From the NCBI GenBank assembly GCA_963789265.1, contig CAWBKB010000006.1, positions 401,393 through 465,392 on the forward strand: DNA of 64,000 nucleotides. The letters are read 5' to 3'. Numbering within the stretch: the stretch's first letter is position 1; every line of letters begins with the position of its first letter. The notes below the pieces were generated by a model. It made no database searches, was not told the origin of the DNA, and saw only the letters and a list, made by a program, of their open reading frames with translations. Source of the stretch: an uncultured delta proteobacterium. Its GTDB lineage: Bacteria > Desulfobacterota > Desulfomonilia > Desulfomonilales > Desulfomonilaceae. Position numbers and translations under genes: made by a program. Positions 1 to 64,000 of the stretch are shown here, piece after piece.

Positions 1-337
1 GATCGGCCAATATGCGAACTTTGAGCACGTGGTTGACCTTCTTCAGGAAGAAGTGGCCTCCGAGGCCGTGATACACCACATTGTCCTTCCGAACATGCTC
101 CAGGAAGGCTGCTTCAAAGAAGGCCAAGTACTTTTCTTTGCCGTAAGTGAAACGTTCCAAAACGGACGGTGCGTCGTGGAGAGCCCGCACCAGTTTTATT
201 TCGGGGATATTGAAATGATCGGAAGCTTCGACGAGGACCTCGCGAGAGATGCAGTCGTACCCGAGTCTTTGTGCAACTCTCTCGGCGACATCTTTTCCTT
301 TGCTGTAAGATCCCCTGGAAATAGTAATTATGGGCAT
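1..337 (-). CDS. cytidylate kinase-like family protein (partial, runs off the window start)
   Basis: Manual translation from ATG at 337 gives MPIITISRGSYSKGKDVAERVAQRLGYDCISREVL...; a GGAG RBS lies upstream. Not in the ORF track because no stop falls inside the window. Confidence 0.85.
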   Translation of the reverse strand, partial: MPIITISRGSYSKGKDVAERVAQRLGYDCISREVLVEASDHFNIPEIKLVRALHDAPSVLERFTYGKEKYLAFFEAAFLEHVRKDNVVYHGLGGHFFLKKVNHVLKVRILAD

Positions 338-414
338 TGTCCCACTCCTTTCGACCGAACACTAAGTGCATCGTATAGCAAATACGGTGAGGCCAGGAAC
401 CTGGCACGGAAGAA

Positions 415-500
415 AAGATTGCTTCGCTGCGCTCGCAACGACAGATAGCGTGAATGTCATTGCGAGGAGTGAAATCCCGCGTCCCGCGGGAAAGCAATCC
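415..500. repeat. palindromic intergenic repeat (GATTGCTTCG...CTCGCAACGAC / GTCATTGCGAG...AAGCAATC type) with an internal mini-hairpin
   Basis: Inverted arms gattgcttcg...tcgcaacgaca and tgtcattgcga...aagcaatc. Confidence 0.7.
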
Positions 501-654
501 CACCTTGAAACTGCGCGTTCGAGTTCATGAATCGAAATACTAGTACATTTCTCCGTAAGCGAGTTCGGCATGCGCCGAACACTTTTTAGGATAATAATTT
601 TGATCCATCCTTACAAACAATTAATTTTTTCGCCGGTCCCGCAACTCACCGGTG

Positions 655-1773
655 TCAGTCCCCCTTGATCTTTCTCTCGGCTTTGCAGCTTACGCCGATT
701 CCTTCCAGCCCCGTGTCGAAACATCCGCTACATGAGATGCACTTGGCTTTCGCGAGATCGCCACTCTTCCAGCGGTTGATCAGATCGGGCTCTCGGATTA
801 GAGGCCGGCAAAATGCCACGTAATCTGCAATTCCATCGGCAAGAATTCTTGAAACCACAGCGGGAGACCTTATTCCACCCACAGTAACTATCGGCACGTT
901 GACCGATTCTTTGAACCGACGCGCCAATTCCGCGAGGTAGGCCTCGTCCTCTTCCCGGTGAATATTTTGGCGAGAAGGCACCATTCCATTAACCGAGGCT
1001 CGATTGCCTCCGCTAACCTCGATGCAGTCTATTCCGTCGTCCACCAGCCTGCGGGCCACTTGGAGCGACTCGTCCGGAACTAGGCCTTCATCGACATAAT
1101 CGTTGCCGCTCAGCTTGATGAAGACCGGATAATCCGAGCCGACCGCTCCTCTTACCGCTTCCATTGTCTCGCCGAGGAAACGGTAGCGCCTGCTTATGTT
1201 TCCCCCGTAACCGTCGGTTCGCCGATTTGTTGCGCCGGAGAGGAATTGATTGATACCGTACCCATGAGCGCCGTGAAGCTGTATCCCGTCGAATCCCGCC
1301 CTTTTGGCCCTGGAAGCGGCCGCTGCATAAGCTTCGATCACCTGGGCTATCTCCTGCCGCGTCATCTCCTTGGGTGTATTTCCGGTCAGAGCGTCAGGCA
1401 CAGCGGAAGGGCCCCAGATTTCTCCTTCTTCCGGGAACAGTTCAGAGTTCGCCCGACTGCCGGTGTGGGCAAGCTGGGCCATCACTTTACCGCCTTGCGA
1501 ATGGATTGCCACGGCCAGGCGGCTGAGCCCCTCCAACTGGTTGTCGCTGTAGTTACCAATCTGATAAAGTATGGCGATCCCATTGGGCATCACGTACTGA
1601 AACCCGGTAACAATTAGGCCCACCCCACCGGCAGCCAGCCTACCATAAAATTCTATTGCCGTATCCGTGACGTACCCTTTTCGGTCACCGACACCGGACC
1701 ACGTGGCGCTTCGGACGGATCGGTTATTAAGTTCCAGGGACTTAATCATGGTCTTTTCAAAAAGTTCGGGCAT
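655..1773 (-). CDS. NADH:flavin oxidoreductase (old yellow enzyme family)
   Basis: Motifs QLAHTG, GFDGIQLHGAHGYGINQFLS, NRRTDGYGG and RPLIREPDL. Confidence 0.92.
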   Translation of the reverse strand: MPELFEKTMIKSLELNNRSVRSATWSGVGDRKGYVTDTAIEFYGRLAAGGVGLIVTGFQYVMPNGIAILYQIGNYSDNQLEGLSRLAVAIHSQGGKVMAQLAHTGSRANSELFPEEGEIWGPSAVPDALTGNTPKEMTRQEIAQVIEAYAAAASRAKRAGFDGIQLHGAHGYGINQFLSGATNRRTDGYGGNISRRYRFLGETMEAVRGAVGSDYPVFIKLSGNDYVDEGLVPDESLQVARRLVDDGIDCIEVSGGNRASVNGMVPSRQNIHREEDEAYLAELARRFKESVNVPIVTVGGIRSPAVVSRILADGIADYVAFCRPLIREPDLINRWKSGDLAKAKCISCSGCFDTGLEGIGVSCKAERKIKGD

Positions 1774-1907
1774 TAATCTTGTCTCCTTTCATCCGGCGTC
1801 AGAGAAGCTCCAGGGCCACAGGCGGATGTGATGTAAAGCCGAAGAAGGCCCGGTACCCTCTATTGCCTCGGCAACTCCTGTTATGAGGGGTGAAGAGCAG
1901 TTTCGGC

Positions 1908-2111
1908 TCACTCCTGATCAAAACCAAGTTCTTTGCCGATTTCTCTAAGGCTTTTGGAGGGAGTGTCCATCGATTCTCCCCGTTCTTTCCTCAATTCACG
2001 AAGATCTCCAAAGTCCTCCAATGCCTCCTGAATTTGCAGAAACTCTTCGTAAGGGAGAATTACAAACTCCTTTTTCCCTTCCTTTTCGATAACTTGTGGA
2101 TGTAATCGCAT
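1908..2111 (-). CDS. type II antitoxin (Phd/YefM-like)
   Basis: 67 aa, with EKEGKKEFVILPYEEF...LEDFGDL; 8 bp downstream of a RelE-type toxin. Confidence 0.7.
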   Translation of the reverse strand: MRLHPQVIEKEGKKEFVILPYEEFLQIQEALEDFGDLRELRKERGESMDTPSKSLREIGKELGFDQE

Positions 2112-2119
2112 GACTGCTC

Positions 2120-2368
2120 CTATCTATATGCTTCCCTAAGATGGCGAATACGGTAAACAACGATTTTATCTCCTTTTACTTCGAAGAGGGCCCGCCATTT
2201 CCCCATCCTAAGCCGGTATTCCGGCCAATGATCCGTCAATTTCTTGATGTCGCCCTTGAGACCGCTTTCAAGCGCCAAAAGAGCATTGTACATGACGCGA
2301 GACTCATCTCTTGGCATGGCTTTCAGGTCTTTCTCAGCCTTCGGCTTCAGTTCGACAGTATATCTCAT
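2120..2368 (-). CDS. RelE/ParE family toxin
   Basis: Motifs KAEKDLK, DIKKL, YRLRMGKWRALF and IVVYRIRH. Confidence 0.85.
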   Translation of the reverse strand: MRYTVELKPKAEKDLKAMPRDESRVMYNALLALESGLKGDIKKLTDHWPEYRLRMGKWRALFEVKGDKIVVYRIRHLREAYR

Positions 2369-2758
2369 TCCAATCTATTCCGTGAAATGCTGCAAGCGAG
2401 CGCGGAGATACTAAGTCCTAAGTCTTGAGGGTCAGGCCTATTTTCTCAGCATTGATTCGTTTCTGCAATTCTCCATTAGTATCACGCTGGCTCTATCACT
2501 TTAGTGATGATACCAAGAAAGGCGTGTCGATTACCAAGGACGTCCCACAGCTAATCTCTAGCGCATCTGGCTCCAATGTCAACTTTATAAGCCCGATCCC
2601 GGATCCATGGGGCCAAGGCCCGATCTTGAGATCTTTCTCGCAACCAAGAAAAGATGGGGAGCAGTTGTTATGGAATATGCTATAGTTGGAACTACAGAAG
2701 GCCCGGCAAGACATTGACAAGAATAATTATGCTTGAGCATCATCACAGAGGACTTTAA

Positions 2759-2983
2759 TTGGACCAAAACAACTTTTCGATCTTTGACCTGCCTCCCTCT
2801 GAAAAACTGCAGCTAGTGGAAGACTTGTGGAATGACCTGGCAGCCACTCCAGAAGCGGTGCCGGTGCATGACTGGCAGAAAGAAGAATTGGCCAGAAGAA
2901 AGGCCAATCTGATGAAAAACCCCGCTGCGGGGCTCACGTGGGAACAAGTGAAGAGACGGGTCCGAAGTCCTTATGGCCGCTGA
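2759..2983 (+). CDS. addiction module antitoxin (TIGR02574-like)
   Basis: LPPSEKLQLVEDLWNDL...DWQKEELARRK...TWEQVKRR; GAGGA RBS. Confidence 0.8.
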   Translation: MDQNNFSIFDLPPSEKLQLVEDLWNDLAATPEAVPVHDWQKEELARRKANLMKNPAAGLTWEQVKRRVRSPYGR

Positions 2984-3081
2984 ATTGATGGCCGCACTTC
3001 CTTTTACCCCTGTCATAAAAGGCCATCCGGCCCATTCTTCCTAAGCGTGTAAAATTCCTGCAATCGGTGCATCTGCGTCCA

Positions 3082-4737
3082 TCAATGAACCACTAGCAGA
3101 GTAAAGGGATATACATAAGCCTGAAGAAATACCAGGCAACCCACAAGCGTAGCCAGGGCAAGGCTGTGGAAGAAAACGTACCGCAGAATGTCCCCCTCGT
3201 GGCCGTACCACTGGGTTGCAGTACTGGCCACCACGATGCTCTGAGCGTCAATCATCTTGCCCATGACACCGCCCGCACTGTTGGCAGAACACATCAGCGT
3301 CGGGCTTATACCTATCTGCTGGGCGGAAATCCGCTGCAAACTACCAAAAAGCACGTTGGAAGATGTGTCCGAACCTGTGAGTGCGACTCCAAGCCATCCG
3401 AGCAAAGTCCCGAAGAAAGGATAGAGGTGACCGGTCATGGCAAAAGCTATGCCCATAGTGGCATCCAGCCCGGAATATCGAGTCACGAATCCGAGAGAAA
3501 GCATGGCTGATATTGTCAAGATGGAATACTTAATCATCTTGATCGTTTCCCAGTAGATTCTCACCATGTCGCGGACGGAATAGCCCATAACAAAACCCGA
3601 TATTATCGCTGCCAAGAGGATGCCTGTGCCTGTGGCCGACAACCAGTTGAGAACGTAGACTGCCTTCTCGGCCACAGGCTTTGTAACCACGGGAGGCATG
3701 CGCATCACCATGAGGTGCAGGTCGGGGACCAGGAACTTGGGCATGGAAATCGCGTTGAGAAAATGCTTGAACGGCCCCAGACCCCACAGGAAGACGAGAA
3801 CACTGAGGATAATCCACGGCGTCCAGGCCCGAATCACTTCTCCTCTGGTGTAATCGTGACTTGCTCGCGCTTCAGCGGTCGCATCATGCCCGTTCAGCCC
3901 CCAAATCTGTTTCGGATGCCACTTCATCAAGAATATCGTCACCGCAGCCAGCGATACCAATGAAGATATGATGTCCACCAGCGAAGGGCCATGGAAATTA
4001 GAAACCAGAAATTGAGGAACTGCGAAAAAAACTCCGGCCACCAATGTAGCCGGCCATACGCCGATTATCCCGCGGAATCCCGCGTAAGCCCACACAAGCC
4101 AGAACGGGACGAGAAGGGAGAAGAAGGGGAGGATGCGCCCTACCATCGCGCTCAAATGCATTTCGTTCAATCCGCTGACCCCTGCCAAAGTAGTGACCGG
4201 GATGCCCAAGGCTCCAAAAGCTACGGGGGCTGTGTTTGCAATCAAGGAGAGCCCGGAAGCTTCAAGCGGCCCGAAACCTAAACCGATCAAAATTGCGGCA
4301 GTAACAGCCACCGGAGTGCCAAATCCGGCGGCCCCTTCGAAGAAGGCTCCAAAGGCAAAAGCGATGAGCACTAACTGCAACCTGCTGTCCTGCGTAACAG
4401 CGGTAAGGCTGGTCTGTAGGATCTCGAACTGGCCTTTCTCCTTCGTGAGCCGATAGAGGAAAATGACGTGCAGGATGATCCAGCATATAGGCATGAGGCC
4501 GAAGCACGCCCCATAGATTGCGGTGGCTGTTGCGAGTTTTCCGGGCATGTGAAACATAGCCGTTGCCACAGCCAAAGCCGTGGCAAGACCCAGGAGAGCG
4601 GCATAGTGGGCCTTGATTCTGAGAATCGCCAGTGTCCCCAACAGGACCACTACCGGCAAAGCGGCACACAGCGTCGAGAGCGCAATATTATTCAGTGGAT
4701 TGTAAACTTGTTGCCAAGGCACCTCCAAACCTCCCAT
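3082..4737 (-). CDS. lctP: L-lactate/glycolate permease
   Basis: 551-aa polytopic membrane protein with FEGAAGFGTPVA, ANTAPVAFG, TGSDTSSN and GKMIDAQSI. Confidence 0.93.
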   Translation of the reverse strand: MGGLEVPWQQVYNPLNNIALSTLCAALPVVVLLGTLAILRIKAHYAALLGLATALAVATAMFHMPGKLATATAIYGACFGLMPICWIILHVIFLYRLTKEKGQFEILQTSLTAVTQDSRLQLVLIAFAFGAFFEGAAGFGTPVAVTAAILIGLGFGPLEASGLSLIANTAPVAFGALGIPVTTLAGVSGLNEMHLSAMVGRILPFFSLLVPFWLVWAYAGFRGIIGVWPATLVAGVFFAVPQFLVSNFHGPSLVDIISSLVSLAAVTIFLMKWHPKQIWGLNGHDATAEARASHDYTRGEVIRAWTPWIILSVLVFLWGLGPFKHFLNAISMPKFLVPDLHLMVMRMPPVVTKPVAEKAVYVLNWLSATGTGILLAAIISGFVMGYSVRDMVRIYWETIKMIKYSILTISAMLSLGFVTRYSGLDATMGIAFAMTGHLYPFFGTLLGWLGVALTGSDTSSNVLFGSLQRISAQQIGISPTLMCSANSAGGVMGKMIDAQSIVVASTATQWYGHEGDILRYVFFHSLALATLVGCLVFLQAYVYPFTLLVVH

Positions 4738-4800
4738 CTTCAGTCAAAAATCCCCCCCTTTCCCCATGAGCGTTAAAATAGCCAGCCTCTCAGAATTTGA

Positions 4801-5210
4801 GAGCCCCAGCGGGGCTCAATGATAGTAGCCCGGCAATTCAGAAACTGTCTCAAAACTATGTTGATGCCGAGCATCGTGCCACGATGGCTGCCCGGCACTA
4901 AAGTACCGGTCTACTCTCAATCGCCCCGATGGGGCTCAAATACAAACGTCCCGGAGGGACTAGTGATAGTAGCCCGGTAATTCATTGCCGGGAATAGGGA
5001 GCATTCGTGTTACGATTTCGTTCGGTTCCAGGGTTTTGAGACACTTTCTTCATTGCCGGGGGACCGGTGAGCGATGATCCAGTTCTTCGTTCCCAGGGCG
5101 CCGGAGGTAAAAATGCTTCGGGCGCCCTGGGGACGAACAGGCTCTCTTGGCCGCTTGTTCCCGGCGATCCCGCGTTCCGCGGGACTATCGGGATGTCCCT
5201 CCGGGACAGC
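4801..5210. repeat. cluster of REP-like palindromes between glcF and lctP
   Basis: Contains gagccccagcggggctc, two copies of tagcccgg(c/t)aattcattgccggg, gtcccggagggac/gtccctccgggac and ttcgttcccagggcgcc...ggcgccctggggacgaa. Confidence 0.7.
4841..5048 (+). mobile_element. MITE family A, copy 1
   Basis: TIRs GAAACTGTCTCAAAA...TTTTGAGACACTTTC; 4-bp duplication TTCA on both sides. Confidence 0.85.
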
Positions 5211-5262
5211 AACGCCTCAGCAATCAATCAACCTTATTTTAACGGCTATGCCCCTTTCCCCG

Positions 5263-6582
5263 TTAATGTTGAATCCCGCGTTCCAGTGAAAGATTAATAA
5301 TCTCGCATGTATGAGACACACTCCAGCTACGGCCCCACTTTTTCCGGGCGTACTGGAGTTGCATTAAGCAACCGGGGTTGGAAGTAATGACCCTTTCGGC
5401 CCCCGTTTTGTCGATCGCTGCGACCTTGGCCTCAAGGATCTTCATGGCTCGTTCACGGTGGGTAATATTGTAGATTCCGGCCGAACCGCAGCATTGTCCT
5501 TCATCAAGGATGTCTTTCAGCGTGAGGCCGGGTATCAGGCCCAGCACGTCGCGCTGCGGAGTGATGAGCCTTTGCCCGTGGCGTAGGTGACAGGGATCAT
5601 GAAAACAAACTGTCTCGGGGATTGCACCAAGTTTGATGTAGTCCTTCAGCGCAGGAGCCAGGAATTCGGATATGTCCCGAACCTTTGCGGAAAATGCCTC
5701 AGCCTTCTCGGCCATGCGGGCACGCTGGCCAAGGGTTTCGCGGTAGGCTTTCAATTCGGATCCGCACGCGGCGCAGTCCGTGACAATCGCTTCCACTCTT
5801 TTTTCTTCGAACAGGTTTACATTGTGTTCGGCCATTTCGCGGTAAATTTTTCGCTCGCCTTCAGCGATGTTGGGTGTACCGCAACACTGCTGGTTTTTCG
5901 GAACAACGACCGTGTACCCCGCTCGAGTGAGAATGTTTATTGTGGCTCGACTCACTTCTCCGAAGATGAGGTTCATTGCGCAGCCCAAGAAAAAGCCCAC
6001 TCGGCCCCTTTCCTTTCCAACCGCGGGGATTTCTTCGGGCAGAGTATGGCTTAACGGCCGCACAGGAAGAGGCGGCAGCAAGGATTCCATAAATTCCAAA
6101 TCAGGTGAGATGAGGCGCAAAATGTGGGATTTCTCAATTAGCCGTTGAAGCCCCGAATACTGGTACACGCGTAGAGGCGTTAAAAGATGCGAGAGCTTTT
6201 CCTGATCACGAATGGCATGATGGAGGACAAATCGCTTCAATAGAGGCTGCGCGGTATTCTCCTCAATCCGATGCCGCGCCTCAAGGACTAATTCGCCCAC
6301 TTTGACTCCCGCGGGGCAAACGGTTTGGCAATTGCGGCAGTCCAGGCAATGGTACATGTGGCCCACAAATTCTTCCGAAGCCGACAATCGTCCGTCAATG
6401 ACTGCCTTGATCATAGCCACGCGGCCTCGGGGAGACTGGGTCTCTATACCGTCGGTGCGATAGGTCGGGCAGGTAGGGAGGCAGGTTCCGCACCTCATAC
6501 ACTGGAGGACATCGCCGTAATCGTGAATATCCAAAGTAGCCAAAGCCTTGGCAATCTTCTCTGAATCGACGTGCTTGCCCAT
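5263..6582 (-). CDS. glcF: glycolate/lactate oxidase Fe-S subunit (GlcF-like)
   Basis: Two CxxCxxCxxxCP ferredoxin motifs plus two CCG domains. Confidence 0.85.
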   Translation of the reverse strand: MGKHVDSEKIAKALATLDIHDYGDVLQCMRCGTCLPTCPTYRTDGIETQSPRGRVAMIKAVIDGRLSASEEFVGHMYHCLDCRNCQTVCPAGVKVGELVLEARHRIEENTAQPLLKRFVLHHAIRDQEKLSHLLTPLRVYQYSGLQRLIEKSHILRLISPDLEFMESLLPPLPVRPLSHTLPEEIPAVGKERGRVGFFLGCAMNLIFGEVSRATINILTRAGYTVVVPKNQQCCGTPNIAEGERKIYREMAEHNVNLFEEKRVEAIVTDCAACGSELKAYRETLGQRARMAEKAEAFSAKVRDISEFLAPALKDYIKLGAIPETVCFHDPCHLRHGQRLITPQRDVLGLIPGLTLKDILDEGQCCGSAGIYNITHRERAMKILEAKVAAIDKTGAERVITSNPGCLMQLQYARKKWGRSWSVSHTCEIINLSLERGIQH

Positions 6583-6587
6583 AGAAG

Positions 6588-7976
6588 CTATTCTGTATTC
6601 TCCAGAAATATTTTTCCCGGATTGAGACGGCCTTCAGGGTCGAAGGCCCGTTTGATCTTTCTCATAACCTCAATGGCCTTCGGGCCTACCATTTGAGGCA
6701 GATATTTGGATTTCGTGATTCCCGTGCCATGCTCGCCCGAGATGGTACCGCCGAGGCTGATGGCCTTTTTGAAAATTTCGTCATAAGCGGCTTCCACTCG
6801 ATGAATTTCTTCGGTATCTCGTTCGTCGGTCAGACAAGTTGGGTGGAGATTGCCGTCACCCGCGTGCCCGAATGTCCCGATCTTTATTGAATATCTTTTG
6901 GCGGCTTCCTGGATGGCAGCCATCATCTCCGGGATAGCCGGCCGAGGCACCGTCACATCTTCGAGTATCGTGGTCGGCCTGACTCGCGCCAGAGCTGTGA
7001 GAGCATTCCGTCGAGCGGTGAACAGCTCTTCCGATTCTTTCAGGTCCTTGGCCACCCGCAATGTCCGGGCCCGGTTGGCTCGACAAGCTTCTTCAATGCC
7101 CGCGGCTTCCTCTCCAACAACCTCCGGGTGTCCGTCCGCCTCGATCAGAAGCAGTGCGGCCACATCGCGTGGCAGGCCGATCATGACGTGATCTTCCACG
7201 CAGTTAATAGTCATCGAGTCCATCAGTTCCAGGGTAGAGGGAATGATCTTGCGTGAGATTATTGTGGAAACTGTGCGTGCAGCATCTATTATATCGTCGT
7301 ACAGAGCAAGAAAGGTTTTCCTGGCCCGCGGCTTGGGAATGAGCTTTAGCGTTATCTTTGAGAAGATTCCGATTGTTCCTTCGGAACCCGTCAAGAATTT
7401 GGTGAGGTTGTACCCCGCCACGTCTTTCACGCACTTGGTTCCATAATGGACCTTGGACCCATCAATCAGCCACGTGTCAAGGGCAAGCACATAGTCGCCG
7501 GTGATCCCGTACTTCAGTCCTCGCAAACCTCCGGCATTTTCTGCCACGTTCCCGCCGATGGTACAAACCTTCATGCTTCCCGGATCGGGTGGATAGAACA
7601 GGTTTTGGGCTTCAACGGCAGCATGAAGATCCGCGGTAATCACCCCCGGTTCTACGGTCACTGAGAGGTCATTCGACTCGATCTCGATGATGCGGTTCAT
7701 GGCAGTAGTGGCAATGACAATCCCGCCCTTCACCGGGACGGAACCGCCGCTCAGACCTGTACCGCTCCCCCTGGTGGTGACCGGCAGTCCTTCCCGTGCA
7801 GCGAATTCCAAGGTCAAACCGATATCTTCTTCTGTGATAACGCGGACAACCGCGTCAGGCTTGTGAGAAACAAGAGGAGCGGCGTCGTACGAGTAGCAAA
7901 GCAGCTCTGCCTCAGAGGACAGGACCTTGCTTTTGCCGAGCAGGCGTTCCAATTCGTTCACAAATGGTTTACGCAT
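6588..7976 (-). CDS. glcD: FAD-linked glycolate/D-lactate oxidase subunit (GlcD-like)
   Basis: Motifs RGSGTGLSGG, YPPDPGS, ENAGG..LKYG, GHAGDGNLH and SGEHG. Confidence 0.88.
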   Translation of the reverse strand: MRKPFVNELERLLGKSKVLSSEAELLCYSYDAAPLVSHKPDAVVRVITEEDIGLTLEFAAREGLPVTTRGSGTGLSGGSVPVKGGIVIATTAMNRIIEIESNDLSVTVEPGVITADLHAAVEAQNLFYPPDPGSMKVCTIGGNVAENAGGLRGLKYGITGDYVLALDTWLIDGSKVHYGTKCVKDVAGYNLTKFLTGSEGTIGIFSKITLKLIPKPRARKTFLALYDDIIDAARTVSTIISRKIIPSTLELMDSMTINCVEDHVMIGLPRDVAALLLIEADGHPEVVGEEAAGIEEACRANRARTLRVAKDLKESEELFTARRNALTALARVRPTTILEDVTVPRPAIPEMMAAIQEAAKRYSIKIGTFGHAGDGNLHPTCLTDERDTEEIHRVEAAYDEIFKKAISLGGTISGEHGTGITKSKYLPQMVGPKAIEVMRKIKRAFDPEGRLNPGKIFLENTE

Positions 7977-8003
7977 CTTAAGGGCTGTTCGGCCGAGGCA
8001 ACA

Positions 8004-8417
8004 TTACGCGGCCGTCAGTTCGTATGTCAGGCGGTCATCTTCAAGGTTGGTCACACGTATCTTCACTTTCATGCCTGCTTTGATTGCATCGTCAGGAAGA
8101 GAGCGGTCCATTCGGCCAAAGACCTTAATGCCGTCCGCGAATTCCGCGACTGCCAGCACGTACGGGACATCCTTTTCAAAGCCCGCAGGCGCATACATCG
8201 CCTTTGTGTACGTCAGGACAGTTCCCTCGCCCGCAACAGGGAACCATTCCATATCATCGCTGAGACAAACGTCGCAGTCACTGCGTGGCGGAAAGAATTT
8301 GGCTCCGCATCGCATGCACAAGGTGCCGGACAACTCGTTATTCTTCAGCAGATCCACAAATTGTTCAGTCTTCGTCACACCGGTGAAACTTATGATGCCG
8401 AACTGTTCAAATCCCAT
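8004..8417 (-). CDS. DUF35 Zn-ribbon/OB-fold protein (thiolase partner)
   Basis: CxxC...FPPRxxCxxC and PYVLAVAE motifs; start moved to the ATG at 8417, which follows a GGAGG RBS. Confidence 0.88.
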   Translation of the reverse strand: MGFEQFGIISFTGVTKTEQFVDLLKNNELSGTLCMRCGAKFFPPRSDCDVCLSDDMEWFPVAGEGTVLTYTKAMYAPAGFEKDVPYVLAVAEFADGIKVFGRMDRSLPDDAIKAGMKVKIRVTNLEDDRLTYELTAA

Positions 8418-8438
8418 GTCAATCCTCCAGAAAAGGCG

Positions 8439-8577
8439 TTTACCGCGGAGAGCGCAGAGACCGCGGAGAAATAAGTGTTCTTTATTTCTGTGGCAGGTGA
8501 GATATATGTCTGTACGACTCACCTTGTCATGTCCAAAGCATTTATCTCTCTGCGATCTCTGTGAACTCTGCGGTGAA
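8439..8577. repeat. paired inverted CGC(A/G)GAG-rich repeat arms
   Basis: accgcggagagcgcagagaccgcggag ... ctctgcgatctctgtgaactctgcggtgaa; the same family occurs at 11893-12088 and about 34140. Confidence 0.7.
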
Positions 8578-8581
8578 TTTC

Positions 8582-9736
8582 TTACTCCGCCCCGAATATG
8601 CTCACATTGCCATAGATGCCTACGCCGCCTATGTTATGGACCAGCCCGATTTTCGCGTCCGGCACCTGCATATCCCCTGCCTCGCCTCGCAACTGCAAGA
8701 TAATGGTACGGATTTGCGAGCCTCCGGTGGCTCCGATGGGATGCCCCTTGGAGAGCAATCCTCCATCTACGTTGACCGGAATATTGCCTTCCTTATAGGT
8801 CTCTTTGTTTCGAATAAGCTCTTTCCCTCGGCCCGGCTCTGCGAATCCCAGGTCTTCGTACGCCATCATCTCTGCGATTGTGAAGCAATCGTGGACTTCG
8901 GCTACGTCCACGTCTTTTGCTGTTATGCCCGCCATTTCGTAAGCTCGCTTTGCTGCCAGTTGCGCACACTTCAGTCCGCTAAAGGTATCTCTACCGGCCA
9001 TGTTTATCGGAGCCGTAGCCATGCCGAGCCCTTTTATCCAAATCGGTTTTTTGCAAAGGGCCTTCGCCCTTTCTTCGGAGGCAAGGATGACGCACGATGA
9101 GCCGTCCGCGTTCGCGCAACAATCGTACATCTTGAGAGGCGTGGCGATATACTTCGGCTCAAGCACTTTGTCCAGCGTCAAAGATTTGCGGAAGACCGCT
9201 TTCTCGTTGATCTGCCCGTAAGTTGAGGACTTGACGCGAATGAGGGCCAGGTCTTCCTCGGAAGTGCCGTACTTCTCGAAATGCCCGCGGGCGTACATTG
9301 CGTAGTAAGCCGGCATCATGGTTCCAAAAGGAGCTTCCCACTGAATATCCGCGCCGCGTCCCATTCTCTCTTGAGATTCCGCAGAAGAGATTTCGGACAT
9401 CTTCTGGAAGCCCAGCACGAGCACAACGTCGTGAAGGCCGGACGCGATAAGTGCGTACGCGGTTCTGAGGCCACTGGAACTGGATGAGCACACGCTTTCT
9501 ACATAGAAGGTGGGCTGGGGATTGAGCCCCAGGTACTCTGCCATAAGTCCTGCCGGCGTCCGCTGTTTGTCGTATTCAGGAGCCGAACAGATTACCGATG
9601 CGTCGATCTGTTCCGATTTGAGGCCCGCGTCTTGCATGGCGTCTCGGTAGGCTTCAAAAGCCAGTTCTCGGATCGAACCCGGGTAGGCCCGCACAAAAGC
9701 ACTTTGGCCGACGCCGATTACCGCAACCTTTGCCAT
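8582..9736 (-). CDS. thiolase, SCP2/archaeal-type acetyl-CoA C-acyltransferase
   Basis: Motifs ESVCSSSS, DVAEVHDCFT, NVDGGLLSKGHPIGATG and HNIGG. Confidence 0.9.
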   Translation of the reverse strand: MAKVAVIGVGQSAFVRAYPGSIRELAFEAYRDAMQDAGLKSEQIDASVICSAPEYDKQRTPAGLMAEYLGLNPQPTFYVESVCSSSSSGLRTAYALIASGLHDVVLVLGFQKMSEISSAESQERMGRGADIQWEAPFGTMMPAYYAMYARGHFEKYGTSEEDLALIRVKSSTYGQINEKAVFRKSLTLDKVLEPKYIATPLKMYDCCANADGSSCVILASEERAKALCKKPIWIKGLGMATAPINMAGRDTFSGLKCAQLAAKRAYEMAGITAKDVDVAEVHDCFTIAEMMAYEDLGFAEPGRGKELIRNKETYKEGNIPVNVDGGLLSKGHPIGATGGSQIRTIILQLRGEAGDMQVPDAKIGLVHNIGGVGIYGNVSIFGAE

Positions 9737-10027
9737 GTACTCCTCCTTATATTGAGATTGGAAACTTCGATAATTTGGAAGGTGTCAAATGATACCATGC
9801 GGCCGGGTTCGAGATCAACAGGCTCTCTGAGGACACGGAGATGAACTACGTACGCTCCTGTCGAGTTGACCCCAAGGCACGAGTCTGGTACAAATTGAAT
9901 GAGCCCAGCCTTTAAAGGCTATAATCAGAGGGCGCAGCAAGACAAGTGCTGTTGCCTTTTTTCGCTTGTGCTGTGGATGTTGTTCACGGGATGCCATAAA
10001 CTTTTACCAAACGAGAAGGAATAAGTG

Positions 10028-10504
10028 ATGAGCTTGGCCAAGCGTCCGATAACCTCTGAAGGACACAAGAAACTAAGAGAGGAACTCGACCGATTGATCC
10101 GCGTAGAGCGACCGGCGGTGATAAAGGAGATCGAAATAGCCTTGGGCCATGGAGATCTCTCAGAGAATGCGGAATACACGTACGGCAAAGAAAAACAGGC
10201 CCTCATTGAAACGCGTATCCGGAGCCTTCAGGATCGGCTTGCCGCTTGCGAAATAATAGATATTGAGAATCGCCCCCCGACGAACCGAATCGTATTCGGA
10301 TGTTCCGTCACGATTGAGGATTTAGATACCAGTGAACAGAAGGTTTACCAGCTTCTTGGGCAGGACGAGGCCGACATAAGACGCGGGGTCATATCAGTCG
10401 ATTCCCCGCTGGGGCGAGCCCTCATCGGCAAAGAGGTCGACGACGTTGTGGAGGTGAAAACTCCCAACGGCCTTCGAGAGTTCGAAGTCCTTGAGATCTC
10501 CTGA
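10028..10504 (+). CDS. greA: transcription elongation factor GreA
   Basis: Motifs HGDLSENAEY and ISVDSPLGRALIGK. Confidence 0.95.
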   Translation: MSLAKRPITSEGHKKLREELDRLIRVERPAVIKEIEIALGHGDLSENAEYTYGKEKQALIETRIRSLQDRLAACEIIDIENRPPTNRIVFGCSVTIEDLDTSEQKVYQLLGQDEADIRRGVISVDSPLGRALIGKEVDDVVEVKTPNGLREFEVLEIS

Positions 10505-10547
10505 AACAAGCGATTTATAATTGCTCATGAGTTGGTCAGAGGCGGAT

Positions 10548-11867
10548 ATGCACGACAAAACTGCACCGCAATCGGCCGCGTCCTACCCCGGAGTTCTCAT
10601 ATTGTGCGATTTTGACGGCACTGTGTCAACGAAGGACACTGTGAATCGTCTGGTGAGAGAACACGCGACGTCGCCGGAATGGCGCTATTACGTGAAGCGG
10701 TATATGCTCGGAGAAATAGGCTCCCGGGAAGTATACGAAGGCATCGCGCCCCTAATGAGGATGACTCGTGAGGACCTGGAAATGTTCGTCCGCAACCACG
10801 CGGCACTGGATCCGAGTTTTCCCCAATTCCTGGCATGGGCCAAGAGACGAGGAATCGACGTCAAAATTGTCTCCGACGGATTCGATGCCACAATAGAAAG
10901 ATTGTTTCACAACCACGGAATCTCGGGGCTGGAAATCTTCGCCAACACCCTAACCTTCGGAGACGACGGCAGAGTCTCAATGGCTAGCCCGCATTCCAAT
11001 CCTGCATGCGGAACCTGTGGCACGTGCAAGTTGAGCATTTTGCGAAAGTTTCGGCCTTATTATGACAAGATCGTTTTGATCGGGGACGGGGAGTCCGACC
11101 GCCACGTCGCAGGTGAAGCCGATGTGGTATTGGCGCTAAACGAGCTTTTTGTATATTGCGCCCGGCATCGCATTCCATCGGTGCGTGTAAGCGGCTTTCA
11201 GGAAATTCCTCAATTACTCACAAGGGGCATCGCGGCCGTGGCATTCGACATGGACGGTACTTTGATCGATTCGCTTGACACCATTACAGACGCGTTTAAT
11301 CACATGTTTAAGACGCTCGGTTACCCGTCGATGACCACAGCAGAAGTGGTCCGAACCACTTCAATCTCACTAAAGGATTTTACCGAGACTTACCTCAAAC
11401 CAGAGGAAACGGAAACAGGCATTCGAATCTTTCGAGAATACTACGACGGCATTTTCCTTGAGAAAACGACGATGATTCCGGGGGTAATGGAAACGCTCGC
11501 AGCACTTGACGGGACAATACTCAAGGGGATCGTCACCAACAAGCGTGGCAATTACGCCCTAAAGCTCGCGGAGCATTTTGGATTCGCTCAAAACATGGCT
11601 CGCATCATAGGCGCTGAAGACGGCTTCAAGGCTAAGCCGGCTGGAGAAATGTGCGAGGAATTTATCCGCTCGGTGGGGGCCTCCAAAGATAATACGGTCT
11701 ATGTTGGGGATGCTCCAATTGATATTCAGGCAGCGAAAAACGCGGGCATAGATGCCTTTGCCGTGGCAAATCCCCTTTTCTCTGCGGAAGATCTGGCACT
11801 TTGTGCTCCCCGTAGAGTATTGAATGATATAACCGAGTTGCCTGCAGCGCTCCGGCCTCTGATATAA
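10548..11867 (+). CDS. two-domain HAD hydrolase (MtnX-like HAD-IB fused to a phosphoglycolate-phosphatase-like HAD-IA)
   Basis: N-terminal CDFDGT...SDGF...GDGESD; C-terminal FDMDGTLIDS...TNK...KP...VGDAPID. Confidence 0.85.
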   Translation: MHDKTAPQSAASYPGVLILCDFDGTVSTKDTVNRLVREHATSPEWRYYVKRYMLGEIGSREVYEGIAPLMRMTREDLEMFVRNHAALDPSFPQFLAWAKRRGIDVKIVSDGFDATIERLFHNHGISGLEIFANTLTFGDDGRVSMASPHSNPACGTCGTCKLSILRKFRPYYDKIVLIGDGESDRHVAGEADVVLALNELFVYCARHRIPSVRVSGFQEIPQLLTRGIAAVAFDMDGTLIDSLDTITDAFNHMFKTLGYPSMTTAEVVRTTSISLKDFTETYLKPEETETGIRIFREYYDGIFLEKTTMIPGVMETLAALDGTILKGIVTNKRGNYALKLAEHFGFAQNMARIIGAEDGFKAKPAGEMCEEFIRSVGASKDNTVYVGDAPIDIQAAKNAGIDAFAVANPLFSAEDLALCAPRRVLNDITELPAALRPLI

Positions 11868-11892
11868 GGTAACCGTTCAGCGGACTTCAAGA

Positions 11893-12088
11893 TTCACCGC
11901 AGAGTCCGCAGAGAACGCAGAGATAAAGGATAGTTTATTCAATTCCACGTCAATCACCGCGTGTACAGTCAGGTCGGCATTGTCCTTCCCGCGTCGTGGG
12001 ATCACATACCGGAACCTGCTGTACACAATTCGCATAAGCGTTCGGAGAAAATAGAATTCTCCGCGGTCTCTGCGCTCTCCGCGGTGAA
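11893..12088. repeat. paired inverted CGCAGAG-rich repeat arms
   Basis: ttcaccgcagagtccgcagagaacgcagag ... ctccgcggtctctgcgctctccgcggtgaa. Confidence 0.7.
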
Positions 12089-12250
12089 CGATTACGATAT
12101 AAGCTATGCGGCTGAATTGTCCGCGCTCGGAATTGTAGTCGCGTAAGAATTGGTTGAGAATGAGGGTAGTGGCTGGAACGGGCGTATTGCTATCCGAATG
12201 ACTATTATGAATATGGGAAATAACGGTATGTACTGGGACGGGGTCGGAAT

Positions 12251-14137
12251 ATGAAAACTAGTGTTTCGCTGTCCGAAGTTCATCGCACCGTATCAATTCC
12301 TGATGGAAAGCGCCTGCTGACACGTATGTTCGCCTTTTTCGGGCCCGCCTATTTGGTGAGTGTCGGCTATATGGATCCCGGCAATTGGGCGACCGATCTG
12401 GAGGGCGGATCGAAGTTCGGTTATACGCTCATCTGGGTTCTGTTAGCATCCAACATCGCCGCGATAGTACTCCAAACTTTGGCCGCAAGGCTCGGAATTG
12501 TTACAGGCAGAGATTTGGCGCAGTCCTGTCGCGACCAGTACCCTCGTTCAGTTAATTACATGCTCTGGGTGTTGGCGGAAATTGGGATAGTGGCCTGCGA
12601 TCTCGCGGAAGTGCTGGGAGGGGCAATCGGGATCAATCTCCTGTTCGGCATACCTCTCTTGTGGGGTGTAGTGCTTACAGGATTTGATGCGCTGCTCTTT
12701 CTGGCCATTCAAAGTTTCGGGATTCGAAAATTCGAGAGTTTCATTCTGTCTTTGATTTTCACAATCGGTTTGTGCTTCGTATTTGAAATTTACTGGTCAG
12801 CTCCACATTGGGGCGAGGCGGTCAAGGGTTTCGTCCCGAGTATACCCGCAGGAGCGCTTTACATTGTTGTCGGCATCATAGGAGCGACTGTGATGCCCCA
12901 CAATTTGTATCTGCATTCGGCTCTGGTACAAAGTCGAGCTTACAACACATCACCTGCAGGTAAACGACAGGCATGCCGTTTCAATTTTGTTGATTCCGCA
13001 CTGGCTTTGAACGTCGCTTTTTTCATAAATGCGGCTATCCTGATCGTTTCCGCGGCAGCGTTCTACGGCAAGGGGACAGAGGTAACGGAACTCCAGCAGG
13101 CGCACAAGCTGCTCTCGCCTATGTTAGGGACAACTCTTGCGGGGGTCCTGTTTGCAATAGGTCTCATTTGCAGCGGCCAGGCCTCTACCATAACCGGTAC
13201 TCTGGCAGGCCAGATTGTTATGGAGGGGTTTCTACATTTTAAGATCCGCCCGTTCTTAAGAAGATTAGTGACCCGTCTTCTAGCAATTGTACCGACAGTC
13301 TTGACGGTTCTGTTTATGGGTGCCGAGGGAAGCTACAAATTGTTGATCTTGAGCCAGGTCATCTTGAGTTTACAGCTCTCTTTTGCCATGATCCCACTTA
13401 TCCATTTTACCAACGACAAAAGGTTGATGGGGGATTTCGTCAACCGTTTCTGGCTAAAGATTCTCTCCTGGGCTGTGGCGCTCGGAATTCTAGGTCTGAA
13501 TATTAAACTCGTAAGCGATCAAATAGGAGAGTGGATACAATCCAGCCCAACGCCAACCTGGATATGGGCCACAATTGTGCCGCCGTTATGTATTCTCGGG
13601 CTGTTCCTCCTCTATATTTTTGTCCGACCCTTTATTCATCTGCCTGAAAAGGAGAAGCTTCCCGGATGGCGCACACTCAGTCATCTTATTCGCGCTGAAG
13701 AGGACAAGCTGGACCTGGAGGTGCACCGCTATAAGCGAATCGGGGTCGCTGTGGCGCACAACAAAGCAGATGAACGAGTCCTGAGCCATGCCCTGCCGGT
13801 TGCACGCCAGCACGATGCCTCACTCTATTTATTTCATGTAGTGGAAGGGGCGAGTAGCACGGTCTTCGGTGCTGACGCATTCGATGCCGAGACCAGACAT
13901 GATGAAGAGTATCTCAGACAGCTCGCTGCCGCGCTCAACCACAGAGGGGTCGAAGTGGAGATTTTCTTGGGGTATGGAGAGGTGGCCAAGGAACTGATAC
14001 GCATGGCTCAAGAGCAAGAAATTGATCTGTTGGTCATGGGCGGGCACGGACACAGGGGGCTCAGTGACCTTATATTCGGCAGCACCATCACGCCGGTGAG
14101 GCATGTTCTTGAAATACCCGTGCTTGTGGTCAGGTAG
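12251..14137 (+). CDS. mntH: Nramp family Mn2+/Fe2+ transporter with a C-terminal USP domain
   Basis: Motifs GYMDPGNW and GATVMPHNLYLHS; C-terminal DLLVMGGHGHRG. Confidence 0.93.
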   Translation: MKTSVSLSEVHRTVSIPDGKRLLTRMFAFFGPAYLVSVGYMDPGNWATDLEGGSKFGYTLIWVLLASNIAAIVLQTLAARLGIVTGRDLAQSCRDQYPRSVNYMLWVLAEIGIVACDLAEVLGGAIGINLLFGIPLLWGVVLTGFDALLFLAIQSFGIRKFESFILSLIFTIGLCFVFEIYWSAPHWGEAVKGFVPSIPAGALYIVVGIIGATVMPHNLYLHSALVQSRAYNTSPAGKRQACRFNFVDSALALNVAFFINAAILIVSAAAFYGKGTEVTELQQAHKLLSPMLGTTLAGVLFAIGLICSGQASTITGTLAGQIVMEGFLHFKIRPFLRRLVTRLLAIVPTVLTVLFMGAEGSYKLLILSQVILSLQLSFAMIPLIHFTNDKRLMGDFVNRFWLKILSWAVALGILGLNIKLVSDQIGEWIQSSPTPTWIWATIVPPLCILGLFLLYIFVRPFIHLPEKEKLPGWRTLSHLIRAEEDKLDLEVHRYKRIGVAVAHNKADERVLSHALPVARQHDASLYLFHVVEGASSTVFGADAFDAETRHDEEYLRQLAAALNHRGVEVEIFLGYGEVAKELIRMAQEQEIDLLVMGGHGHRGLSDLIFGSTITPVRHVLEIPVLVVR

Positions 14138-14263
14138 AATTTAAAGGCACTCGCCGCGAAGGAAGACAAAGCCCACTACGGCTGCTGAAACTCCGGTTGA
14201 TCGCCGCGCAGTCCGTACCCCGCCTTGCTCTCACCCAGTCGGGAGCCTTTTTCGAAATCTCGC

Positions 14264-15074
14264 CTAAGATTTCAGCATTGCCAGAAAAATCAAAGGCGCG
14301 ATGGCAATCCGATAAAACGCGTAAGGGACAAGGTTCCAGCGCTGAAGCAAAGCGATAAACGTCTTCACTGCGATAGAGGCTGACAAGAATGATACAATTA
14401 TTCCAACCGTGAAACATCGGAATGTCAGAAGCGTGAAACAAGCTCCAATTCTTGTAGAGATCGAATATCGCGGCCGCGCTCAATATTGGAACAGCCGCGA
14501 GAAACGAATATTCTGCAGCAATCCGGCGATCGAGACCGCAGAACAGACCCCCGACAATTGTAGAAGCTGAACGGGACATTCCAGGCCACAATGCCAAGCA
14601 CTGAAAAAGCCCTATTTTTAGTGCATGCCCGTAGCTCACGCTATCTATCTGCTCAACTTGAGACTCCGGTTTATACCTCTCAGCCAGGAGTATTCCTATG
14701 CCGCCCACACCGAGGGCCGCGGCGACGGTAAGTGGGCCGAACAGATACTGTTTGATGAAGTGATGGGCAAAAGCCCCACAGATGACTGCCGGCACCGTGG
14801 TCAAGGCCAAAAGCGAAAGACCTCTCAGTCCCGAAAAATTTCCATCTTCCGCGTTCCGCCTGAATGGAATGAGCCTTACGAAACGAGGCCAGTACAAAAC
14901 CACGACTGCTGAAATCGCTCCGATTTGGAGGAATACCTCAAAACATGTTGCTTTGGGTCCTGTAAAATCAAGCAGCGTACCGGCCAAAATGAGATGCCCG
15001 GCAGAAGAGACCGGCAAATATTCGGTCAAACCCAGCACTATTCCAAGGATTGCGGCAATCCAAAGCGCATTCAT
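14264..15074 (-). CDS. uppP: undecaprenyl-diphosphate phosphatase, +1 frameshift at about 14413
   Basis: Motifs TEYLPVSSAGH and PGMSRSASTI; removing one T restores the C-terminus TVGIIVSF...YAFYRIAI* ending at 14264. Confidence 0.88.
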
Positions 15075-15392
15075 CGAATACTCCTTGTTACTGAAACCTC
15101 TTCAAATGATGCCGACTACAAGCCGTTCTGCAGGCCCGTCGGGGATCACAATATGCCCCATCGAGATGTCGGACGCAATATCCTATCAGGATTCACATCA
15201 AAAGGAGGTTTTAGAGATGGTCTCGGATTGCCTTCGCGGAGGGATTTGGTTGCTGAAGAACCGATAGTAAAAGACAAGCGCGTACCGCGGAAGCGGTCTG
15301 ATGTCGATGCGCTTTCAAGCAAGTGTCGCCGTGCCCGTGTACGCGGCCATCCGGTAGGACCGGTTCCGCGAGACGCGAATCGCCGGCAGGGA

Positions 15393-15548
15393 GAAACTGT
15401 CTCAAAACTCTTGAACTGGACGCAATCGTAACACGAAATTCCCTCACCCCAGCCCTCTGGGAGAGGGCCGGGGTGAGGGCACCGAAAATGCCTAGCAGGC
15501 CCAATCGTGGCACGATGGCGGTCATCAAAATAATTTTGAGACAGTTTC
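15393..15548 (-). mobile_element. MITE family A, copy 2
   Basis: TIRs GAAACTGTCTCAAAA/TTTTGAGACAGTTTC; duplication GGGA. Confidence 0.85.
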
Positions 15549-15782
15549 GGGACGCCGGCGCTACCGTGCCATTGGCAGCGTATTTGCGAAACGCTGTGCT
15601 GAGCGCCTTGGATGTGAGAGCACACTACACCCTTAAGCCAGAGCAAACAAATACCCAGCCCCATCTTGGCGCTTTCGAACCACACTGATCGGTGCCTCAT
15701 GTGCCCGTGTTTCCGTACACGGTTACAGTACGACACCACGTCACGCGCCGCACCATTTCAGAGAAAGCAGCAGACCCGCAAC

Positions 15783-16088
15783 TTATTTGGGCTTTATCAT
15801 TTCAGCCATGGATTCAAGGGACTTGGCCACGAATGACCTGACTTCGTTGGAAGACTTGGCGGCCACATCATCCAGGGCCGAGGTAATGCCTTTAATCCTG
15901 CCGCGCGCTTCTTCCGCTACCGGTTTCAGCGCATTGATAAGCGATTCTTTCGCCTTTGCCACCGAGTCTTCCAGAGCAGCCCCGTACATGCCGGTAATCG
16001 GCGAGCTTTCCGAGGCCGGCCGCCAGTCGCTGAAAGGCTCAAATTTTCTTCTCCAAAGCTCTGGTCCCTGATTCTGAGTATCCATCAT
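15783..16088 (-). CDS. hypothetical protein
   Basis: About 101-aa helical ORF with a GAGGAG RBS. Confidence 0.6.
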   Translation of the reverse strand: MMDTQNQGPELWRRKFEPFSDWRPASESSPITGMYGAALEDSVAKAKESLINALKPVAEEARGRIKGITSALDDVAAKSSNEVRSFVAKSLESMAEMIKPK

Positions 16089-16235
16089 CTCTCTCCTCAC
16101 GAGTTGCGAAGCCTCGTACACTACCAAAATTGCTTCATCCAGAAGTGGTTTTCACGAATTCCTGGGTCGTTTCTTTACGTCAGTTCAATATCCCGGCTTA
16201 ATTTTATGAGACATCGTAATCCGCGTGATGTTTCA

Positions 16236-16904
16236 CTAATAGAGCAGAGGCAGCAGCAGCCAGCGTGTTTGTCTGCAATATACGGAATACCCCTCGCCAA
16301 ACTCCTCTTGAAGAAATCTCTCCTCTGCCTGGATACGTGCAATAATCGCGACCAGCATGACAAGCAATAACAACAGCCCAATGCCGCCGCGAAAAATGAG
16401 ACACCATCCCAGCGTACCCAGGATGAGCCCCGTGTAGCTGGGGTGACGGATCACACGATAAAGTCCGTCCATCTTCAGTTCGTGCTGCTCTTGCACAGTC
16501 ACCAACCCGCTGAAACGATGACCCAATGCGAAAACGGCTGCAACTCGGATCATCCCGCCTATGAGGAAAAATGCGAGGCCCCAGTAGCGCACAGTGTCGC
16601 CGCCGATAGTCCACCAATTGTGGCGGTCCTCGTAAGGAAGGAGCAAGGCCATGATAAGAGGAACAATAATAAACGGAAACAAGACCCAACGATTGGAGGT
16701 CATTTCTCGCGGACCCGGGCTCAAACCGCTGGCCCCTGAAAAACAGAGCGCTACGCCGAAAACTATCGTTCCGATAGCGAGACCCGTCCGCGCGGGGTTA
16801 GCAAAGAATCCTCGGAAATCCCCCCATGACGAGATAGCGAGAAAGAGCCACAGTAAACTACCACCGAAACCGACTGCAATAAACCGCGGATTAGTGCGCC
16901 GCAT
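16236..16904 (-). CDS. isoprenylcysteine carboxylmethyltransferase (Ste14) family membrane protein
   Basis: Motifs HELKMDGLYRVIRHPSYTG and RIQAEERFLQEEFGEGYSVYC. Confidence 0.88.
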   Translation of the reverse strand: MRRTNPRFIAVGFGGSLLWLFLAISSWGDFRGFFANPARTGLAIGTIVFGVALCFSGASGLSPGPREMTSNRWVLFPFIIVPLIMALLLPYEDRHNWWTIGGDTVRYWGLAFFLIGGMIRVAAVFALGHRFSGLVTVQEQHELKMDGLYRVIRHPSYTGLILGTLGWCLIFRGGIGLLLLLVMLVAIIARIQAEERFLQEEFGEGYSVYCRQTRWLLLPLLY

Positions 16905-17286
16905 GCCGCCTCCCAAGATATGTACTATCCAGATACCAGCAAATAATCCCACGCCGCCTTGTGAACCCCATCGGGTTTTGTGGGTACCATGGATTCGCGT
17001 TCTAATCAATAAGTCTTTAGTCTTACACCTTCCAGTAATAATGCTAAAAAGGATTCACCTCGAAGAGCGCCGAGATCCCAGAGATAGAGAATGTTCAAAA
17101 CAAGATAAAGAGAGTCGGCTGGTTCACTTCTGGGGCCGACGCGGATATTCAGCGAACAGGCTGAATGCCATATCTGTTATCTGTAGAGCGGTCACGTCTG
17201 CTTTTGGCTCATGAAAAAACTTGCGTCAAGAGAAGACTCGCCCCGTCTCGACTACCTGAATCGTCTGCTTGCACGTACACCTTGAA

Positions 17287-18045
17287 TTATCCGGCAACAC
17301 TCCGGCCATGTTCGGCCATCGAATCTCGCACGACTCTCCTGAATTCCCAATAAAATGGCCTACTATGGAATTCGCGTAGCCTCTCCTCGTACTCTTTTTC
17401 CTGGAGAGACGAAGGATCGTACTCCGGTGCGCTGTTGATTTGGTCTTGAGTTGCCGCCAAATAGATCTTTTTGTTCCGCCAATCAACTTCTTCGGTCCAG
17501 TTCGGCAAGACCAACACTTTCTTGCCCGATCCCCAGCGCTGCGTATCTATCACAATGTAATCAACCGTCCATTTTTCATCATCAATGACAAAATCTTCCA
17601 CATGGCCGATGTATCCGTCCCGGGCTTCCACATGAAAGCCGATTGCCTCATGAGTGCTTCTTAGCTGGACGTCCCCGGTCGCGGCATGAGCCGCCTCGGC
17701 AAGTTCAACGCCCTTTTTCGGCATATCGCCTGTGGTGAACTGCCATCTGCAACAAGCATCCAGTTCGTGCAATGAGATTGTCGGTGCATCTTTCTCAATG
17801 GTTGGACTATCCCTGATTTGCACCTTTGAAAGGCTTACGGGTACTGATTTCATCCTGGCGTTCAATTGCCCTAGAGCTGCCAAAGAAATGAGAACTTTTC
17901 TGCCCCGCAGCCATTCATGTGTGTCCACAATCAGATAGTGAATGATCCACGATTGAGGATCAAAGAAGAACCCTCGAATATGTCCGAGGCTACCGTCTGT
18001 TGCATCAATTTCGTATCCTGCAAGATCGTTTATGCTATAGAGCAT
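17287..18045 (-). CDS. PRC-barrel domain protein (two barrels)
   Basis: GYEIDATDGSLGHI...YLIVDT and GFHVEARDGYIGHVEDFVIDD. Confidence 0.85.
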   Translation of the reverse strand: MLYSINDLAGYEIDATDGSLGHIRGFFFDPQSWIIHYLIVDTHEWLRGRKVLISLAALGQLNARMKSVPVSLSKVQIRDSPTIEKDAPTISLHELDACCRWQFTTGDMPKKGVELAEAAHAATGDVQLRSTHEAIGFHVEARDGYIGHVEDFVIDDEKWTVDYIVIDTQRWGSGKKVLVLPNWTEEVDWRNKKIYLAATQDQINSAPEYDPSSLQEKEYEERLREFHSRPFYWEFRRVVRDSMAEHGRSVAG

Positions 18046-18317
18046 TTTTCGTCTCCCGGTTGTCATCTTTTGAATGCACAACCTTCTAAAGAGCCTCTCT
18101 GCTGGCTGTTATGCAATTTTGTTCGACATGCGCCGCACATAACAAAAATCCAATCAAACTACTTTCTCAAGATTCCCGGTTACTTGTCCGACAGCATTTG
18201 GCTGTCCTGCACCTATTACTGCACTCGCCGCCTGTCCCCATCCATCATTAACAAAGTCATCCTCTTAATGGATGTCAAGTATCCAGGGGGCAACTCTTGC
18301 TTTTTGATGCCGGAGAC

Positions 18318-18400
18318 CGCAGCATATATGGGACTCCATTAGTCCACCGTGAGCAGGATTGTGCAGGGCGAAAGGGGAAAAGGCAAGAAACAAGACCTGA
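18318..18400 (+). pseudogene. 3' tail remnant of a Y1 (RAYT-like) transposase with an HTH, copy 1
   Basis: Encodes AAYMGLH*STVSRIV and ends CAAGACCTGA; near-direct repeat of 18646-18731. Confidence 0.65.
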
Positions 18401-18645
18401 TCGTTTGTTTCTGATGCTTTGCCTTCAGGTAGAGCGTGGTTAACCAGAGCGATTCGCATTTTCTCATCTGTGGCAATCTGCGCAATCTGTGGGTTAGAAG
18501 AAATCCGCCGATTTCACAGATGGCCGCAGATTGAGTAGACGGGCAAACGCATGCGATCAGAAGGCCCGCGACGGAGGCATTAAACCCATCTTCTACAGTT
18601 CTCATAATCCTGGCGGCAGGTCTTTCTTTTTTTGCGGTGGAAGAT

Positions 18646-18731
18646 CGCAGCATATATGGGGCTCCATTACCCTACCGTGAGCAGGACAGTGCAAGGCGAA
18701 AGGGAAAAGGCAAGAAACAAGACCCGACCCC
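18646..18731 (+). pseudogene. 3' tail remnant of a Y1 (RAYT-like) transposase with an HTH, copy 2
   Basis: Encodes AAYMGLHYPTVSRTVQGEREKARNKT and ends AAGACCCGACCCC. Confidence 0.65.
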
Positions 18732-18994
18732 TTATATGCTTGCACAGGAGATAAACAGTCATCGGAGTGTTCTTCGGCCCTTTGTTACTGTTTACCTTGC
18801 TATCCCCGCACACATCTGGTAATGATAAAAACACAGATTCCTTTTGAAAAGTACGGGCTTACTGTTCGCAAATGGACTTCTCGTGTGGGCATATTGTGGC
18901 TGCATGCGAGTATGATCGGTGTGGGATACCCCGGTAAAGAGATTGCGACGGAATTTCAGAGACGGCCACCTCATAAGAGCACTTGGAGGGCACT

Positions 18995-19240
18995 ATGGTC
19001 TTTTTTAATGATAGTGACGGAAAAAAACGCTATGGAACCGTAATAGCGTCTTTGGGAATTGACCCGAAAAAGGTTACCGGAAAGTACCTGGAATCTTTGA
19101 GTGCGGAGTTTGGGTGCATTTTCGAAAAAGGCGAATTGCTACTGTGGGTTCAAGCTGACGAAGAACGGGCGGAGCAAGTTTTCGAAATTTTAAGGAAAAG
19201 ACATTTTCCATTCATGGGGAAGAGCAGAAAGATGGAGTAG
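18995..19240 (+). CDS. hypothetical protein
   Basis: ATG follows GGAGGG; abuts the next gene. Confidence 0.6.
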   Translation: MVFFNDSDGKKRYGTVIASLGIDPKKVTGKYLESLSAEFGCIFEKGELLLWVQADEERAEQVFEILRKRHFPFMGKSRKME

Positions 19241-19243
19241 AGC

Positions 19244-19564
19244 ATGATATCGAGGCACTGGAAAGGAATTGCCAAGCCGGGCGAGGCTGATAACTACATC
19301 AAGCATCTCAGGACCAATACCTTCCCTGAACTGTCAAGAATTGAGGGCTTCATCAGAGCATCTATCCTTAAGAGGAAGGTTATTGAGGGAACAGAGTTTC
19401 TGATTATAACTGACTGGGAATCGCTGGAAGCAATCGAACATTTTGCTGGCGTGCCTGCGGATATGGCGGTCGTTCCCCCAGTGGTCCAAGATATGATGAT
19501 TGATTACGACAAAAATGCTACCCATTACGAAGTTGTGGGAAGTTTTGGAAGCACAACCGTGTGA
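19244..19564 (+). CDS. antibiotic biosynthesis monooxygenase (ABM)-like protein
   Basis: MISRHWKG...EFLIITDWESLEAIEHFAG...AVVPP...THYEV. Confidence 0.8.
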   Translation: MISRHWKGIAKPGEADNYIKHLRTNTFPELSRIEGFIRASILKRKVIEGTEFLIITDWESLEAIEHFAGVPADMAVVPPVVQDMMIDYDKNATHYEVVGSFGSTTV

Positions 19565-19625
19565 TTAAACTGCTCCGGTCAATGAACCTTCCTGCATCAG
19601 CCATGAAGGTCCGCATCTCCTCTAA

Positions 19626-20153
19626 TCAGAAGGCACCCCACGATTGCTTGCCCGGGATGTAGTAACTGGGGCAAATGAAGCGAAACATGTGAGCAATCTT
19701 TTTGATTTTTTCGAGCCTCGCTTCCCTGTCTGCGCCCATGGATGCAAGCAACTCGCCGAACAATTCGTCGAAGTAGGCTTCGGCCGCCTGTTTCCGATCA
19801 GCTTCGGTTTTGAATTCGATACGAATTTGCCGCAACTCGCCGCAATCCAGCCAGATTCCTCCGCAGGACGGACATTCGTCCACTTGGACCTGCCGCTTCA
19901 CGCTGAAGTAATGTTGCATCATGGGAATCCCTTTGCATTTCGGGCAGTTCAACCGTAGTGCTCCGTTCCTGTGATTCCTCTTAATTCCTTCAATTTCGCC
20001 GAGGAGTTCTCCAGCGTCCTCATCCGGCTCGTCGACCTTCTGAACTTCAAAATTGTCACAAAAGATTCCCCCGCAGCCCGATTTGCATACGTCGAATTGA
20101 ACAGGTCCCACCATAACTTGGTCAAGTTGGTCGCCGCAAACAGGACATCTCAT
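19626..20153 (-). CDS. zf-TFIIB-type double zinc-ribbon protein
   Basis: CPVC...DVCKSGCGGIF and CPKC...VDECPSCGGIWLDCGEL. Confidence 0.82.
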   Translation of the reverse strand: MRCPVCGDQLDQVMVGPVQFDVCKSGCGGIFCDNFEVQKVDEPDEDAGELLGEIEGIKRNHRNGALRLNCPKCKGIPMMQHYFSVKRQVQVDECPSCGGIWLDCGELRQIRIEFKTEADRKQAAEAYFDELFGELLASMGADREARLEKIKKIAHMFRFICPSYYIPGKQSWGAF

Positions 20154-20703
20154 TTCTTGGCCCTCCACGTGGCTACGATGTCTGGGTATCCGTGGATTCT
20201 GCGTGACTCTCAGCGAGTCATTGACGCTGCGCGAAGTCAGGTAATGCCAATGGTCTCGCAGTCACAATCAAGAAAACCCTTCAGCATGTCACTAGCACAC
20301 GTGACTGGACGATTCAACGAATTTGTCCACAGCGGATTGAACCTCCGCTGCCATCACCTCAAGAGTTGGGATTGCGAAGTCGCACCTGGTATCTTCGCAA
20401 ACCATGTCGCAAAGAATGCGGCGGAACGCGAATCTCTTTGGAAGCTTGCCAATCATGAAGCCGCTGTTTTGACATCCTGGATTATATTGTCTCAGAACAG
20501 TGTTGATGTCCGGACTGTGTCGCTGCGGTCAGCAGGCGTTGAAGCACCGGCTCACTCTCAAGCACCTCGATGGGGCTCAAATGGTGAGTGTCCGGGCCGG
20601 ATGTTCGATGTTCGGCATGTAATGCAGTGCCGAGAGAGAAATCATCGTGCCACGAATTTCAGTGACGAGAAATCCGCCAATTTCGTACCCAGCATGGACA
20701 ATA

Positions 20704-20719
20704 CCTACCTTTATGTAGG
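20704..20719. promoter_or_regulatory. candidate activator site CCTAC-N6-GTAGG
   Basis: Palindrome about 80 bp upstream of a sigma54 promoter; same TAC-N6-GTA core as the sites upstream of nifH. Confidence 0.45.
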
Positions 20720-20797
20720 CAATCGCTACCTGCTGCATTGATGGTCTCCGCCATAATATACCAATATTACACCAACTAACTGGGCTTCACCTTTCTT

Positions 20798-20813
20798 TGG
20801 CACACACTTCGCA
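20798..20813 (+). promoter_or_regulatory. sigma54 -24/-12 promoter
   Basis: TGGCACACACTTCGCA with correct GG/GC spacing. Confidence 0.65.
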
Positions 20814-20967
20814 ATGTTCCGCGCCAAAAGGGGCCTCGACATCGGAAGAGTCGGCCGGGGCGGACCAACGCCTCTGACTGCACGCGCATAGAGTTTCGAG
20901 TGAGCAATTACTGAGGTGAAGTCCCCCGAGGTCTTCAGCGTCGAGCCTATATTGTGGGCCCAGGTGA

Positions 20968-21227
20968 ATGATGAATCAGATCTTTACGACTGATACTATA
21001 TTGCTATCAAGAAAACAGGCGGCAGGCGTAGCCTTTTCCAAGGACGAGAAGCTCGGTACGCTGAAAACAGTTAACGGGCTTGGAATCCGTGAAATTGAGT
21101 GCGGTATTTCGGCTACGGGAGATGAAAATCGGCATGCCGTCATGAGCATTATGAAACTGGGGCTCTCCGCACAATTATGACGTGGAACCGAGCCGTTATT
21201 TCACATGTCGAGGCATCCCTTGGTTGA
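20968..21227 (+). pseudogene. nifV: homocitrate synthase (nifV) N-terminal remnant
   Basis: DTILLSRKQAAGVAFSKDEK...IREIECG, then after a frameshift MTWNRAVISHVEASLG*; the DTTLRDGEQ motif is eroded. Confidence 0.72.
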
Positions 21228-21236
21228 GGCTTCTCT

Positions 21237-22791
21237 ATGGTGAACGAGATGGACACAAAGGTAAATCAACTCGAATTAAAGGTCTTATACGACATAAGTC
21301 AGATCATCGGCCAGGCCCTGAATCTGGATCAAACTCTGGAAATAATCCTTGGGATTTTGTCCGAATATCTATCAATGAACAGGGCCACGATCACGCTGAA
21401 GGATGAGGAACAGGGCTTTCTCTCGATCAGAGCCTCCCACGGATTGCGGCCCAAAGAGAAGAAAAGGGGAGTTTACCGCCTTGATGAGGGGGTGACCGGG
21501 CTTATATTCCGAACCGCAGAGCCGGTTGTGGTCCCCGACATTAGCAAGGAGCCTCTCTTCCTAAATAAAACCGGCTCTAGGAAGATCGAGAAGGGGCAAA
21601 TATCTTTTATTGGGGTGCCAATCGGTACTGAACGGCAGGGCCGTGGGTGTCCTGAGCGTTGACCGCCTTTTCGGAGAAGACGTCTCCTTTGAGGAAGACA
21701 TCCGGTTCCTGACTATTCTGGCCGCGTTTGTGGCTCAGCTTGTCAGTCTGAACGATCAGGTGAAGGTCAGGGAAGAGAATCTGATAAAGGCCAATCTGTC
21801 CCTGAAGGCGGAACTCTCAGAGAAGAGCAAGAATTTCTTCGCGGTGGGAACAAGCCCGACAATGTTCGAGGCACAACAGTTGATCAGGAAAGTGGCCCCC
21901 ACCAAGGCCACCGTTCTTCTCCTGGGAGAATCGGGCACTGGGAAGACCCTGGTCGCCCGGATCATCCATGAGTTGAGCAGCAGGGCACGCTCTTCATTCA
22001 TAAAGGTTAACTCCGCGGCGATTCCTGATAATCTTCTCGAGTCTGAGCTCTTCGGTTACGAGAAGGGTGCGTTCACCGGAGCCGTTGAATCAAAACTGGG
22101 CCGGGTTGAAGAAGCTGACGGCGGAACGATCTTCCTTGATGAAATAGGCGAACTCCCCATGCCTCTGCAGGTGAAGCTCTTGAGGTTTCTCCAGGACCGT
22201 GAATTCGAGCGCCTGGGAAGCACGAAGACGAGAACGGTGGATGTCAGGATTGTGGCAGCCACGAACAGGGACCTCAGCGGGGCAGCGGCTGACGGATCGT
22301 TTCGTGAAGACCTTTATTACAGGTTGAATGTATTTCCCATCAGAGTGCCGCCTCTCCGCGAGAGGAAAGAGGACATAATTCCCCTAATCAATTTCTTTTG
22401 CGCCAAAATTTGCCGGGAGTACGGGTCGGGGCTCCAATTCACAAACTCGGCTCTCGATGCACTTGTAAGGTATTCCTGGCCCGGCAATGTGCGCGAAATG
22501 GAAAACTTGATTGAACGACTGGCCATAATATTCGATGAGGCCGTCATAGATCTCATGGACCTGTCGCCGTACCTGGTGCACGTGGAGAAAGAGCAGCAGA
22601 TACCGAATCGGAAGCTACTGGGTTCGCTCCGGGAAAGAGAAAGACAGGAAGTGCTGGACTCCCTGGAGCGAAACGACTGGGTCCAGTCTCACGCGGCACA
22701 GGAACTTGGCATAACATTAAGACAGATGGGCTACCGAGTGAAGAAATTCGGCCTGGAAGAATTTGTTAAGCAAAAGAAAGGTGCGGGGTAA
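21237..22791 (+). CDS. nifA: NifA-like GAF-AAA-HTH sigma54 activator, +1 frameshift at about 21624
   Basis: GAF domain, GESGTGKT, ESELFGYEKGAFTGA, FLDEIG and WPGNVRE; removing one G joins GVPI to VLNGRAVGVL. Confidence 0.85.
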
Positions 22792-23107
22792 AGCCCGATC
22801 ACGTTTGGGCGGCGGCCTCTACGAGAAAATGGCGGGATCGATGTCTTCAGGATAGCTGTATACCTTAATCCCAAGCCTATCGGCCAGCAACTGAGCCTTT
22901 GCGTCAACCATTGGAGAAATCACTATTAGCTGCGTTGCTTTTGTATTATGCTTCCCTTCGTAAAATCTGACTCATCTTCGACAGTGCCCCAAAATGGAGC
23001 ACTGTCGCAGATGAGCAAGATGGGGGCGGCAATGGGCGGGGAGAAAAGATGAGACCTTTCCGAACAGAGGGGACCTTTTACGAGAAAAGTCCCCACCGCT
23101 CACATCC

Positions 23108-24380
23108 TCATCCGCAGCCGTCGCCGCTCCCCGAGCAGCCTGCCGCCTTGCCGCAGCCGTTTCCGCGACCTTTGAGGACCGCAGTGTCCCCACCTTTGTA
23201 GATAGCATCCAGTCCCGCTTGAATGAATCCGGTCATCTGCACGGGCAGGATTTCGCACTCGGTGAGCACCTGCTCCGGAGTCTCCCCAATGCCGCTCACC
23301 AGAATTGCACGACAGTCATGCAAGACCTCTGCAAGAGCGTACCATCTATTTACGCCTGTGCCCGGTTCCGGAGCTTTTCGTTCTTCCACCGGAGCATATC
23401 CCTCGTCTGAAGGCTCCCATATCTGAAAATGTTGCGCTTCCCCGAGGTGCATATTGACGAGCACCCCTTCCATTGTTGCGACAGCCACATAAGGCTTGCC
23501 GTCCGTGCGAATGGAGTGCGTATTGGAGCAATCCGACAGGCATCCTCTGAATTCCGAGGAGCGGTCATCGTCCAACAGCCCCACAGCGTCGGCCCGACAT
23601 CTGGTACAATGTTTCATCTGAGGGATAATCTTCTCAGCCTCGATTCGTACCGAGGCCATCAGTTCCGGGGTTGGCTCGCCGATCTCACCGAACGGTGTTC
23701 CCGCGTTCGGGTACATGGTCATGCAGTTCTGGATATCAACCCCGAGTTCTGCCATCTTGCGAGCAACCGCGGCCACATGCCCGTCGTTGATGCCGGGAAT
23801 GACAATGGTGTTCACCTTCACCACAATGCCGTGAGCCTTCAAGGCCGTTATTGCTTCGAGCTGGCGTTTCAGCAGCAGTCTTGCGGCAGCGATTCCCCGA
23901 TAAATCACTTTGCCGTCACGAACCCAACTGTAGATTCGCGCACCTATTTCCGGGTCCACTGCATTCACGGTCATGGTGACGTGGGAGACGTTCAGCTCTG
24001 CCAGTTCGCTGATGTAAGGGCCGATGTTCAGCCCGTTCGTCGCCAAACAAAGGAGCAGATCCGGAAAGCCCGCTCTGATGAGGCGCAATGTTTCCATCGT
24101 AGATTTTGGCTTCGCGAAGGCATCGCCTGGCCCCGCGATTCCGGCCACGGTTATACTGGGGGCCTTTTCCAGAACTCGTTCCAAATAGAGCACAGCCTGG
24201 TCCGGGGTGAGCACTGAGCTTGTCACACCGGGTCTGCTTTCGTTGACGCAGTCTGTACTTCCGATTGCAGTAATTGCACTTGATGTTGCAATCCGGAGCT
24301 ACAGGAAGGTGAACTCGACCACATTTGCCCTTTGCGTGCGCATTGAAACAGGGGTGATTGTTTATATCCAGCCCGCTCAT
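23108..24380 (-). CDS. nifB: FeMo-co biosynthesis radical SAM protein NifB with a NifX-like domain, +1 frameshift at about 24254
   Basis: HPCF and HLPVAPDCNIKCNYCNRKY, then DCVNESRPG in the shifted frame; AGPGD and HCTRCRADA. Confidence 0.92.
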
Positions 24381-24392
24381 TGTCTTATTCCT

Positions 24393-25772
24393 TTATATAT
24401 AGGAGTAGCCTATTGGCGAATGTGCTTGTTTTGCCGCTATGACGGTGTTTACGACGTTGTCGAAAAGCGACTGGGCCCCGCGATATCCCAGGTGCAGGGT
24501 CCTGTGGCCGCCAAAACGGTCGTGGATCGGAAAACCCACCCGAATGAGCGGGATTCCCCATTTCTTTGCAAGATGGTAGCCTTTGCTGTTTCCTATGATC
24601 AGATCGGGTTCCAGCGCCTCAGCTTCTTCCGCGATGTCGAAAAAGTCGACTCCTCCGCGAACCAGCGGCGGTTCCGGGAGCAATCCTTCAACAACCTCCG
24701 TGATGGCTTGCTCGAAACTACCGCTTCTACCTCCTGATGCGCAGAGGACAGGTCTCACGCCTATTTCAGCAAGAAACGAGGTCAGGCCCACGACAAGGTC
24801 TTCTTCGCCGTAAACTATGGCTTTTTTGTCAAACACGTACTTGTGACCGTCCACATACGCGTCAATCAATCTGCCTCGTTCTTGGGCATGCTTTTCCGGA
24901 ATCCCGCGGCCGGATAAATCTTCCAATATTTCAAAAAAGAGATCTGTTTCTCGCAGGCCGACAGGCATGCCCAGCGAATGAAGACGGACCCCAAAACGTT
25001 CCTCGAGTAATCTCCCGGCGGTTTGTTGAGCGAATAGAGTGCGGCCGAATTCTATGGCAGCTCTGCCGCCGCCCATAGCCCTGATTTGGGAAATAGGGGT
25101 GCCGCCGGAAGGGAGCTTCTCGTACTCCTTTAGGGCCGGCCCATCCAGGGTGAGCGATATGTCGGGGAGGATCGTTTCTTGAAGCGCGAAATCCTCGATA
25201 ATTTCTTTCAAATAGCGGATGTCCGCGGGAGAAACGAATCCGGGAAAGAGACTGATCCCACGATGTGGCTCGGCCTCTTCGACAAGCTGGGCAACGACCG
25301 ATTTGATGGCGGCATGAAACCCTTCAATATGCGTGCCCGTGTAACTGGGCGTGGATACATTTACCAGGGCGGGTGAACCATGAGCTTCCATCTCCCGGGC
25401 AAAGTCCCTGCGAAATTCGCTGATCAGCGTGGGAACATCGTCGCCGATGGTTTCGGTAAGACACGTTGTAGCGATCCCGATCATAGCGGTGTCATATTTG
25501 GACATCACGTTCTTCAGCCCCAGTTTCAGATTCGGGCCGCCGCCAAACACAGCATGCTTCTCGCCCAAAGACGACGAGGCAATGTCCATCGGCTCTCGGA
25601 AATGGCTGATAATATAACGCCTCATATAAGTGGCGCAGCCCTGAGAGCCGTGGAGAAACGGGATGGCACCTTCTATGCCTCGAAAGGCCAGGCAAGCGCC
25701 AAGCGGTTTGCACAGTTTGCAGGCGTTCGTCGTAGAAACATAAGGCTCAGATTGTTTAAGGGCTGATTTCAT
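24393..25772 (-). CDS. nifN: nitrogenase FeMo-co scaffold subunit NifN
   Basis: Motifs NACKLCKPLGA, HGSQGCATYMRRY and GFPIHDR. Confidence 0.93.
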   Translation of the reverse strand: MKSALKQSEPYVSTTNACKLCKPLGACLAFRGIEGAIPFLHGSQGCATYMRRYIISHFREPMDIASSSLGEKHAVFGGGPNLKLGLKNVMSKYDTAMIGIATTCLTETIGDDVPTLISEFRRDFAREMEAHGSPALVNVSTPSYTGTHIEGFHAAIKSVVAQLVEEAEPHRGISLFPGFVSPADIRYLKEIIEDFALQETILPDISLTLDGPALKEYEKLPSGGTPISQIRAMGGGRAAIEFGRTLFAQQTAGRLLEERFGVRLHSLGMPVGLRETDLFFEILEDLSGRGIPEKHAQERGRLIDAYVDGHKYVFDKKAIVYGEEDLVVGLTSFLAEIGVRPVLCASGGRSGSFEQAITEVVEGLLPEPPLVRGGVDFFDIAEEAEALEPDLIIGNSKGYHLAKKWGIPLIRVGFPIHDRFGGHRTLHLGYRGAQSLFDNVVNTVIAAKQAHSPIGYSYI

Positions 25773-25782
25773 GGTCTCGACC

Positions 25783-27180
25783 TCACCGATTGCTCACGCT
25801 GCTCAAACAGGCAGGCGTTTGAAGCGATCCGGTTACTTCTTTTCGGGGCACGAACCGCCACACCGGGCTCATGACCGTCGAGTAGACTTCTTTGGCGAAG
25901 TTGAGCATTCCTACAAATCCTTCGAGGGCTTCTTTGCGCTCGTGATTGTGGTCGCAAAACCCGACGCCCAGCTTATAGGCAATGGGACGTTCTTTTACCC
26001 CTCCCACAAAGATGTCCACATCCTTCTCTTGTAGAAATGCCGACAATTCCAGCGGGTTGGAATCATCCACTATGATCGTACCTTCGTCAGTGATCTCGTG
26101 GAGTTCGCGGTAGTCTTCTTCTGTTCCCGTTTGGGAGCCGACCAGCACTACGTCCATCCCAAGGAGCCTGAAAGCCTTCACCAGGGAAAAAGCTTTGAAA
26201 GCCCCACCAACGTAGATTGCCGCCTTTTTGCCTGTCAAAGACCCGCGGTATTTTTCCAGAGCCGGGAGCAGAGCTTTCAACTCGGTTCTGACCAGATCCG
26301 CGGTCCGGTTCATTATTTCCGGGTCAATGTCAGCGAAAAGGCGTGCCACGTTGTACAGTGAGTCAGCCATGTCTTCCACCCCGAAGTACGAAACACGTAT
26401 AAATGGAGTGCCGTATTTCTCCTTCATCATCTTGGCCAGGTCCATTGTGGAGCCCGAGCACTGGACAACGTTCAATGCGGCTCCGTGTGCCCGTTGGATA
26501 TCATCCACTCGGCCGTCGCCGGTGATGTTCGCGACCACCTGAATACCCATTCTGGTGAAGTATTCGCGTATGATCCAGATTTCACCGGCAAGATTGAAGT
26601 CACCGAGGATGTTGAGACTCACCGGACCGATCCCGCTGGTGTCGCCGGTCCCTACCAGCTTGAACATAGCCTTGCACGCGGCGTTGTAGCCTTCCCGCTT
26701 GTTCCCCTTGAAGCCTTCGGATTGAACCGGAATGACGGGAATACCCTTTTCCCGCTCAACCCGCCGGCAAACCGCTTCAATATCGTCCCCGATGATTCCC
26801 ACAATGCAAGTGGAGTAGACAAAAGCGGCTTTAGGCTCATGCCTGGCGATTAATTCTACAAGAGCTTTGTAAAGCTTTTCCTCTCCACCGAAAATGACAT
26901 CACGCTCTTGCAGGTCTGTTGAAAAGCTCAGTCGATGAAGCTCCGGGCCTGAAGAAAGGGCCCCTCGAATGTCCCAGGTGTAGGCTGCGCATCCTATAGG
27001 GCCGTGAACCAAATGCAGAGCGTCTGCAATGGGGTACAAGACTACTCTGGACCCGCAGAATACACAGGCCCGCTGACTCACTGCGCCGGCGAGACTTTCT
27101 TTGTCACACGATATGTGAAAGGGTTGCTCGCCTTTGCGATGTATCTGATCCTGTCTTTCGGCGAAAATTGGGGTTGTCAT
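25783..27180 (-). CDS. nifE: nitrogenase FeMo-co scaffold subunit NifE
   Basis: Motifs SQRACVFCG, HGPIGC and NVVQCS. Confidence 0.95.
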   Translation of the reverse strand: MTTPIFAERQDQIHRKGEQPFHISCDKESLAGAVSQRACVFCGSRVVLYPIADALHLVHGPIGCAAYTWDIRGALSSGPELHRLSFSTDLQERDVIFGGEEKLYKALVELIARHEPKAAFVYSTCIVGIIGDDIEAVCRRVEREKGIPVIPVQSEGFKGNKREGYNAACKAMFKLVGTGDTSGIGPVSLNILGDFNLAGEIWIIREYFTRMGIQVVANITGDGRVDDIQRAHGAALNVVQCSGSTMDLAKMMKEKYGTPFIRVSYFGVEDMADSLYNVARLFADIDPEIMNRTADLVRTELKALLPALEKYRGSLTGKKAAIYVGGAFKAFSLVKAFRLLGMDVVLVGSQTGTEEDYRELHEITDEGTIIVDDSNPLELSAFLQEKDVDIFVGGVKERPIAYKLGVGFCDHNHERKEALEGFVGMLNFAKEVYSTVMSPVWRFVPRKEVTGSLQTPACLSSVSNR

Positions 27181-27198
27181 TGATCTAATCCCGTTGAG

Positions 27199-27420
27199 CT
27201 AGGAAGGGTGGGCCATGCCCACCGCCGTTCCGAATAGGTGGCGACCATGAACTTGTATCGGTAGGACAGGCATCCTGGTGTCGTCATGCCCGCGTACGCG
27301 GGCATCCAGTAGGACCGGCCTCCGCGCCGGTTGTTCGCGAGTCGCCGGCGCGGAGGCCGGCTCTACCTTCGGATCGGCGCCCTGGGTGACGAATGACAGG
27401 CAGGATGCCTGTCCCACCTC
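27199..27420. repeat. nested REP-like palindromes inside the nif cluster
   Basis: ggtgggccatgcccacc; gtaggacaggcatcctg...caggatgcctgtcccac; gtaggaccggcctccgcgccgg...ccggcgcggaggccggctctac; atgcccgcgtacgcgggcat. Confidence 0.75.
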
Positions 27421-27444
27421 TTCTGTCCGGCGTCCACGGTCCTC

Positions 27445-27747
27445 TCACGTCAGCAGATACTTTTCCGCGGGTTCTCCGGCCTCAAGCGCATCCAAGATCT
27501 CATCCACCGCTTCTTCGCTGGTAATGCCGCGGTACCAATAAGCTTGGGGATAGATAACCATCACCGGCCCTTCTTCACAGAGGTTTAGGCAGCCAGTGGT
27601 GGACACCATCGCGTTTAAACCACGATCGGCAAGTTCTTCTTCCAGATGGGGGATTAGCTGAAGCGATTCCTTCTTGATACATTTCCCTTTCGCTTCAGTG
27701 CCTCGAAAACTAGCGCAGACGAAAATATGATGATCCGGTTTTTGCAT
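27445..27747 (-). CDS. thioredoxin-like [2Fe-2S] ferredoxin
   Basis: HIFVC...GKC...STTGCLNLCEEGPVMVIYP. Confidence 0.88.
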   Translation of the reverse strand: MQKPDHHIFVCASFRGTEAKGKCIKKESLQLIPHLEEELADRGLNAMVSTTGCLNLCEEGPVMVIYPQAYWYRGITSEEAVDEILDALEAGEPAEKYLLT

Positions 27748-27890
27748 TGCTATTTTCCTTCTTCTTGGCCCCTGTCGGAGCTCCATGTTTGATTATGTGG
27801 AGCAGCACGGCGAATGTGCTTGCTATTTCTTTATTTCCGGTGTCAGGTTTCACGTGGCTGTGATGCGTCAGGCATCGGTCCTCATCCGTC

Positions 27891-29267
27891 CTACATCACC
27901 AGTTCAAAACTCTCTTCCGGAGCATCCCGATCCTGCCGCTCCAACACGACATCCAGGATCTTTTCCAGAAGGCGCATGCCGCCGCGGTAGCCGACGGTCG
28001 GGAAATAACTGTGGCCTATGCGGTCCAGGATAGGAAAGCCGAATCGCACCAGCGGGATGTCTTCATCTCGGGCGATGTACTTCATGTAGGTGTTGCCCAT
28101 AAGCAAATCCACCGGCTCGTTCTTGATCCATTGGTGCAGGAGGAACATATCGCCTGGAGCGCTCACATTCACCGGATGCGGCACGTTTCGCGTGATCTCG
28201 TGAATTCGAGCTTCGAATTCCTTGCCCGTTGTGCCGGTCACGATATGGATCGGCCACATGTCAATGGAGACCAGGAATTCGGTTAAAGCGATGAGCTGAT
28301 CGGGATCGCCTGCCAGCGCCACTTTCCTCCCGTAGAAATACTGGTGCATATCGGTGATGATATCCATCAATTGGCCACGTTCCTCATTGAGCATGTCCGG
28401 GACATTGATTCCCGCGGCCTTCCTAAGCGTATCCACAAACCGGTCTGTGGCTTTGAAGCCGATTGGCAGGTCGAGGATTTCGCAGGGAACCTTGCATTTG
28501 GTGTCCAGTGCCCGTGCGGCCAACCCTGACGCCATCCGCCCGAGCGCGATGGTGGCCAGGCTGTCTCCGGTGCTCATTAGCGCTTCCACGGTTACGCCCC
28601 CTTTGGGGAACATTTCGTACTTGCCGGTCTGAGGGCGGTTCAGCACCCTGGATGTGTCGGGAAACACAACCGTGCGGACGCCCATCATGTCGGCAATGCG
28701 TTTGATCTCCTCCATGTCCGATGGTTCGACGTAACCCGGGATAATGTTTATCTGTTCGATCCTTTTGCCGGTGGACTGTGCAAAGTAATCCACCATGGCC
28801 CTGGTCATGCCTGCAAACCCGGTCACATGCGTGCCCACGTAACTGGGTGTGTTCACGTGGATGACGTATTTGCCCTTGGGAATTTTGCCGTCCGCTTCAG
28901 CTTTGCGCGCGATCTGGGGAATGTCATCACCGATGGTTTCGGACAAACAGGTCGTATGCACCGCGATGACGTCCGGTTCGTAAATGGTAAAGATGTTGTC
29001 GATCGCCTGTACCAGGTTGGCCTGCCCGCCGAACACCGATGCTCCTTCCGTGAACGAACTGGTCGCTGCCATTACCGGTTCTTTGTAATGGCGTGTGAGA
29101 GTGCTTCGATGGTAGGCGCAGCAACCTTGCGAACCGTGACTGTGCGGCAGACAGTTATGGATGCCCAAAGCAGCGTACATGGCGCCGATCGGTTGGCAGG
29201 TCTTGGCCGGGTTTACGGTCAAGGCTTTGCGTTTGTTGATTTCTTTTGGAGTATGTCGCAGTAGCAT
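27891..29267 (-). CDS. nifK: nitrogenase MoFe protein beta chain
   Basis: Motifs NPAKTCQPIGA, HGSQGCC and TTCLSETIGDD. Confidence 0.97.
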   Translation of the reverse strand: MLLRHTPKEINKRKALTVNPAKTCQPIGAMYAALGIHNCLPHSHGSQGCCAYHRSTLTRHYKEPVMAATSSFTEGASVFGGQANLVQAIDNIFTIYEPDVIAVHTTCLSETIGDDIPQIARKAEADGKIPKGKYVIHVNTPSYVGTHVTGFAGMTRAMVDYFAQSTGKRIEQINIIPGYVEPSDMEEIKRIADMMGVRTVVFPDTSRVLNRPQTGKYEMFPKGGVTVEALMSTGDSLATIALGRMASGLAARALDTKCKVPCEILDLPIGFKATDRFVDTLRKAAGINVPDMLNEERGQLMDIITDMHQYFYGRKVALAGDPDQLIALTEFLVSIDMWPIHIVTGTTGKEFEARIHEITRNVPHPVNVSAPGDMFLLHQWIKNEPVDLLMGNTYMKYIARDEDIPLVRFGFPILDRIGHSYFPTVGYRGGMRLLEKILDVVLERQDRDAPEESFELVM

Positions 29268-29290
29268 GTGTTCGTTCCTTCCTCCAGGGC

Positions 29291-30946
29291 TCAATCGCAG
29301 CCGTATTTAGCTGCCAATTCGGGGCTTTCCTGCCAGGGCGCTTTCAGATATTTCCAGACCTGGCTGTTGACCATACGGTCAATCTCCCGGTAGAAATTCA
29401 TTGCCCCTCTGAAGCCGGCATAAGGGCCGCCGGAATCGTAGCTATGGAGCTGTTTCATGGGTATGCCCTTCTTTTGTATGGCGAATTTTTCCTTGATGCC
29501 CGCACAAAAAATGGCTGGTTTGTAAATGTCAATGAGCCGCTCCGACTCGTACTGGCTGATGTCGTCGATGACCAGGGTCTTTGCCGCCATCTCACGCATC
29601 ATGCCGTCGTAGTCCTTAAACCGGAATCCTTTCTCCTTGAGCCTCGCCAATTCCTCTTCAGTTTTGCGCGGCCGAAACTTTTCCGGATCGGGATGAACTT
29701 CCAATTCCTCGATGTTACGGCTGTCTGCATCGACCTTGAGAGTCGGCAGCACGTGGCGGCCTTCGTAGTCGTCACGGTGGGCGAATTCGTAGCCCGCGCA
29801 AATTGTCTCCATGCCGATTTCCCGAAAAAGCTCCTGGTAGTGGTGGGCTCTGGAACCACCCACGAACAGCATGGCCAGCTTCCCTTCGCAGCGAGGCCGC
29901 ACTTCATCACGAACCTTGATCACTTCCGGCATTTCTCGGGCAATGACCGCTTCGACGCGCTCGCTCAGTTCCGGATCGTCAAAATACTTGGCTATCTTGC
30001 GGAGCGATTTTGATGCCGCTTCAGCCCCGATAAAGTTGATTTTGATCCACGGGATCCCGTACTTTACCTCCATCATTTCCGCCACATAGTTAATGGAACG
30101 GTGGCACATGATGGTGTTGAGATCGGCAGTGTGTGCGTTCGAAAATTGGTCGTACGTGGAATTGCCGCTGAAGGTCGACACGACAGTGATTCCGCAGTCA
30201 TTAAGGATGCGGTCCAGTTCGAAGGCGTCGCCACCTATATTGTATTCACCGAGCAAGTTGATCTTGTATTTGCCTTCCTTGACCTTGTCATTCAGACCTA
30301 CGACGTGTGTGAAGATGCCGTTGTTGGCAATGTGGTGCCCGGCGGACTGGCTCACGCCCTTGTATCCCTCGCAACTGAACGCGAAAACATTAATCCCGAG
30401 CTTTTCTTTCATTTCTCTTGCTACCGAATGGACGTCGTCACCGATGAGTCCAACCGGGCAGGTAGCGAAGACGCTGATGGCCTTGGGTTTGAAAAGATCG
30501 TAGGCTTCCTGTATGGCCGCACGCAGTTTTTTCTCGCCTCCGAAGACGATGTCTTCTTCCTGCATGTCGGTGGAAAAGCAGTACGTCATAAAATTCTCAT
30601 CGTTCGGTCCGTTTGTTCGCGTCTGATTGCGGCGTGTCAACCAGCTATAAAAGCCGCAACCTATGGGCCCGTGCGTAATGTTGACTATGTCACGGGTTGG
30701 ACCCAGGATAACTCCCTTACAACCCGCGTAGGTGCAACCACGTTGAGTGATAATGCCGGGAATGGTGCGAGTGTTGGCACCGATTTCGGGCACATCCTGC
30801 TCTTCGCCTACTTGGTTGACGATAATTTGTTTGGCGCGCTTGCGAGCCACCTTGGTTGGAACCTTGCGCAAGAGTTCCTGCTTCACTTCCTGGGGATCAA
30901 TGGGTTCGACCCCCAAGCCGATGGTTTCATCTTTGAGTAATCTCAT
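29291..30946 (-). CDS. nifD: nitrogenase MoFe protein alpha chain
   Basis: Motifs RGCTYAG, HGPIGC, MCHRS and QLHSYD; carries the clostridial-type insertion. Confidence 0.97.
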   Translation of the reverse strand: MRLLKDETIGLGVEPIDPQEVKQELLRKVPTKVARKRAKQIIVNQVGEEQDVPEIGANTRTIPGIITQRGCTYAGCKGVILGPTRDIVNITHGPIGCGFYSWLTRRNQTRTNGPNDENFMTYCFSTDMQEEDIVFGGEKKLRAAIQEAYDLFKPKAISVFATCPVGLIGDDVHSVAREMKEKLGINVFAFSCEGYKGVSQSAGHHIANNGIFTHVVGLNDKVKEGKYKINLLGEYNIGGDAFELDRILNDCGITVVSTFSGNSTYDQFSNAHTADLNTIMCHRSINYVAEMMEVKYGIPWIKINFIGAEAASKSLRKIAKYFDDPELSERVEAVIAREMPEVIKVRDEVRPRCEGKLAMLFVGGSRAHHYQELFREIGMETICAGYEFAHRDDYEGRHVLPTLKVDADSRNIEELEVHPDPEKFRPRKTEEELARLKEKGFRFKDYDGMMREMAAKTLVIDDISQYESERLIDIYKPAIFCAGIKEKFAIQKKGIPMKQLHSYDSGGPYAGFRGAMNFYREIDRMVNSQVWKYLKAPWQESPELAAKYGCD

Positions 30947-30973
30947 GGTGTTCTCCAGTTAACAAACAACCCT

Positions 30974-31354
30974 TCACACTTCATCCAGTACGCCTTCGCC
31001 GCCTTCGCCGGTGCGCACGCTCACCGAGTCTATCGCCGGCATGACAAAGATTTTACCGTCACCGGACTTGCCGGTTTGATTGACGTCAATGATGGTTTTC
31101 ACAGTTTTTTGGACAAGCTTGTCCGGCACTACAATGAGCAGCAGGCGCTTAGGAATTAGTCGCTGGCTCTGACCGAGCTGTGCTATGGCTTCCTCGTAAC
31201 CCTTTTCCGCACCTTCCAGTAGGCTGTAATCCACTAGGCCTTTGCCCCTCCCGAGTACCTCCCTGGCGGTCATGGAGAGAATGCCCGAATCGGAAAGCGC
31301 CTTTTTGGTTCTATTCATCATGTTCATGCGGATGACCGCGATGAGTTCTTTCAT
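30974..31354 (-). CDS. nifI2: PII-family nitrogen regulator NifI2
   Basis: GRGKG and GDGKIFV; lies between nifH and nifD. Confidence 0.88.
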   Translation of the reverse strand: MKELIAVIRMNMMNRTKKALSDSGILSMTAREVLGRGKGLVDYSLLEGAEKGYEEAIAQLGQSQRLIPKRLLLIVVPDKLVQKTVKTIIDVNQTGKSGDGKIFVMPAIDSVSVRTGEGGEGVLDEV

Positions 31355-31716
31355 ATCTTTACCTCTTCGGTTTCGCCGGAGGCGCTCTCCTTGATTCCCG
31401 AACTGATGGTGTAAACTTCATCCACCGCGCTCACAAAGATCTTGCCGTCCCCGTAAGCGCCTTTGTCTCCGGTGCGTGCGGCTTTGATCACCGTCTTGAT
31501 GACGAAATCCTTGTCCGCATCGGGCACCACGGTAAGGAGCAGTTCCTTGGGGATTTCGTCGTAAGTGATTTCGCCAATCCTTATTCCGCGCTGCTTGCCG
31601 CGTCCGACGACTGACATTTTTGTCACAGCGGGAAAACCGGCTTCCATCAACGCGGCCAGGACATCGTCCACCTTTGTGGGCCTTACGATGGATCTGATCA
31701 TCAACATATCCGTCAC
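31351..31716 (-). CDS. nifI1: PII-family nitrogen regulator NifI1
   Basis: GRGKQRG..YDEIPK and GAYGDGKIFV. Confidence 0.88.
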   Translation of the reverse strand: MTDMLMIRSIVRPTKVDDVLAALMEAGFPAVTKMSVVGRGKQRGIRIGEITYDEIPKELLLTVVPDADKDFVIKTVIKAARTGDKGAYGDGKIFVSAVDEVYTISSGIKESASGETEEVKI

Positions 31717-31753
31717 CTCGTTTCCTTATTTGCGCTTCTGCCGGTCCTGCCGC

Positions 31754-32656
<903 letters not shown>

Positions 32657-32743
32657 TTAGAATGTAACAGTGCATTATTATGTGATATTTATGTCGCAGA
32701 GGTAGACGGAACGGCGAGCGAGTCATCCGATTTATTGGGCGAA

Positions 32744-32783
32744 GTTACAAAATTGTAAGTGTAGTGGTTTACAATTTTGTAAC
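32744..32783. promoter_or_regulatory. upstream activator sequence candidate
   Basis: Perfect 15-bp inverted repeat GTTACAAAATTGTAA-N10-TTACAATTTTGTAAC, about 110-150 bp upstream of the -24 element. Confidence 0.65.
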
Positions 32784-32849
32784 CCGCTATTTGGAGGGTG
32801 ACCATCCGAGTCTTGATGCCAGTGCGCGATCAAACGGTGAACAATCAAA

Positions 32850-33012
32850 GAAATACAGCACGGATCTGACAAAGCCCAGATCCGTGGCACCCAGGACCTG
32901 ATTTTGACTGGATGTTGGGGCCATCCCACGTCCCGCGGGAAGCACCATCATGGCGCCAGGTCAGTGCCGTTTAGCATCGGCCCATTCCCACTTGTTTGAA
33001 AGCGAATCAATA
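32850..33012 (+). repeat. dispersed repeat family C (MITE-like), copy 1
   Basis: Shares aaatacagcacggatc.gacaaagcc, cgtcccgcgggaagcacc.tcatgg.gccaggtcagtg and acttgtttga.agc with 49152-49315. Confidence 0.7.
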
Positions 33013-33102
33013 TGATGCCTCTGGCTGTGCACAAACTCTGAGTCGTTTGGGTCCGGTCATCATCTTTATCTATGAACCGAAGTTTTCTCGGTAGGTTTGG
33101 CT

Positions 33103-33333
33103 ATGAACACGGCGGACAAAAACAATCAAAATGAAGATCGAAAAGACCTATTTAACAGGCTTGGTTCGGAATCCATTACTTCGGAAAAGGAATCTTTACC
33201 ACCTGATGACGAATTTTTTCTCAGGCTACAGCGGAGCTATATCGAGGCGCGTAAAATGGAGTGGGTGCGCCGCATATTTGACGAGTTGCTTTCGGCTGCC
33301 TATGACTGTCATGGTGACGGATGCTGTTGCTGA
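33103..33333 (+). CDS. hypothetical protein
   Basis: Short ORF overlapping the start of the cereblon-like gene. Confidence 0.45.
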   Translation: MNTADKNNQNEDRKDLFNRLGSESITSEKESLPPDDEFFLRLQRSYIEARKMEWVRRIFDELLSAAYDCHGDGCCC

Positions 33334-33740
33334 GAGACCCTGTTCCAGTGGATCCATTGTATAATGTCCCTATGATTGGATATGTGAAGCTGCAGCGTGA
33401 AAACGACAAGAAGGAGCAGAAGCCTTACGTCTGTTCTCAATGCAGAACGGAGATCACTCATTCGGAAGCTCTCATCCCACTTAACGGGGCACGCGACCAC
33501 TCGTTCGTCAATCCCGTGGGTGTTCGGTGCAACTTCATGACATTTAATCATTGCGAAAACGTGATTGTGCACGACGAGATATATCTCCAACATTCATGGT
33601 TTCCCGGGTACGGATGGCGCATTGTTATATGTCGGGCCTGTCTTCAGCACTTGGGCTGGAAATATGATGCAGTAACGGCCAAGGCCCTGCCGTCGACTTT
33701 CTTTGGACTGCTTATTGATGCGATAGAGCAGGATTCATGA
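33321..33740 (+). CDS. cereblon-family (CULT domain) protein
   Basis: CxxC, HSFVNPVG and SWFPGYGW...CxxC..HLGWKY. Confidence 0.88.
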   Translation: MLLLRDPVPVDPLYNVPMIGYVKLQRENDKKEQKPYVCSQCRTEITHSEALIPLNGARDHSFVNPVGVRCNFMTFNHCENVIVHDEIYLQHSWFPGYGWRIVICRACLQHLGWKYDAVTAKALPSTFFGLLIDAIEQDS

Positions 33741-33791
33741 GGAGATCTGAGGCCTGAAAAGCGGGGCTTTCGGGGCGAGGACATCCGTCGT

Positions 33792-34097
33792 CTACCTTCG
33801 CAGGCTGAGAAGCAGCCGCTTCATGTGGCTCATGCCCGAGAATATCCCGCTGAGCCATCCACCCACGCATCCCGCGAGGAAAAGCTCAGCATTGGGGATC
33901 TGCCGAACCCGGATATTGTAATAGAGGAACAAGTCTACAACGCCGAACGAAATCATAGCGGCCAGGATGAAGACCCGTACAAAATTCTTGTCCGTAACCC
34001 GCAAGAAGGCCCCGACCACGTAGAATACCAGCATCAGCACTCCCAGCGATAGAGCGAACCCTAGAAAACCTGCCTTTATGAGAAGACCCAGATCCAT
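33792..34097 (-). CDS. small membrane protein
   Basis: Three hydrophobic segments; GAGG RBS. Confidence 0.6.
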   Translation of the reverse strand: MDLGLLIKAGFLGFALSLGVLMLVFYVVGAFLRVTDKNFVRVFILAAMISFGVVDLFLYYNIRVRQIPNAELFLAGCVGGWLSGIFSGMSHMKRLLLSLRR

Positions 34098-34407
34098 TTT
34101 ACCGATCCTCAGTTGAAGAAGACCTTTGATTGCAACAGTCCTTCGCAGAGAACGCAGAGACCGGGGAGAATTCTATTTTCGTGCACGTCGTTCCGATGGA
34201 ACGCGGCAAGTTCCGGCCTGTTGCGATGAAGGCGATTTCGGCTTGCCTATACGCGCTGAAGACTCACATGACGCTGAATAAGCTGTCGTTCTTCTCTTTG
34301 TTCTCGACGCATCTCGCGCATCGCTGGACGGTGAACCGAACAATGACCTTCCGGTCGTCACGCACAAAGAATCTCTGATCTTAGTTTTCATTGACGCCGC
34401 GCTATTT

Positions 34408-34452
34408 GAAACCGTCTCAAAACTATTTTGATGCCTAGAATCGTGGCACGAT
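34408..34452 (+). mobile_element. MITE family A, solo left end
   Basis: GAAACCGTCTCAAAACTATTTTGATGCCTAGAATCGTGGCACGAT. Confidence 0.7.
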
Positions 34453-34492
34453 AGCAACCCGGCGCATTTCCTCGCTTTTCCGCAAACGGCCT

Positions 34493-37400
34493 TCAGAATT
34501 CCAAAAGATCGAGTCCCGTGCTGCTAATCGCAGAATTCAGATCCTCCAGATCGCGGTGAAGACCCAAGTCACTGAACATTGCTTTTGCTTTTTCTAAATA
34601 CGCCTCCGTCTCGTGCCTGACAGGCTCCGAGGATTCACACTTGACCGACCGCGTGCGCACAGCTATTTCCGCATAGGTCCTTGCAAGCTCGGGACGTGCG
34701 CCAAGGCTTTCTCCTACTCTAATCGCCTTGTGCCACCACTTCAAAGCCCTTTTTCGATCGCCGATCAACCATTTATACACACCCATGAGTCTATAGGAGT
34801 CCGTTCGATATAACGCCGCTTTCTGACATGTCTTGATCAGCATCTTTCCTGACTTTAAAGCACTTCTCCGCCATTTGCAGGATTCTTCTCTGTGGCCCCT
34901 ATTAAGAGAGTCTTCCAGGCGCAGCAGGTAGTACCTCGAACTCACTTCGATAAAAGGGTGACAACTGTATGGGAGCGGCTTTCACTTCAGATCTGATTTG
35001 GTTGGCTTGATCCAGCGATTCTCCAGCCCCCGCCGTATCTTTCATCGAGAGATGTGTCAAGGCCTTTAGAGAATACATAGTGAATATGGCTGAACGCCAA
35101 CCCTTTCTTTCGACAAGATCAATTCCACGATTCACTTCAGTGGTTGCTGCCTCCAGGTGGCGGCATTCAATGAGCAGACAAACATTGAGCAGATATTTAA
35201 AGAGGCGGCAAATATCGTTTTCATAGGTTTCGGCGATTTCACTCAGTTTTGACACCATCAATCTTGCTGCATCAAAATGGCCCTGGCAGACTTTAGGAAG
35301 TCCGTGCCAGGCATATTGGTGGCCTGCATCCCACGTTTCTCCAATTCTCAGGCCCCTGTTAACTAGACCCTCGTCATACTCGCTGATCTCGTTCCACCGC
35401 CCTGTGAGAAAAAGGTGCTGCGTGTGCAAGAGATCGTAATTAATCCATTGCTTGACATCATCAGGGGCCAGCCTGGGCTTTGCATAATCCAGGATCCTTC
35501 TGCCGACACTCAGGGAAAGACCGGTGAAGGTAAAAAGAGCACTGGAGCCGACAAAGATCCCAAGCCCGAATTTGAATTTTGTCAGATCGAGACGGACGAT
35601 TGTGTTATAGAAGAAGAAAGATTCGATGAAAAACCGCTTGGGGTCGATGACAACGAGGGCTCCGGCTCTCTTGTAAAACAGGTTTACTGCTTCAGCCTCC
35701 TTGTGTGTCGGGAGTCTTTTGAACCAGAAAGATGGAAAGTACAGGGCCAGGAGGAAGGTAATAAAACTCCATAGGAACCTGAAGCCCCTTGAAAATGCAT
35801 TCTTGGGTAACTTGCCCCAATAGTAGTTTAGAGCCTCGTCGAAATACTCTACCGCTTCAGTGTAGTATCCTCTGTTAAAGAGAGCGAGCCCGATGTTCTT
35901 TTCAAGCACGGCCACCTTTTCGGGTTCGGCACTCTCTCCTCGCAGCATTAGATAAATGCGGAGCGCTTCCTGGTAGTAGTGGAGGGCCTCATCAGATGCA
36001 GCAGACCTTGATGCCTCTTCACCGGCCTCGATCAGGCACTCTTCGGCCTTTTCCCACGCTTCAGCTCTTGAATAGTGGTATGCGAGAAGACCAAAAAACT
36101 CCTCGAGGCGGTTCACAAACAATTGTTCGATAGCGGCTCCCACCCTGGCATGAAGAGTCTTGCGTTCGGGCTTGCCGATGTTCTCGTAAATGGCTTCATG
36201 AGCCAGGTCGTGATTGAACATGTACGCGGACTCCGATGTCCGAGTGTCCTTTAGGATCAATCCCAGCCTCTCGAGGGTCGCCAGTTGTTCCGGAAGCTCA
36301 GGAGGGGATTGGACGACCGCGCGCAGAACGCGGTAGGGAAAACGGCGGCCAACGACTGCCGCAACCTTCACCACCTCCTTCAATTCCTCATCCAACAAAT
36401 CCACCCGGGCCCTGATAATGCCCTGAATGGTCCTTGGAACCTTCATCGTCTCGATCTCGGTGGTGAGACGCCACTCGTTGGACGATGAGTCTCTGGTACA
36501 GAAGGCTTTCATCAATAAGCGACCGAATGATCTCCTCGATAAAGAATGGATTGCCTTCCGCCTTATCAATGATCTTGTCGCGCAGAGCAGAGAGGTGGCT
36601 CCCATTGTTCAGGAGATTGGCAACCAGTTTCGCACTTTGAAGCGAAGACAGAGGGGCAAGACGGATTTCGTCGTATCGATCATGATACACCACCGTCAGC
36701 ATCTCGCGTAATTGAACCGCGGGGCCCTCCATCGTAGGACGGCTCACTCCAAGCATGAGAAGCGGGACGCTGTAAATCAAGGGAAGCAAGTGCTGAAGCA
36801 TTAGTGCGGATGATTCGCCCATCCACTGAATGTCCTCGAACACTAGCACCAACGGCTGCATCCGAGCGATCCTTTCAAAGAAGTGGCGTGAGGATAGCAA
36901 TACCTGCCGGCGCATGGCTTCAGCCTGCAGATGCTCGATGTGCTCGGCAAATTCCTCTCGCACGTCCAAAGAAATCATTGTGGCCAGGAAGGGGAGAATT
37001 TCAGTCGTTCCGTCTTCAAAAAGTGTCTCAACTCGGATTCGCAGTTTGCGCCGAACATCATCTTCGTTATCCTGTTCTGTAATTCCTGCGTCCGCCCAAA
37101 TAAGTTGTCGGAACAGCCCGTAGGAAACCATTTTCTCCATAGAACTGGCGCTCGCTTCCAGCCATTGAACTTGAGACCGTGGGCTCGTGCCGATTACCTG
37201 ATCGCGTAGCTCCGCGATAAGGCGTGATTTGCCTATGCCCGCTTCGCCGATGATGGAAACAAAGCGGCCTTGACCTTGTTTCAGTCCTTCTATGCGACGT
37301 CTGAGCACCCTCAACTCTGCCTTGCGACCGACGACCCAAGAACTCATCCTCCTCACAGCTATGCGGTCCGTTTGGGAAGGTCCGGACCGGGCACGCAAAA

Positions 37401-38001
37401 GGCGATAACTCAGAATACCATCGGCTTGACCATGCACTTGAATCTCACCGAGGTTCTGGAAAGCGAACAGATGGGAAGTCAGCCGGTAGGTTTCTTGCGA
37501 TACGAGAATTTCACCCTGCTTCGACGAATCCTTGAGCATTTTTGCGGTCTTCACAGCCTCACCCGCGAACACAAGCTCTTGATGCTCGCGGTTGCCGATC
37601 CGTACGACCGTCACGTTCCCTGTGTCGATTCCGAAGCTCAGGTCCAACCTGAGTTTGCACTCCGCACTGACCTCCTCCAGCAACCGTACAATCTCCAATG
37701 CCGCGCGGCAGGCGCGCTCCGCATCATCGTCATGCGTGTCCGGTATCCCGAATACCGCCATAATGCTCTCACTGGTGAACTCGGCCATAAGCCCGTCGTA
37801 GTGCTCGATAACGCGCCGAAAACGTTCGAAATATCCTTTCAGCAGAGCACCCTCGGTTTGGACGTCCACGGAGTCAACATAGACCCGGAAGTCGGGAATT
37901 GCGGCTACTATGACGGTGGCGAGCTTGCACTCTGACGGACAAACATTCTCAGGAGCATCAATGTCATCCGACGCTCGTCCTATCTTTTCACTGATGGCCA
38001 T
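34493..38001 (-). CDS. class III cyclase-like / AAA ATPase / TPR protein, +1 frameshifts at about 36495 and 34934
   Basis: MAVFG.P..H.DDAERA, GEAGIGKSRL, VFEDIQW, AEGNPFFIEE and FNHDL; three ORFs join after removing single bases. Confidence 0.82.
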
Positions 38002-38356
38002 GGAGCATTTCCACATCCGGAACCGTGCGGGATCCACGCGAAATCAGTTCTCGCGTAGTCGATCTCGGCCCCCAAACATGCTACAATCTTATTAAGAATT
38101 TTTTCTCGAACCGGCCCTTTCGATCTTGCGATGCTTCTGAGCAAAACGCCGGAGAGTCGTGCATCAGCATCTCACAGTCGAGCAAAGCCAAATGTTGACA
38201 AAATCTACTCACATCGGTGCAGTTTATGCCACAAACCACGGCCTTGCAACGGATATTTCGGCTTGACCGGGACTCACGTTTACAGGTACGATAACATTAG
38301 GCAGCATAGGAGTGAGTTATGAGAGTTCGCGCCTGCCACTTGATCGGGGGAATTGA

Positions 38357-41293
38357 ATGGGGAAAACATTACCCGGTGGAGTTGCTCCAATCAGCTCCAT
38401 ATCGACCTATGAGATCAGTAAGCTCGAATCATCCGTAGCTTGGCAATTCTATTCGTCTTGTCGCGGCCGATACAAACTTGCAATCCTCGGTGCTTTGTTG
38501 CTTGCGGCCGCACTTTGGGAGGTAGTGCCCGGTGGCCACATTCTGGCTTGGCTAGGCGCTGTTCTTGTGTCTCAGATTTCAAGTCAAGCTATGTGCTCGG
38601 CCTTTGGTAGGGCATCGGCGGCCGGCAGCTCCGAGACTTATTGGAAGTGGCTATTTGCGGCTGGCGTGGCGATCAGCGCCCTTGTGGCCGGCATTGCAGG
38701 AATCTACCTGTTCCCCGTCGGATCAATGCCCCACCAATTTGTTCTCGCGCTCTATCTGGCTTGTATAGGCTGTGTGGCAGTGATCACGTATTCCGCGTTC
38801 CTGCCATCCAGCATAATTGCCATTCTCCTGGTAATGCTTCCCTTATGCGGTAATTTCGCGAGTCAAAGATCACAATTCGGGTACACCATGGGCGCAGTGC
38901 TTTTGTTGTTCACTGTAGCATTGATTAGCGCCGCCGCCCACATGCATAGGGTCCTGATGGAAACCCTGAAACTGCGAATTGAAAAGGATGGGCTGATAGA
39001 ATCTCTGTCGCGCGAAAAGGAGAAGATTGAAGGCCTCAACGCCGAACTCGAAGCAGAAGTGCTGGAGCGAAGACTTATTGCCGAATCTCTCAGCAGAAGC
39101 GAAGATAGATACCGTGCCGTCGTACAGGGCCAAACTGAATTCGTTTGCAGGTGGCTTGCGGACTATGGCCTCTCATTCGCCAACGAGGCGTACCGACGCT
39201 ATTTGCACGCGGACCCCGATGACTTGTTAGGCCGTAGCTTCCTGGAGGTTGTGCATCCAGCCGACTTGGAACAGGTTCTTGGTTTCTTTGAATCGATTAG
39301 TCAAGGCACCGGTCCGGAGATATGTGAATACCGAGTGAACATGCCTGGAAAGGAGATCCGGTGGCTTCAATGGACCTGCCGGCCGATACTTGACAAACTG
39401 GGTCAAGTGAAAGAGTACCAGGGCGTTGGGAGGGACATCACGGCTCGAAAGAAAGCGGAAGAAGCGCTGGCGGCGTCGGAGGAGAAGTATCGGTCAATTG
39501 TGGAGAACGCCGGTGAAGGAATTGTGGTCGTCCAAGGGACCAAAGCCGGATTTGTGAATCCTAAAATACTAGCATATACCGAGTTGTCGGAAGATGTATT
39601 GAAGGCAGGTGAATTTATTGATTTCTTTCATCCTGACGACAGACAATTGTTGAAGGATGCCTGCCTAAAAGCGACCCAGGGAGAAGAGCCGCCATCAGCA
39701 GAACTCAGATTCCTGAACAAGACCGGAGACAGATCATGGTTTCAGCTCAAGGCGGTAGGTATTTCATGGGAAGGCAAACAGGGAATACTCGGATTCATCA
39801 CAGACGTCACCTGGCGCAAGGAAGCGGAACGAGCACTGCAAAAATCTCATGAAGAGCTTGAAGTAAGAGTCCGGGAACGAACAGCCGAACTGAACGAAAT
39901 GAACAAGAAGTTGCAGCTTGAGATTGCAGACAGACTCCATGCCGAGGAGTCATTACGTAACAGTGAACAACGCTTTCGGACAATATTCGAGAAAGCTCGG
40001 GACTGCATATTCGTTAAAGACATACAGCTTAGATACACTCACCTCAATCCGGCGATGCAAGCTATAATTGAAGCGGATGAATCGGATACTACAGGATTGA
40101 CCGATAGAGATCTGTACGGGGACGACCAAGCAGTTCGCCTTATGGATGAAGACATGCGGGTCCTGGTCGGCCAAGTTGTAGAAGCGGAACATACTCTCAT
40201 GCTTAAGGGGCGCGAACTTACTTTCAACTGCGTCAAGGTCCCTATGATAAATTCTTCAGGCGAGATCGTGGGGCTGTGCGGGATCGCGCGTGATGTCACC
40301 GAACGCTCGCGTACAAAGTCGCAACGACAGAGGAGTGGCTTGGACTTTGGGTCAAAGTTCATGACCAAAACTCTGAACCAAGTTCGGTTAGCCGCCAAGA
40401 GTGACAGTCTTGTCCTGTTACTCGGAGAAAGCGGCAGCGGCAAGGATTTTCTTGCAGGACATATCCATCATTTGTCTCCTCGATCCGGGGGGCCGTTTTT
40501 TGCGATAAATATGGCTGCTGTAGCTCAGGAGCTTGCTGAATCGGAACTGTTCGGTCATGAGGCAGGCTCGTTTACAGGGGCTCGAACTCGGAAACGTGGG
40601 ATGCTGGAGCTTGCCGAAGGCGGCACGCTCCTGCTGAACGAAATTGGGGAGTTATCCCTTACGCTCCAGGCAAAACTCCTGACTTTTCTAGACACGCGAT
40701 CTTTCACGCGTGTCGGCGGTGTGGCAAACATAGAGGTGGACGCCCGACTCATTGCAGCCACAAACCGTGATCTCGGGAAGGAAGTGGAAGCCGGCCGCTT
40801 TCGTCACGATCTTTATCACCGGCTCAATGTATTCTCCATACGAGTGCCGTCGCTGCGCGACCGGTTGGATGACCTTCCGTTGCTCGTTGAGACGATATTG
40901 AGCCAGTTGTGCGCCAAGTTAGGCCGGGGCGAGGTTCCTCCCATGGATGCCCGGTGCCTGCCAATGATGGTGCACTATCACTGGCCTGGTAACGTAAGAG
41001 AATTGAAAAACGTCTTGGAACGCGCCTTGATCCTCTCGGACGGCGGTAAAATAAAGCCGGAGGCCATCCGGCTCTGGGAACACCAAAACGTGAGCAAAGA
41101 ACAGGACAACTGGTTTTACGTCGTTCATTTCCCGGATCAGTATAAGAATTTGAACGATGTATGGAACAGCGTAAAGTCGGAGTTGCTGAAGGAGGCCCTC
41201 CGCCGCACGTCCGGTGTCAAGAAGGATGCTGCGAATCTCTTGGGGATTTCTGTCGATTCGTTTAAGTACCAATCCAAAACCGTCGGCGTGTGA
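38357..41293 (+). CDS. membrane-anchored multi-PAS sigma54-dependent activator
   Basis: N-terminal TM bundle, three PAS/PAC domains, GESGSGKD, ESELFGHEAGSFTGA, WPGNVREL and a Fis HTH. Confidence 0.9.
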   Translation: MGKTLPGGVAPISSISTYEISKLESSVAWQFYSSCRGRYKLAILGALLLAAALWEVVPGGHILAWLGAVLVSQISSQAMCSAFGRASAAGSSETYWKWLFAAGVAISALVAGIAGIYLFPVGSMPHQFVLALYLACIGCVAVITYSAFLPSSIIAILLVMLPLCGNFASQRSQFGYTMGAVLLLFTVALISAAAHMHRVLMETLKLRIEKDGLIESLSREKEKIEGLNAELEAEVLERRLIAESLSRSEDRYRAVVQGQTEFVCRWLADYGLSFANEAYRRYLHADPDDLLGRSFLEVVHPADLEQVLGFFESISQGTGPEICEYRVNMPGKEIRWLQWTCRPILDKLGQVKEYQGVGRDITARKKAEEALAASEEKYRSIVENAGEGIVVVQGTKAGFVNPKILAYTELSEDVLKAGEFIDFFHPDDRQLLKDACLKATQGEEPPSAELRFLNKTGDRSWFQLKAVGISWEGKQGILGFITDVTWRKEAERALQKSHEELEVRVRERTAELNEMNKKLQLEIADRLHAEESLRNSEQRFRTIFEKARDCIFVKDIQLRYTHLNPAMQAIIEADESDTTGLTDRDLYGDDQAVRLMDEDMRVLVGQVVEAEHTLMLKGRELTFNCVKVPMINSSGEIVGLCGIARDVTERSRTKSQRQRSGLDFGSKFMTKTLNQVRLAAKSDSLVLLLGESGSGKDFLAGHIHHLSPRSGGPFFAINMAAVAQELAESELFGHEAGSFTGARTRKRGMLELAEGGTLLLNEIGELSLTLQAKLLTFLDTRSFTRVGGVANIEVDARLIAATNRDLGKEVEAGRFRHDLYHRLNVFSIRVPSLRDRLDDLPLLVETILSQLCAKLGRGEVPPMDARCLPMMVHYHWPGNVRELKNVLERALILSDGGKIKPEAIRLWEHQNVSKEQDNWFYVVHFPDQYKNLNDVWNSVKSELLKEALRRTSGVKKDAANLLGISVDSFKYQSKTVGV

Positions 41294-41677
41294 TTGCCGC
41301 ACCGGTCGACTTGACCGATCCATCGGTGAATCCCACCTGCGAAATAAGATAGCGGATTTACATCATTTGCCAGGAGTGGTTATACTTCCGTAGGTGAATT
41401 TCACACGTTGAGCCGGGTCTACCTTCTAGTCGGTAAAAAGTCCTTTCAACAGCCTGATACTCTCTCATCTCCCTGATTTAACTTGAATTGCACGTGAACA
41501 CCACATCAGCCGGTCCCATTTGGTACGTAAAGTGCAGAGTAGGCACCACCAACCTACCTTGCATGGGGGAGCTCACGGCCAATAATCGACCTGGGCTCCC
41601 AATTTCAGAATCGCCATGAGAGAAAAGAATCAAACCGGGAGGGGAGAGTGTCATGTGCAACAGATTATACGTGTTTA

Positions 41678-41840
41678 TAGCCAATGCCAAAAGTAATGAC
41701 CTGTTCACCACCCGTCGCCCCGGCGAAGGCCGGGGTCCAGTCCCGCGAGGAACGCGGGATTGAAAAGACTGGATTCCGGCCTTCGCCGGAATGACGGTGT
41801 CAGGCTATCTCCAATCGGACAGAACTTTTGGCAATGGGTG
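41678..41840 (+). mobile_element. MITE family B (TA-flanked), copy 1
   Basis: Ends TAGCCAATGCCAAAAG / CTTTTGGCAATGGGTG, flanked by TA; near-identical to 60281-60430. Confidence 0.8.
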
Positions 41841-42330
41841 TAGTGGAACTATCCTTCTTTTGCTACTGTCGTCTGCGGGATTTGCACAGGAGTTGGGCTG
41901 GCGATCATGCCATGCTCAAGCCGCGGCGCGGCAAACGTGGTAAAATCACAGGGCAGGCTGGCTGTGGCAAAGGTCCTGTACGATGCCGCTCAAGCGATTT
42001 ACGAGCGCAATGGAGGATTGGACCGGGAACTCACTTCCATGTCTCTTGCAAAAGCAAGAATTTGGCCGGTGCTCCCCGAAGATTAGCCATCATCTCATCC
42101 GTGAAACCAAAGTCAGATATTGATAGCCTAAGAGCCCGGGTGACATGATGGTACGGAGAAAGTCCCACTTGGCATGACTGCGCCGACAATTGGGGTTGAG
42201 CGGCAGGCTCCCAGCATCTCCTGTAAATCCCGGACGTGTCCAGATCTGTGCACTTTCACAATCCCCATGCGCCCTCTCTAATGAAGGGGAAGAGGGGATT
42301 TTTATTACTTGTTTGAAAGCGCATAGGTCT

Positions 42331-42548
42331 ATAGGCTTTGCCAAAAGTTTTGACCGATTTGCCCCACGTCCCGCGGGGTCACCCCGGACTCCGATCCGAG
42401 GTCTGTAGGGGCAGTCCCGCTCCTCGCGGGATTGTGTCTGCCCTCTTCCGGGCACCCACCAGGGGTGCCCCTACAGTGGATTCCCGCGTACGCGAGAATG
42501 ACGGCTAAACGTCCACAGCGAAGTATGTTCAGCATTCTTGGCATCGGG
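42331..42548 (-). mobile_element. degenerate MITE family B copy with different cargo
   Basis: taggctttgccaaaagttttgaccgatt matches the reverse complement of the family B right end; the other end is eroded. Confidence 0.5.
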
Positions 42549-42651
42549 CGGCCAAACGGACTTTACTTTTGGCGGACGCTATAAGACGTCGCAACTGGAA
42601 GGTTATGCTCTGCAATTTGCACGAATTGTTTTTGTCAATATCCGATAAGAC

Positions 42652-43822
42652 TCAGGGAATGTCGCACACGAGTTGAGAAGGGGTGCAGTACGGAAGTATG
42701 ATGCGGACAGTTGTACCCACTCCGGGCTCTGATTCGATTTCGATTCTCCCGAGGTGCTTGTGAACCACTCTCTCCACTATGGCCAGCCCCATGCCTATAC
42801 CCTGAGAACGCGTGGAGAAGAAAGGGTCGAACATATACATCTTATCCTCATCACTGATCCCGGTCCCGTAGTCCTTCACTTCCAGTACCTGTGCCTTCAC
42901 CTATCTCGAAGATCGCGGCATCTACCGTTCCGCCGTCAGTTGAGAAACCAATGGCGTTTTCCAGGATTTGTTCGACCGCCAACCGAAACCAATACGGGTC
43001 AAACGTGACCGAGTGCTCTTCAGGTATGCGGCTATGGAACTTCAAAGTTATTTTATTCTTGAGGCCCACAGGAACCATTGCGGAGACCGTCTCACCCACC
43101 ACTTTCGAGATACTCCCTGTGACAAGGCTCATGGCAGGCAGATCACAGCACTGGCGAACTCGATCCGCCACCTTTTCCAGTTGATTCGCATGTTCAACGA
43201 TGATGCGACCGTATCGTCTCGTATCTTCGGGATTTTTGTCATCTTTCTGAATCCTGGCAGCGAATCCGCCGATAGTTACCATGGGATTTCTTATTTCGTG
43301 CGCGACCCCCATTGCCAATTTGTGTAGGCTTCTAATTTTTTCTTTGGCCGTCTTGTCCTTTTCGCAGAGCAGCTCTTTCTCTTGGCGGCGCAGGGTAAAG
43401 ATCTCTGTAATGTCTTTGAACAGTGCCACAAAGCCCATGATCGATGTCTCATGCTCCCCGAGAGCCATTAGATAAGAAGTTGTGGCGGCTAGGCGGCGCA
43501 CGGTCCCCCCTGGGTGATAGTAATCTACTTCAGTATAATTATTGATATTCTTGCCATGAATGACGTCAATAAAGATTCGATTGAAGTCATCATTCTTATC
43601 ATTCAGCAACAGCAGCATATCCAGGCCGTGCTCCATCAAATCATCAGGCGAGCAACCCAGGATTGAGCCGGTTATCCTATTTGCATAGAGCACACCGCCG
43701 TCCTGCCCCAGTACCAGAAGTGAGTCACTCATGCTGTCCAGAATGCTTCTGACTACAGGAGACTCCGTGACCCCTAGACCCATCAGAGACAGGACTGCAA
43801 GTCCTTGTTCTTGTAACTTCAA
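42652..43822 (-). CDS. PAS sensor histidine kinase, +1 frameshift at about 42888
   Basis: VAHEIRNP H-box and ENA N-box; the DYGTG, FDPFFST and GMGL boxes lie in the shifted frame. Confidence 0.88.
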
Positions 43823-44688
43823 TGTGAGTCACCAATCGTGCCGAGTATTCGAGCATGCTAACATATCGGCTAATGTTGATCAATCGTTGCCGCCGACCTA
43901 CGGATAAAAAGCCTCTGCCCTACGAAAGACAGACGACATACTTGACAAGAATTATTTCGATGTTTAGGCTAAGAGTGAATATAGGTGTCATTATGACGCC
44001 ATGAACTGAGAGTAATGAAAGCAGGTGACGAAGGAAATGTCGAAAGCTTTGTGGCGCAACTAAGTCGGAAGCTCCACAGTGAAGCTTGAGACCAAATTAG
44101 GGAACGAAAAACCGAGTGCCAGGTCAGATTGTTACAGTCGGATGCTTGGCAATGCTGCCGAATAATGTAGAGCGGGGACAGCGTTGGAAGAGAAATGATA
44201 GTAGGAACAATTGCAGACATTCGGAATGATTTCAGCGCCGGTAATGACAAGCTGGGGAGGTTTTTGAAGGCAAAAAGACTCGGTTGATCGGGCTCAAAGA
44301 AGTTTTCTTCGTGACCTTTCCGATCTTCGAGTAGACGGGCAACGGTTGTGAGAGCGAAAGTGGAAGCATGAATGCTCATGGGCTTCTTTTGAAGCAAGGC
44401 CGAAGATTAAATCCGACCCGTCTTCTCGATTCAAATTATTGTGTTGAGCGATATTGGGTTAGCACCTTTCTGATGGGTAATGAGAAGAGGTGCATGATTA
44501 AAAGGGCTGTGTATTGTTGAATACAACTTCATGTTCCTAAAGACAGAGTAGAATCGGGAGCAGCTTCGCTGTAAGCATTGCGCGCAATGACGTGAAAAAG
44601 TCGGTTCCAGATATCGAAGTGTGAAAATTATTGAGTTCTTACAGAACGTGAAGTGAACTGACGTAATACTAATTTTCTTGAGGTCTTT

Positions 44689-47600
44689 ATGAAATCTCAC
44701 GATGAGGGGAACCGGGGTTCCAACCACAGGCGGGCCATTTGTGGCATTTGTCCTGCGGGCTGTTGGGTTGATGTAGCTTACGATTCTTCAGGTAGACTGA
44801 CCCAAGTCGAAGCGGACGCTGAATCCGAATGGGGGGCTGTATGCAGGCTCGGCCGGCATTCAGCCGAGATTGTATATTCGTCGGATAGACTCCTTCATCC
44901 TTTGCGGAGGGTGGGCCCCAAGGGCACGCAAGAATTTGAGCGCATAGCGTGGGACGATGCCTTCACAATCATAGCGGACAAGCTGCAAGCCATAAAAGCG
45001 CAGGACGGTCCTGAGGCGGCAGCCATATACACAGGTCGCGGCAGCTTCGAGCTTGCCAAATGCGACGTCTTTCAACCTAAGGGTGTGGCGGTATCTTCTG
45101 CTTCCAGCTTACTTTTCCCTTTCGGATCGCCCAACACCCTGGGCGTCGGGGCCCTCTGTTATGTATCTTTCGCTATGATCGCTCCTCATGTGACCATGGG
45201 AGGAATGCTGATCAACATGTTCTCGGATATCGAGAATGCCGAGTTGATCGTCGTCTGGGGAGCTAATCCGGCAACCGACTCCCCGCCTCTGGACTTATCT
45301 CGTATCGTCAATGCCCACGGTCGCGGGGCCGAGGTTATTGTGATCGATCCTCGGCGTACAGCGACGGTGGCGCACACCGATGCTCAATGGATTCCGATTC
45401 GGCCGGGCACCGACGGCGCCCTTGCCTTGGGCCTCTGCAACGTAATCATCCAAGAAGAGCTTTACGACGAAGCCTTTGTGCGGAACTGGACTCACGGCTT
45501 CGAAGAATTTGCGAGATATGTCCAACACTTTCGGCCTGATATGGTGGAGTCCATCACGGGGGTCTCTCAGGAAACGGTCCGGAAGCTTGCCAGACGTATT
45601 GCTTCGGCACGCGGCGCCTCTCCGGTTATGTACAGCGGCCTGGAATATAGTGACAGTGGGGTGCAAGCGATCCGGGCCACCCTGGTACTTTGGGCACTGG
45701 CCGGACAGTTGGACGTCCCCGGAGGCCGATGTTTCACTGTGCAGGGCAGTCAGTTCCCGATCAACCGGCAGGGACACATTCCGAATCCTGATGTTCGCAA
45801 GGCTCTGGGTCGTGACCGCTTTCCGGTGTATAGCGCTTATCGCGGTGAATCCCACGCTATCGCCCTTCCCGAAGCAGTCTTGGAGGGGAAGCCTTACCCC
45901 ATTAAAGCCCTGATAATCGTTGGAGGATCAATCATAACCTCGTGGCCCCAGCCTGCTGTGTGGCGAAAGACACTCGACACTCTGGACTTTGTCGTGTGTG
46001 TGGACCGGTTCTTAACTGCGGATGCCGCTTATGCCGACATCGTGTTGCCGGCGGCTACCTACTATGAAATTGAATCATACATGGTCTACGGTCCGTTATT
46101 TCGCCTGCGCGAGAGGGTTATTGAACCTTTGGGCGAGGCTCGGCCGGGCTTTTTTATACTGGCGGAATTGGCGCGACGTCTCGGGTACGGCCACCTTTAT
46201 CCGCAGAACGAGGAGGAGTTGCTCCGCCACGTGCTGAACGGCTCCGGGTTTTCTCTTGAGGACGTGCGCGCGGCAGGTGGGACTGTCCGGGTTCCCGCGA
46301 CTATGATGCAGTACAAGAAGTGGGAAAAGGGCCTCCTTCGCGCTGATGGCGGCCAGGGCTTTCAGACGTCCACCGGCAAATTTGAGATCGCATCCACAAT
46401 TCTCCAGGAGCACGGCTACGACCCATTGCCCGTGTACACAGAGCCTTCGGAAGGGTCTCTCGCACAGCCGGAACTGGCCAAGAGTTTTCCTCTGGTGTTT
46501 AACTCCGGTTCACGAGTGACCACTGATTTCCGGTCACAATTTCACAGCATTCCCGGTCTGGTCAAAGATCGCCCCGAGCCTACGGTCATGATGAGCACTA
46601 CGGATGCGGCCGCCAGAAATATTCTGGACGGGGATCTTGTGGATGTGATCACTTCCCGTGGAGGGGTGACGTTCCGAGCCCAAGTCACTGACGGGATAAT
46701 GCCGGGCGTTATTGATGCGGATATGGGCGGTGGCGGACCGCTTGGGCCTCAAGCGTGGCAAGAATGCAATGTGAACGACCTGACCGATCTCAACCACTAC
46801 GATCCTATATCCGGATTTCCCGTTTACAAAGCCTTACTCTGTGAAGTCGTAAAAGTGGCAGCGGGGGAGGGCAGGCTCGTAATAGATTCACTCGAATCAA
46901 CCCAGAGTCAAATAAATTTCAAGGGAGGTGTAAAACCTTCGCCGGTGCGACGGCGCATTTACTTGGACCACAACGCCACGGCGCCGATGGATCCCGAGGT
47001 TCGCAAGCTGGTGCTTAGGCTCATGGAAGAGGTCCCCGGAAATGCATCCAGCATACATGATCCCGGTAATCGGGCCCGCTTTGAAATTGAGTCGGCTCGG
47101 CGGCGTGTTGCGCAATTGCTCAACTGCACTGCAAGGCGAGTCACATTTACCGGCGGAGGTTCCGAGGCTGACAACCTCGCGATCAAAGGCGTGGCTTTTG
47201 CTCAGCAAAGCCGGGGCAGGCACATTGTTACTTCCAGCATTGAACACCCGGCGGTCCTGGCGAGTTGTCGGTGGCTCGAGGGTCTAGGATTCGAAATCAC
47301 TTACTTGGAGGTGGACAAATCGGGACGCGTGGACCCGGCGGCTCTAAGCTCGGCGATCAGACCGGACACTATATTGGTAAGCGTCATGGCTGCGAACAAC
47401 GAAACCGGCGCCATACAGCCGGTCGGCGAACTGGCCCGAGTCGCGCAGTCGCGAGGAGTGCTCTTCCACACGGATGCTGTGCAAGCGGTAGGTAAAATCC
47501 CTGTAGATGTTCAGGAACTTGGAGTGGACTTGCTAACTCTGTCGGCCCACAAATTATACGGCCCGAAGGGGGTGGGGGTACTATACATTCGGCAAGGAGT

Positions 47601-48108
47601 GACGCTGGATTCGCTGGTTCATGGCGGCGAACAAGAGCATGGCCTGCGCGCGGGAACTGAAAACGTGGCAGGTATTGCCGGGTTGGGTAAGGCCGCCGAA
47701 CTGGCTGTGCAGCGTTTGCCAAGAATGGCTGACGTGCAGAAACTCCGAGATCGCTTGGAACGCGGCATCCGAAAACTCATCCCCGCGGCCAAGTTGAACG
47801 GGCCGAAAGAAGATCGGCTCCCCAACACGTTGAATATGACACTCCCGGAATTAAGGGGTGAGTCTGTTGTTTTGGCGATGGATCAGAAGGGGGTTGCGCT
47901 TTCATCCGGGTCTGCCTGCCGCGCAGGCTCTCCCGATCCTTCGCATGCTTTGCTCGCAATGGGTCTATCTGACGCGGACGCTCATTGTGCGCTTCGGTTT
48001 TCATTGGGCATTTGGAACACTGAGGACGAAATTGATCGGACATTACAGCTTTTGGACGAGCTAACGAGAGATGTGTCCTCAGGAATTCGATTTGTTCCGT
48101 GCCGCTGA
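44689..48108 (+). CDS. molybdopterin oxidoreductase-cysteine desulfurase fusion (metallopterin-dependent ergothioneine synthase-like)
   Basis: CGICPAGC Fe-S motif, DMSO-reductase-family motifs, then YLDHNAT, SAHKLYGPKG, SSGSAC and C-terminal VPCR; adjacent to egtD. Confidence 0.85.
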   Translation: MKSHDEGNRGSNHRRAICGICPAGCWVDVAYDSSGRLTQVEADAESEWGAVCRLGRHSAEIVYSSDRLLHPLRRVGPKGTQEFERIAWDDAFTIIADKLQAIKAQDGPEAAAIYTGRGSFELAKCDVFQPKGVAVSSASSLLFPFGSPNTLGVGALCYVSFAMIAPHVTMGGMLINMFSDIENAELIVVWGANPATDSPPLDLSRIVNAHGRGAEVIVIDPRRTATVAHTDAQWIPIRPGTDGALALGLCNVIIQEELYDEAFVRNWTHGFEEFARYVQHFRPDMVESITGVSQETVRKLARRIASARGASPVMYSGLEYSDSGVQAIRATLVLWALAGQLDVPGGRCFTVQGSQFPINRQGHIPNPDVRKALGRDRFPVYSAYRGESHAIALPEAVLEGKPYPIKALIIVGGSIITSWPQPAVWRKTLDTLDFVVCVDRFLTADAAYADIVLPAATYYEIESYMVYGPLFRLRERVIEPLGEARPGFFILAELARRLGYGHLYPQNEEELLRHVLNGSGFSLEDVRAAGGTVRVPATMMQYKKWEKGLLRADGGQGFQTSTGKFEIASTILQEHGYDPLPVYTEPSEGSLAQPELAKSFPLVFNSGSRVTTDFRSQFHSIPGLVKDRPEPTVMMSTTDAAARNILDGDLVDVITSRGGVTFRAQVTDGIMPGVIDADMGGGGPLGPQAWQECNVNDLTDLNHYDPISGFPVYKALLCEVVKVAAGEGRLVIDSLESTQSQINFKGGVKPSPVRRRIYLDHNATAPMDPEVRKLVLRLMEEVPGNASSIHDPGNRARFEIESARRRVAQLLNCTARRVTFTGGGSEADNLAIKGVAFAQQSRGRHIVTSSIEHPAVLASCRWLEGLGFEITYLEVDKSGRVDPAALSSAIRPDTILVSVMAANNETGAIQPVGELARVAQSRGVLFHTDAVQAVGKIPVDVQELGVDLLTLSAHKLYGPKGVGVLYIRQGVTLDSLVHGGEQEHGLRAGTENVAGIAGLGKAAELAVQRLPRMADVQKLRDRLERGIRKLIPAAKLNGPKEDRLPNTLNMTLPELRGESVVLAMDQKGVALSSGSACRAGSPDPSHALLAMGLSDADAHCALRFSLGIWNTEDEIDRTLQLLDELTRDVSSGIRFVPCR

Positions 48109-48128
48109 CTCAAGAGAGGGGGAGCAAA

Positions 48129-49124
48129 ATGTCTCGACTTTCGGTTGCCAAAGAAGAGAGATCTTCGGTTCACAATTCCGCGCAAGTACCGGCAGACTTG
48201 CAGATAGCGAGAGACGTCCGCCGCGGCTTAGAGGCGGAACAAAAGTTTATACCCAGTAAATACTTTTATGATGCCCGTGGATCAAGACTGTTCGAACGGA
48301 TTTGTCTGCTCCCGGAATATTACCCGACTCGAACGGAACTGTCTGTATTGCAGCGAGATGCGCGCGAACTGGTTGACGGCTTCAATCGAGGAGATTTGGT
48401 GGAATTGGGTTCCGGCTCTAACCGGAAGATCCGCATCCTATTGGACGCCATGAGTCGAGCCTGCCGTTCAACGACTCGCTATGTGCCTGTGGATATAAGT
48501 GAGTGGGCCCTTTTATCAGCGGTTACGGGCTTGATGAAACGCTACCCGGAACTGCAAGTGGAGGCCGTACTTGCAGACTTCACTCGAGACCTGCACAACA
48601 TTGCCTCTGATCGCCCCAAGATCGTTCTCTTTTTAGGCAGCACTATCGGAAACTTGGACGAAGTTGAGTGCCGCATCTTTCTAGCAGCTTTGGCCAAGAA
48701 CCTTAGAGCCGGCGATCGCTTTCTTTTGGGTCTTGATATGCTAAAACCCAGAGCTGTCTTGGAAGCCGCGTACAACGATGCCCAGCGGATAACAGCGGCC
48801 TTCAACAAGAATATTCTCCTGGTCTTGAACCGGGAGCTATCGGCCACATTCGTTCCGGATGATTTCGAACATCTGGCTTTTTTCGATCCGCATAACGAAC
48901 GAGTGGAAATGCATCTGCGAGCCAAGCGTCGGCTCATCGTCCGAATTCAAGATCTGCGGTTGTCCGTGACTCTGGAAAGAGGAGAGACCTTACGTACAGA
49001 AATATGCCGCAAGTTTAGCCGTTCAACTGCGGGAAAGATGGTAGAAGAGGCCGGTATGAGTATCGCGCGATGGTATTCCGACCCCAAAGATTGGTTTTCG
49101 GTCGCTGAGGTGGTTTTGCGGTGA
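48129..49124 (+). CDS. egtD: L-histidine N-alpha-methyltransferase
   Basis: Motifs PSKYFYDARGSRLFERIC.LPEYYPTRTE, ELGSG, FLGSTIGN and AAYND. Confidence 0.92.
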   Translation: MSRLSVAKEERSSVHNSAQVPADLQIARDVRRGLEAEQKFIPSKYFYDARGSRLFERICLLPEYYPTRTELSVLQRDARELVDGFNRGDLVELGSGSNRKIRILLDAMSRACRSTTRYVPVDISEWALLSAVTGLMKRYPELQVEAVLADFTRDLHNIASDRPKIVLFLGSTIGNLDEVECRIFLAALAKNLRAGDRFLLGLDMLKPRAVLEAAYNDAQRITAAFNKNILLVLNRELSATFVPDDFEHLAFFDPHNERVEMHLRAKRRLIVRIQDLRLSVTLERGETLRTEICRKFSRSTAGKMVEEAGMSIARWYSDPKDWFSVAEVVLR

Positions 49125-49151
49125 TAAGCGAGCCTTACAAAAGCTCGGATT

Positions 49152-49315
49152 TATACCGATTCGGTTTCAAGCAAATGATATTGATTCCCTGGTAAATTAT
49201 AAATACAGCACGGATCCGACAAAGCCTCCCGCGTCCCGCGGGAAGCACCGTCATGGTGCCAGGTCAGTGTAGTTCGCTATTGACCGGCTTTAACTTGTTT
49301 GAGAGCCAACAAGTA
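49152..49315 (+). repeat. dispersed repeat family C (MITE-like), copy 2
   Basis: Similar to 32850-33012; imperfect terminal inverted repeats around ttcaagcaa/ttgtttga. Confidence 0.65.
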
Positions 49316-50539
49316 TTACATCTGCTCGGCAACTGCGTACATTTTTCCGTCATTGGAGCCGAAGTATACAATCCCGCTGGCCACCGCAGGAGACGATGAC
49401 ACCGGGCCTCCTGTCTCGAAACTCCACCGAAGGTCGCCGGTTTCGGCTTTCAAAGAATAAAGGTGATGGTCGGAACTGCCAAAATAGACGGCCCCATGAG
49501 AAAACGCGGGAGAAGAGAATATCGAGTCTCGTGTCCTGAATCTCCATAGTTCTCTACCTGTACTGGTTTCCAGAGCGTAAAGCTGTCCGTCAGCGCTCCC
49601 GAAATATACTGACGTGCCAGCCACCACAGGGGAGGAATATACGGCATTTCCCGTTTTGAAGCGCCATCGCTCTTGCCGTGTCCCTATGTCGACCGCATAA
49701 AGGTTGGAATCGTTGCTTCCGAATAGGACCAGTCCATTGGACACAATGGGAGATGAATCAACGGAATCTCCGGCGGTGAACCTCCAAATCTCCTGACCGG
49801 TTTGGGAATCTACAACGTAAATGTCTCCTCCGTGGGTTCCGAAAAAGACGACACCATCTGCCACGGTTGGCGCAGACTCAACCCAATTGAACGCCAGACC
49901 CTGGCTCTTGAATTTCCACTTCAGCCGCCCCTGGAGCGCGTCAACTGCGTACAGAATTCCATCCGTGCTCCCGATATACACTGTCCCCTCGGAAATTACC
50001 GGCGAAGCCCAGACCTCCTGGCCGGTCTTGAATCTCCAAATTTCTTTGCCGGTCTCCGTGTTGACGGCATAGAGGTGGTGATCCCAACTCCCCACGTAAA
50101 CCTTTCTGTCCCACACAACAGGAGACGATCTAATCGCGTCGGGCGTCCAGAAAATCCACTTGGAACGGCCGGTTCTCAGGTCTAAGCAGTAAAGGTTCCC
50201 GTCCCAACTGCCGAAATAGACTGCTGTACCCCACAACGCAGGTGAAGAGAACACCCATCCGCCGGTTTTAAAGGCCCATTTGAGTCTGCTACGGACAGGA
50301 CCATCCGCGATTTCAAGAGGAAATTGGTCAATCAGAAGTTCCACGGTCGTTTCAAGCGTACTAAGCCGCCGGTCTATTTCCTCTTGATCGACGATCTCTG
50401 CTTCCAGCAGCTTCTTGTAAAGACTAATGAGGCCATTGGGAGAAAGTCTGTACTTTAGCATCATGTCGGAGTCACTCAAGCCCGATCTTATGTCTTCGGC
50501 AGCCTTCTCCGCACTGATTTTCAATTTGCGTTTATTCAC
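49316..50539 (-). CDS. PQQ-like beta-propeller repeat protein
   Basis: Eight repeats of W.F.T...V.SSP.V....VYFGS.D..LYA. Confidence 0.9.
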   Translation of the reverse strand: MNKRKLKISAEKAAEDIRSGLSDSDMMLKYRLSPNGLISLYKKLLEAEIVDQEEIDRRLSTLETTVELLIDQFPLEIADGPVRSRLKWAFKTGGWVFSSPALWGTAVYFGSWDGNLYCLDLRTGRSKWIFWTPDAIRSSPVVWDRKVYVGSWDHHLYAVNTETGKEIWRFKTGQEVWASPVISEGTVYIGSTDGILYAVDALQGRLKWKFKSQGLAFNWVESAPTVADGVVFFGTHGGDIYVVDSQTGQEIWRFTAGDSVDSSPIVSNGLVLFGSNDSNLYAVDIGTRQERWRFKTGNAVYSSPVVAGTSVYFGSADGQLYALETSTGRELWRFRTRDSIFSSPAFSHGAVYFGSSDHHLYSLKAETGDLRWSFETGGPVSSSPAVASGIVYFGSNDGKMYAVAEQM

Positions 50540-50777
50540 CAGCCTTCACCTTCCTGGTAGCCACTCTTTACCATAATAGCTTCTACTAGGCCGGAACGGG
50601 AGACCGTGTAAGTGTTCCCGGACACATTTCAAAAGGATAATATATGAGATCTCGTCATACTAGTAAAGAAACTCGTGCGGACGTCAGTCCGCCAACGTAG
50701 CAGTCGAAACTGAGTATACCTCGTGATGCTGCGGGTCAATTCATTCTTTACAAATCGTAAAAAATCTTGACAATTAA

Positions 50778-50986
50778 GAAACTGTCTCAAAACTATTTTG
50801 ATGACCAGAATCGTGCCACGATTCAGGCTCATTCGTATAGTCGTCGCCCTCACCCCAACCCTCTCCCAGGGGGAGAGGGAGCAGAGCCAGGGCCGTTTTG
50901 CACTTCCCTCGCCCTCTGGGAGAGCAACACAGGGTGAGGGATTCGTGCTACGATTCCGACCGCTTCATTGTTTTTGAGACAGTTTC
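50778..50986 (+). mobile_element. MITE family A, copy 3
   Basis: TIRs GAAACTGTCTCAAAA/TTTTGAGACAGTTTC; duplication TTAA. Confidence 0.88.
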
Positions 50987-51131
50987 TTAATGAGCAGTTT
51001 CAGTGGGAGCGGCGTCGGGATGATCGGATAAACGTCGGAACGGACCGATGCAGTGGCTCCGTGGTATCATGCGGTCATGGCACAGGTCTTGCTCCTCTCT
51101 AATTCAGTTCGGTATCGGGAGGTGATTGAAA

Positions 51132-51851
51132 ATGAGAGACCAGAGAATACTCGTAAACCCTTTTCGCATGATCAGCCCCAAACTTGATTCCGAGGCTCTT
51201 CGGTTGGAAGAGCTTTACGAGCGGCCTTTCTCCGAAAGCGTCACTCTGCAAAAAGGCTTGCTGATAATGATCAGTAAGATCATCGAGATGACTCGCTTAC
51301 TCTCAAAGTGCCTTGTCAGTGGATCTCAGAAACAAATGGACGCTTGCGAGGCCCTGGCAAGAGGCGTTCATGAACAGGAAAAGGCGCTGACAAGGAACCT
51401 GATATCCTCCGAGATGAAGACAGCGAGACTCAGCGACATTATCCGCTTCCCGTTTCGCTTGGAAAGAATTGGGGACCTGCTGGAAAATATCCTGAAGTGC
51501 TGTCGAATCAAGACCGGAGACGGAGTCCCTTTCGGTGACAAGGCCCATGCCGAACTCAATCAAATGCTCTCGCTCCTGGCAGAGATGCTGGTAAACCTGC
51601 GTGATGCCTTCGTGACCACCAACACGGTCCTGGTGGATCACATTTTGGCGGATGGGAAGAAGCTCAGCCAGGTCATTTTCGATGCTCGACTGGCCCACTG
51701 GGTTCGCCTGGAGCGTGGATTCTGCGCACCGCAAGCTTCGTCTCTTTACCTGGATATTCTAGACTCTGTGACAGCCATTAACGAATACGTAGCCAAGATG
51801 TGCGATCGCCTGGTGGTCCTCGCTGAAGCGGAGGAAGACGAGCTCGCGTAG
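51132..51851 (+). CDS. PhoU-domain protein
   Basis: RLERIGDLLENI, HWVRL..G.C.PQASSLYLDILD (PhoU-like repeats as in Na/Pi cotransporters). Confidence 0.75.
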   Translation: MRDQRILVNPFRMISPKLDSEALRLEELYERPFSESVTLQKGLLIMISKIIEMTRLLSKCLVSGSQKQMDACEALARGVHEQEKALTRNLISSEMKTARLSDIIRFPFRLERIGDLLENILKCCRIKTGDGVPFGDKAHAELNQMLSLLAEMLVNLRDAFVTTNTVLVDHILADGKKLSQVIFDARLAHWVRLERGFCAPQASSLYLDILDSVTAINEYVAKMCDRLVVLAEAEEDELA

Positions 51852-51866
51852 CGACTGTGTTGATTG

Positions 51867-53090
<1,224 letters not shown>

Positions 53091-53256
53091 AGAAACATAC
53101 AAGGGTGTGGTCACCCTCGGCAAGTTCACCTCATGCTGAGCAGCAGTTAGTTCTTTATCGTCCCTCTCGGGGAATGGCAGAAAAACCCTTGCCTTCACGC
53201 GAAGACTTCAGTACGTACAACCGGGTACTGGCGCGGTACAAGATGCAAAGATGCCG

Positions 53257-53365
53257 GTAGGATGCTGGTGAGTCCTGCGGCACGCTGGACGAACCGCATC
53301 GTTCGCGGTTTTTTCTCGATTGATGCGGTTCTCCCGCGCAGAACGTGGGCTCACCAGCATCCTAC
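53257..53365. repeat. GTAG-type REP doublet (REPIN)
   Basis: gtaggatgctggtgag...aaccgcatc / gatgcggtt...ctcaccagcatcctac. Confidence 0.8.
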
Positions 53366-53388
53366 GCTTAAACCGTCTCCGGTTCTCT

Positions 53389-53468
53389 GGCGGCAGGTAC
53401 CCCGGGATTCATCCGGTGGAGCGAAAATGCCGCCGAAGCCACCGCCTTCAGGCGGGTGGAGCCTTCAC
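53389..53468 (+). repeat. IS200/IS605-end-like hairpin pair
   Basis: ggcggca...tgccgcc followed by gaagccaccgccttcaggcgggtggagccttcac; no tnpA or tnpB nearby. Confidence 0.5.
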
Positions 53469-53552
53469 TATCCAGCTCTTTGCCCTAATGTTACTGTTCT
53501 CAGCCTGCCGCTAACTCTCCATTTTCAGGATCAACTATTATCATAAGAATGA

Positions 53553-54044
53553 TTATGATATTGGGATCTGCCGCATGGTTTCGACGGCTAGTTGACTCCT
53601 GACTAACCCCTCTTGCCTCCCGTCTTCAGTTACGTCCTCCAGAACACCGTGAATTATCCGGCTATCCTCGGCGGCCATTTGGATTGCCAAATCAACAAGC
53701 GACAAAATCCCTACCACTTGATTGGCATCGTCTGTAACCAGGAGCCGGTGAATCTTGTGAATCGAAAGGAGTTCCGCGGCCATTTCAAGGCTGTCGTTCA
53801 TTCTGCAAGCAATCGGTGTTCCTGACATGATTTCCTCAATTTGTGTCAGGTTGAGATTCCTGTTTTCCGCGACAGCACGGATGACTACGTCTCTGTCCGT
53901 AAGCAAAGCCACAATTGCTCCGCCAGACATCACAGCAAGCACTCCCACGTCAAATTCCTTCATTTTCTTGGCTGCTTCTTCGATCGTCGAACGGGAGTCG
54001 ACAACCAGGACCGTTGGGTTCATAACATTAGCTACGCTTTTCAT
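53553..54044 (-). CDS. CBS domain protein
   Basis: AAKKMKEFDVGVL..LTDRDVVIR; HKIHRLLV..VVGILSLVDL. Confidence 0.88.
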   Translation of the reverse strand: MKSVANVMNPTVLVVDSRSTIEEAAKKMKEFDVGVLAVMSGGAIVALLTDRDVVIRAVAENRNLNLTQIEEIMSGTPIACRMNDSLEMAAELLSIHKIHRLLVTDDANQVVGILSLVDLAIQMAAEDSRIIHGVLEDVTEDGRQEGLVRSQLAVETMRQIPIS

Positions 54045-54141
54045 ATCAATTTCCTCCGTCTAGCAATTATCGTTACATAGCCACATTTCGTATTGATTCG
54101 CGCAATTGTGTGTAGCCGAAATCAGGCGCTTTCGTACGTTT

Positions 54142-54363
54142 TCACAATTCTGTGGAGGAAGACGACTCACCGCCATCTAAACCCTTAGTTCGGCATATTC
54201 CCTTTAAAATCGGATCCTTCACGTTATTGCAATCCAGCGGTGGTGGACCTTGCGCCTTACACAGAGTTCGTTTTACAGGGTCCTGAATTCTCTCGCAATC
54301 ATGTTCGCGAGGTCGTCGCGACGTAGGCATCTCTTCGGAATCGATTATCCGATTCTTGTTCAT
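54142..54363 (-). CDS. small protein with two DCxxxxDPxxxxxC repeats
   Basis: DCERIQDPVKRTLC and DCNNVKDPILKGIC; GGAG RBS. Confidence 0.55.
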   Translation of the reverse strand: MNKNRIIDSEEMPTSRRPREHDCERIQDPVKRTLCKAQGPPPLDCNNVKDPILKGICRTKGLDGGESSSSTEL

Positions 54364-54438
54364 GGCCACAATCTCCAATTTGTATCTATTATTGCAGATG
54401 CGACCACGCTCCCAAGGATTCAAATCTATTTTCCGTGT

Positions 54439-55083
54439 CTAATAGCCAAGATTTTCACCTACCAACTTCACGTGAATACGGTCTTTCACCATGTGCCCTT
54501 CAATGATACTCCACATATTGCAAAGACGTTGAGGAGATCTGCAATCGACGCACAATCCCTTATCTTTGCAGGGATTCTTGAACCCCAGGCGCATGGTGTT
54601 TACAGGCGCGGCATAATGTTTCACTCTGGCCATTGCCGAATCCAAGTCAGGAGCTACTTTGTTCATACCGACGACGAGGATCACCTTTTTTGGCCCAAAG
54701 CACATAGCTGCGACCCGATTCCCCGTGGCGTCCAGATTCACCAATTTTCCATCCAACGTGATGGCATTGGAACTTGCTATCATGAAATCGGCCGACATGC
54801 CCCTTCGTCGCGCCTCGTAAGACTCTTCAGGCGACATCCCCGACAGATACGGGTTAATTACCTGCACTCCGGGAAGCTCGGCTATCTTCTCCCACAGACC
54901 TAATCCGACCGTTGTCATTGAACCGCAACGATAAACGCCGGCCCCGTGCGGAATCATCGCGACGATCTCATCTGCGGCTTGAGCGCCGGTAGAAGCGTAG
55001 CTGCCCTCCATCCGGCGCTTCTCCAGATGATGAATTATTTCCTTGGCGACCGCTTCGTTCCAGCCCTTCTGATGGTCGTCCAT
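54439..55083 (-). CDS. LUD-domain (lactate utilization protein C/YkgG-like) protein
   Basis: SSNAITLDGKLVNLDATGNRVAA, VGMNK and a C-terminal Cys cluster. Confidence 0.85.
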   Translation of the reverse strand: MDDHQKGWNEAVAKEIIHHLEKRRMEGSYASTGAQAADEIVAMIPHGAGVYRCGSMTTVGLGLWEKIAELPGVQVINPYLSGMSPEESYEARRRGMSADFMIASSNAITLDGKLVNLDATGNRVAAMCFGPKKVILVVGMNKVAPDLDSAMARVKHYAAPVNTMRLGFKNPCKDKGLCVDCRSPQRLCNMWSIIEGHMVKDRIHVKLVGENLGY

Positions 55084-55125
55084 ATACTGTCTCCTTTCAA
55101 AATATTAAAGGTTCCACAATGGGCC

Positions 55126-56121
55126 TTAGATGGGTTCCCTACTCATCAGCCGGAGCATTTCGGCAGGCAATCGGGCATTTTTGGAAAGAAATATATTAGT
55201 GTAATCCTTCCACAATTCAGTAGTTGTCAGACATTCATCGACTATAGTCTCAAAATCCTCAATGCTGTTTATCCGTTTCAGGTACTTTTGATGTTGGTCT
55301 ATTTCCGCAATCAAGTCCGGTTTCAGATCAAAAAGATGTCTTGCGAATATCAACGGGTCATGGCCTGAAGTTTTCAGTGCCTCCGGATGAAACTCGAAGA
55401 ATATTTGATATCCGTGAGCAGATTCGAGTGTGGTCTTCATCCCCCGGAAAGCTAACGGTTCACTGCCTTCTACGTCAATTTTGATCACAAAATTGTTGGC
55501 CGGTGCTATATCTATTTCGGACAACAAACCATCGATGCTTATGCAACGCACCTTGTAAGACGAACCGGACCGTGCAGAAAGGGAAGAGTCGGCCTGGCTC
55601 CTCAGGCTCTTGCTCATCGCTGAATATCGCTCATCCACGTGAAAAACACATTCATCATTGTGATTGTCCGAAACTGCCGCATTCACAAGTTGGGCGAATC
55701 CACCGAAACCGCTGAATTCAACGGATCGTTGTAGGCAGGAAAACGTTTCTCTGTTTGGTTCGATAGCGATGACACGTTTGACTTGACCGTTCTTCGCAAG
55801 GTTGCAGGCGGAAAGCGTATATTCGCCGTAATTCGCTCCCATATCAATTACGACCGGGTTTTCATTCACTGAGATAGCTTCGGCAAACAAATTCAACTCG
55901 TAGGATTCCCAGATCCAATCGTCCGAGTTCACGTGTATGAGAAAAAGCTCGGTGGCCGTTTTGTCTCGGGGATTCAAGAACACCCTGTAATCCTTGATTT
56001 GTATGCTGTTTCCTTTGGACGCCATGAACCAGGTAATCAGCGGAGATCCGAACCTGTCCCTGAACTTCCACGGAATGAGTTTGGGATAAAGTGACAGAAT
56101 GATGTCGAGTAAACGGGACAT
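55126..56121 (-). CDS. FkbM family methyltransferase
   Basis: Motifs IDMGANYG, AIEPN and IKIDVEGSE. Confidence 0.88.
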   Translation of the reverse strand: MSRLLDIILSLYPKLIPWKFRDRFGSPLITWFMASKGNSIQIKDYRVFLNPRDKTATELFLIHVNSDDWIWESYELNLFAEAISVNENPVVIDMGANYGEYTLSACNLAKNGQVKRVIAIEPNRETFSCLQRSVEFSGFGGFAQLVNAAVSDNHNDECVFHVDERYSAMSKSLRSQADSSLSARSGSSYKVRCISIDGLLSEIDIAPANNFVIKIDVEGSEPLAFRGMKTTLESAHGYQIFFEFHPEALKTSGHDPLIFARHLFDLKPDLIAEIDQHQKYLKRINSIEDFETIVDECLTTTELWKDYTNIFLSKNARLPAEMLRLMSREPI

Positions 56122-56359
56122 ACGCGAAGTTTCAACCTCATTTACTGTTGGGTGCAATCTATGGGACAATACCTGAAAGCTCGGAAGATTTACAAGATCT
56201 CTGTGAAGCACGCAGCTCGGACCTCGGAAAAGCTTTTGGGCTCGGGTTGCAGTCTTGTAAGTCTGCCGGAAGGCTGCACAATAGGATTGAAGGAAAAGCG
56301 ACTTTGTGGCACTATCATAATATAAAAGAATTGGTAAGTCGGTCCGGAGGGATACCGCA

Positions 56360-56674
56360 ATGAAAGACGGCAACAGTGTTTTCTATAGCCTGATCCCTTT
56401 GATACTCATTATACTATTTTCTTGGCTCTTCGGTGCGCTTGGCTCCAAGCTTAAGAAGCCGCCGGAAGAGGGAGGCATTGCCTCGAAACGAGAATCTGAG
56501 GATCAACCTATGGACATATTTGGAGAAATGATCCAACAAGTCAGCCAAAGATACGCCGGGGGCAACGAAAGCCAAGCGCCGCCCTCTGGAGCCCCTACAA
56601 TAAAGATTCGAAAGGACCTAACTGGGCCGACAGTTACGCCTAAACCAATCACACCCAAATGGTGGGGCGCATGA
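56360..56674 (+). CDS. hypothetical protein with an N-terminal TM segment
   Basis: GGAGG RBS; its stop overlaps the next start (ATGA). Confidence 0.65.
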   Translation: MKDGNSVFYSLIPLILIILFSWLFGALGSKLKKPPEEGGIASKRESEDQPMDIFGEMIQQVSQRYAGGNESQAPPSGAPTIKIRKDLTGPTVTPKPITPKWWGA

Positions 56675-57211
56675 TTCAAGCACTGTCTGGGCACGAGAGC
56701 AACCGGGGCACTGCCCGGACCGGGAGTCTGGTCCCTCTGATATTGGCCGTTTGTTTCATTCTCTTGGGCGCACAAATCTCCTCGGCGAAACAAGCCCGGG
56801 GCAAAGATGTAGCCGGCAAGAAGCATGGAGGAGAACTCTCGTGGGAAATGCCGGGCAGGGTGTCAATCTACGACTTGCAACTCGGTCCGGCGGCCCTAAA
56901 AGATAACCACTGGCAATTTACGGGAAACAATCGCACGCTGAATGCCGGCCTTTATGGGGAGCGTCTTACCTTGATGGTCCGATTCTCCTACAGTGGATCC
57001 GGATCAGAGGTACCTCTGAAATTCGTCATAAGGCTACCCGGGGCCAGACCGTACGAGGAAACCGTACATCTGACCAGTAATATGGGTACTTACAATTATC
57101 ATTTCACTATTCACCGGCCCGAAGATTTCGTCGGGAGCGGTTCGGTCTATCTTTATTACGGCTTTAGTATGGTAGACGTTCTCCGATTTCACCATCGTCC
57201 CCGGCACCTGA
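56671..57211 (+). CDS. exported hypothetical protein, probable +1 frameshift at about 57184
   Basis: Signal-like segment; removing one C gives the terminus DVLDFTIVPGT*. Confidence 0.55.
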
Positions 57212-57307
57212 GTCCTGGAATTTTCCCCACGGAACTGCTCCAGGGGTCTGTCCTAGTATTGACTCTGAAGACTTGAGGGACTAAGGGTGTGAAAAGAGGG
57301 ATAAACC

Positions 57308-57538
57308 ATGGTTCATACGTCAACGACGCGAGAAGAGATCCAACGGCAAATTGACAGCCTTCCGGACGAAAAACTCTCCGCTGTGAAGGATATTCTAGAG
57401 CTTATAGGCGGTGATCTCCTAACATCCGGCAGTCTGGAGGTTTGGGAGTGCGCACTTATGTCAAGCTCGGCTCTCGGCAAGAAACTTAACACTCCTGAGG
57501 AGGACGATGCGTGGAGGGATTTCAACGAGGGGATGTAG
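57308..57538 (+). CDS. antitoxin (DUF2281-like)
   Basis: IDSLPDEKL...LMSSSAL...TPEEDDAW; overlaps a MazF-type toxin. Confidence 0.72.
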   Translation: MVHTSTTREEIQRQIDSLPDEKLSAVKDILELIGGDLLTSGSLEVWECALMSSSALGKKLNTPEEDDAWRDFNEGM

Positions 57539-57852
57539 TTTTTGCCCGGTTCATCTTCACAGATGTGAGTCAAACCAAGAATCGCCCAGCCGTGGTCATC
57601 GCTGCTTTGCCCGAAGATGACTTCATCCATTGTCCCATTACGAGCCGGGGTCGTCAGAACGATCCCTTTCAAATAGAGCTAAAGCGAGATGAAATTTTGG
57701 GTAAGCATCTTCCCCGCGATAGTTTCATCAGACCTAATCTCTTGATGACGGTGCATCGAAGCCTAATCCTCTGGAAACAAGGGGCCTTGCCTCCAGAAAA
57801 GCTCAAACTTGTCTCAGAAGTGATAGTGCGAATCATAACGGATTCCAAGTAG
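57511..57852 (+). CDS. PemK/MazF family toxin
   Basis: Motifs RGDVV..F.FTD...KNRPAVVI, CPITS and SFIRP. Confidence 0.85.
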   Translation: MEGFQRGDVVFARFIFTDVSQTKNRPAVVIAALPEDDFIHCPITSRGRQNDPFQIELKRDEILGKHLPRDSFIRPNLLMTVHRSLILWKQGALPPEKLKLVSEVIVRIITDSK

Positions 57853-57865
57853 CGATCGCACCGTC

Positions 57866-58636
57866 ATGCCGGAAAAACCCACAAAAAAGCGGCTGGACAT
57901 ACTGATGGTCGAGAAAGGTCTTGCTCCATCCCGCGAGCAGGCCAGAAGTCTCATCATGGCAGGCCGAGTCTTGGTTGAAGGCATTGGCGTCGAAAAGCCG
58001 GGCAAAGAAGTCTCTGCCGCAGCAGAAATCTTGGTAAAGGAATACATGCCCTACGTAAGTCGGGGCGGACTCAAACTGGAAGCCGCTCTCGACGGGTTCC
58101 AAGTAGATCCTGAAGCGCTTAGCCTTCTGGATGCGGGAGCCTCGACAGGGGGTTTTACGCACTGTTTGCTCAAACGGGGCGCCGGACGGGTAATCGCTAT
58201 AGATGTGGGTTACGGTCAATTTGACTGGCAACTGCGAAACAACCCTCGTGTCACCTTGATTGAACGCACCAATATCAGGTTCCTGGACCCCAACTCTCTC
58301 CCATATCCTGTGGATGCGGCCGTGGCGGATCTCTCGTTTATTTCGCTGACGCTGGTCCTCCCCAAGTTTGCCGAGATCCTCCCCCTGGACGGATGGCTGA
58401 TTCCGCTGGTTAAGCCTCAATTTGAGGTAGGACGGGCTGACGTGGGGAAGGGTGGGGTGGTTCGAGACGAGGAAAAAATCAAGGATGCTGTAGAGAAAGT
58501 GAAAAGATACGCTGAACGATGCGCATTCGAGGTATTGGGAGAACTGGAGAGCCCGTTGAGGGGACCAAAGGGAAACAGGGAGTTTTTCTTGCATCTCAAG
58601 AAAACCGACCGGCTTAAAGAGCAATGTCGATCATGA
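57866..58636 (+). CDS. tlyA: TlyA family rRNA 2'-O-methyltransferase
   Basis: Motifs YVSRGGLKL, DAGASTGGFT, DLSFISL, LVKPQFE and GNREF. Confidence 0.95.
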   Translation: MPEKPTKKRLDILMVEKGLAPSREQARSLIMAGRVLVEGIGVEKPGKEVSAAAEILVKEYMPYVSRGGLKLEAALDGFQVDPEALSLLDAGASTGGFTHCLLKRGAGRVIAIDVGYGQFDWQLRNNPRVTLIERTNIRFLDPNSLPYPVDAAVADLSFISLTLVLPKFAEILPLDGWLIPLVKPQFEVGRADVGKGGVVRDEEKIKDAVEKVKRYAERCAFEVLGELESPLRGPKGNREFFLHLKKTDRLKEQCRS

Positions 58637-58747
58637 GTCAATCTCTGTTCGGACTGTGAATTGAAAATGTGGAGCCCATCAGCTAAAATCCACTTTTCTT
58701 GATGCTTCAAGAGCTGGTCGGCAGACACATAAGGGAAGGTGAAACGG

Positions 58748-59992
58748 ATGTCATTTCCGGATGTTGAAGTCCAGATGAGCAAGATTCTGAGGGGCGTGGA
58801 AGAAATCATCCATGAGGAAGAGATGCGAGAGCGCATCAAACGAAGCCTGAAAAGCGGGAAACCGCTTCGTGTAAAACTGGGGGTCGATCCTACCGCCGCA
58901 GATATACACCTGGGTCACATGGTAACCATACGCAAATTGAAACACTTCCAGGAGTTGGGGCACACTGCCATCTTTCTTGTGGGCGATTTCACGGCTCGTA
59001 TCGGCGACCCCACCGAGCGCAGCGAATCCAGAGTTAGACTAACCAAGGAGCAAGTCTGGGACCACGCCAAGACCTTCAAACAACAGGTCTTTAAGATCCT
59101 TGATGAACAAAAGACAGAGCTTCGCAGCAACGGCGAATGGTTTGACGCCATGTCGTTCGCAGACTGTCTTGATCTGGCATACCGATCCACTGTAGCACGC
59201 ATGTTGGAACGAAATGACTTCGAGAAGCGCTACCGTGAAGGGAATCCCATCAGCATCACGGAGTTCCTCTACCCTCTTATGCAAGGATACGACTCGGTTG
59301 CATTGCGATGCGACGTCGAGGTGGGAGGGACGGACCAGAAGTTCAACCTCCTAGCCGGAAGAGATATGCAGATTCAGCACGGCCAACCTCCGCAAATCGT
59401 TATGATGACGCCGCTGATCGAAGGATTGGACGGCTCCAAAAAAATGAGCAAAACAGAACGCAATTACATCGCGGTAGATGACTCGCCCGAAGACATGTTC
59501 GGGAAAACAATGTCCATTCAGGACCACCTTGTCGTCAAGTACTTTACGCTCCTGACCGATGTGGATCAGGCCGAAGTGAAGCGCTACGACCAGGCACTTG
59601 AGGAAGTCGAGACACATCAGGACCTTTGCGATCCGTTTCATCCCATGCAAATAAAGAAGGCCTTGGCCGGGGCTATAGTCACCGAGTACCATGATGCCGC
59701 AGCCGCGGCCAAAGCTCGGGAACACTTTGAAAAAGTGGTGCAACGGAAGGAGACCCCTGACGAAATTCCACTCAGGCCCTTCAAGGAACAAACTATCGCG
59801 GCATACGAACTCGTAGTCAATTTGATGTCGGTTTCAGGTTCTGAAGCCCGGAGATTGGTCAGGCAGGGCGCCGTCAAGATCGACGGAATCAAGATTTCCG
59901 ATCTCGCTCAGCAAATCGCACTCGGGCCTGGTGAGCAACTGGTACAAGTTGGCAAGCGCAATTTCTACAGGGTTAAGTGGGAGGATGAATAA
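58748..59992 (+). CDS. tyrS: tyrosine--tRNA ligase
   Basis: GVDPTAADIHLGH, YPLMQGYDS, GGTDQKFN, KMSK and an S4 domain. Confidence 0.97.
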   Translation: MSFPDVEVQMSKILRGVEEIIHEEEMRERIKRSLKSGKPLRVKLGVDPTAADIHLGHMVTIRKLKHFQELGHTAIFLVGDFTARIGDPTERSESRVRLTKEQVWDHAKTFKQQVFKILDEQKTELRSNGEWFDAMSFADCLDLAYRSTVARMLERNDFEKRYREGNPISITEFLYPLMQGYDSVALRCDVEVGGTDQKFNLLAGRDMQIQHGQPPQIVMMTPLIEGLDGSKKMSKTERNYIAVDDSPEDMFGKTMSIQDHLVVKYFTLLTDVDQAEVKRYDQALEEVETHQDLCDPFHPMQIKKALAGAIVTEYHDAAAAAKAREHFEKVVQRKETPDEIPLRPFKEQTIAAYELVVNLMSVSGSEARRLVRQGAVKIDGIKISDLAQQIALGPGEQLVQVGKRNFYRVKWEDE

Positions 59993-60163
59993 TACCAGTG
60001 CGCCGGCAAACAAGTAACAATCTTATACAAGACATGGTAGGACAGTTCCGCCCAGGAGGGATTGTCTGTCGTCATGCCCGCGTACGCTAATGTAGGGGCG
60101 AACGGCATTCGCCTTGGGCGGTCCCGCGCCCCGCGAATTCGCGTTAAGTTAAGCAGCAATTTC

Positions 60164-60260
60164 GTAGGATGTGCTGAGCGAAGCGCATCGATTGTGTTAG
60201 ACGAAGCGCTGACGCGGCCGATGCGCTTTCCCTGCCTTGGCAGGGTTCAGCACATTCTAC
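60164..60260. repeat. GTAG-type REP doublet (REPIN)
   Basis: gtaggatgtgctga...agcgcatcg / cgatgcgct...tcagcacattctac. Confidence 0.78.
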
Positions 60261-60280
60261 ATGCTGAACAGCAGTTTTTA

Positions 60281-60430
60281 TAGCCGTTGCCAAAAGTAAT
60301 GACCTGTTCACCACCCGTCACCCCGGCGAAGGCCGGGGTCCAGAACATATTGAAAAGACTGGATTCCGGCCTCCGCCGGAATGACGGTGTCAGGCTACCT
60401 CTAATCGGACAAAACTTTTGGCAATGGGTA
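60281..60430 (+). mobile_element. MITE family B (TA-flanked), copy 2
   Basis: TAGCCGTTGCCAAAAG...CTTTTGGCAATGGGTA with TA on both sides. Confidence 0.82.
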
Positions 60431-60844
60431 TATTACGCATCGCGCTTATCTTAACGCAAATGCGCGGAACGCGGGGCAGGCAGTCCCGCGCGGAACGCGG
60501 GAATCTGCCTGAATCAGTGGCCTTATTCCACTTTAACAGTGAGGCATGGCTAGTGAACGGGAAAGGTGGAGTTCAGAAGCGGGTCGAACAAAAAAACGAA
60601 GCCGGTACTTGACAAATTGAAAAAAAAGAATGACAAATCTTCCGGCTGGACGGTCAAAAAGATTGCTCGATGTAACATGAATCGACCGGCTTAAACACCG
60701 TGTGACGTGGGAGAACCCATGACCGCGGCCGAGACTTGGGCTTCGAAATTAGAAGGCCGCTTTCGATCGGACGGAGAGATCTAACAAGCCTGATCGTCTT
60801 CGTGAAGATCTTTTTTCTGAGGGACAATTTGGAGAGGGGTTGCA

Positions 60845-61312
60845 GTGGCTGAAAAGGATCGGAAGAGCAGGAAGAGCAAGAGTTTAAGGGTGGTAACTGA
60901 TTCGAGCGTGCCGTGGTGGCCGGATCCGAAGGACATAGACGGCTGGCTCGATCCTGACTCACCGTCGGAGTTGGAGTCTGAAGAGGCGTTCTTTGAGCCG
61001 AGCATTGCCGCGCGTTCGCTGGAAGCGGGGGTTCCGGGTATCGGTGAACGTCTTGAACGGATCAAGGAAAGCCACGCTCTTCTGAGGCAGTTTACATCCA
61101 AAGAATTAAAAACGCTCCTGAATCTCAAGAGAAACACTTCGCCCAAGGCATGGAGTTTGAGAGAAGACCTAGTCGTATTGACCCTTCCGGCCAGCAACCG
61201 TGAAATTGCGGATCTTTTGTCGGACAGGAACAAGGAGGCCGTGAAGAAGCGATTGCAGCTATTGCGGTCGAAGGGGCTTGTGAAGAGGCTGCCTGAACCT
61301 CAAATGCCCTGA
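60845..61312 (+). CDS. hypothetical protein with a C-terminal HTH-like segment
   Basis: SNREIADLLSDRNKEAVKKRLQLLRSKGLV; GAGG RBS. Confidence 0.65.
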   Translation: MAEKDRKSRKSKSLRVVTDSSVPWWPDPKDIDGWLDPDSPSELESEEAFFEPSIAARSLEAGVPGIGERLERIKESHALLRQFTSKELKTLLNLKRNTSPKAWSLREDLVVLTLPASNREIADLLSDRNKEAVKKRLQLLRSKGLVKRLPEPQMP

Positions 61313-61412
61313 TAATGATGTAGATCTTCCGGGTGCTTCAATAGGACATTCTCCGCCGTGATGCGAAAAAGTCATAGACATCTCACCGCTTCAGTAATAT
61401 TATCATAATGTT

Positions 61413-61488
61413 CGGACGTGGCTCAGCCTGGTAGAGCACTGCATTCGGGATGCAGGGGTCGCTGGTTCAAATCCAGTCGTCCCGACCA
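61413..61488 (+). tRNA. tRNA-Pro (CGG)
   Basis: D arm GCTCAGCCTGGTAGAGC, anticodon arm CTGCA-TTCGGGA-TGCAG, GGTTCAAATCC and a CCA end; the 5' acceptor strand appears one G short. Confidence 0.93.
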
Positions 61489-61866
61489 CTAGGATTTACA
61501 AAAGCATTGGTGCAAAAGAGCCTTTGTTTTTGTGACTCGTCATCATGCTCCTGTTCGAACCAGATTCCAACCGTAAATATCTGAGCGCCTTTCGAAAGGG
61601 CGATCCTCATCTGGCGCGTCCTAGTACAATGGAGACTGGGAAGCGTGGTAGCAATCGATCTGTCGCTCCAAATCAGCAGACCGGCAAGTGAGCTAAAGAA
61701 ATAGGCCTGACCCCGCACACTGTTCAAGTAGCGGGACCCGTTCTTAACCTAGTCTGAGTAAGAAAGGAGGAGGTTTAACGGCGTAGGCGTTTTCCTGTGA
61801 CAGATTCAGTGAGTCTGTATGGTCTGGAAACCTCGACGATTTGGAGAGTTAAAGGAGGCTAAGGAA

Positions 61867-63462
61867 ATGGTTACTGAATTGGAGAATAACCTGTTGCAAA
61901 GGGTGGCCTTAGGCGATGTTTTTCGACGTCAAGCACGCCATATACCTCACAGAGAAGCTATTGTGGAAAACAGAGGCGACAAACGTATAAGGCTCGATTA
62001 CAAAACCTTAAACGCGCAGCTTAACCGGTTTGCAGCAGCCTTGAGGAACCTGGGTCTGAAAAAAGGTGATAAAATAGCATCCATTGGGCCTAACTCTTGG
62101 GAAATTGTTGTCGCCTTTTACGGGTGTGCGAAAGCGGGCTTCATTGCGGTACCGTTAAACCCTCGTCTAGGTCCGGACGATGTAGCCTATATGCTCAATC
62201 ACTCGGAAGCGAAAGCAATAGTTGTCGATGATGCTCTTTGTTCGCTGATCGATAAAGTTAAAGATAAATGTGAAACGCTGAAGCATTTCATCTCGATCCC
62301 TGCGACAGGAACTAAAACCCCTCCATATTTTGTAGATTTTAACGAGTTTCTGGATGGTCAATCAGATTCAGAGATTACAGAGGTAATTTGGGAGCGCGAT
62401 CCGTTGGCAGTCTTGTACACAAGTGGCACTACTGCACGACCGAAGGGGATTGCGCTTTCCCATTTAAGCTTCTACATCATGTCATTGACCAACCTGATAG
62501 AATTGAAAATATTTCGCGAGCACAGCGGCGCAATAATTATGCCGATGTTTCATTGCGCACAGCAGACTCTTGCCACTAGTCTTTTTCATACAGGATCAAA
62601 GACCGTGATATTCCGCAGTTTTGACCCCAAGATTATGCTGGAGGCAATTCAGGCGGAGAAAATCGGATTTCTGTTTCTTCTTCCCATGATGTGGCGGGCA
62701 ATACTGGACCATCCCCGGCTTAAGGAATACGATGTTTCTAGTGTTAAAGGATGCCTCTACGCAATGACCCCCATGGACAACAGGACTCTTGGTCAATGCA
62801 TGGAAACTTTTGGGCCCAATTTCATGTTAGGAACGGGACAAACGGAATTTTTCCCATCTACGGAGAATTTTAAACCCGAATGGCAATTAAAGAAGATGGG
62901 CAACTACTGGGGAGAACCTGCCCTGACTGTAGAAACGGCAATAATGGATGAGGATGGTAACCTGGTCCCGCAGGGAGAGATAGGTGAAATTGTAAGGCGT
63001 GGTCCGGGGCATTTGATTGAATATCTGAAGGATCCAGAGGCAACGAATGAGATAAGAAAATTTGGCTGGGCTCATTCAGGAGATTTAGGCTATTTTGATG
63101 AAGATGGACTTCTTGCTTTTGTGGATAGAAAAAAAGATATGATTAAAACGGGCGGCGAAAATGTTCCTTCTATCAAGGTTGAGCAGGTAATTTTAGCCGA
63201 TCCGCGTGTTGCGGAAGTGGCAGTAGTGGGACTCTCGCATGAAATATGGATAGAGGCGGTAACCGCTTTCGTGGTGCCAAAAGAGAACATTGCGCTCTCG
63301 GAAGAGGATGTTATTTCTCTGTGTAAGAGAGATCTTGGGGGGTTTGAGGTCCCTAAAAAAGTCCTCATCGTGGAGCAATTACCAAAGACATCTACAGGTA
63401 AGCTTCAGAAAAATGTCGTAAAACAGCAATACCGAAACTTGTACCAGACTGTTGCACAATAG
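61867..63462 (+). CDS. long-chain fatty acid--CoA ligase / AMP-binding protein
   Basis: Motifs YTSGTTARPKG, GQTE, HSGDLG, DRKKDMIKTGGENV and PKTSTGK. Confidence 0.92.
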   Translation: MVTELENNLLQRVALGDVFRRQARHIPHREAIVENRGDKRIRLDYKTLNAQLNRFAAALRNLGLKKGDKIASIGPNSWEIVVAFYGCAKAGFIAVPLNPRLGPDDVAYMLNHSEAKAIVVDDALCSLIDKVKDKCETLKHFISIPATGTKTPPYFVDFNEFLDGQSDSEITEVIWERDPLAVLYTSGTTARPKGIALSHLSFYIMSLTNLIELKIFREHSGAIIMPMFHCAQQTLATSLFHTGSKTVIFRSFDPKIMLEAIQAEKIGFLFLLPMMWRAILDHPRLKEYDVSSVKGCLYAMTPMDNRTLGQCMETFGPNFMLGTGQTEFFPSTENFKPEWQLKKMGNYWGEPALTVETAIMDEDGNLVPQGEIGEIVRRGPGHLIEYLKDPEATNEIRKFGWAHSGDLGYFDEDGLLAFVDRKKDMIKTGGENVPSIKVEQVILADPRVAEVAVVGLSHEIWIEAVTAFVVPKENIALSEEDVISLCKRDLGGFEVPKKVLIVEQLPKTSTGKLQKNVVKQQYRNLYQTVAQ

Positions 63463-63491
63463 AATGAACAAGAGACTGACGAAGTCCGGAA

Positions 63492-63860
63492 GGGGTCCAC
63501 TCTTAACTCCTGTTGAACGAGTTGCGCGACGCGGCCGGACTCAGAAATGAGCCAAGAGTAGATCTGCCCCAATTTCTGCAATCTGCCGTATGCTCCAGCT
63601 ATGGCATGGATCGCCATGAGCTTCTGTCGAGCAGACGAGGAATGAGCAATGATGCGAGAAACGTTGCCATCTATCTTGCCATACGGCTATCCGGTCAGAC
63701 TCTGGCAGCGATAGGAGATGCCTTCGGGCTTGTGCATTACAGCAGTGTGAGCAGCGTGGTCTCTCGCATGAAGCAAAGGATCGTCACCGACAGGAGGTTA
63801 AGGAATAAAGTGGAAGCAATCGAGCGAATCCTCAAATGAGTCAAGCGGAGACTTGACCCC
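63492..63860 (+). mobile_element. internally deleted Y1 (RAYT-like) transposase element retaining a DnaA-C-like HTH tail
   Basis: ORF remnant ARNVAIYL...TLAAIGDAFGLVHYSSVSSVV; bounded by GGGGTCCACTCTTAACTC and GAGTCAAGCGGAGACTTGACCCC. Confidence 0.65.
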
Positions 63861-63980
63861 TCTCACCCTCTCACGATGAGCAAGACCATTCGGAAGGCGA
63901 GAAACGCGGTCAGCGATGATTCTCTGGAGCTGGTTTGTTGGACGGGGCTTCGCGTGATATATTATTTGCGAGGTAGCAAC

Positions 63981-64000
63981 ATGAAACTGAAAGTCATTAT
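63981..64000 (+). CDS. start of a gene, possibly HicB-like (MKLKVI...)
   Basis: GAGG RBS and ATG; only six full codons are visible. Confidence 0.3.

Follow-up and report, generated by a model that had tools for sequence, protein, structure and literature searches.

A predicted MES-egtD operon for making ergothioneine without oxygen in an anaerobe

On the plus strand of the analyzed window (the whole stretch of DNA, 64,000 nt long), a long frame joins a DMSO-reductase-family domain to a cysteine desulfurase and is directly followed by egtD. This raises the question of whether the two genes form ergothioneine by the route that a metallopterin-dependent ergothioneine synthase (MES) provides, or whether the fusion serves some other metabolism. 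The MES route, which is oxygen-independent and uses a Mo/W cofactor, was described by Beliaeva & Seebeck (JACS Au 2022, PMC9516567), where the Caldithrix abyssi enzyme (CaMES) produced the antioxidant ergothioneine in E. coli, residues K952, C1074, C1135 and C153 being required. The architecture, functional residues, orthology and genomic context of MES-egtD in the window can be observed directly and are described below. Judging from the sequence, the two genes very probably constitute an operon with which an anaerobic bacterium makes ergothioneine independently of oxygen.

The fusion gene and its known relatives

The MES gene (44689..48108, plus strand) is a stop-free open reading frame of the six-frame translation, starting with ATG and encoding 1139 amino acids plus the stop codon; a ribosome-binding site GAGG, read from the sequence, lies 5 nt 5' of the ATG (44680..44683, plus strand). 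The initial annotation had claimed a single 1139-aa fusion of a DMSO-reductase-family domain and a desulfurase with a set of characteristic motifs, and all of them are present: CGICPAGC (residues 18-25), GALCY (154-158), SAHK (952-955), SGSAC (1073-1077) and VPCR (1136-1139). Along the polypeptide, Pfam domains follow in the order PF00384 (Molybdopterin, residues 67-496, 2.1e-45), PF01568 (Molydop_binding, 604-715, 2.3e-19) and PF00266 (Aminotran_5, 757-1117, 6.8e-79), that is, a bis-MGD module and then a class-V cysteine desulfurase in a single chain.

The N-terminal bis-MGD (Mo/W-pterin) module comprises residues 1-730 (44689..46878, plus strand), and the C-terminal PLP-dependent cysteine desulfurase module comprises residues 754-1139 (46948..48105, plus strand). 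The linker between them (residues 731-753, 46879..46947, plus strand) is weakly conserved in the alignment and has pLDDT below 50 in the AlphaFold2 model. The N-terminal module contains the Fe4S4 cysteines C18, C21, C25 and C52 (44740-44844, plus strand) and the metal-ligand Cys157 (45157-45159, plus strand), aligned with CaMES Cys153. In the C-terminal module, again on the plus strand, the PLP-binding Lys955 (47551-47553), the desulfurase-loop Cys1077 (47917-47919), Cys1100 (47986-47988) and the penultimate residue Cys1138 (48100-48102) are aligned to CaMES K952, C1074, C1097 and C1135, respectively.

This architecture had been likened to that of the C. abyssi enzyme, and the alignment bears this out. 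Of 1130 aligned residues, with one gap, MES shares 774 (68%) with a 1136-aa ORF from a C. abyssi assembly (L049:34-3444), which fits the published CaMES numbering (Cys14/17/21/48 and the C-terminal ...IPCR). CaMES C14, C17, C21 and C48 correspond to C18, C21, C25 and C52 here, and all CaMES residues shown or proposed as important are kept (the Fe4S4 cysteines, Cys157, Lys955, Cys1077, Cys1100 and Cys1138). Given this identity to a characterised enzyme and the E-values, the family match is far beyond chance. The two proteins share the two-module architecture, are close in length (1139 vs 1136 aa) and both have an EgtD partner. They differ in host lineage, the nearest relatives of the present MES being found in Desulfomonilaceae MAGs (83-86%), and in the locus, as the one of C. 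abyssi has no egtD within 5 kb downstream (upstream only 33 nt are covered), while here egtD follows closely.

Sequence and fold matches place the N-terminal module in the DMSO-reductase family, as an acetylene-hydratase-like member. The closest solved structure is that of the tungsten enzyme acetylene hydratase (ACH, 2e7z; sequence match at 6.9e-75, fold match with TM 0.82 on the target), which likewise carries a cluster motif of four cysteines at its N-terminus and binds its metal through a Cys, MES Cys157 being aligned with Cys of the ACH motif MYMCIGN. However, ACH is only about 27% identical to the MES module and has no desulfurase module, and it carries Thr-Glu where MES has the invariant Cys125-Asp126. 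Moreover, Asp follows the second cluster Cys in ACH (CQSCDINC) and is catalytic there; MES has Pro22 in this position, and an acetylene hydratase assignment was rejected because this Asp is missing.

The PDB matches of the C-terminal module are IscS/Nfs1/NifS-like (1e-101 to 1e-83). In particular, 1p3w, 1ecx and 5wkp are 40-44% identical to it, with TM 0.89-0.96 on the target, and have the PLP Lys and the mobile-loop Cys in common with it, while MES differs from them in being fused to a Mo/W enzyme, in the extra conserved Cys1100 and in the C-terminal ...PCR tail. The desulfurase had been termed IscS-type in the initial annotation, which is correct insofar as the broad IscS-subfamily model NF002806 (322.9 vs 304) is the only desulfurase model that MES passes, but the term is loose, as the best NCBIfam match is NifS (TIGR03402; 486.1 bits, below the cut-off of 530.75). 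The IscS equivalogs are also failed (TIGR02006, 371.5 < 643.2; NF010611, 379.6 < 548), and the cut-offs of the PhsA and Fdh equivalogs are missed by wide margins.

egtD and the genomic context

The second gene, egtD (48129..49124, plus strand), encodes an L-histidine N-alpha-methyltransferase of 331 aa, counted from the ATG. The spacer between the MES stop codon and this ATG (48109-48128) is 20 nt long, as had been stated before, and contains a purine-rich ribosome-binding site GAGAGGGGGAG (48114-48124, plus strand), read from the sequence. The egtD frame opens further upstream, at GTG 48099, but the closest relatives match the protein read from the ATG, beginning with its first residue. EgtD passes the TIGR03438 equivalog model (354.4 bits, cut-off 290.9) and matches PF10017 (2.4e-106) and M. 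smegmatis EgtD 4pim (4.2e-73). All eight substrate-contact residues of the M. smegmatis enzyme listed in Figure S1 of PMC9516567 (F47, I50, Y56, Y206, T213, F216, M252, E282) are identical here according to the HMMER alignment to 4pim.

The EgtD data bear on the possibility that this MES-family protein has another physiological product or direction, such as selenoneine formation from selenocysteine, the sulfuration of another heterocycle, or mainly ergothioneine/trimethylhistidine (TMH) sulfur exchange or salvage. Selenocysteine is often accepted by class-V desulfurases. In addition, the sulfur transfer between ergothioneine and TMH was reversible in the K952A variant, and other heterocycles have been considered, as a speculation, as targets of related Mo enzymes (PMC9516567). 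Against this stand the translational adjacency of the only EgtD of the genome, with its histidine/TMH contact residues kept in full, and the 68% identity to CaMES together with the retention of all functional residues, which makes a substrate switch unlikely; we consider a different product or direction very unlikely.

Ergothioneine synthesis through MES also has to be weighed against the other two routes, the aerobic one (EgtB/EgtD) and the rhodanese-type anaerobic one (EanA/EanB). Their first step is likewise histidine trimethylation by an EgtD-family enzyme, but the enzymes forming the C-S bond, EgtB and EanB, are unrelated to MES. The 6.06-Mb genome contains a single egtD and a single MES. 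The earlier observation that the window has neither egtB nor eanB extends to the whole assembly for EgtB, whose best score is 80 bits (cut-off 360). For EanB the support is indirect: no EanB-like rhodanese protein was found, none of the eight rhodanese matches of the genome adjoining egtD. Two of these matches, lying in long frames, were examined and proved to be other proteins, namely a rhodanese-ICMT/PEMT fusion without an EanB match in PDB and a 122-aa rhodanese ahead of a DsbD-thioredoxin protein; for the other six (frames of 100-303 aa) the analysis covered the position relative to egtD. MoaA scores 347 (cut-off 284), and MobA-like genes are present, which suggests a capacity, and only a capacity, of the genome for the Mo/W-pterin cofactor, the binding of bis-MGD by MES being predicted.

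The genes flanking MES-egtD are functionally unrelated to it; nitrogenase genes are located about 12-15 kb upstream of MES, and a gene of an IS110-family transposase about 2.7 kb downstream. An Rfam search of the region 43800-49400 yielded no riboswitch or other RNA element at E <= 1. The promoter scan gave four promoter-like sites (3.7 expected), none of them, sigma-70-like ones included, on the plus strand upstream of MES, and the terminator scan gave ten terminator-like sites (5.9 expected), none convincingly placed 3' of egtD.

It could also be supposed that MES is a housekeeping IscS/NifS fused by chance to a DMSO-reductase-family enzyme of polysulfide/thiosulfate reduction, of acetylene hydration or of sulfuration of its own cofactor alone. 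The passed NF002806 model, the upstream nitrogenase genes and the best solved matches of the N-terminal module, which are relatives of PhsA-type enzymes and acetylene hydratase, would agree with such an origin. Yet MES falls far short of the equivalog cut-offs for NifS, IscS, PhsA and Fdh, and Pro22 takes the place of the acetylene hydratase Asp. Moreover, four standalone desulfurases (43-47% identity) are encoded elsewhere in the genome and could perform the housekeeping role, the fusion shares just 36% identity with its nearest DMSOR paralogue in this genome, as against 68% with CaMES, and egtD is linked to MES in most of the related loci, as detailed in the next section. The housekeeping interpretation is thus already disfavoured, and we regard it as highly improbable.

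Conservation and distribution of the MES family

The conservation of ergothioneine synthase residues was assessed in the 120 best database relatives listed, which are 68-92% identical and were taken without motif-based selection. C52, C125, C157, K955, C1077 and C1138 are invariant in all 120, C1100 is kept in 118, and C18/C21/C25 are found in 108, the remaining 12 having N-terminal gaps. In a second set, consisting of 59 full-length ORFs from GTDB loci and the one from the window, the important residues are present in 57-60 of 60 sequences, these counts being partly circular for C18/C21/C25/C1077, as the set was chosen by two Cys motifs. Of the seven long frames left out of this set, two are full-length and carry every one of these residues, three are missing the N-terminus but nothing else, one belongs to another gene in a locus where MES is cut, and one departs from the reference frame near the C-terminus.

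In the one-genome-per-species collection, 273 stretches encode a relative of MES. The best 80 of them (79 distinct loci) were used for the locus comparison; their identity is 61% or higher throughout, and they come from many bacterial phyla and some archaea. In 53 of these 79 loci egtD adjoins MES on the same strand, while in six loci, where MES is flanked by 1500 nt or more on either side, egtD is missing from the vicinity, and hence the adjacency is common, not universal. Table S1 of PMC9516567 already includes the MES of Desulfomonile tiedjei DSM 6799 (UniProt I4C6F5), and the MAG proteins labelled as D. tiedjei or Desulfomonilaceae, apparently of the same family as the host, are 72-75% identical to the present one over 99% of the length. 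The literature search found no work linking ergothioneine with Desulfomonile and, among the matches listed, no later mechanistic or structural work on MES.

MES is present in 15 of 24 other genomes of the host family and in 4 of 6 of the host genus, at 70-86% identity, which fits vertical retention. This is relevant to the possibility that the operon is intact in sequence yet silent or non-functional here, being, for instance, a recently acquired cassette. The functionally unrelated neighbors, the nearby IS110 transposase and the lack of a sigma-70-like promoter upstream on the plus strand would be in line with that, as would the same genus, where one genome has stops inside the gene and two genomes have the gene split into two frames. 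However, stops in related genomes may be assembly errors, both MES and egtD frames are open here and have good ribosome-binding sites, and the occurrence in the family and genus argues for retention; an inactive operon appears extremely unlikely.

It had been predicted that automated annotation would recognize MES only as IscS. The names given to the 120 listed relatives agree with this, being 'IscS subfamily cysteine desulfurase', 'cysteine desulfurase NifS' and 'aminotransferase class V-fold PLP-dependent enzyme', and ergothioneine is absent from every one of them. A persistent annotation error is thereby documented for MES, with database labels staying at plain cysteine desulfurase.

Proposed sulfur transfer and its significance

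By analogy with CaMES, we infer the same function, relay order and metal chemistry for the present enzyme. The C-terminal PLP domain (Lys955) would transfer sulfur of L-cysteine to the loop Cys1077 as a persulfide, from where it would be handed to Cys1138, located in the same chain on its flexible C-terminal tail, and then to the metal (Mo or W) in the N-terminal bis-MGD module, with Cys157 as a likely metal ligand and the Fe4S4 cluster presumably held by C18/C21/C25/C52. The resulting metal-sulfido species would then sulfurise C2 of the TMH imidazole, yielding ergothioneine. The AlphaFold2 model (pLDDT 83.5, pTM 0.80) has confident domains, with pLDDT below 50 at residues 154-166 (the metal-ligand loop), 1076-1081 (the Cys1077 loop) and 1129-1139 (the Cys1138 tail); the weak confidence at these three segments is compatible with mobile sulfur-carrying elements.

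The persulfide relay from the terminal Cys to the metal site, suggested in the initial annotation, is the model of PMC9516567 itself, and here it would be only inherited by homology from CaMES, not being a new idea. According to that paper, C153 is a Cys ligand to Mo/W and the CaMES C153S variant is inactive, the C1135S variant lowers the ergothioneine yield in E. coli about 2000-fold, and four MES homologues from different phyla make ergothioneine in E. coli (Table 1). The activity data reported there are in vivo ones from E. coli, full-length MES never having been purified in that work, and the metal-centred chemistry is labelled by its authors a 'tentative proposal'.

The family-invariant Cys125-Asp126 of the N-terminal module (45061-45066, plus strand) may add to this scheme. 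Cys125 is as invariant as the cysteines proven by mutagenesis (120/120 relatives listed, and 60/60 in the motif-chosen set), and it is followed by Asp126 in 116 of the 120 relatives listed and by Glu in the other four. The main text of PMC9516567 has no mention of Cys125. The relay could have one station beyond the published ones, with Cys125 at the active-site mouth accepting the persulfide that the Cys1138 tail delivers, or Cys125 with Asp126 could act as the general base that has been proposed for activating TMH; suggested by sequence conservation, such a role is tentative and rather unlikely.

The present locus is an ordinary further copy of a known enzyme family, with nothing mechanistically new. 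Still, this family looks much larger than the 2022 list of roughly 80 genomes given in PMC9516567, and the host would add one more anaerobe to those having the third, oxygen-independent ergothioneine route. Such anaerobic hosts support the view that ergothioneine has roles unrelated to oxygen stress.

Layout of the operon and its relation to the C. abyssi synthase

The large ORF (44689..48108, plus strand, six-frame ORF list) gives a stop-free translation of 1139 aa, in which Pfam finds Molybdopterin (residues 67-496) and Molydop_binding (604-715), followed by Aminotran_5 (757-1117). This bears out the initial annotation of one ORF joining a DMSO-reductase-family domain to a desulfurase, and the motifs reported for it were all located in the translation: CGICPAGC (residues 18-25), GALCY (154-158), SAHK (952-955), SGSAC (1073-1077) and VPCR (1136-1139). 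The egtD frame in the same list (48099..49124, plus strand) overlaps this ORF, and the gene probably starts, judged from the sequence, with the ATG at 48129, which leaves exactly 20 nt after the stop of the large ORF, the same spacing as noted initially. Ahead of this ATG stands GAGAGGGGGAG, and alignment of the nearest relatives starts at residue 1 of the ATG-started protein.

The second ORF encodes EgtD (PF10017, 2.4e-106; NCBIfam equivalog TIGR03438, 354.4 bits vs the cut-off of 290.9), with M. smegmatis EgtD as the top solved relative (4pim, 4.2e-73). The substrate-contact residues given for EgtD in Figure S1 of PMC9516567 are Phe47, Ile50, Tyr56, Tyr206, Thr213, Phe216, Met252 and Glu282. 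In the HMMER alignment to 4pim (chain index equal to residue number + 2), the two proteins are identical at 8/8 of them.

The metallopterin-dependent ergothioneine synthase (MES) is described by Beliaeva & Seebeck 2022 (PMC9516567) as a single fusion of an acetylene hydratase-related bis-MGD module and a functional cysteine desulfurase. As the Caldithrix abyssi reference (CaMES) we used the 1136-aa ORF of locus L049, which came up when one genome for each prokaryotic species was scanned; its residue numbers are those of CaMES in PMC9516567, and it agrees with the supplement's printed construct at every place where the two were compared by eye. The window protein and this ORF share 68% identity (774/1130) and 82% positives with a single one-residue gap. 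CaMES Cys14/17/21/48, the holders of an Fe4S4 cluster proposed in PMC9516567, correspond to C18/C21/C25/C52 of the window MES, and Cys153, the metal ligand proposed there, corresponds to C157. Ergothioneine production in E. coli falls about 2000-fold for each of the CaMES substitutions K952A, C1074S, C1135S and C153S and only two-fold for C1097S (PMC9516567); the respective window residues are K955, C1077, C1138, C157 and C1100. The alignment proposed with the initial annotation thus matches all functional residues, and together with the matching modules it upholds the assignment to the C. abyssi architecture: the large protein is a further member of the known MES family.

Among solved structures, the top relative of the N-terminal module by sequence is the tungsten acetylene hydratase 2e7z (6.9e-75), and the C-terminal module matches IscS/Nfs1/NifS-like structures (1e-101 to 1e-83). 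The AlphaFold2 model, calculated from a 57-sequence alignment (mean pLDDT 83.5, pTM 0.80), matches 2e7z with TM 0.82 and desulfurases with TM 0.89-0.96, both on target. The relationship to 2e7z could also be read as marking the large protein as an acetylene hydratase; this reading is disfavoured, because the catalytic Asp beside the second cluster Cys of that enzyme is replaced by Pro22 in MES.

Conserved residues and the proposed sulfur transfer

Conservation was counted mainly in the 120 best database relatives, 68-92% identical to the window MES and taken with no motif selection. C52, C125, C157, K955, C1077 and C1138 are each present in 120/120, C1100 in 118/120, and C18, C21 and C25 in 108/120, the remaining 12 being N-terminal alignment gaps. 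A second set comprised the window and 59 full-length ORFs from 79 GTDB loci, chosen by two Cys-motif patterns, so that its counts are partly circular: C18, C21, C25, C52, C157, K955 and C1077 are kept in 60/60, C1138 in 59/60 and C1100 in 57/60. An open frame of 1000 aa or more exists in 66 loci; the filter removed seven of these, which were inspected. Two frames are complete with all residues, the pattern having missed 'AGSAC'; three lack the N-terminus only; one is a neighbouring gene, with MES cut by the contig end; and one leaves the reference frame near the C-terminus. No complete MES homologue without an essential residue was seen among the 120 database relatives, the 59 ORFs and the seven filtered-out frames.

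Further conserved positions are Cys125-Asp126 of the metallopterin module (45061-45066), Cys718 (46840-46842) and Cys860 (47266-47268); in conservation these three cysteines equal the proven ones. Asp126 is found in 116/120 of the best database relatives (Glu in the other four), and Cys718 and Cys860 are nearly invariant there (118/120 each). Acetylene hydratase, in contrast, has Thr-Glu in place of Cys125-Asp126 and so lacks Cys125. The main text of PMC9516567 does not mention Cys121, Cys714 and Cys857, the CaMES counterparts of these cysteines; the invariance of Cys125 is a detail beyond that main text, and the alignment in Figure S2 of the same paper may mark all three.

The published CaMES mechanism is the best-supported reading for the window operon. 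EgtD would make trimethylhistidine; the PLP domain would desulfurise cysteine, loading sulfur onto Cys1077, from which the persulfide would pass to Cys1138 on the C-terminal tail and then to a Mo/W centre held by Cys157; and a metal-sulfido species would sulfurise trimethylhistidine. In CaMES the sulfur transfer is necessarily intramolecular, and the authors themselves label the metal-centred chemistry tentative (PMC9516567). Confidence in the AlphaFold2 model is low for the loop of the metal ligand (154-166), the loop of Cys1077 (1076-1081) and the tail (1129-1139), which is compatible with mobile sulfur carriers and is no proof of them. That this MES-family protein makes a different product seems very improbable, and that the operon is a silent cassette is hardly to be expected.

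Genomic context

The assembly (6.06 Mb, 9 contigs, 95.6% completeness) contains exactly one EgtD match and one full-length MES. The initial annotation had found no egtB in the window, and this extends to the whole assembly, where no EgtB match exceeds the cut-off (top match 80 bits vs 360). EanB was looked for indirectly, through rhodanese matches; none of the eight in the assembly lies near egtD. Two of them are in long frames: a small rhodanese ahead of a DsbD-thioredoxin protein, and a fusion of rhodanese with a PEMT/ICMT-type membrane methyltransferase (418 aa, L095:1906-3162, on contig C6 of the window's own genome G000, outside the window). MoaA is present (347 bits vs the cut-off of 284), as are two strong MobA-like NTP_transf_3 matches and several DMSO-reductase-family paralogues, at most 36% identical to the MES N-terminal module.

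The four standalone desulfurase genes, 43-47% identical to the MES C-terminal module, bear on whether the large protein is a plain IscS/NifS. That reading is disfavoured, since the equivalog cut-offs are not reached, separate desulfurases are present in the genome, and egtD is linked to MES.

The flanking genes have no relation to the ergothioneine pathway: a PAS/sigma-54 activator (38357-41293) and, on the minus strand, a HisKA protein (42851-43822), a PQQ-like beta-propeller protein (49316-50539) and an IS110-family transposase (51867-52808; PF01548 + PF02371), the last of these some 2.7 kb past egtD. On the other side, 12-15 kb before the operon, two minus-strand genes encode nitrogenase proteins: a NifD/K-type component 1 protein (29291-30946; PF00148, 1.1e-100) and NifH (31754-32641; PF00142, 3e-126). 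A 549-aa ORF with adenylate/guanylate cyclase and AAA_16 Pfam matches (34902-36605, minus strand) shares 218 nt with a 567-aa ORF on the same strand that has no Pfam match (36388-38037); the two may be one long signalling gene broken by a frameshift or an assembly error.

Distribution and gene order of MES loci

The nearest named MES relatives, at 83-86% identity, come from Desulfomonilaceae and 'delta proteobacterium' MAGs, and Table S1 of PMC9516567 already includes Desulfomonile tiedjei DSM 6799. In 40 genomes related to that of the window, MES (match at E <= 1e-150) occurs in 15/24 same-family, 4/6 same-genus and 4/16 second-family genomes. In the same genus, MES appears broken into two frames in G002 (G002:C44:148391-151805) and G004 (G004:C34:34513-37915) and carries four in-frame stops in G006 (G006:C14:697809-701126); these may be assembly errors or pseudogenes. 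On a Zixiibacteriota chromosome (L058:4974-10028) the MES frame has a length of 1685 aa, with a tblastn match that ends at residue 1084. A frameshift or an additional fusion would account for this; the locus was excluded from the alignment used for modelling.

An EgtD homologue adjoins MES on the same strand in 53 of the 79 loci inspected (best 80 of 273 stretches), downstream, as in the window, in 32 and upstream in 21. In 20 of the other 26, MES is flanked by less than 1500 nt on one or both sides; in the remaining six no egtD is present although each flank spans at least 1500 nt. The median identity to the window EgtD is 52.6% for loci with downstream egtD and 37.5% for those with upstream egtD, while for MES both groups show an identity of about 67%. 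Since the EgtD medians differ and MES identity does not, two rather divergent EgtD lineages seem, by sequence comparison, to partner MES.

Follow-up and report, generated by a model that had tools for sequence, protein, structure and literature searches.

Guides of an IS110-family insertion sequence in an uncultured bacterium point to the heads of a host REP family as its probable targets

How does an insertion sequence choose its place in a host genome, and can the sites open to it be read from its own DNA? These questions are raised by a stretch of 64,000 nucleotides (the window; C6:401393-465392) from a genome of 6.06 Mb in 9 contigs, 95.6% complete (G000), which carries an IS110-family element and, some 7 kb away from it, a short sequence at 60163 that resembles the target spelled out by the guides of the element. 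The original prediction, made from the letters of the window, held that the element is programmed against multicopy REPs with a GTAG head and uses them as safe harbours, as IS621 does in Escherichia coli, but in a different REP family. The analysis described here makes it very probable that this is a bridge-RNA-guided IS110-family element aimed at the heads of host REPs, with 60163-60173 being one near-cognate site. In the explanation proposed, a 5' non-coding RNA would fold into two internal loops, of which the donor loop would pair with the joined ends of the element, ACAGTCG-CT-TGTATG, and the target loop with both strands of a 14-15 bp site, TCGCGT-AG-GATGTG(R). The target site would be the head of a host REP family of about 92 members, so that dozens of near-cognate extragenic landing sites would lie open to the element, and a sigma-70-type promoter, TTGACA-17-TATGTT, would form only once its ends are joined.

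The ends of the element were set by comparison with a second full copy (copy B, C1:2327380-2328633), which differs from the window copy by 6 substitutions and 1 indel (99.4% identity). The sequence common to both runs from CGACTGTG... to ...CATACAAG, and the element in the window therefore spans 51852-53103, or 1252 bp (Table 1). None of the differences between the two copies falls within the guides, which are identical, and both copies have intact 323-codon frames, one residue apart. In both, the core AG (CT on the element strand) is present at both junctions. The recombinase combines an N-terminal DEDD_Tnp_IS110 domain (PF01548, 6.1e-22) with a C-terminal Transposase_20 domain (PF02371, 4.1e-20); it aligns with the IS621 transposase 8wt6 over residues 5-307 of 313 (E 4e-34), and its best match among solved structures is the ISCro4 transposase (PDB 9t56; E 1.7e-35, residues 4-307). 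A search for the recombinase in the contigs of other genomes gave 17 further loci in other phyla, with proteins 39-53% identical.

Apart from its two full copies, the element is found in G000 only as one remnant, at C1:2416348-2416432, which retains the last 79 bases of the element at 100% identity. On its far side follow the terminal bases of the element in inverted orientation together with a CTACGCG flank, forming an 18-nt terminal inverted repeat. In the left flank of the remnant, AAGCTCGCGTAG, the right target guide finds a match at 8/8 positions; upstream lies a signal-peptide-like frame of 41 codons that bears no relation to the PhoU-domain gene bordering the window copy. These inverted ends prompted the thought that the right end of the element might itself be part of a REP doublet, which was rejected as that sequence is not carried on in the right flanks of either full copy. 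The genome also holds a second IS110-type family (C1:1414398, C7:107074 and C4:990; about 1.53 kb, 99% alike, with a 360-aa frame), inserted in a different palindromic repeat, GGGGTCAAGTCTGCTCTTGACTCAT...ATATGAGTCAAGAGCAGACTTGACCCC.

Table 1. Positions in the window of the insertion sequence, its predicted guides and promoter boxes, and the neighbouring REP doublets
Feature	Position	Strand	Remarks
Core dinucleotide AG (CT on element strand)	51850..51851	.	right-target junction
IS110-family insertion sequence	51852..53103	-	1252 bp, counting the core CT of the element (53102-53103)
TTGACA, predicted -35 box in right end	51865..51870	-	
Recombinase gene	51867..52808	-	313 aa from TTG, inside a 323-codon open frame
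Putative bridge-RNA region (5' non-coding, target loop and donor loop)	52809..53103	-	295 nt
Predicted right donor guide region CAUCCGCAAGG	52823..52833	-	CAAG complementary to left-end CTTG; limits approximate
Predicted left donor guide ACAGUCGCC	52854..52862	-	matches right-end ACAGTCG and core
Predicted right target guide UCGCGUAG	52899..52906	-	pairs with CTACGCGA on element strand, plus-strand TCGCGTAG
Predicted left target guide UCACAUCCU	52923..52931	-	pairs with plus-strand AGGATGTGA under the published pairing rule
TATGTT, predicted -10 box in left end	53094..53099	-	
Left-target flank GGTGTGG of occupied site	53104..53110	+	
REP doublet, GTAGGATGCT subfamily	53257..53365	.	arms 53257-53275 and 53347-53365
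Unoccupied candidate target CGTAGGATGTG	60163..60173	+	predicted exchange at AG 60166-60167
REP doublet (REPIN)	60164..60260	.	plus-strand head is the candidate target; minus-strand partner head GTAGAATGTG

The non-coding part of the element contains, on the minus strand, a target loop that reads ...GATCG-UCACAUCCU-hairpin-UCGCGUAG-CUGGAUCG.... When the published pairing rule is applied to its two guides, the target comes out as CACATC-CT-ACGCGA on the element strand and hence as TCGCGT-AG-GATGTG on the plus strand, which is letter for letter the target that had been decoded originally. The right target guide is complementary to the flank of the window copy at 8/8 positions and the left target guide at 7/9 by Watson-Crick pairing; in the remaining two a U stands opposite a G, which may represent an rU:dG wobble rather than a plain mismatch. 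The second loop addresses the element itself: its left donor guide matches the donor ACAGTCG-CT at 8/9 positions, and it also carries ...CAAGG, matching the CTTG of the left end. When the two ends of the element were joined by script, the boxes came to lie as TTGACA-17 bp-TATGTT, and it is only in this joined form that the two halves of the promoter meet. An Rfam scan of positions 50000-61000 with E up to 1 matched no bridge-RNA family, and three weak microRNA-like matches in the same range fell on repeats and were set aside as chance.

The decoding of the guides could be followed further in relatives of the element. Of 60 related genomes searched at the DNA level, 12 contain relatives with about 65% identity, and the loci read comprise three copies each from G033, G006 and G031 (5-6 matches apiece) and three loci from G004. 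The relatives have kept the ends CT-TGTAT... and ...ACAG(T/A)CG-CT as well as the loop scaffold, GATCG-[9]-hairpin-[8]-CTGGATCG being common to all five lineages, G000 included. Both target guides vary among the lineages, and each pair matches the flanks of its own lineage: left guide UUCGUCCCU and right guide CCCGGCAG go with the flanks GGCGTCC-CT-GCCGGG in G033, UCCGGUCCU and GCUGGUAG with GCCGGTC-CT-AC in G006, AUUGGCACU and UCCAGCAG with GG.GGCA-CT-GCTGGC in G031, and UUCGCCCCU and UCCCGAAG with GTCGCCC-CT-TCGGGG in G004. The donor side covaries as well in G004, where the right end reads ACAGACG (T-to-A) and the donor guide ACAGACGCU. A CT is found at both junctions in the nine copies from G033, G006 and G031 that are so readable, and the RNAalifold consensus of the five lineages comprises a target loop and a donor loop; of its 59 pairs, 18 show compensatory change. 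Because the guides covary with the flanks, and given the five-sequence fold, the decoding is no chance resemblance. At one locus of G004 (L008:1502-4040) two related copies stand in tandem, 11 bases apart, with TCGGGGCACCC between the end of the first and the core of the second; the second copy has a deletion in the region of the right target guide and looks decayed.

What, then, do the guides address in the host? A GTAG head is a feature of REPs, and a search for the strict pattern GTAGGATG[TC]G followed by ...CGCATC gave 44 seeds, from which a profile was built and searched with nhmmer (E up to 0.01). It finds 92 matches, covering 3741 of the 6.06 million bases of the genome. The head reads GTAGGATG in 71/92, the variants being GTAGGATGTG (39), GTAGGATGCT (19), GTAGGATGCG (10) and several rarer ones, and the arms of each repeat pair into a short imperfect palindrome. 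By a crude proxy that relies on stop-to-stop frames and not on gene calls, 75/92 are extragenic and 17/92 have their midpoints in frames of at least 150 codons, which cover 82% of the genome. Moreover, 60/92 form 30 convergent (inverted) pairs less than 150 bp apart. The GTAGGATG repeats thus show the features of REPs arranged as REPINs, which the published definition describes as REPs in inverted doublets. The doublet at 53257, headed by GTAGGATG and already pointed out in the original prediction, is one of the two in Table 1; at a distance of 154 bp from the occupied site, it is a poor match to the guides, with 4 to 5 mismatches by eye.

Six Y1_Tnp matches are found in G000, and two RAYT-like Y1 genes (L004, C7:408822-409439, and L005, C3:99509-100036) are flanked by other REP families beginning with GTAGGAC..., namely GTAGGACAGGCTTCCAGCCTGTC and CCGGCAAGATGCCGGTCCTAC, the second of which is present as three copies in tandem and is the family hit by the relatives of the element in the sister genome G006. 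Among the six matches in this 95.6% complete genome no RAYT gene directly flanked by GTAGGATG REPs was found; the nearest REP of that family lies about 0.7-1 kb from one of the RAYT-like genes. The window holds further repeats of the host. At least 4 host repeat families make up a mosaic in the intergenic region 59993-60840, behind a tyrosyl-tRNA synthetase-like ORF; among them are GTCGTCATGCCCGCGTACGC with about 86 copies and CGCGGAACGCGGGA with about 60 copies in the genome, and the depth of metagenome contigs peaks there. At 50780-50990 a MITE-like unit consists of inverted copies of AAGAAACTGTCTCAAAA around a GC-rich palindrome containing CCCTCTCCCAG...GGGAGAGGG; a 14-mer of AAGAAACTGTCTCAAAA occurs about 98 times in the genome, and this region is deep in all three metagenome runs.

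The sites that the element already occupies tell a mixed story. The empty site rebuilt for copy B is scored as a REP with 33.2 bits; it reads CCCGT-AG-GATGTGG, agreeing with the guide-encoded target at 12/14 positions, and its head is CGTAGGATGTG. In the window the arrangement is GCTCGCGTAG-IS-GGTGTGG, that is CGTAGGGTGTG, so that TCGCGT-AG-GGTGTG agrees with the guide-encoded target at 13/14 positions. This second site had been said to look like a REP head, and the likeness itself stands: the first 25 bases agree with the REP head at 20/25, 14 of these compared bases being the guide match itself, and of 3000 non-REP GTAG sites drawn at random, 1 did as well. Membership in the family does not follow, as the REP-family profile does not recognise the rebuilt site, and GTAGGGTGTG occurs within REP matches in 0 of its 7 sites genome-wide. 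We read the site as either a decayed REP or a near-cognate site outside the REPs. The profile likewise recognises no REP around the remnant C1:2416348-2416432, which leaves one of the three insertion events in G000, that of copy B, in a profile-recognised REP.

The window copy adjoins a PhoU-domain ORF (51126-51851), the last two bases of whose TAG stop are the core AG at 51850-51851; the stop survives the insertion because the core AG is duplicated. Orthologues of the gene are present in 4/6 same-genus genomes at 76-78% identity, with unrelated DNA downstream, and the pre-insertion site is therefore unreadable from relatives. The gene ends at 51840-51851 in ...EEDELA*, and in ...EEE* or otherwise in the four orthologues of the same genus, and a likeness to the 5' extension of a REP subfamily is seen in its final codons, GAGCTCGCGTAG. 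The original end of the gene seems to have given way to a repeat.

The three insertion events by themselves are too small a sample to show a preference, and one might argue that the rare sequence TCGCGTAGGRTGTG is the cognate target in any setting, such as the ends of genes, its likeness to the REP head being incidental and the REPs no habitual landing site. The window copy and the remnant would fit such a reading, both matching the right target guide at 8/8 positions and neither lying in a profile-recognised REP, and TCGCGTAG by itself is mostly a non-REP sequence, with 3 of its 111 copies inside REPs and 108/111 outside. The complete target behaves differently. Within the genome, the motif CGTAGGRTGTG, the count of which had been called for at the outset as CGTAGG(A/G)TGTG, occurs 15 times against 6.3 expected from base composition, and GTAGGATGTG 40 times against 11.5; 39/40 sites of GTAGGATGTG and 12/13 of CGTAGGATGTG lie within REPs. 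The exact guide-encoded 14-mer has a single occurrence, at C7:417922, inside a REP. With the core fixed, 10 sites lie within one mismatch of the 14-mer, and 7/10 of them, the exact one included, are in REPs, which make up so small a part of the genome; among 200 permuted guides with unchanged composition such sites averaged 1.35 and numbered 7 at most, so that none reached 10. At up to two mismatches the count rises to 44, with 23 in REPs, a weak excess given that 12/200 controls reach 44. The parts of the target fall into place on the repeat as well: the REP stem opens with GATGTG, the GTAG head has the exchanged AG as its second half, and TCGCGT agrees with the consensus of the 5' flank in one REP subfamily, for example CAGCTCGCGTAGGATGCGGTGAACC.

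Further evidence comes from the relatives, and it bears on the same alternative. All three G006 copies examined are inserted into another GTAG REP, whose head is the G006 target GATGCCGGTCCTAC, and in each the cut falls at the same CT-AC; together with copy B they go against the outcome that was to refute the original prediction, a lack of enrichment of other copies in GTAG REPs. Exact targets left unoccupied number 48 in G006, 7 in G033 and 157 in G031, against 1, 0 and 1 for the respective controls read backward, while in G004, a genome 76% complete, 0 unoccupied matches to the exact target motif were found. The relatives in G006, G033 and G031 thus all aim at multicopy palindromes. Considering these along with the REP of copy B, the REP-like head of the window copy and the concentration of the best guide matches in REPs, it is very unlikely that the REPs are incidental, and the programming of the guides against REP heads remains the preferred reading.

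The sequence at 60163 can now be placed among these sites. It is where the original prediction had put it, on the plus strand at the head of an inverted-repeat pair (60164-60177 with 60247-60260, 93% complementary), and it is an unoccupied candidate target in a multicopy REP family with GTAG heads. With its flanks it reads TTTCGT-AG-GATGTG-C, agreeing with the guide-encoded target at 12/14 positions. The left target guide would pair at 8/9 positions, the exception being a U-C mismatch at its far end in place of the U-G of the two full copies (A, that of the window, and B); pairing of the right target guide would run unbroken for 5 bases outward from the core, as at the occupied site of copy B. 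The predicted pairing is like that of copy B, and 60163 should therefore be about as good as a site already used. It is, at the same time, one of 13 equal CGTAGGATGTG 11-mer sites and not the best, which is C7:417922.

Would pairing alone suffice at such a site? Recognition of the REP hairpin by the protein might instead be the main determinant, or act as a second gate. A 2026 preprint on ISPpu10, which describes REPs as long recognised targets of IS110 elements, reports the target stem-loop as an added determinant of specificity, and the left-target bases of the REPs studied here are one arm of the REP stem. It nevertheless seems doubtful that guide pairing is secondary or insufficient, considering that the guides covary with the flanks across five lineages and that the window copy sits in a place with no recognisable intact hairpin; the 60163 site has its hairpin in any case.

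Whether the element still moves is a separate matter. Two full copies and one remnant are few against some 40 candidate sites, and in the integrated element the halves of the promoter stand at opposite ends, as would be expected of a quiescent or dead resident, for which 60163 would have no present-day meaning. Three soil metagenome runs of one study, with a sampled-word content of 0.48, 0.21 and about 0, bear on this point. Short contigs from these runs bridge both junctions of the window copy in run X1, and neither an empty site nor a joint at 60166 is seen among them, but such contigs cannot show absence; likewise no polymorphism was seen in the metagenome contigs, which could not have shown any. 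In run X3 a contig is about 94% identical to the bridge-RNA region at window positions 52871-53013, and among the differences listed (for example 52918 and 52921) none falls in the target guides, although 18 more exist. It hints at a diverged relative that may have the same target programme. This contig, and the open 323-codon frames, identical guides and 99.4% identity of the two full copies, speak against a dead element, which is unlikely on balance. In the reading preferred here the bridge RNA is presumably made, recombination would follow the mechanism of IS621 with rU:dG wobble tolerated, and REP targeting may serve as a safe harbour.

The comparison of lineages invites a broader, and tentative, suggestion. 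In G000 and G006 the two target guides come together at the AG of the GTAG head, in G033 and G004 within a hairpin loop, and in G031 in a stem arm. It is possible that this IS110 lineage has kept its donor ends and RNA scaffold while its target guides were repeatedly rewritten to follow the private REPs of each host, and that REP doublets act as shared landing pads or baits for several classes of mobile DNA, including the second IS110-type family. Irrespective of this, the locus offers a well-resolved case of natural bridge-RNA target programming outside the Proteobacteria, where such programming has been described. The five related elements, with one donor and scaffold and five guide pairs, each matched to a host repeat, constitute a natural series that should be useful for studying the reprogramming of guides, the length of the right target guide, and the role of U-G wobble and of the target hairpin.

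It remains to compare the element with the known systems; it leaves the picture of IS110 elements using REPs as landing sites unchanged. Insertion of IS621 into REPs was shown experimentally (Tobes and Pareja, 2006), and all copies of ISPa11, ISPpu9, ISPpu10 and ISRm19 were described at one REP position, with 7/7 for ISPpu10, 7/7 for ISPpu9 and 6/6 for ISPa11 (Tobes and Pareja, 2006). REP targeting by IS621, ISPpu9, ISPpu10 and ISPa11 has long been known, and the present element therefore extends a known habit. The target of IS621 is given as ATCAGGC-CT-AC, read by a left guide of nine bases and a right guide of four, the latter being extended in some orthologues, and its natural promoter is described with the -35 box in the right end (Durrant et al., 2024). 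The present element shares with IS621 of Escherichia coli a homologous recombinase, the CT core, REP targets and a -35 box in the right end, as well as the geometry of the target, for ATCAGGC-CT-AC also ends in CTAC, the complement of the GTAG head. It differs in its guide sequences and in the REP family, so that the IS621-like targeting of a REP family other than that of E. coli was rightly foreseen, the sequence being different and the geometry the same; its right target guide appears to be 8 nt long against the extendable 4 nt of IS621, and it is known from sequence alone. With the ISCro4 transposase (PDB 9t56) the likeness, drawn from the protein alone, extends to the aligned GIDV, EAT, KTDxxDA and SG motifs. 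The likeness to ISPpu10, ISPpu9 and ISPa11 of Pseudomonas lies in the insertion habit: these too are IS110-family elements with REP targets, and the REP doublets found here recall the targets of ISPpu10, which according to the 2026 preprint are often convergent pairs, with the left target within the stem-loop. Unlike those elements, the present one has only 1/3 of its insertion events in a clear REP.
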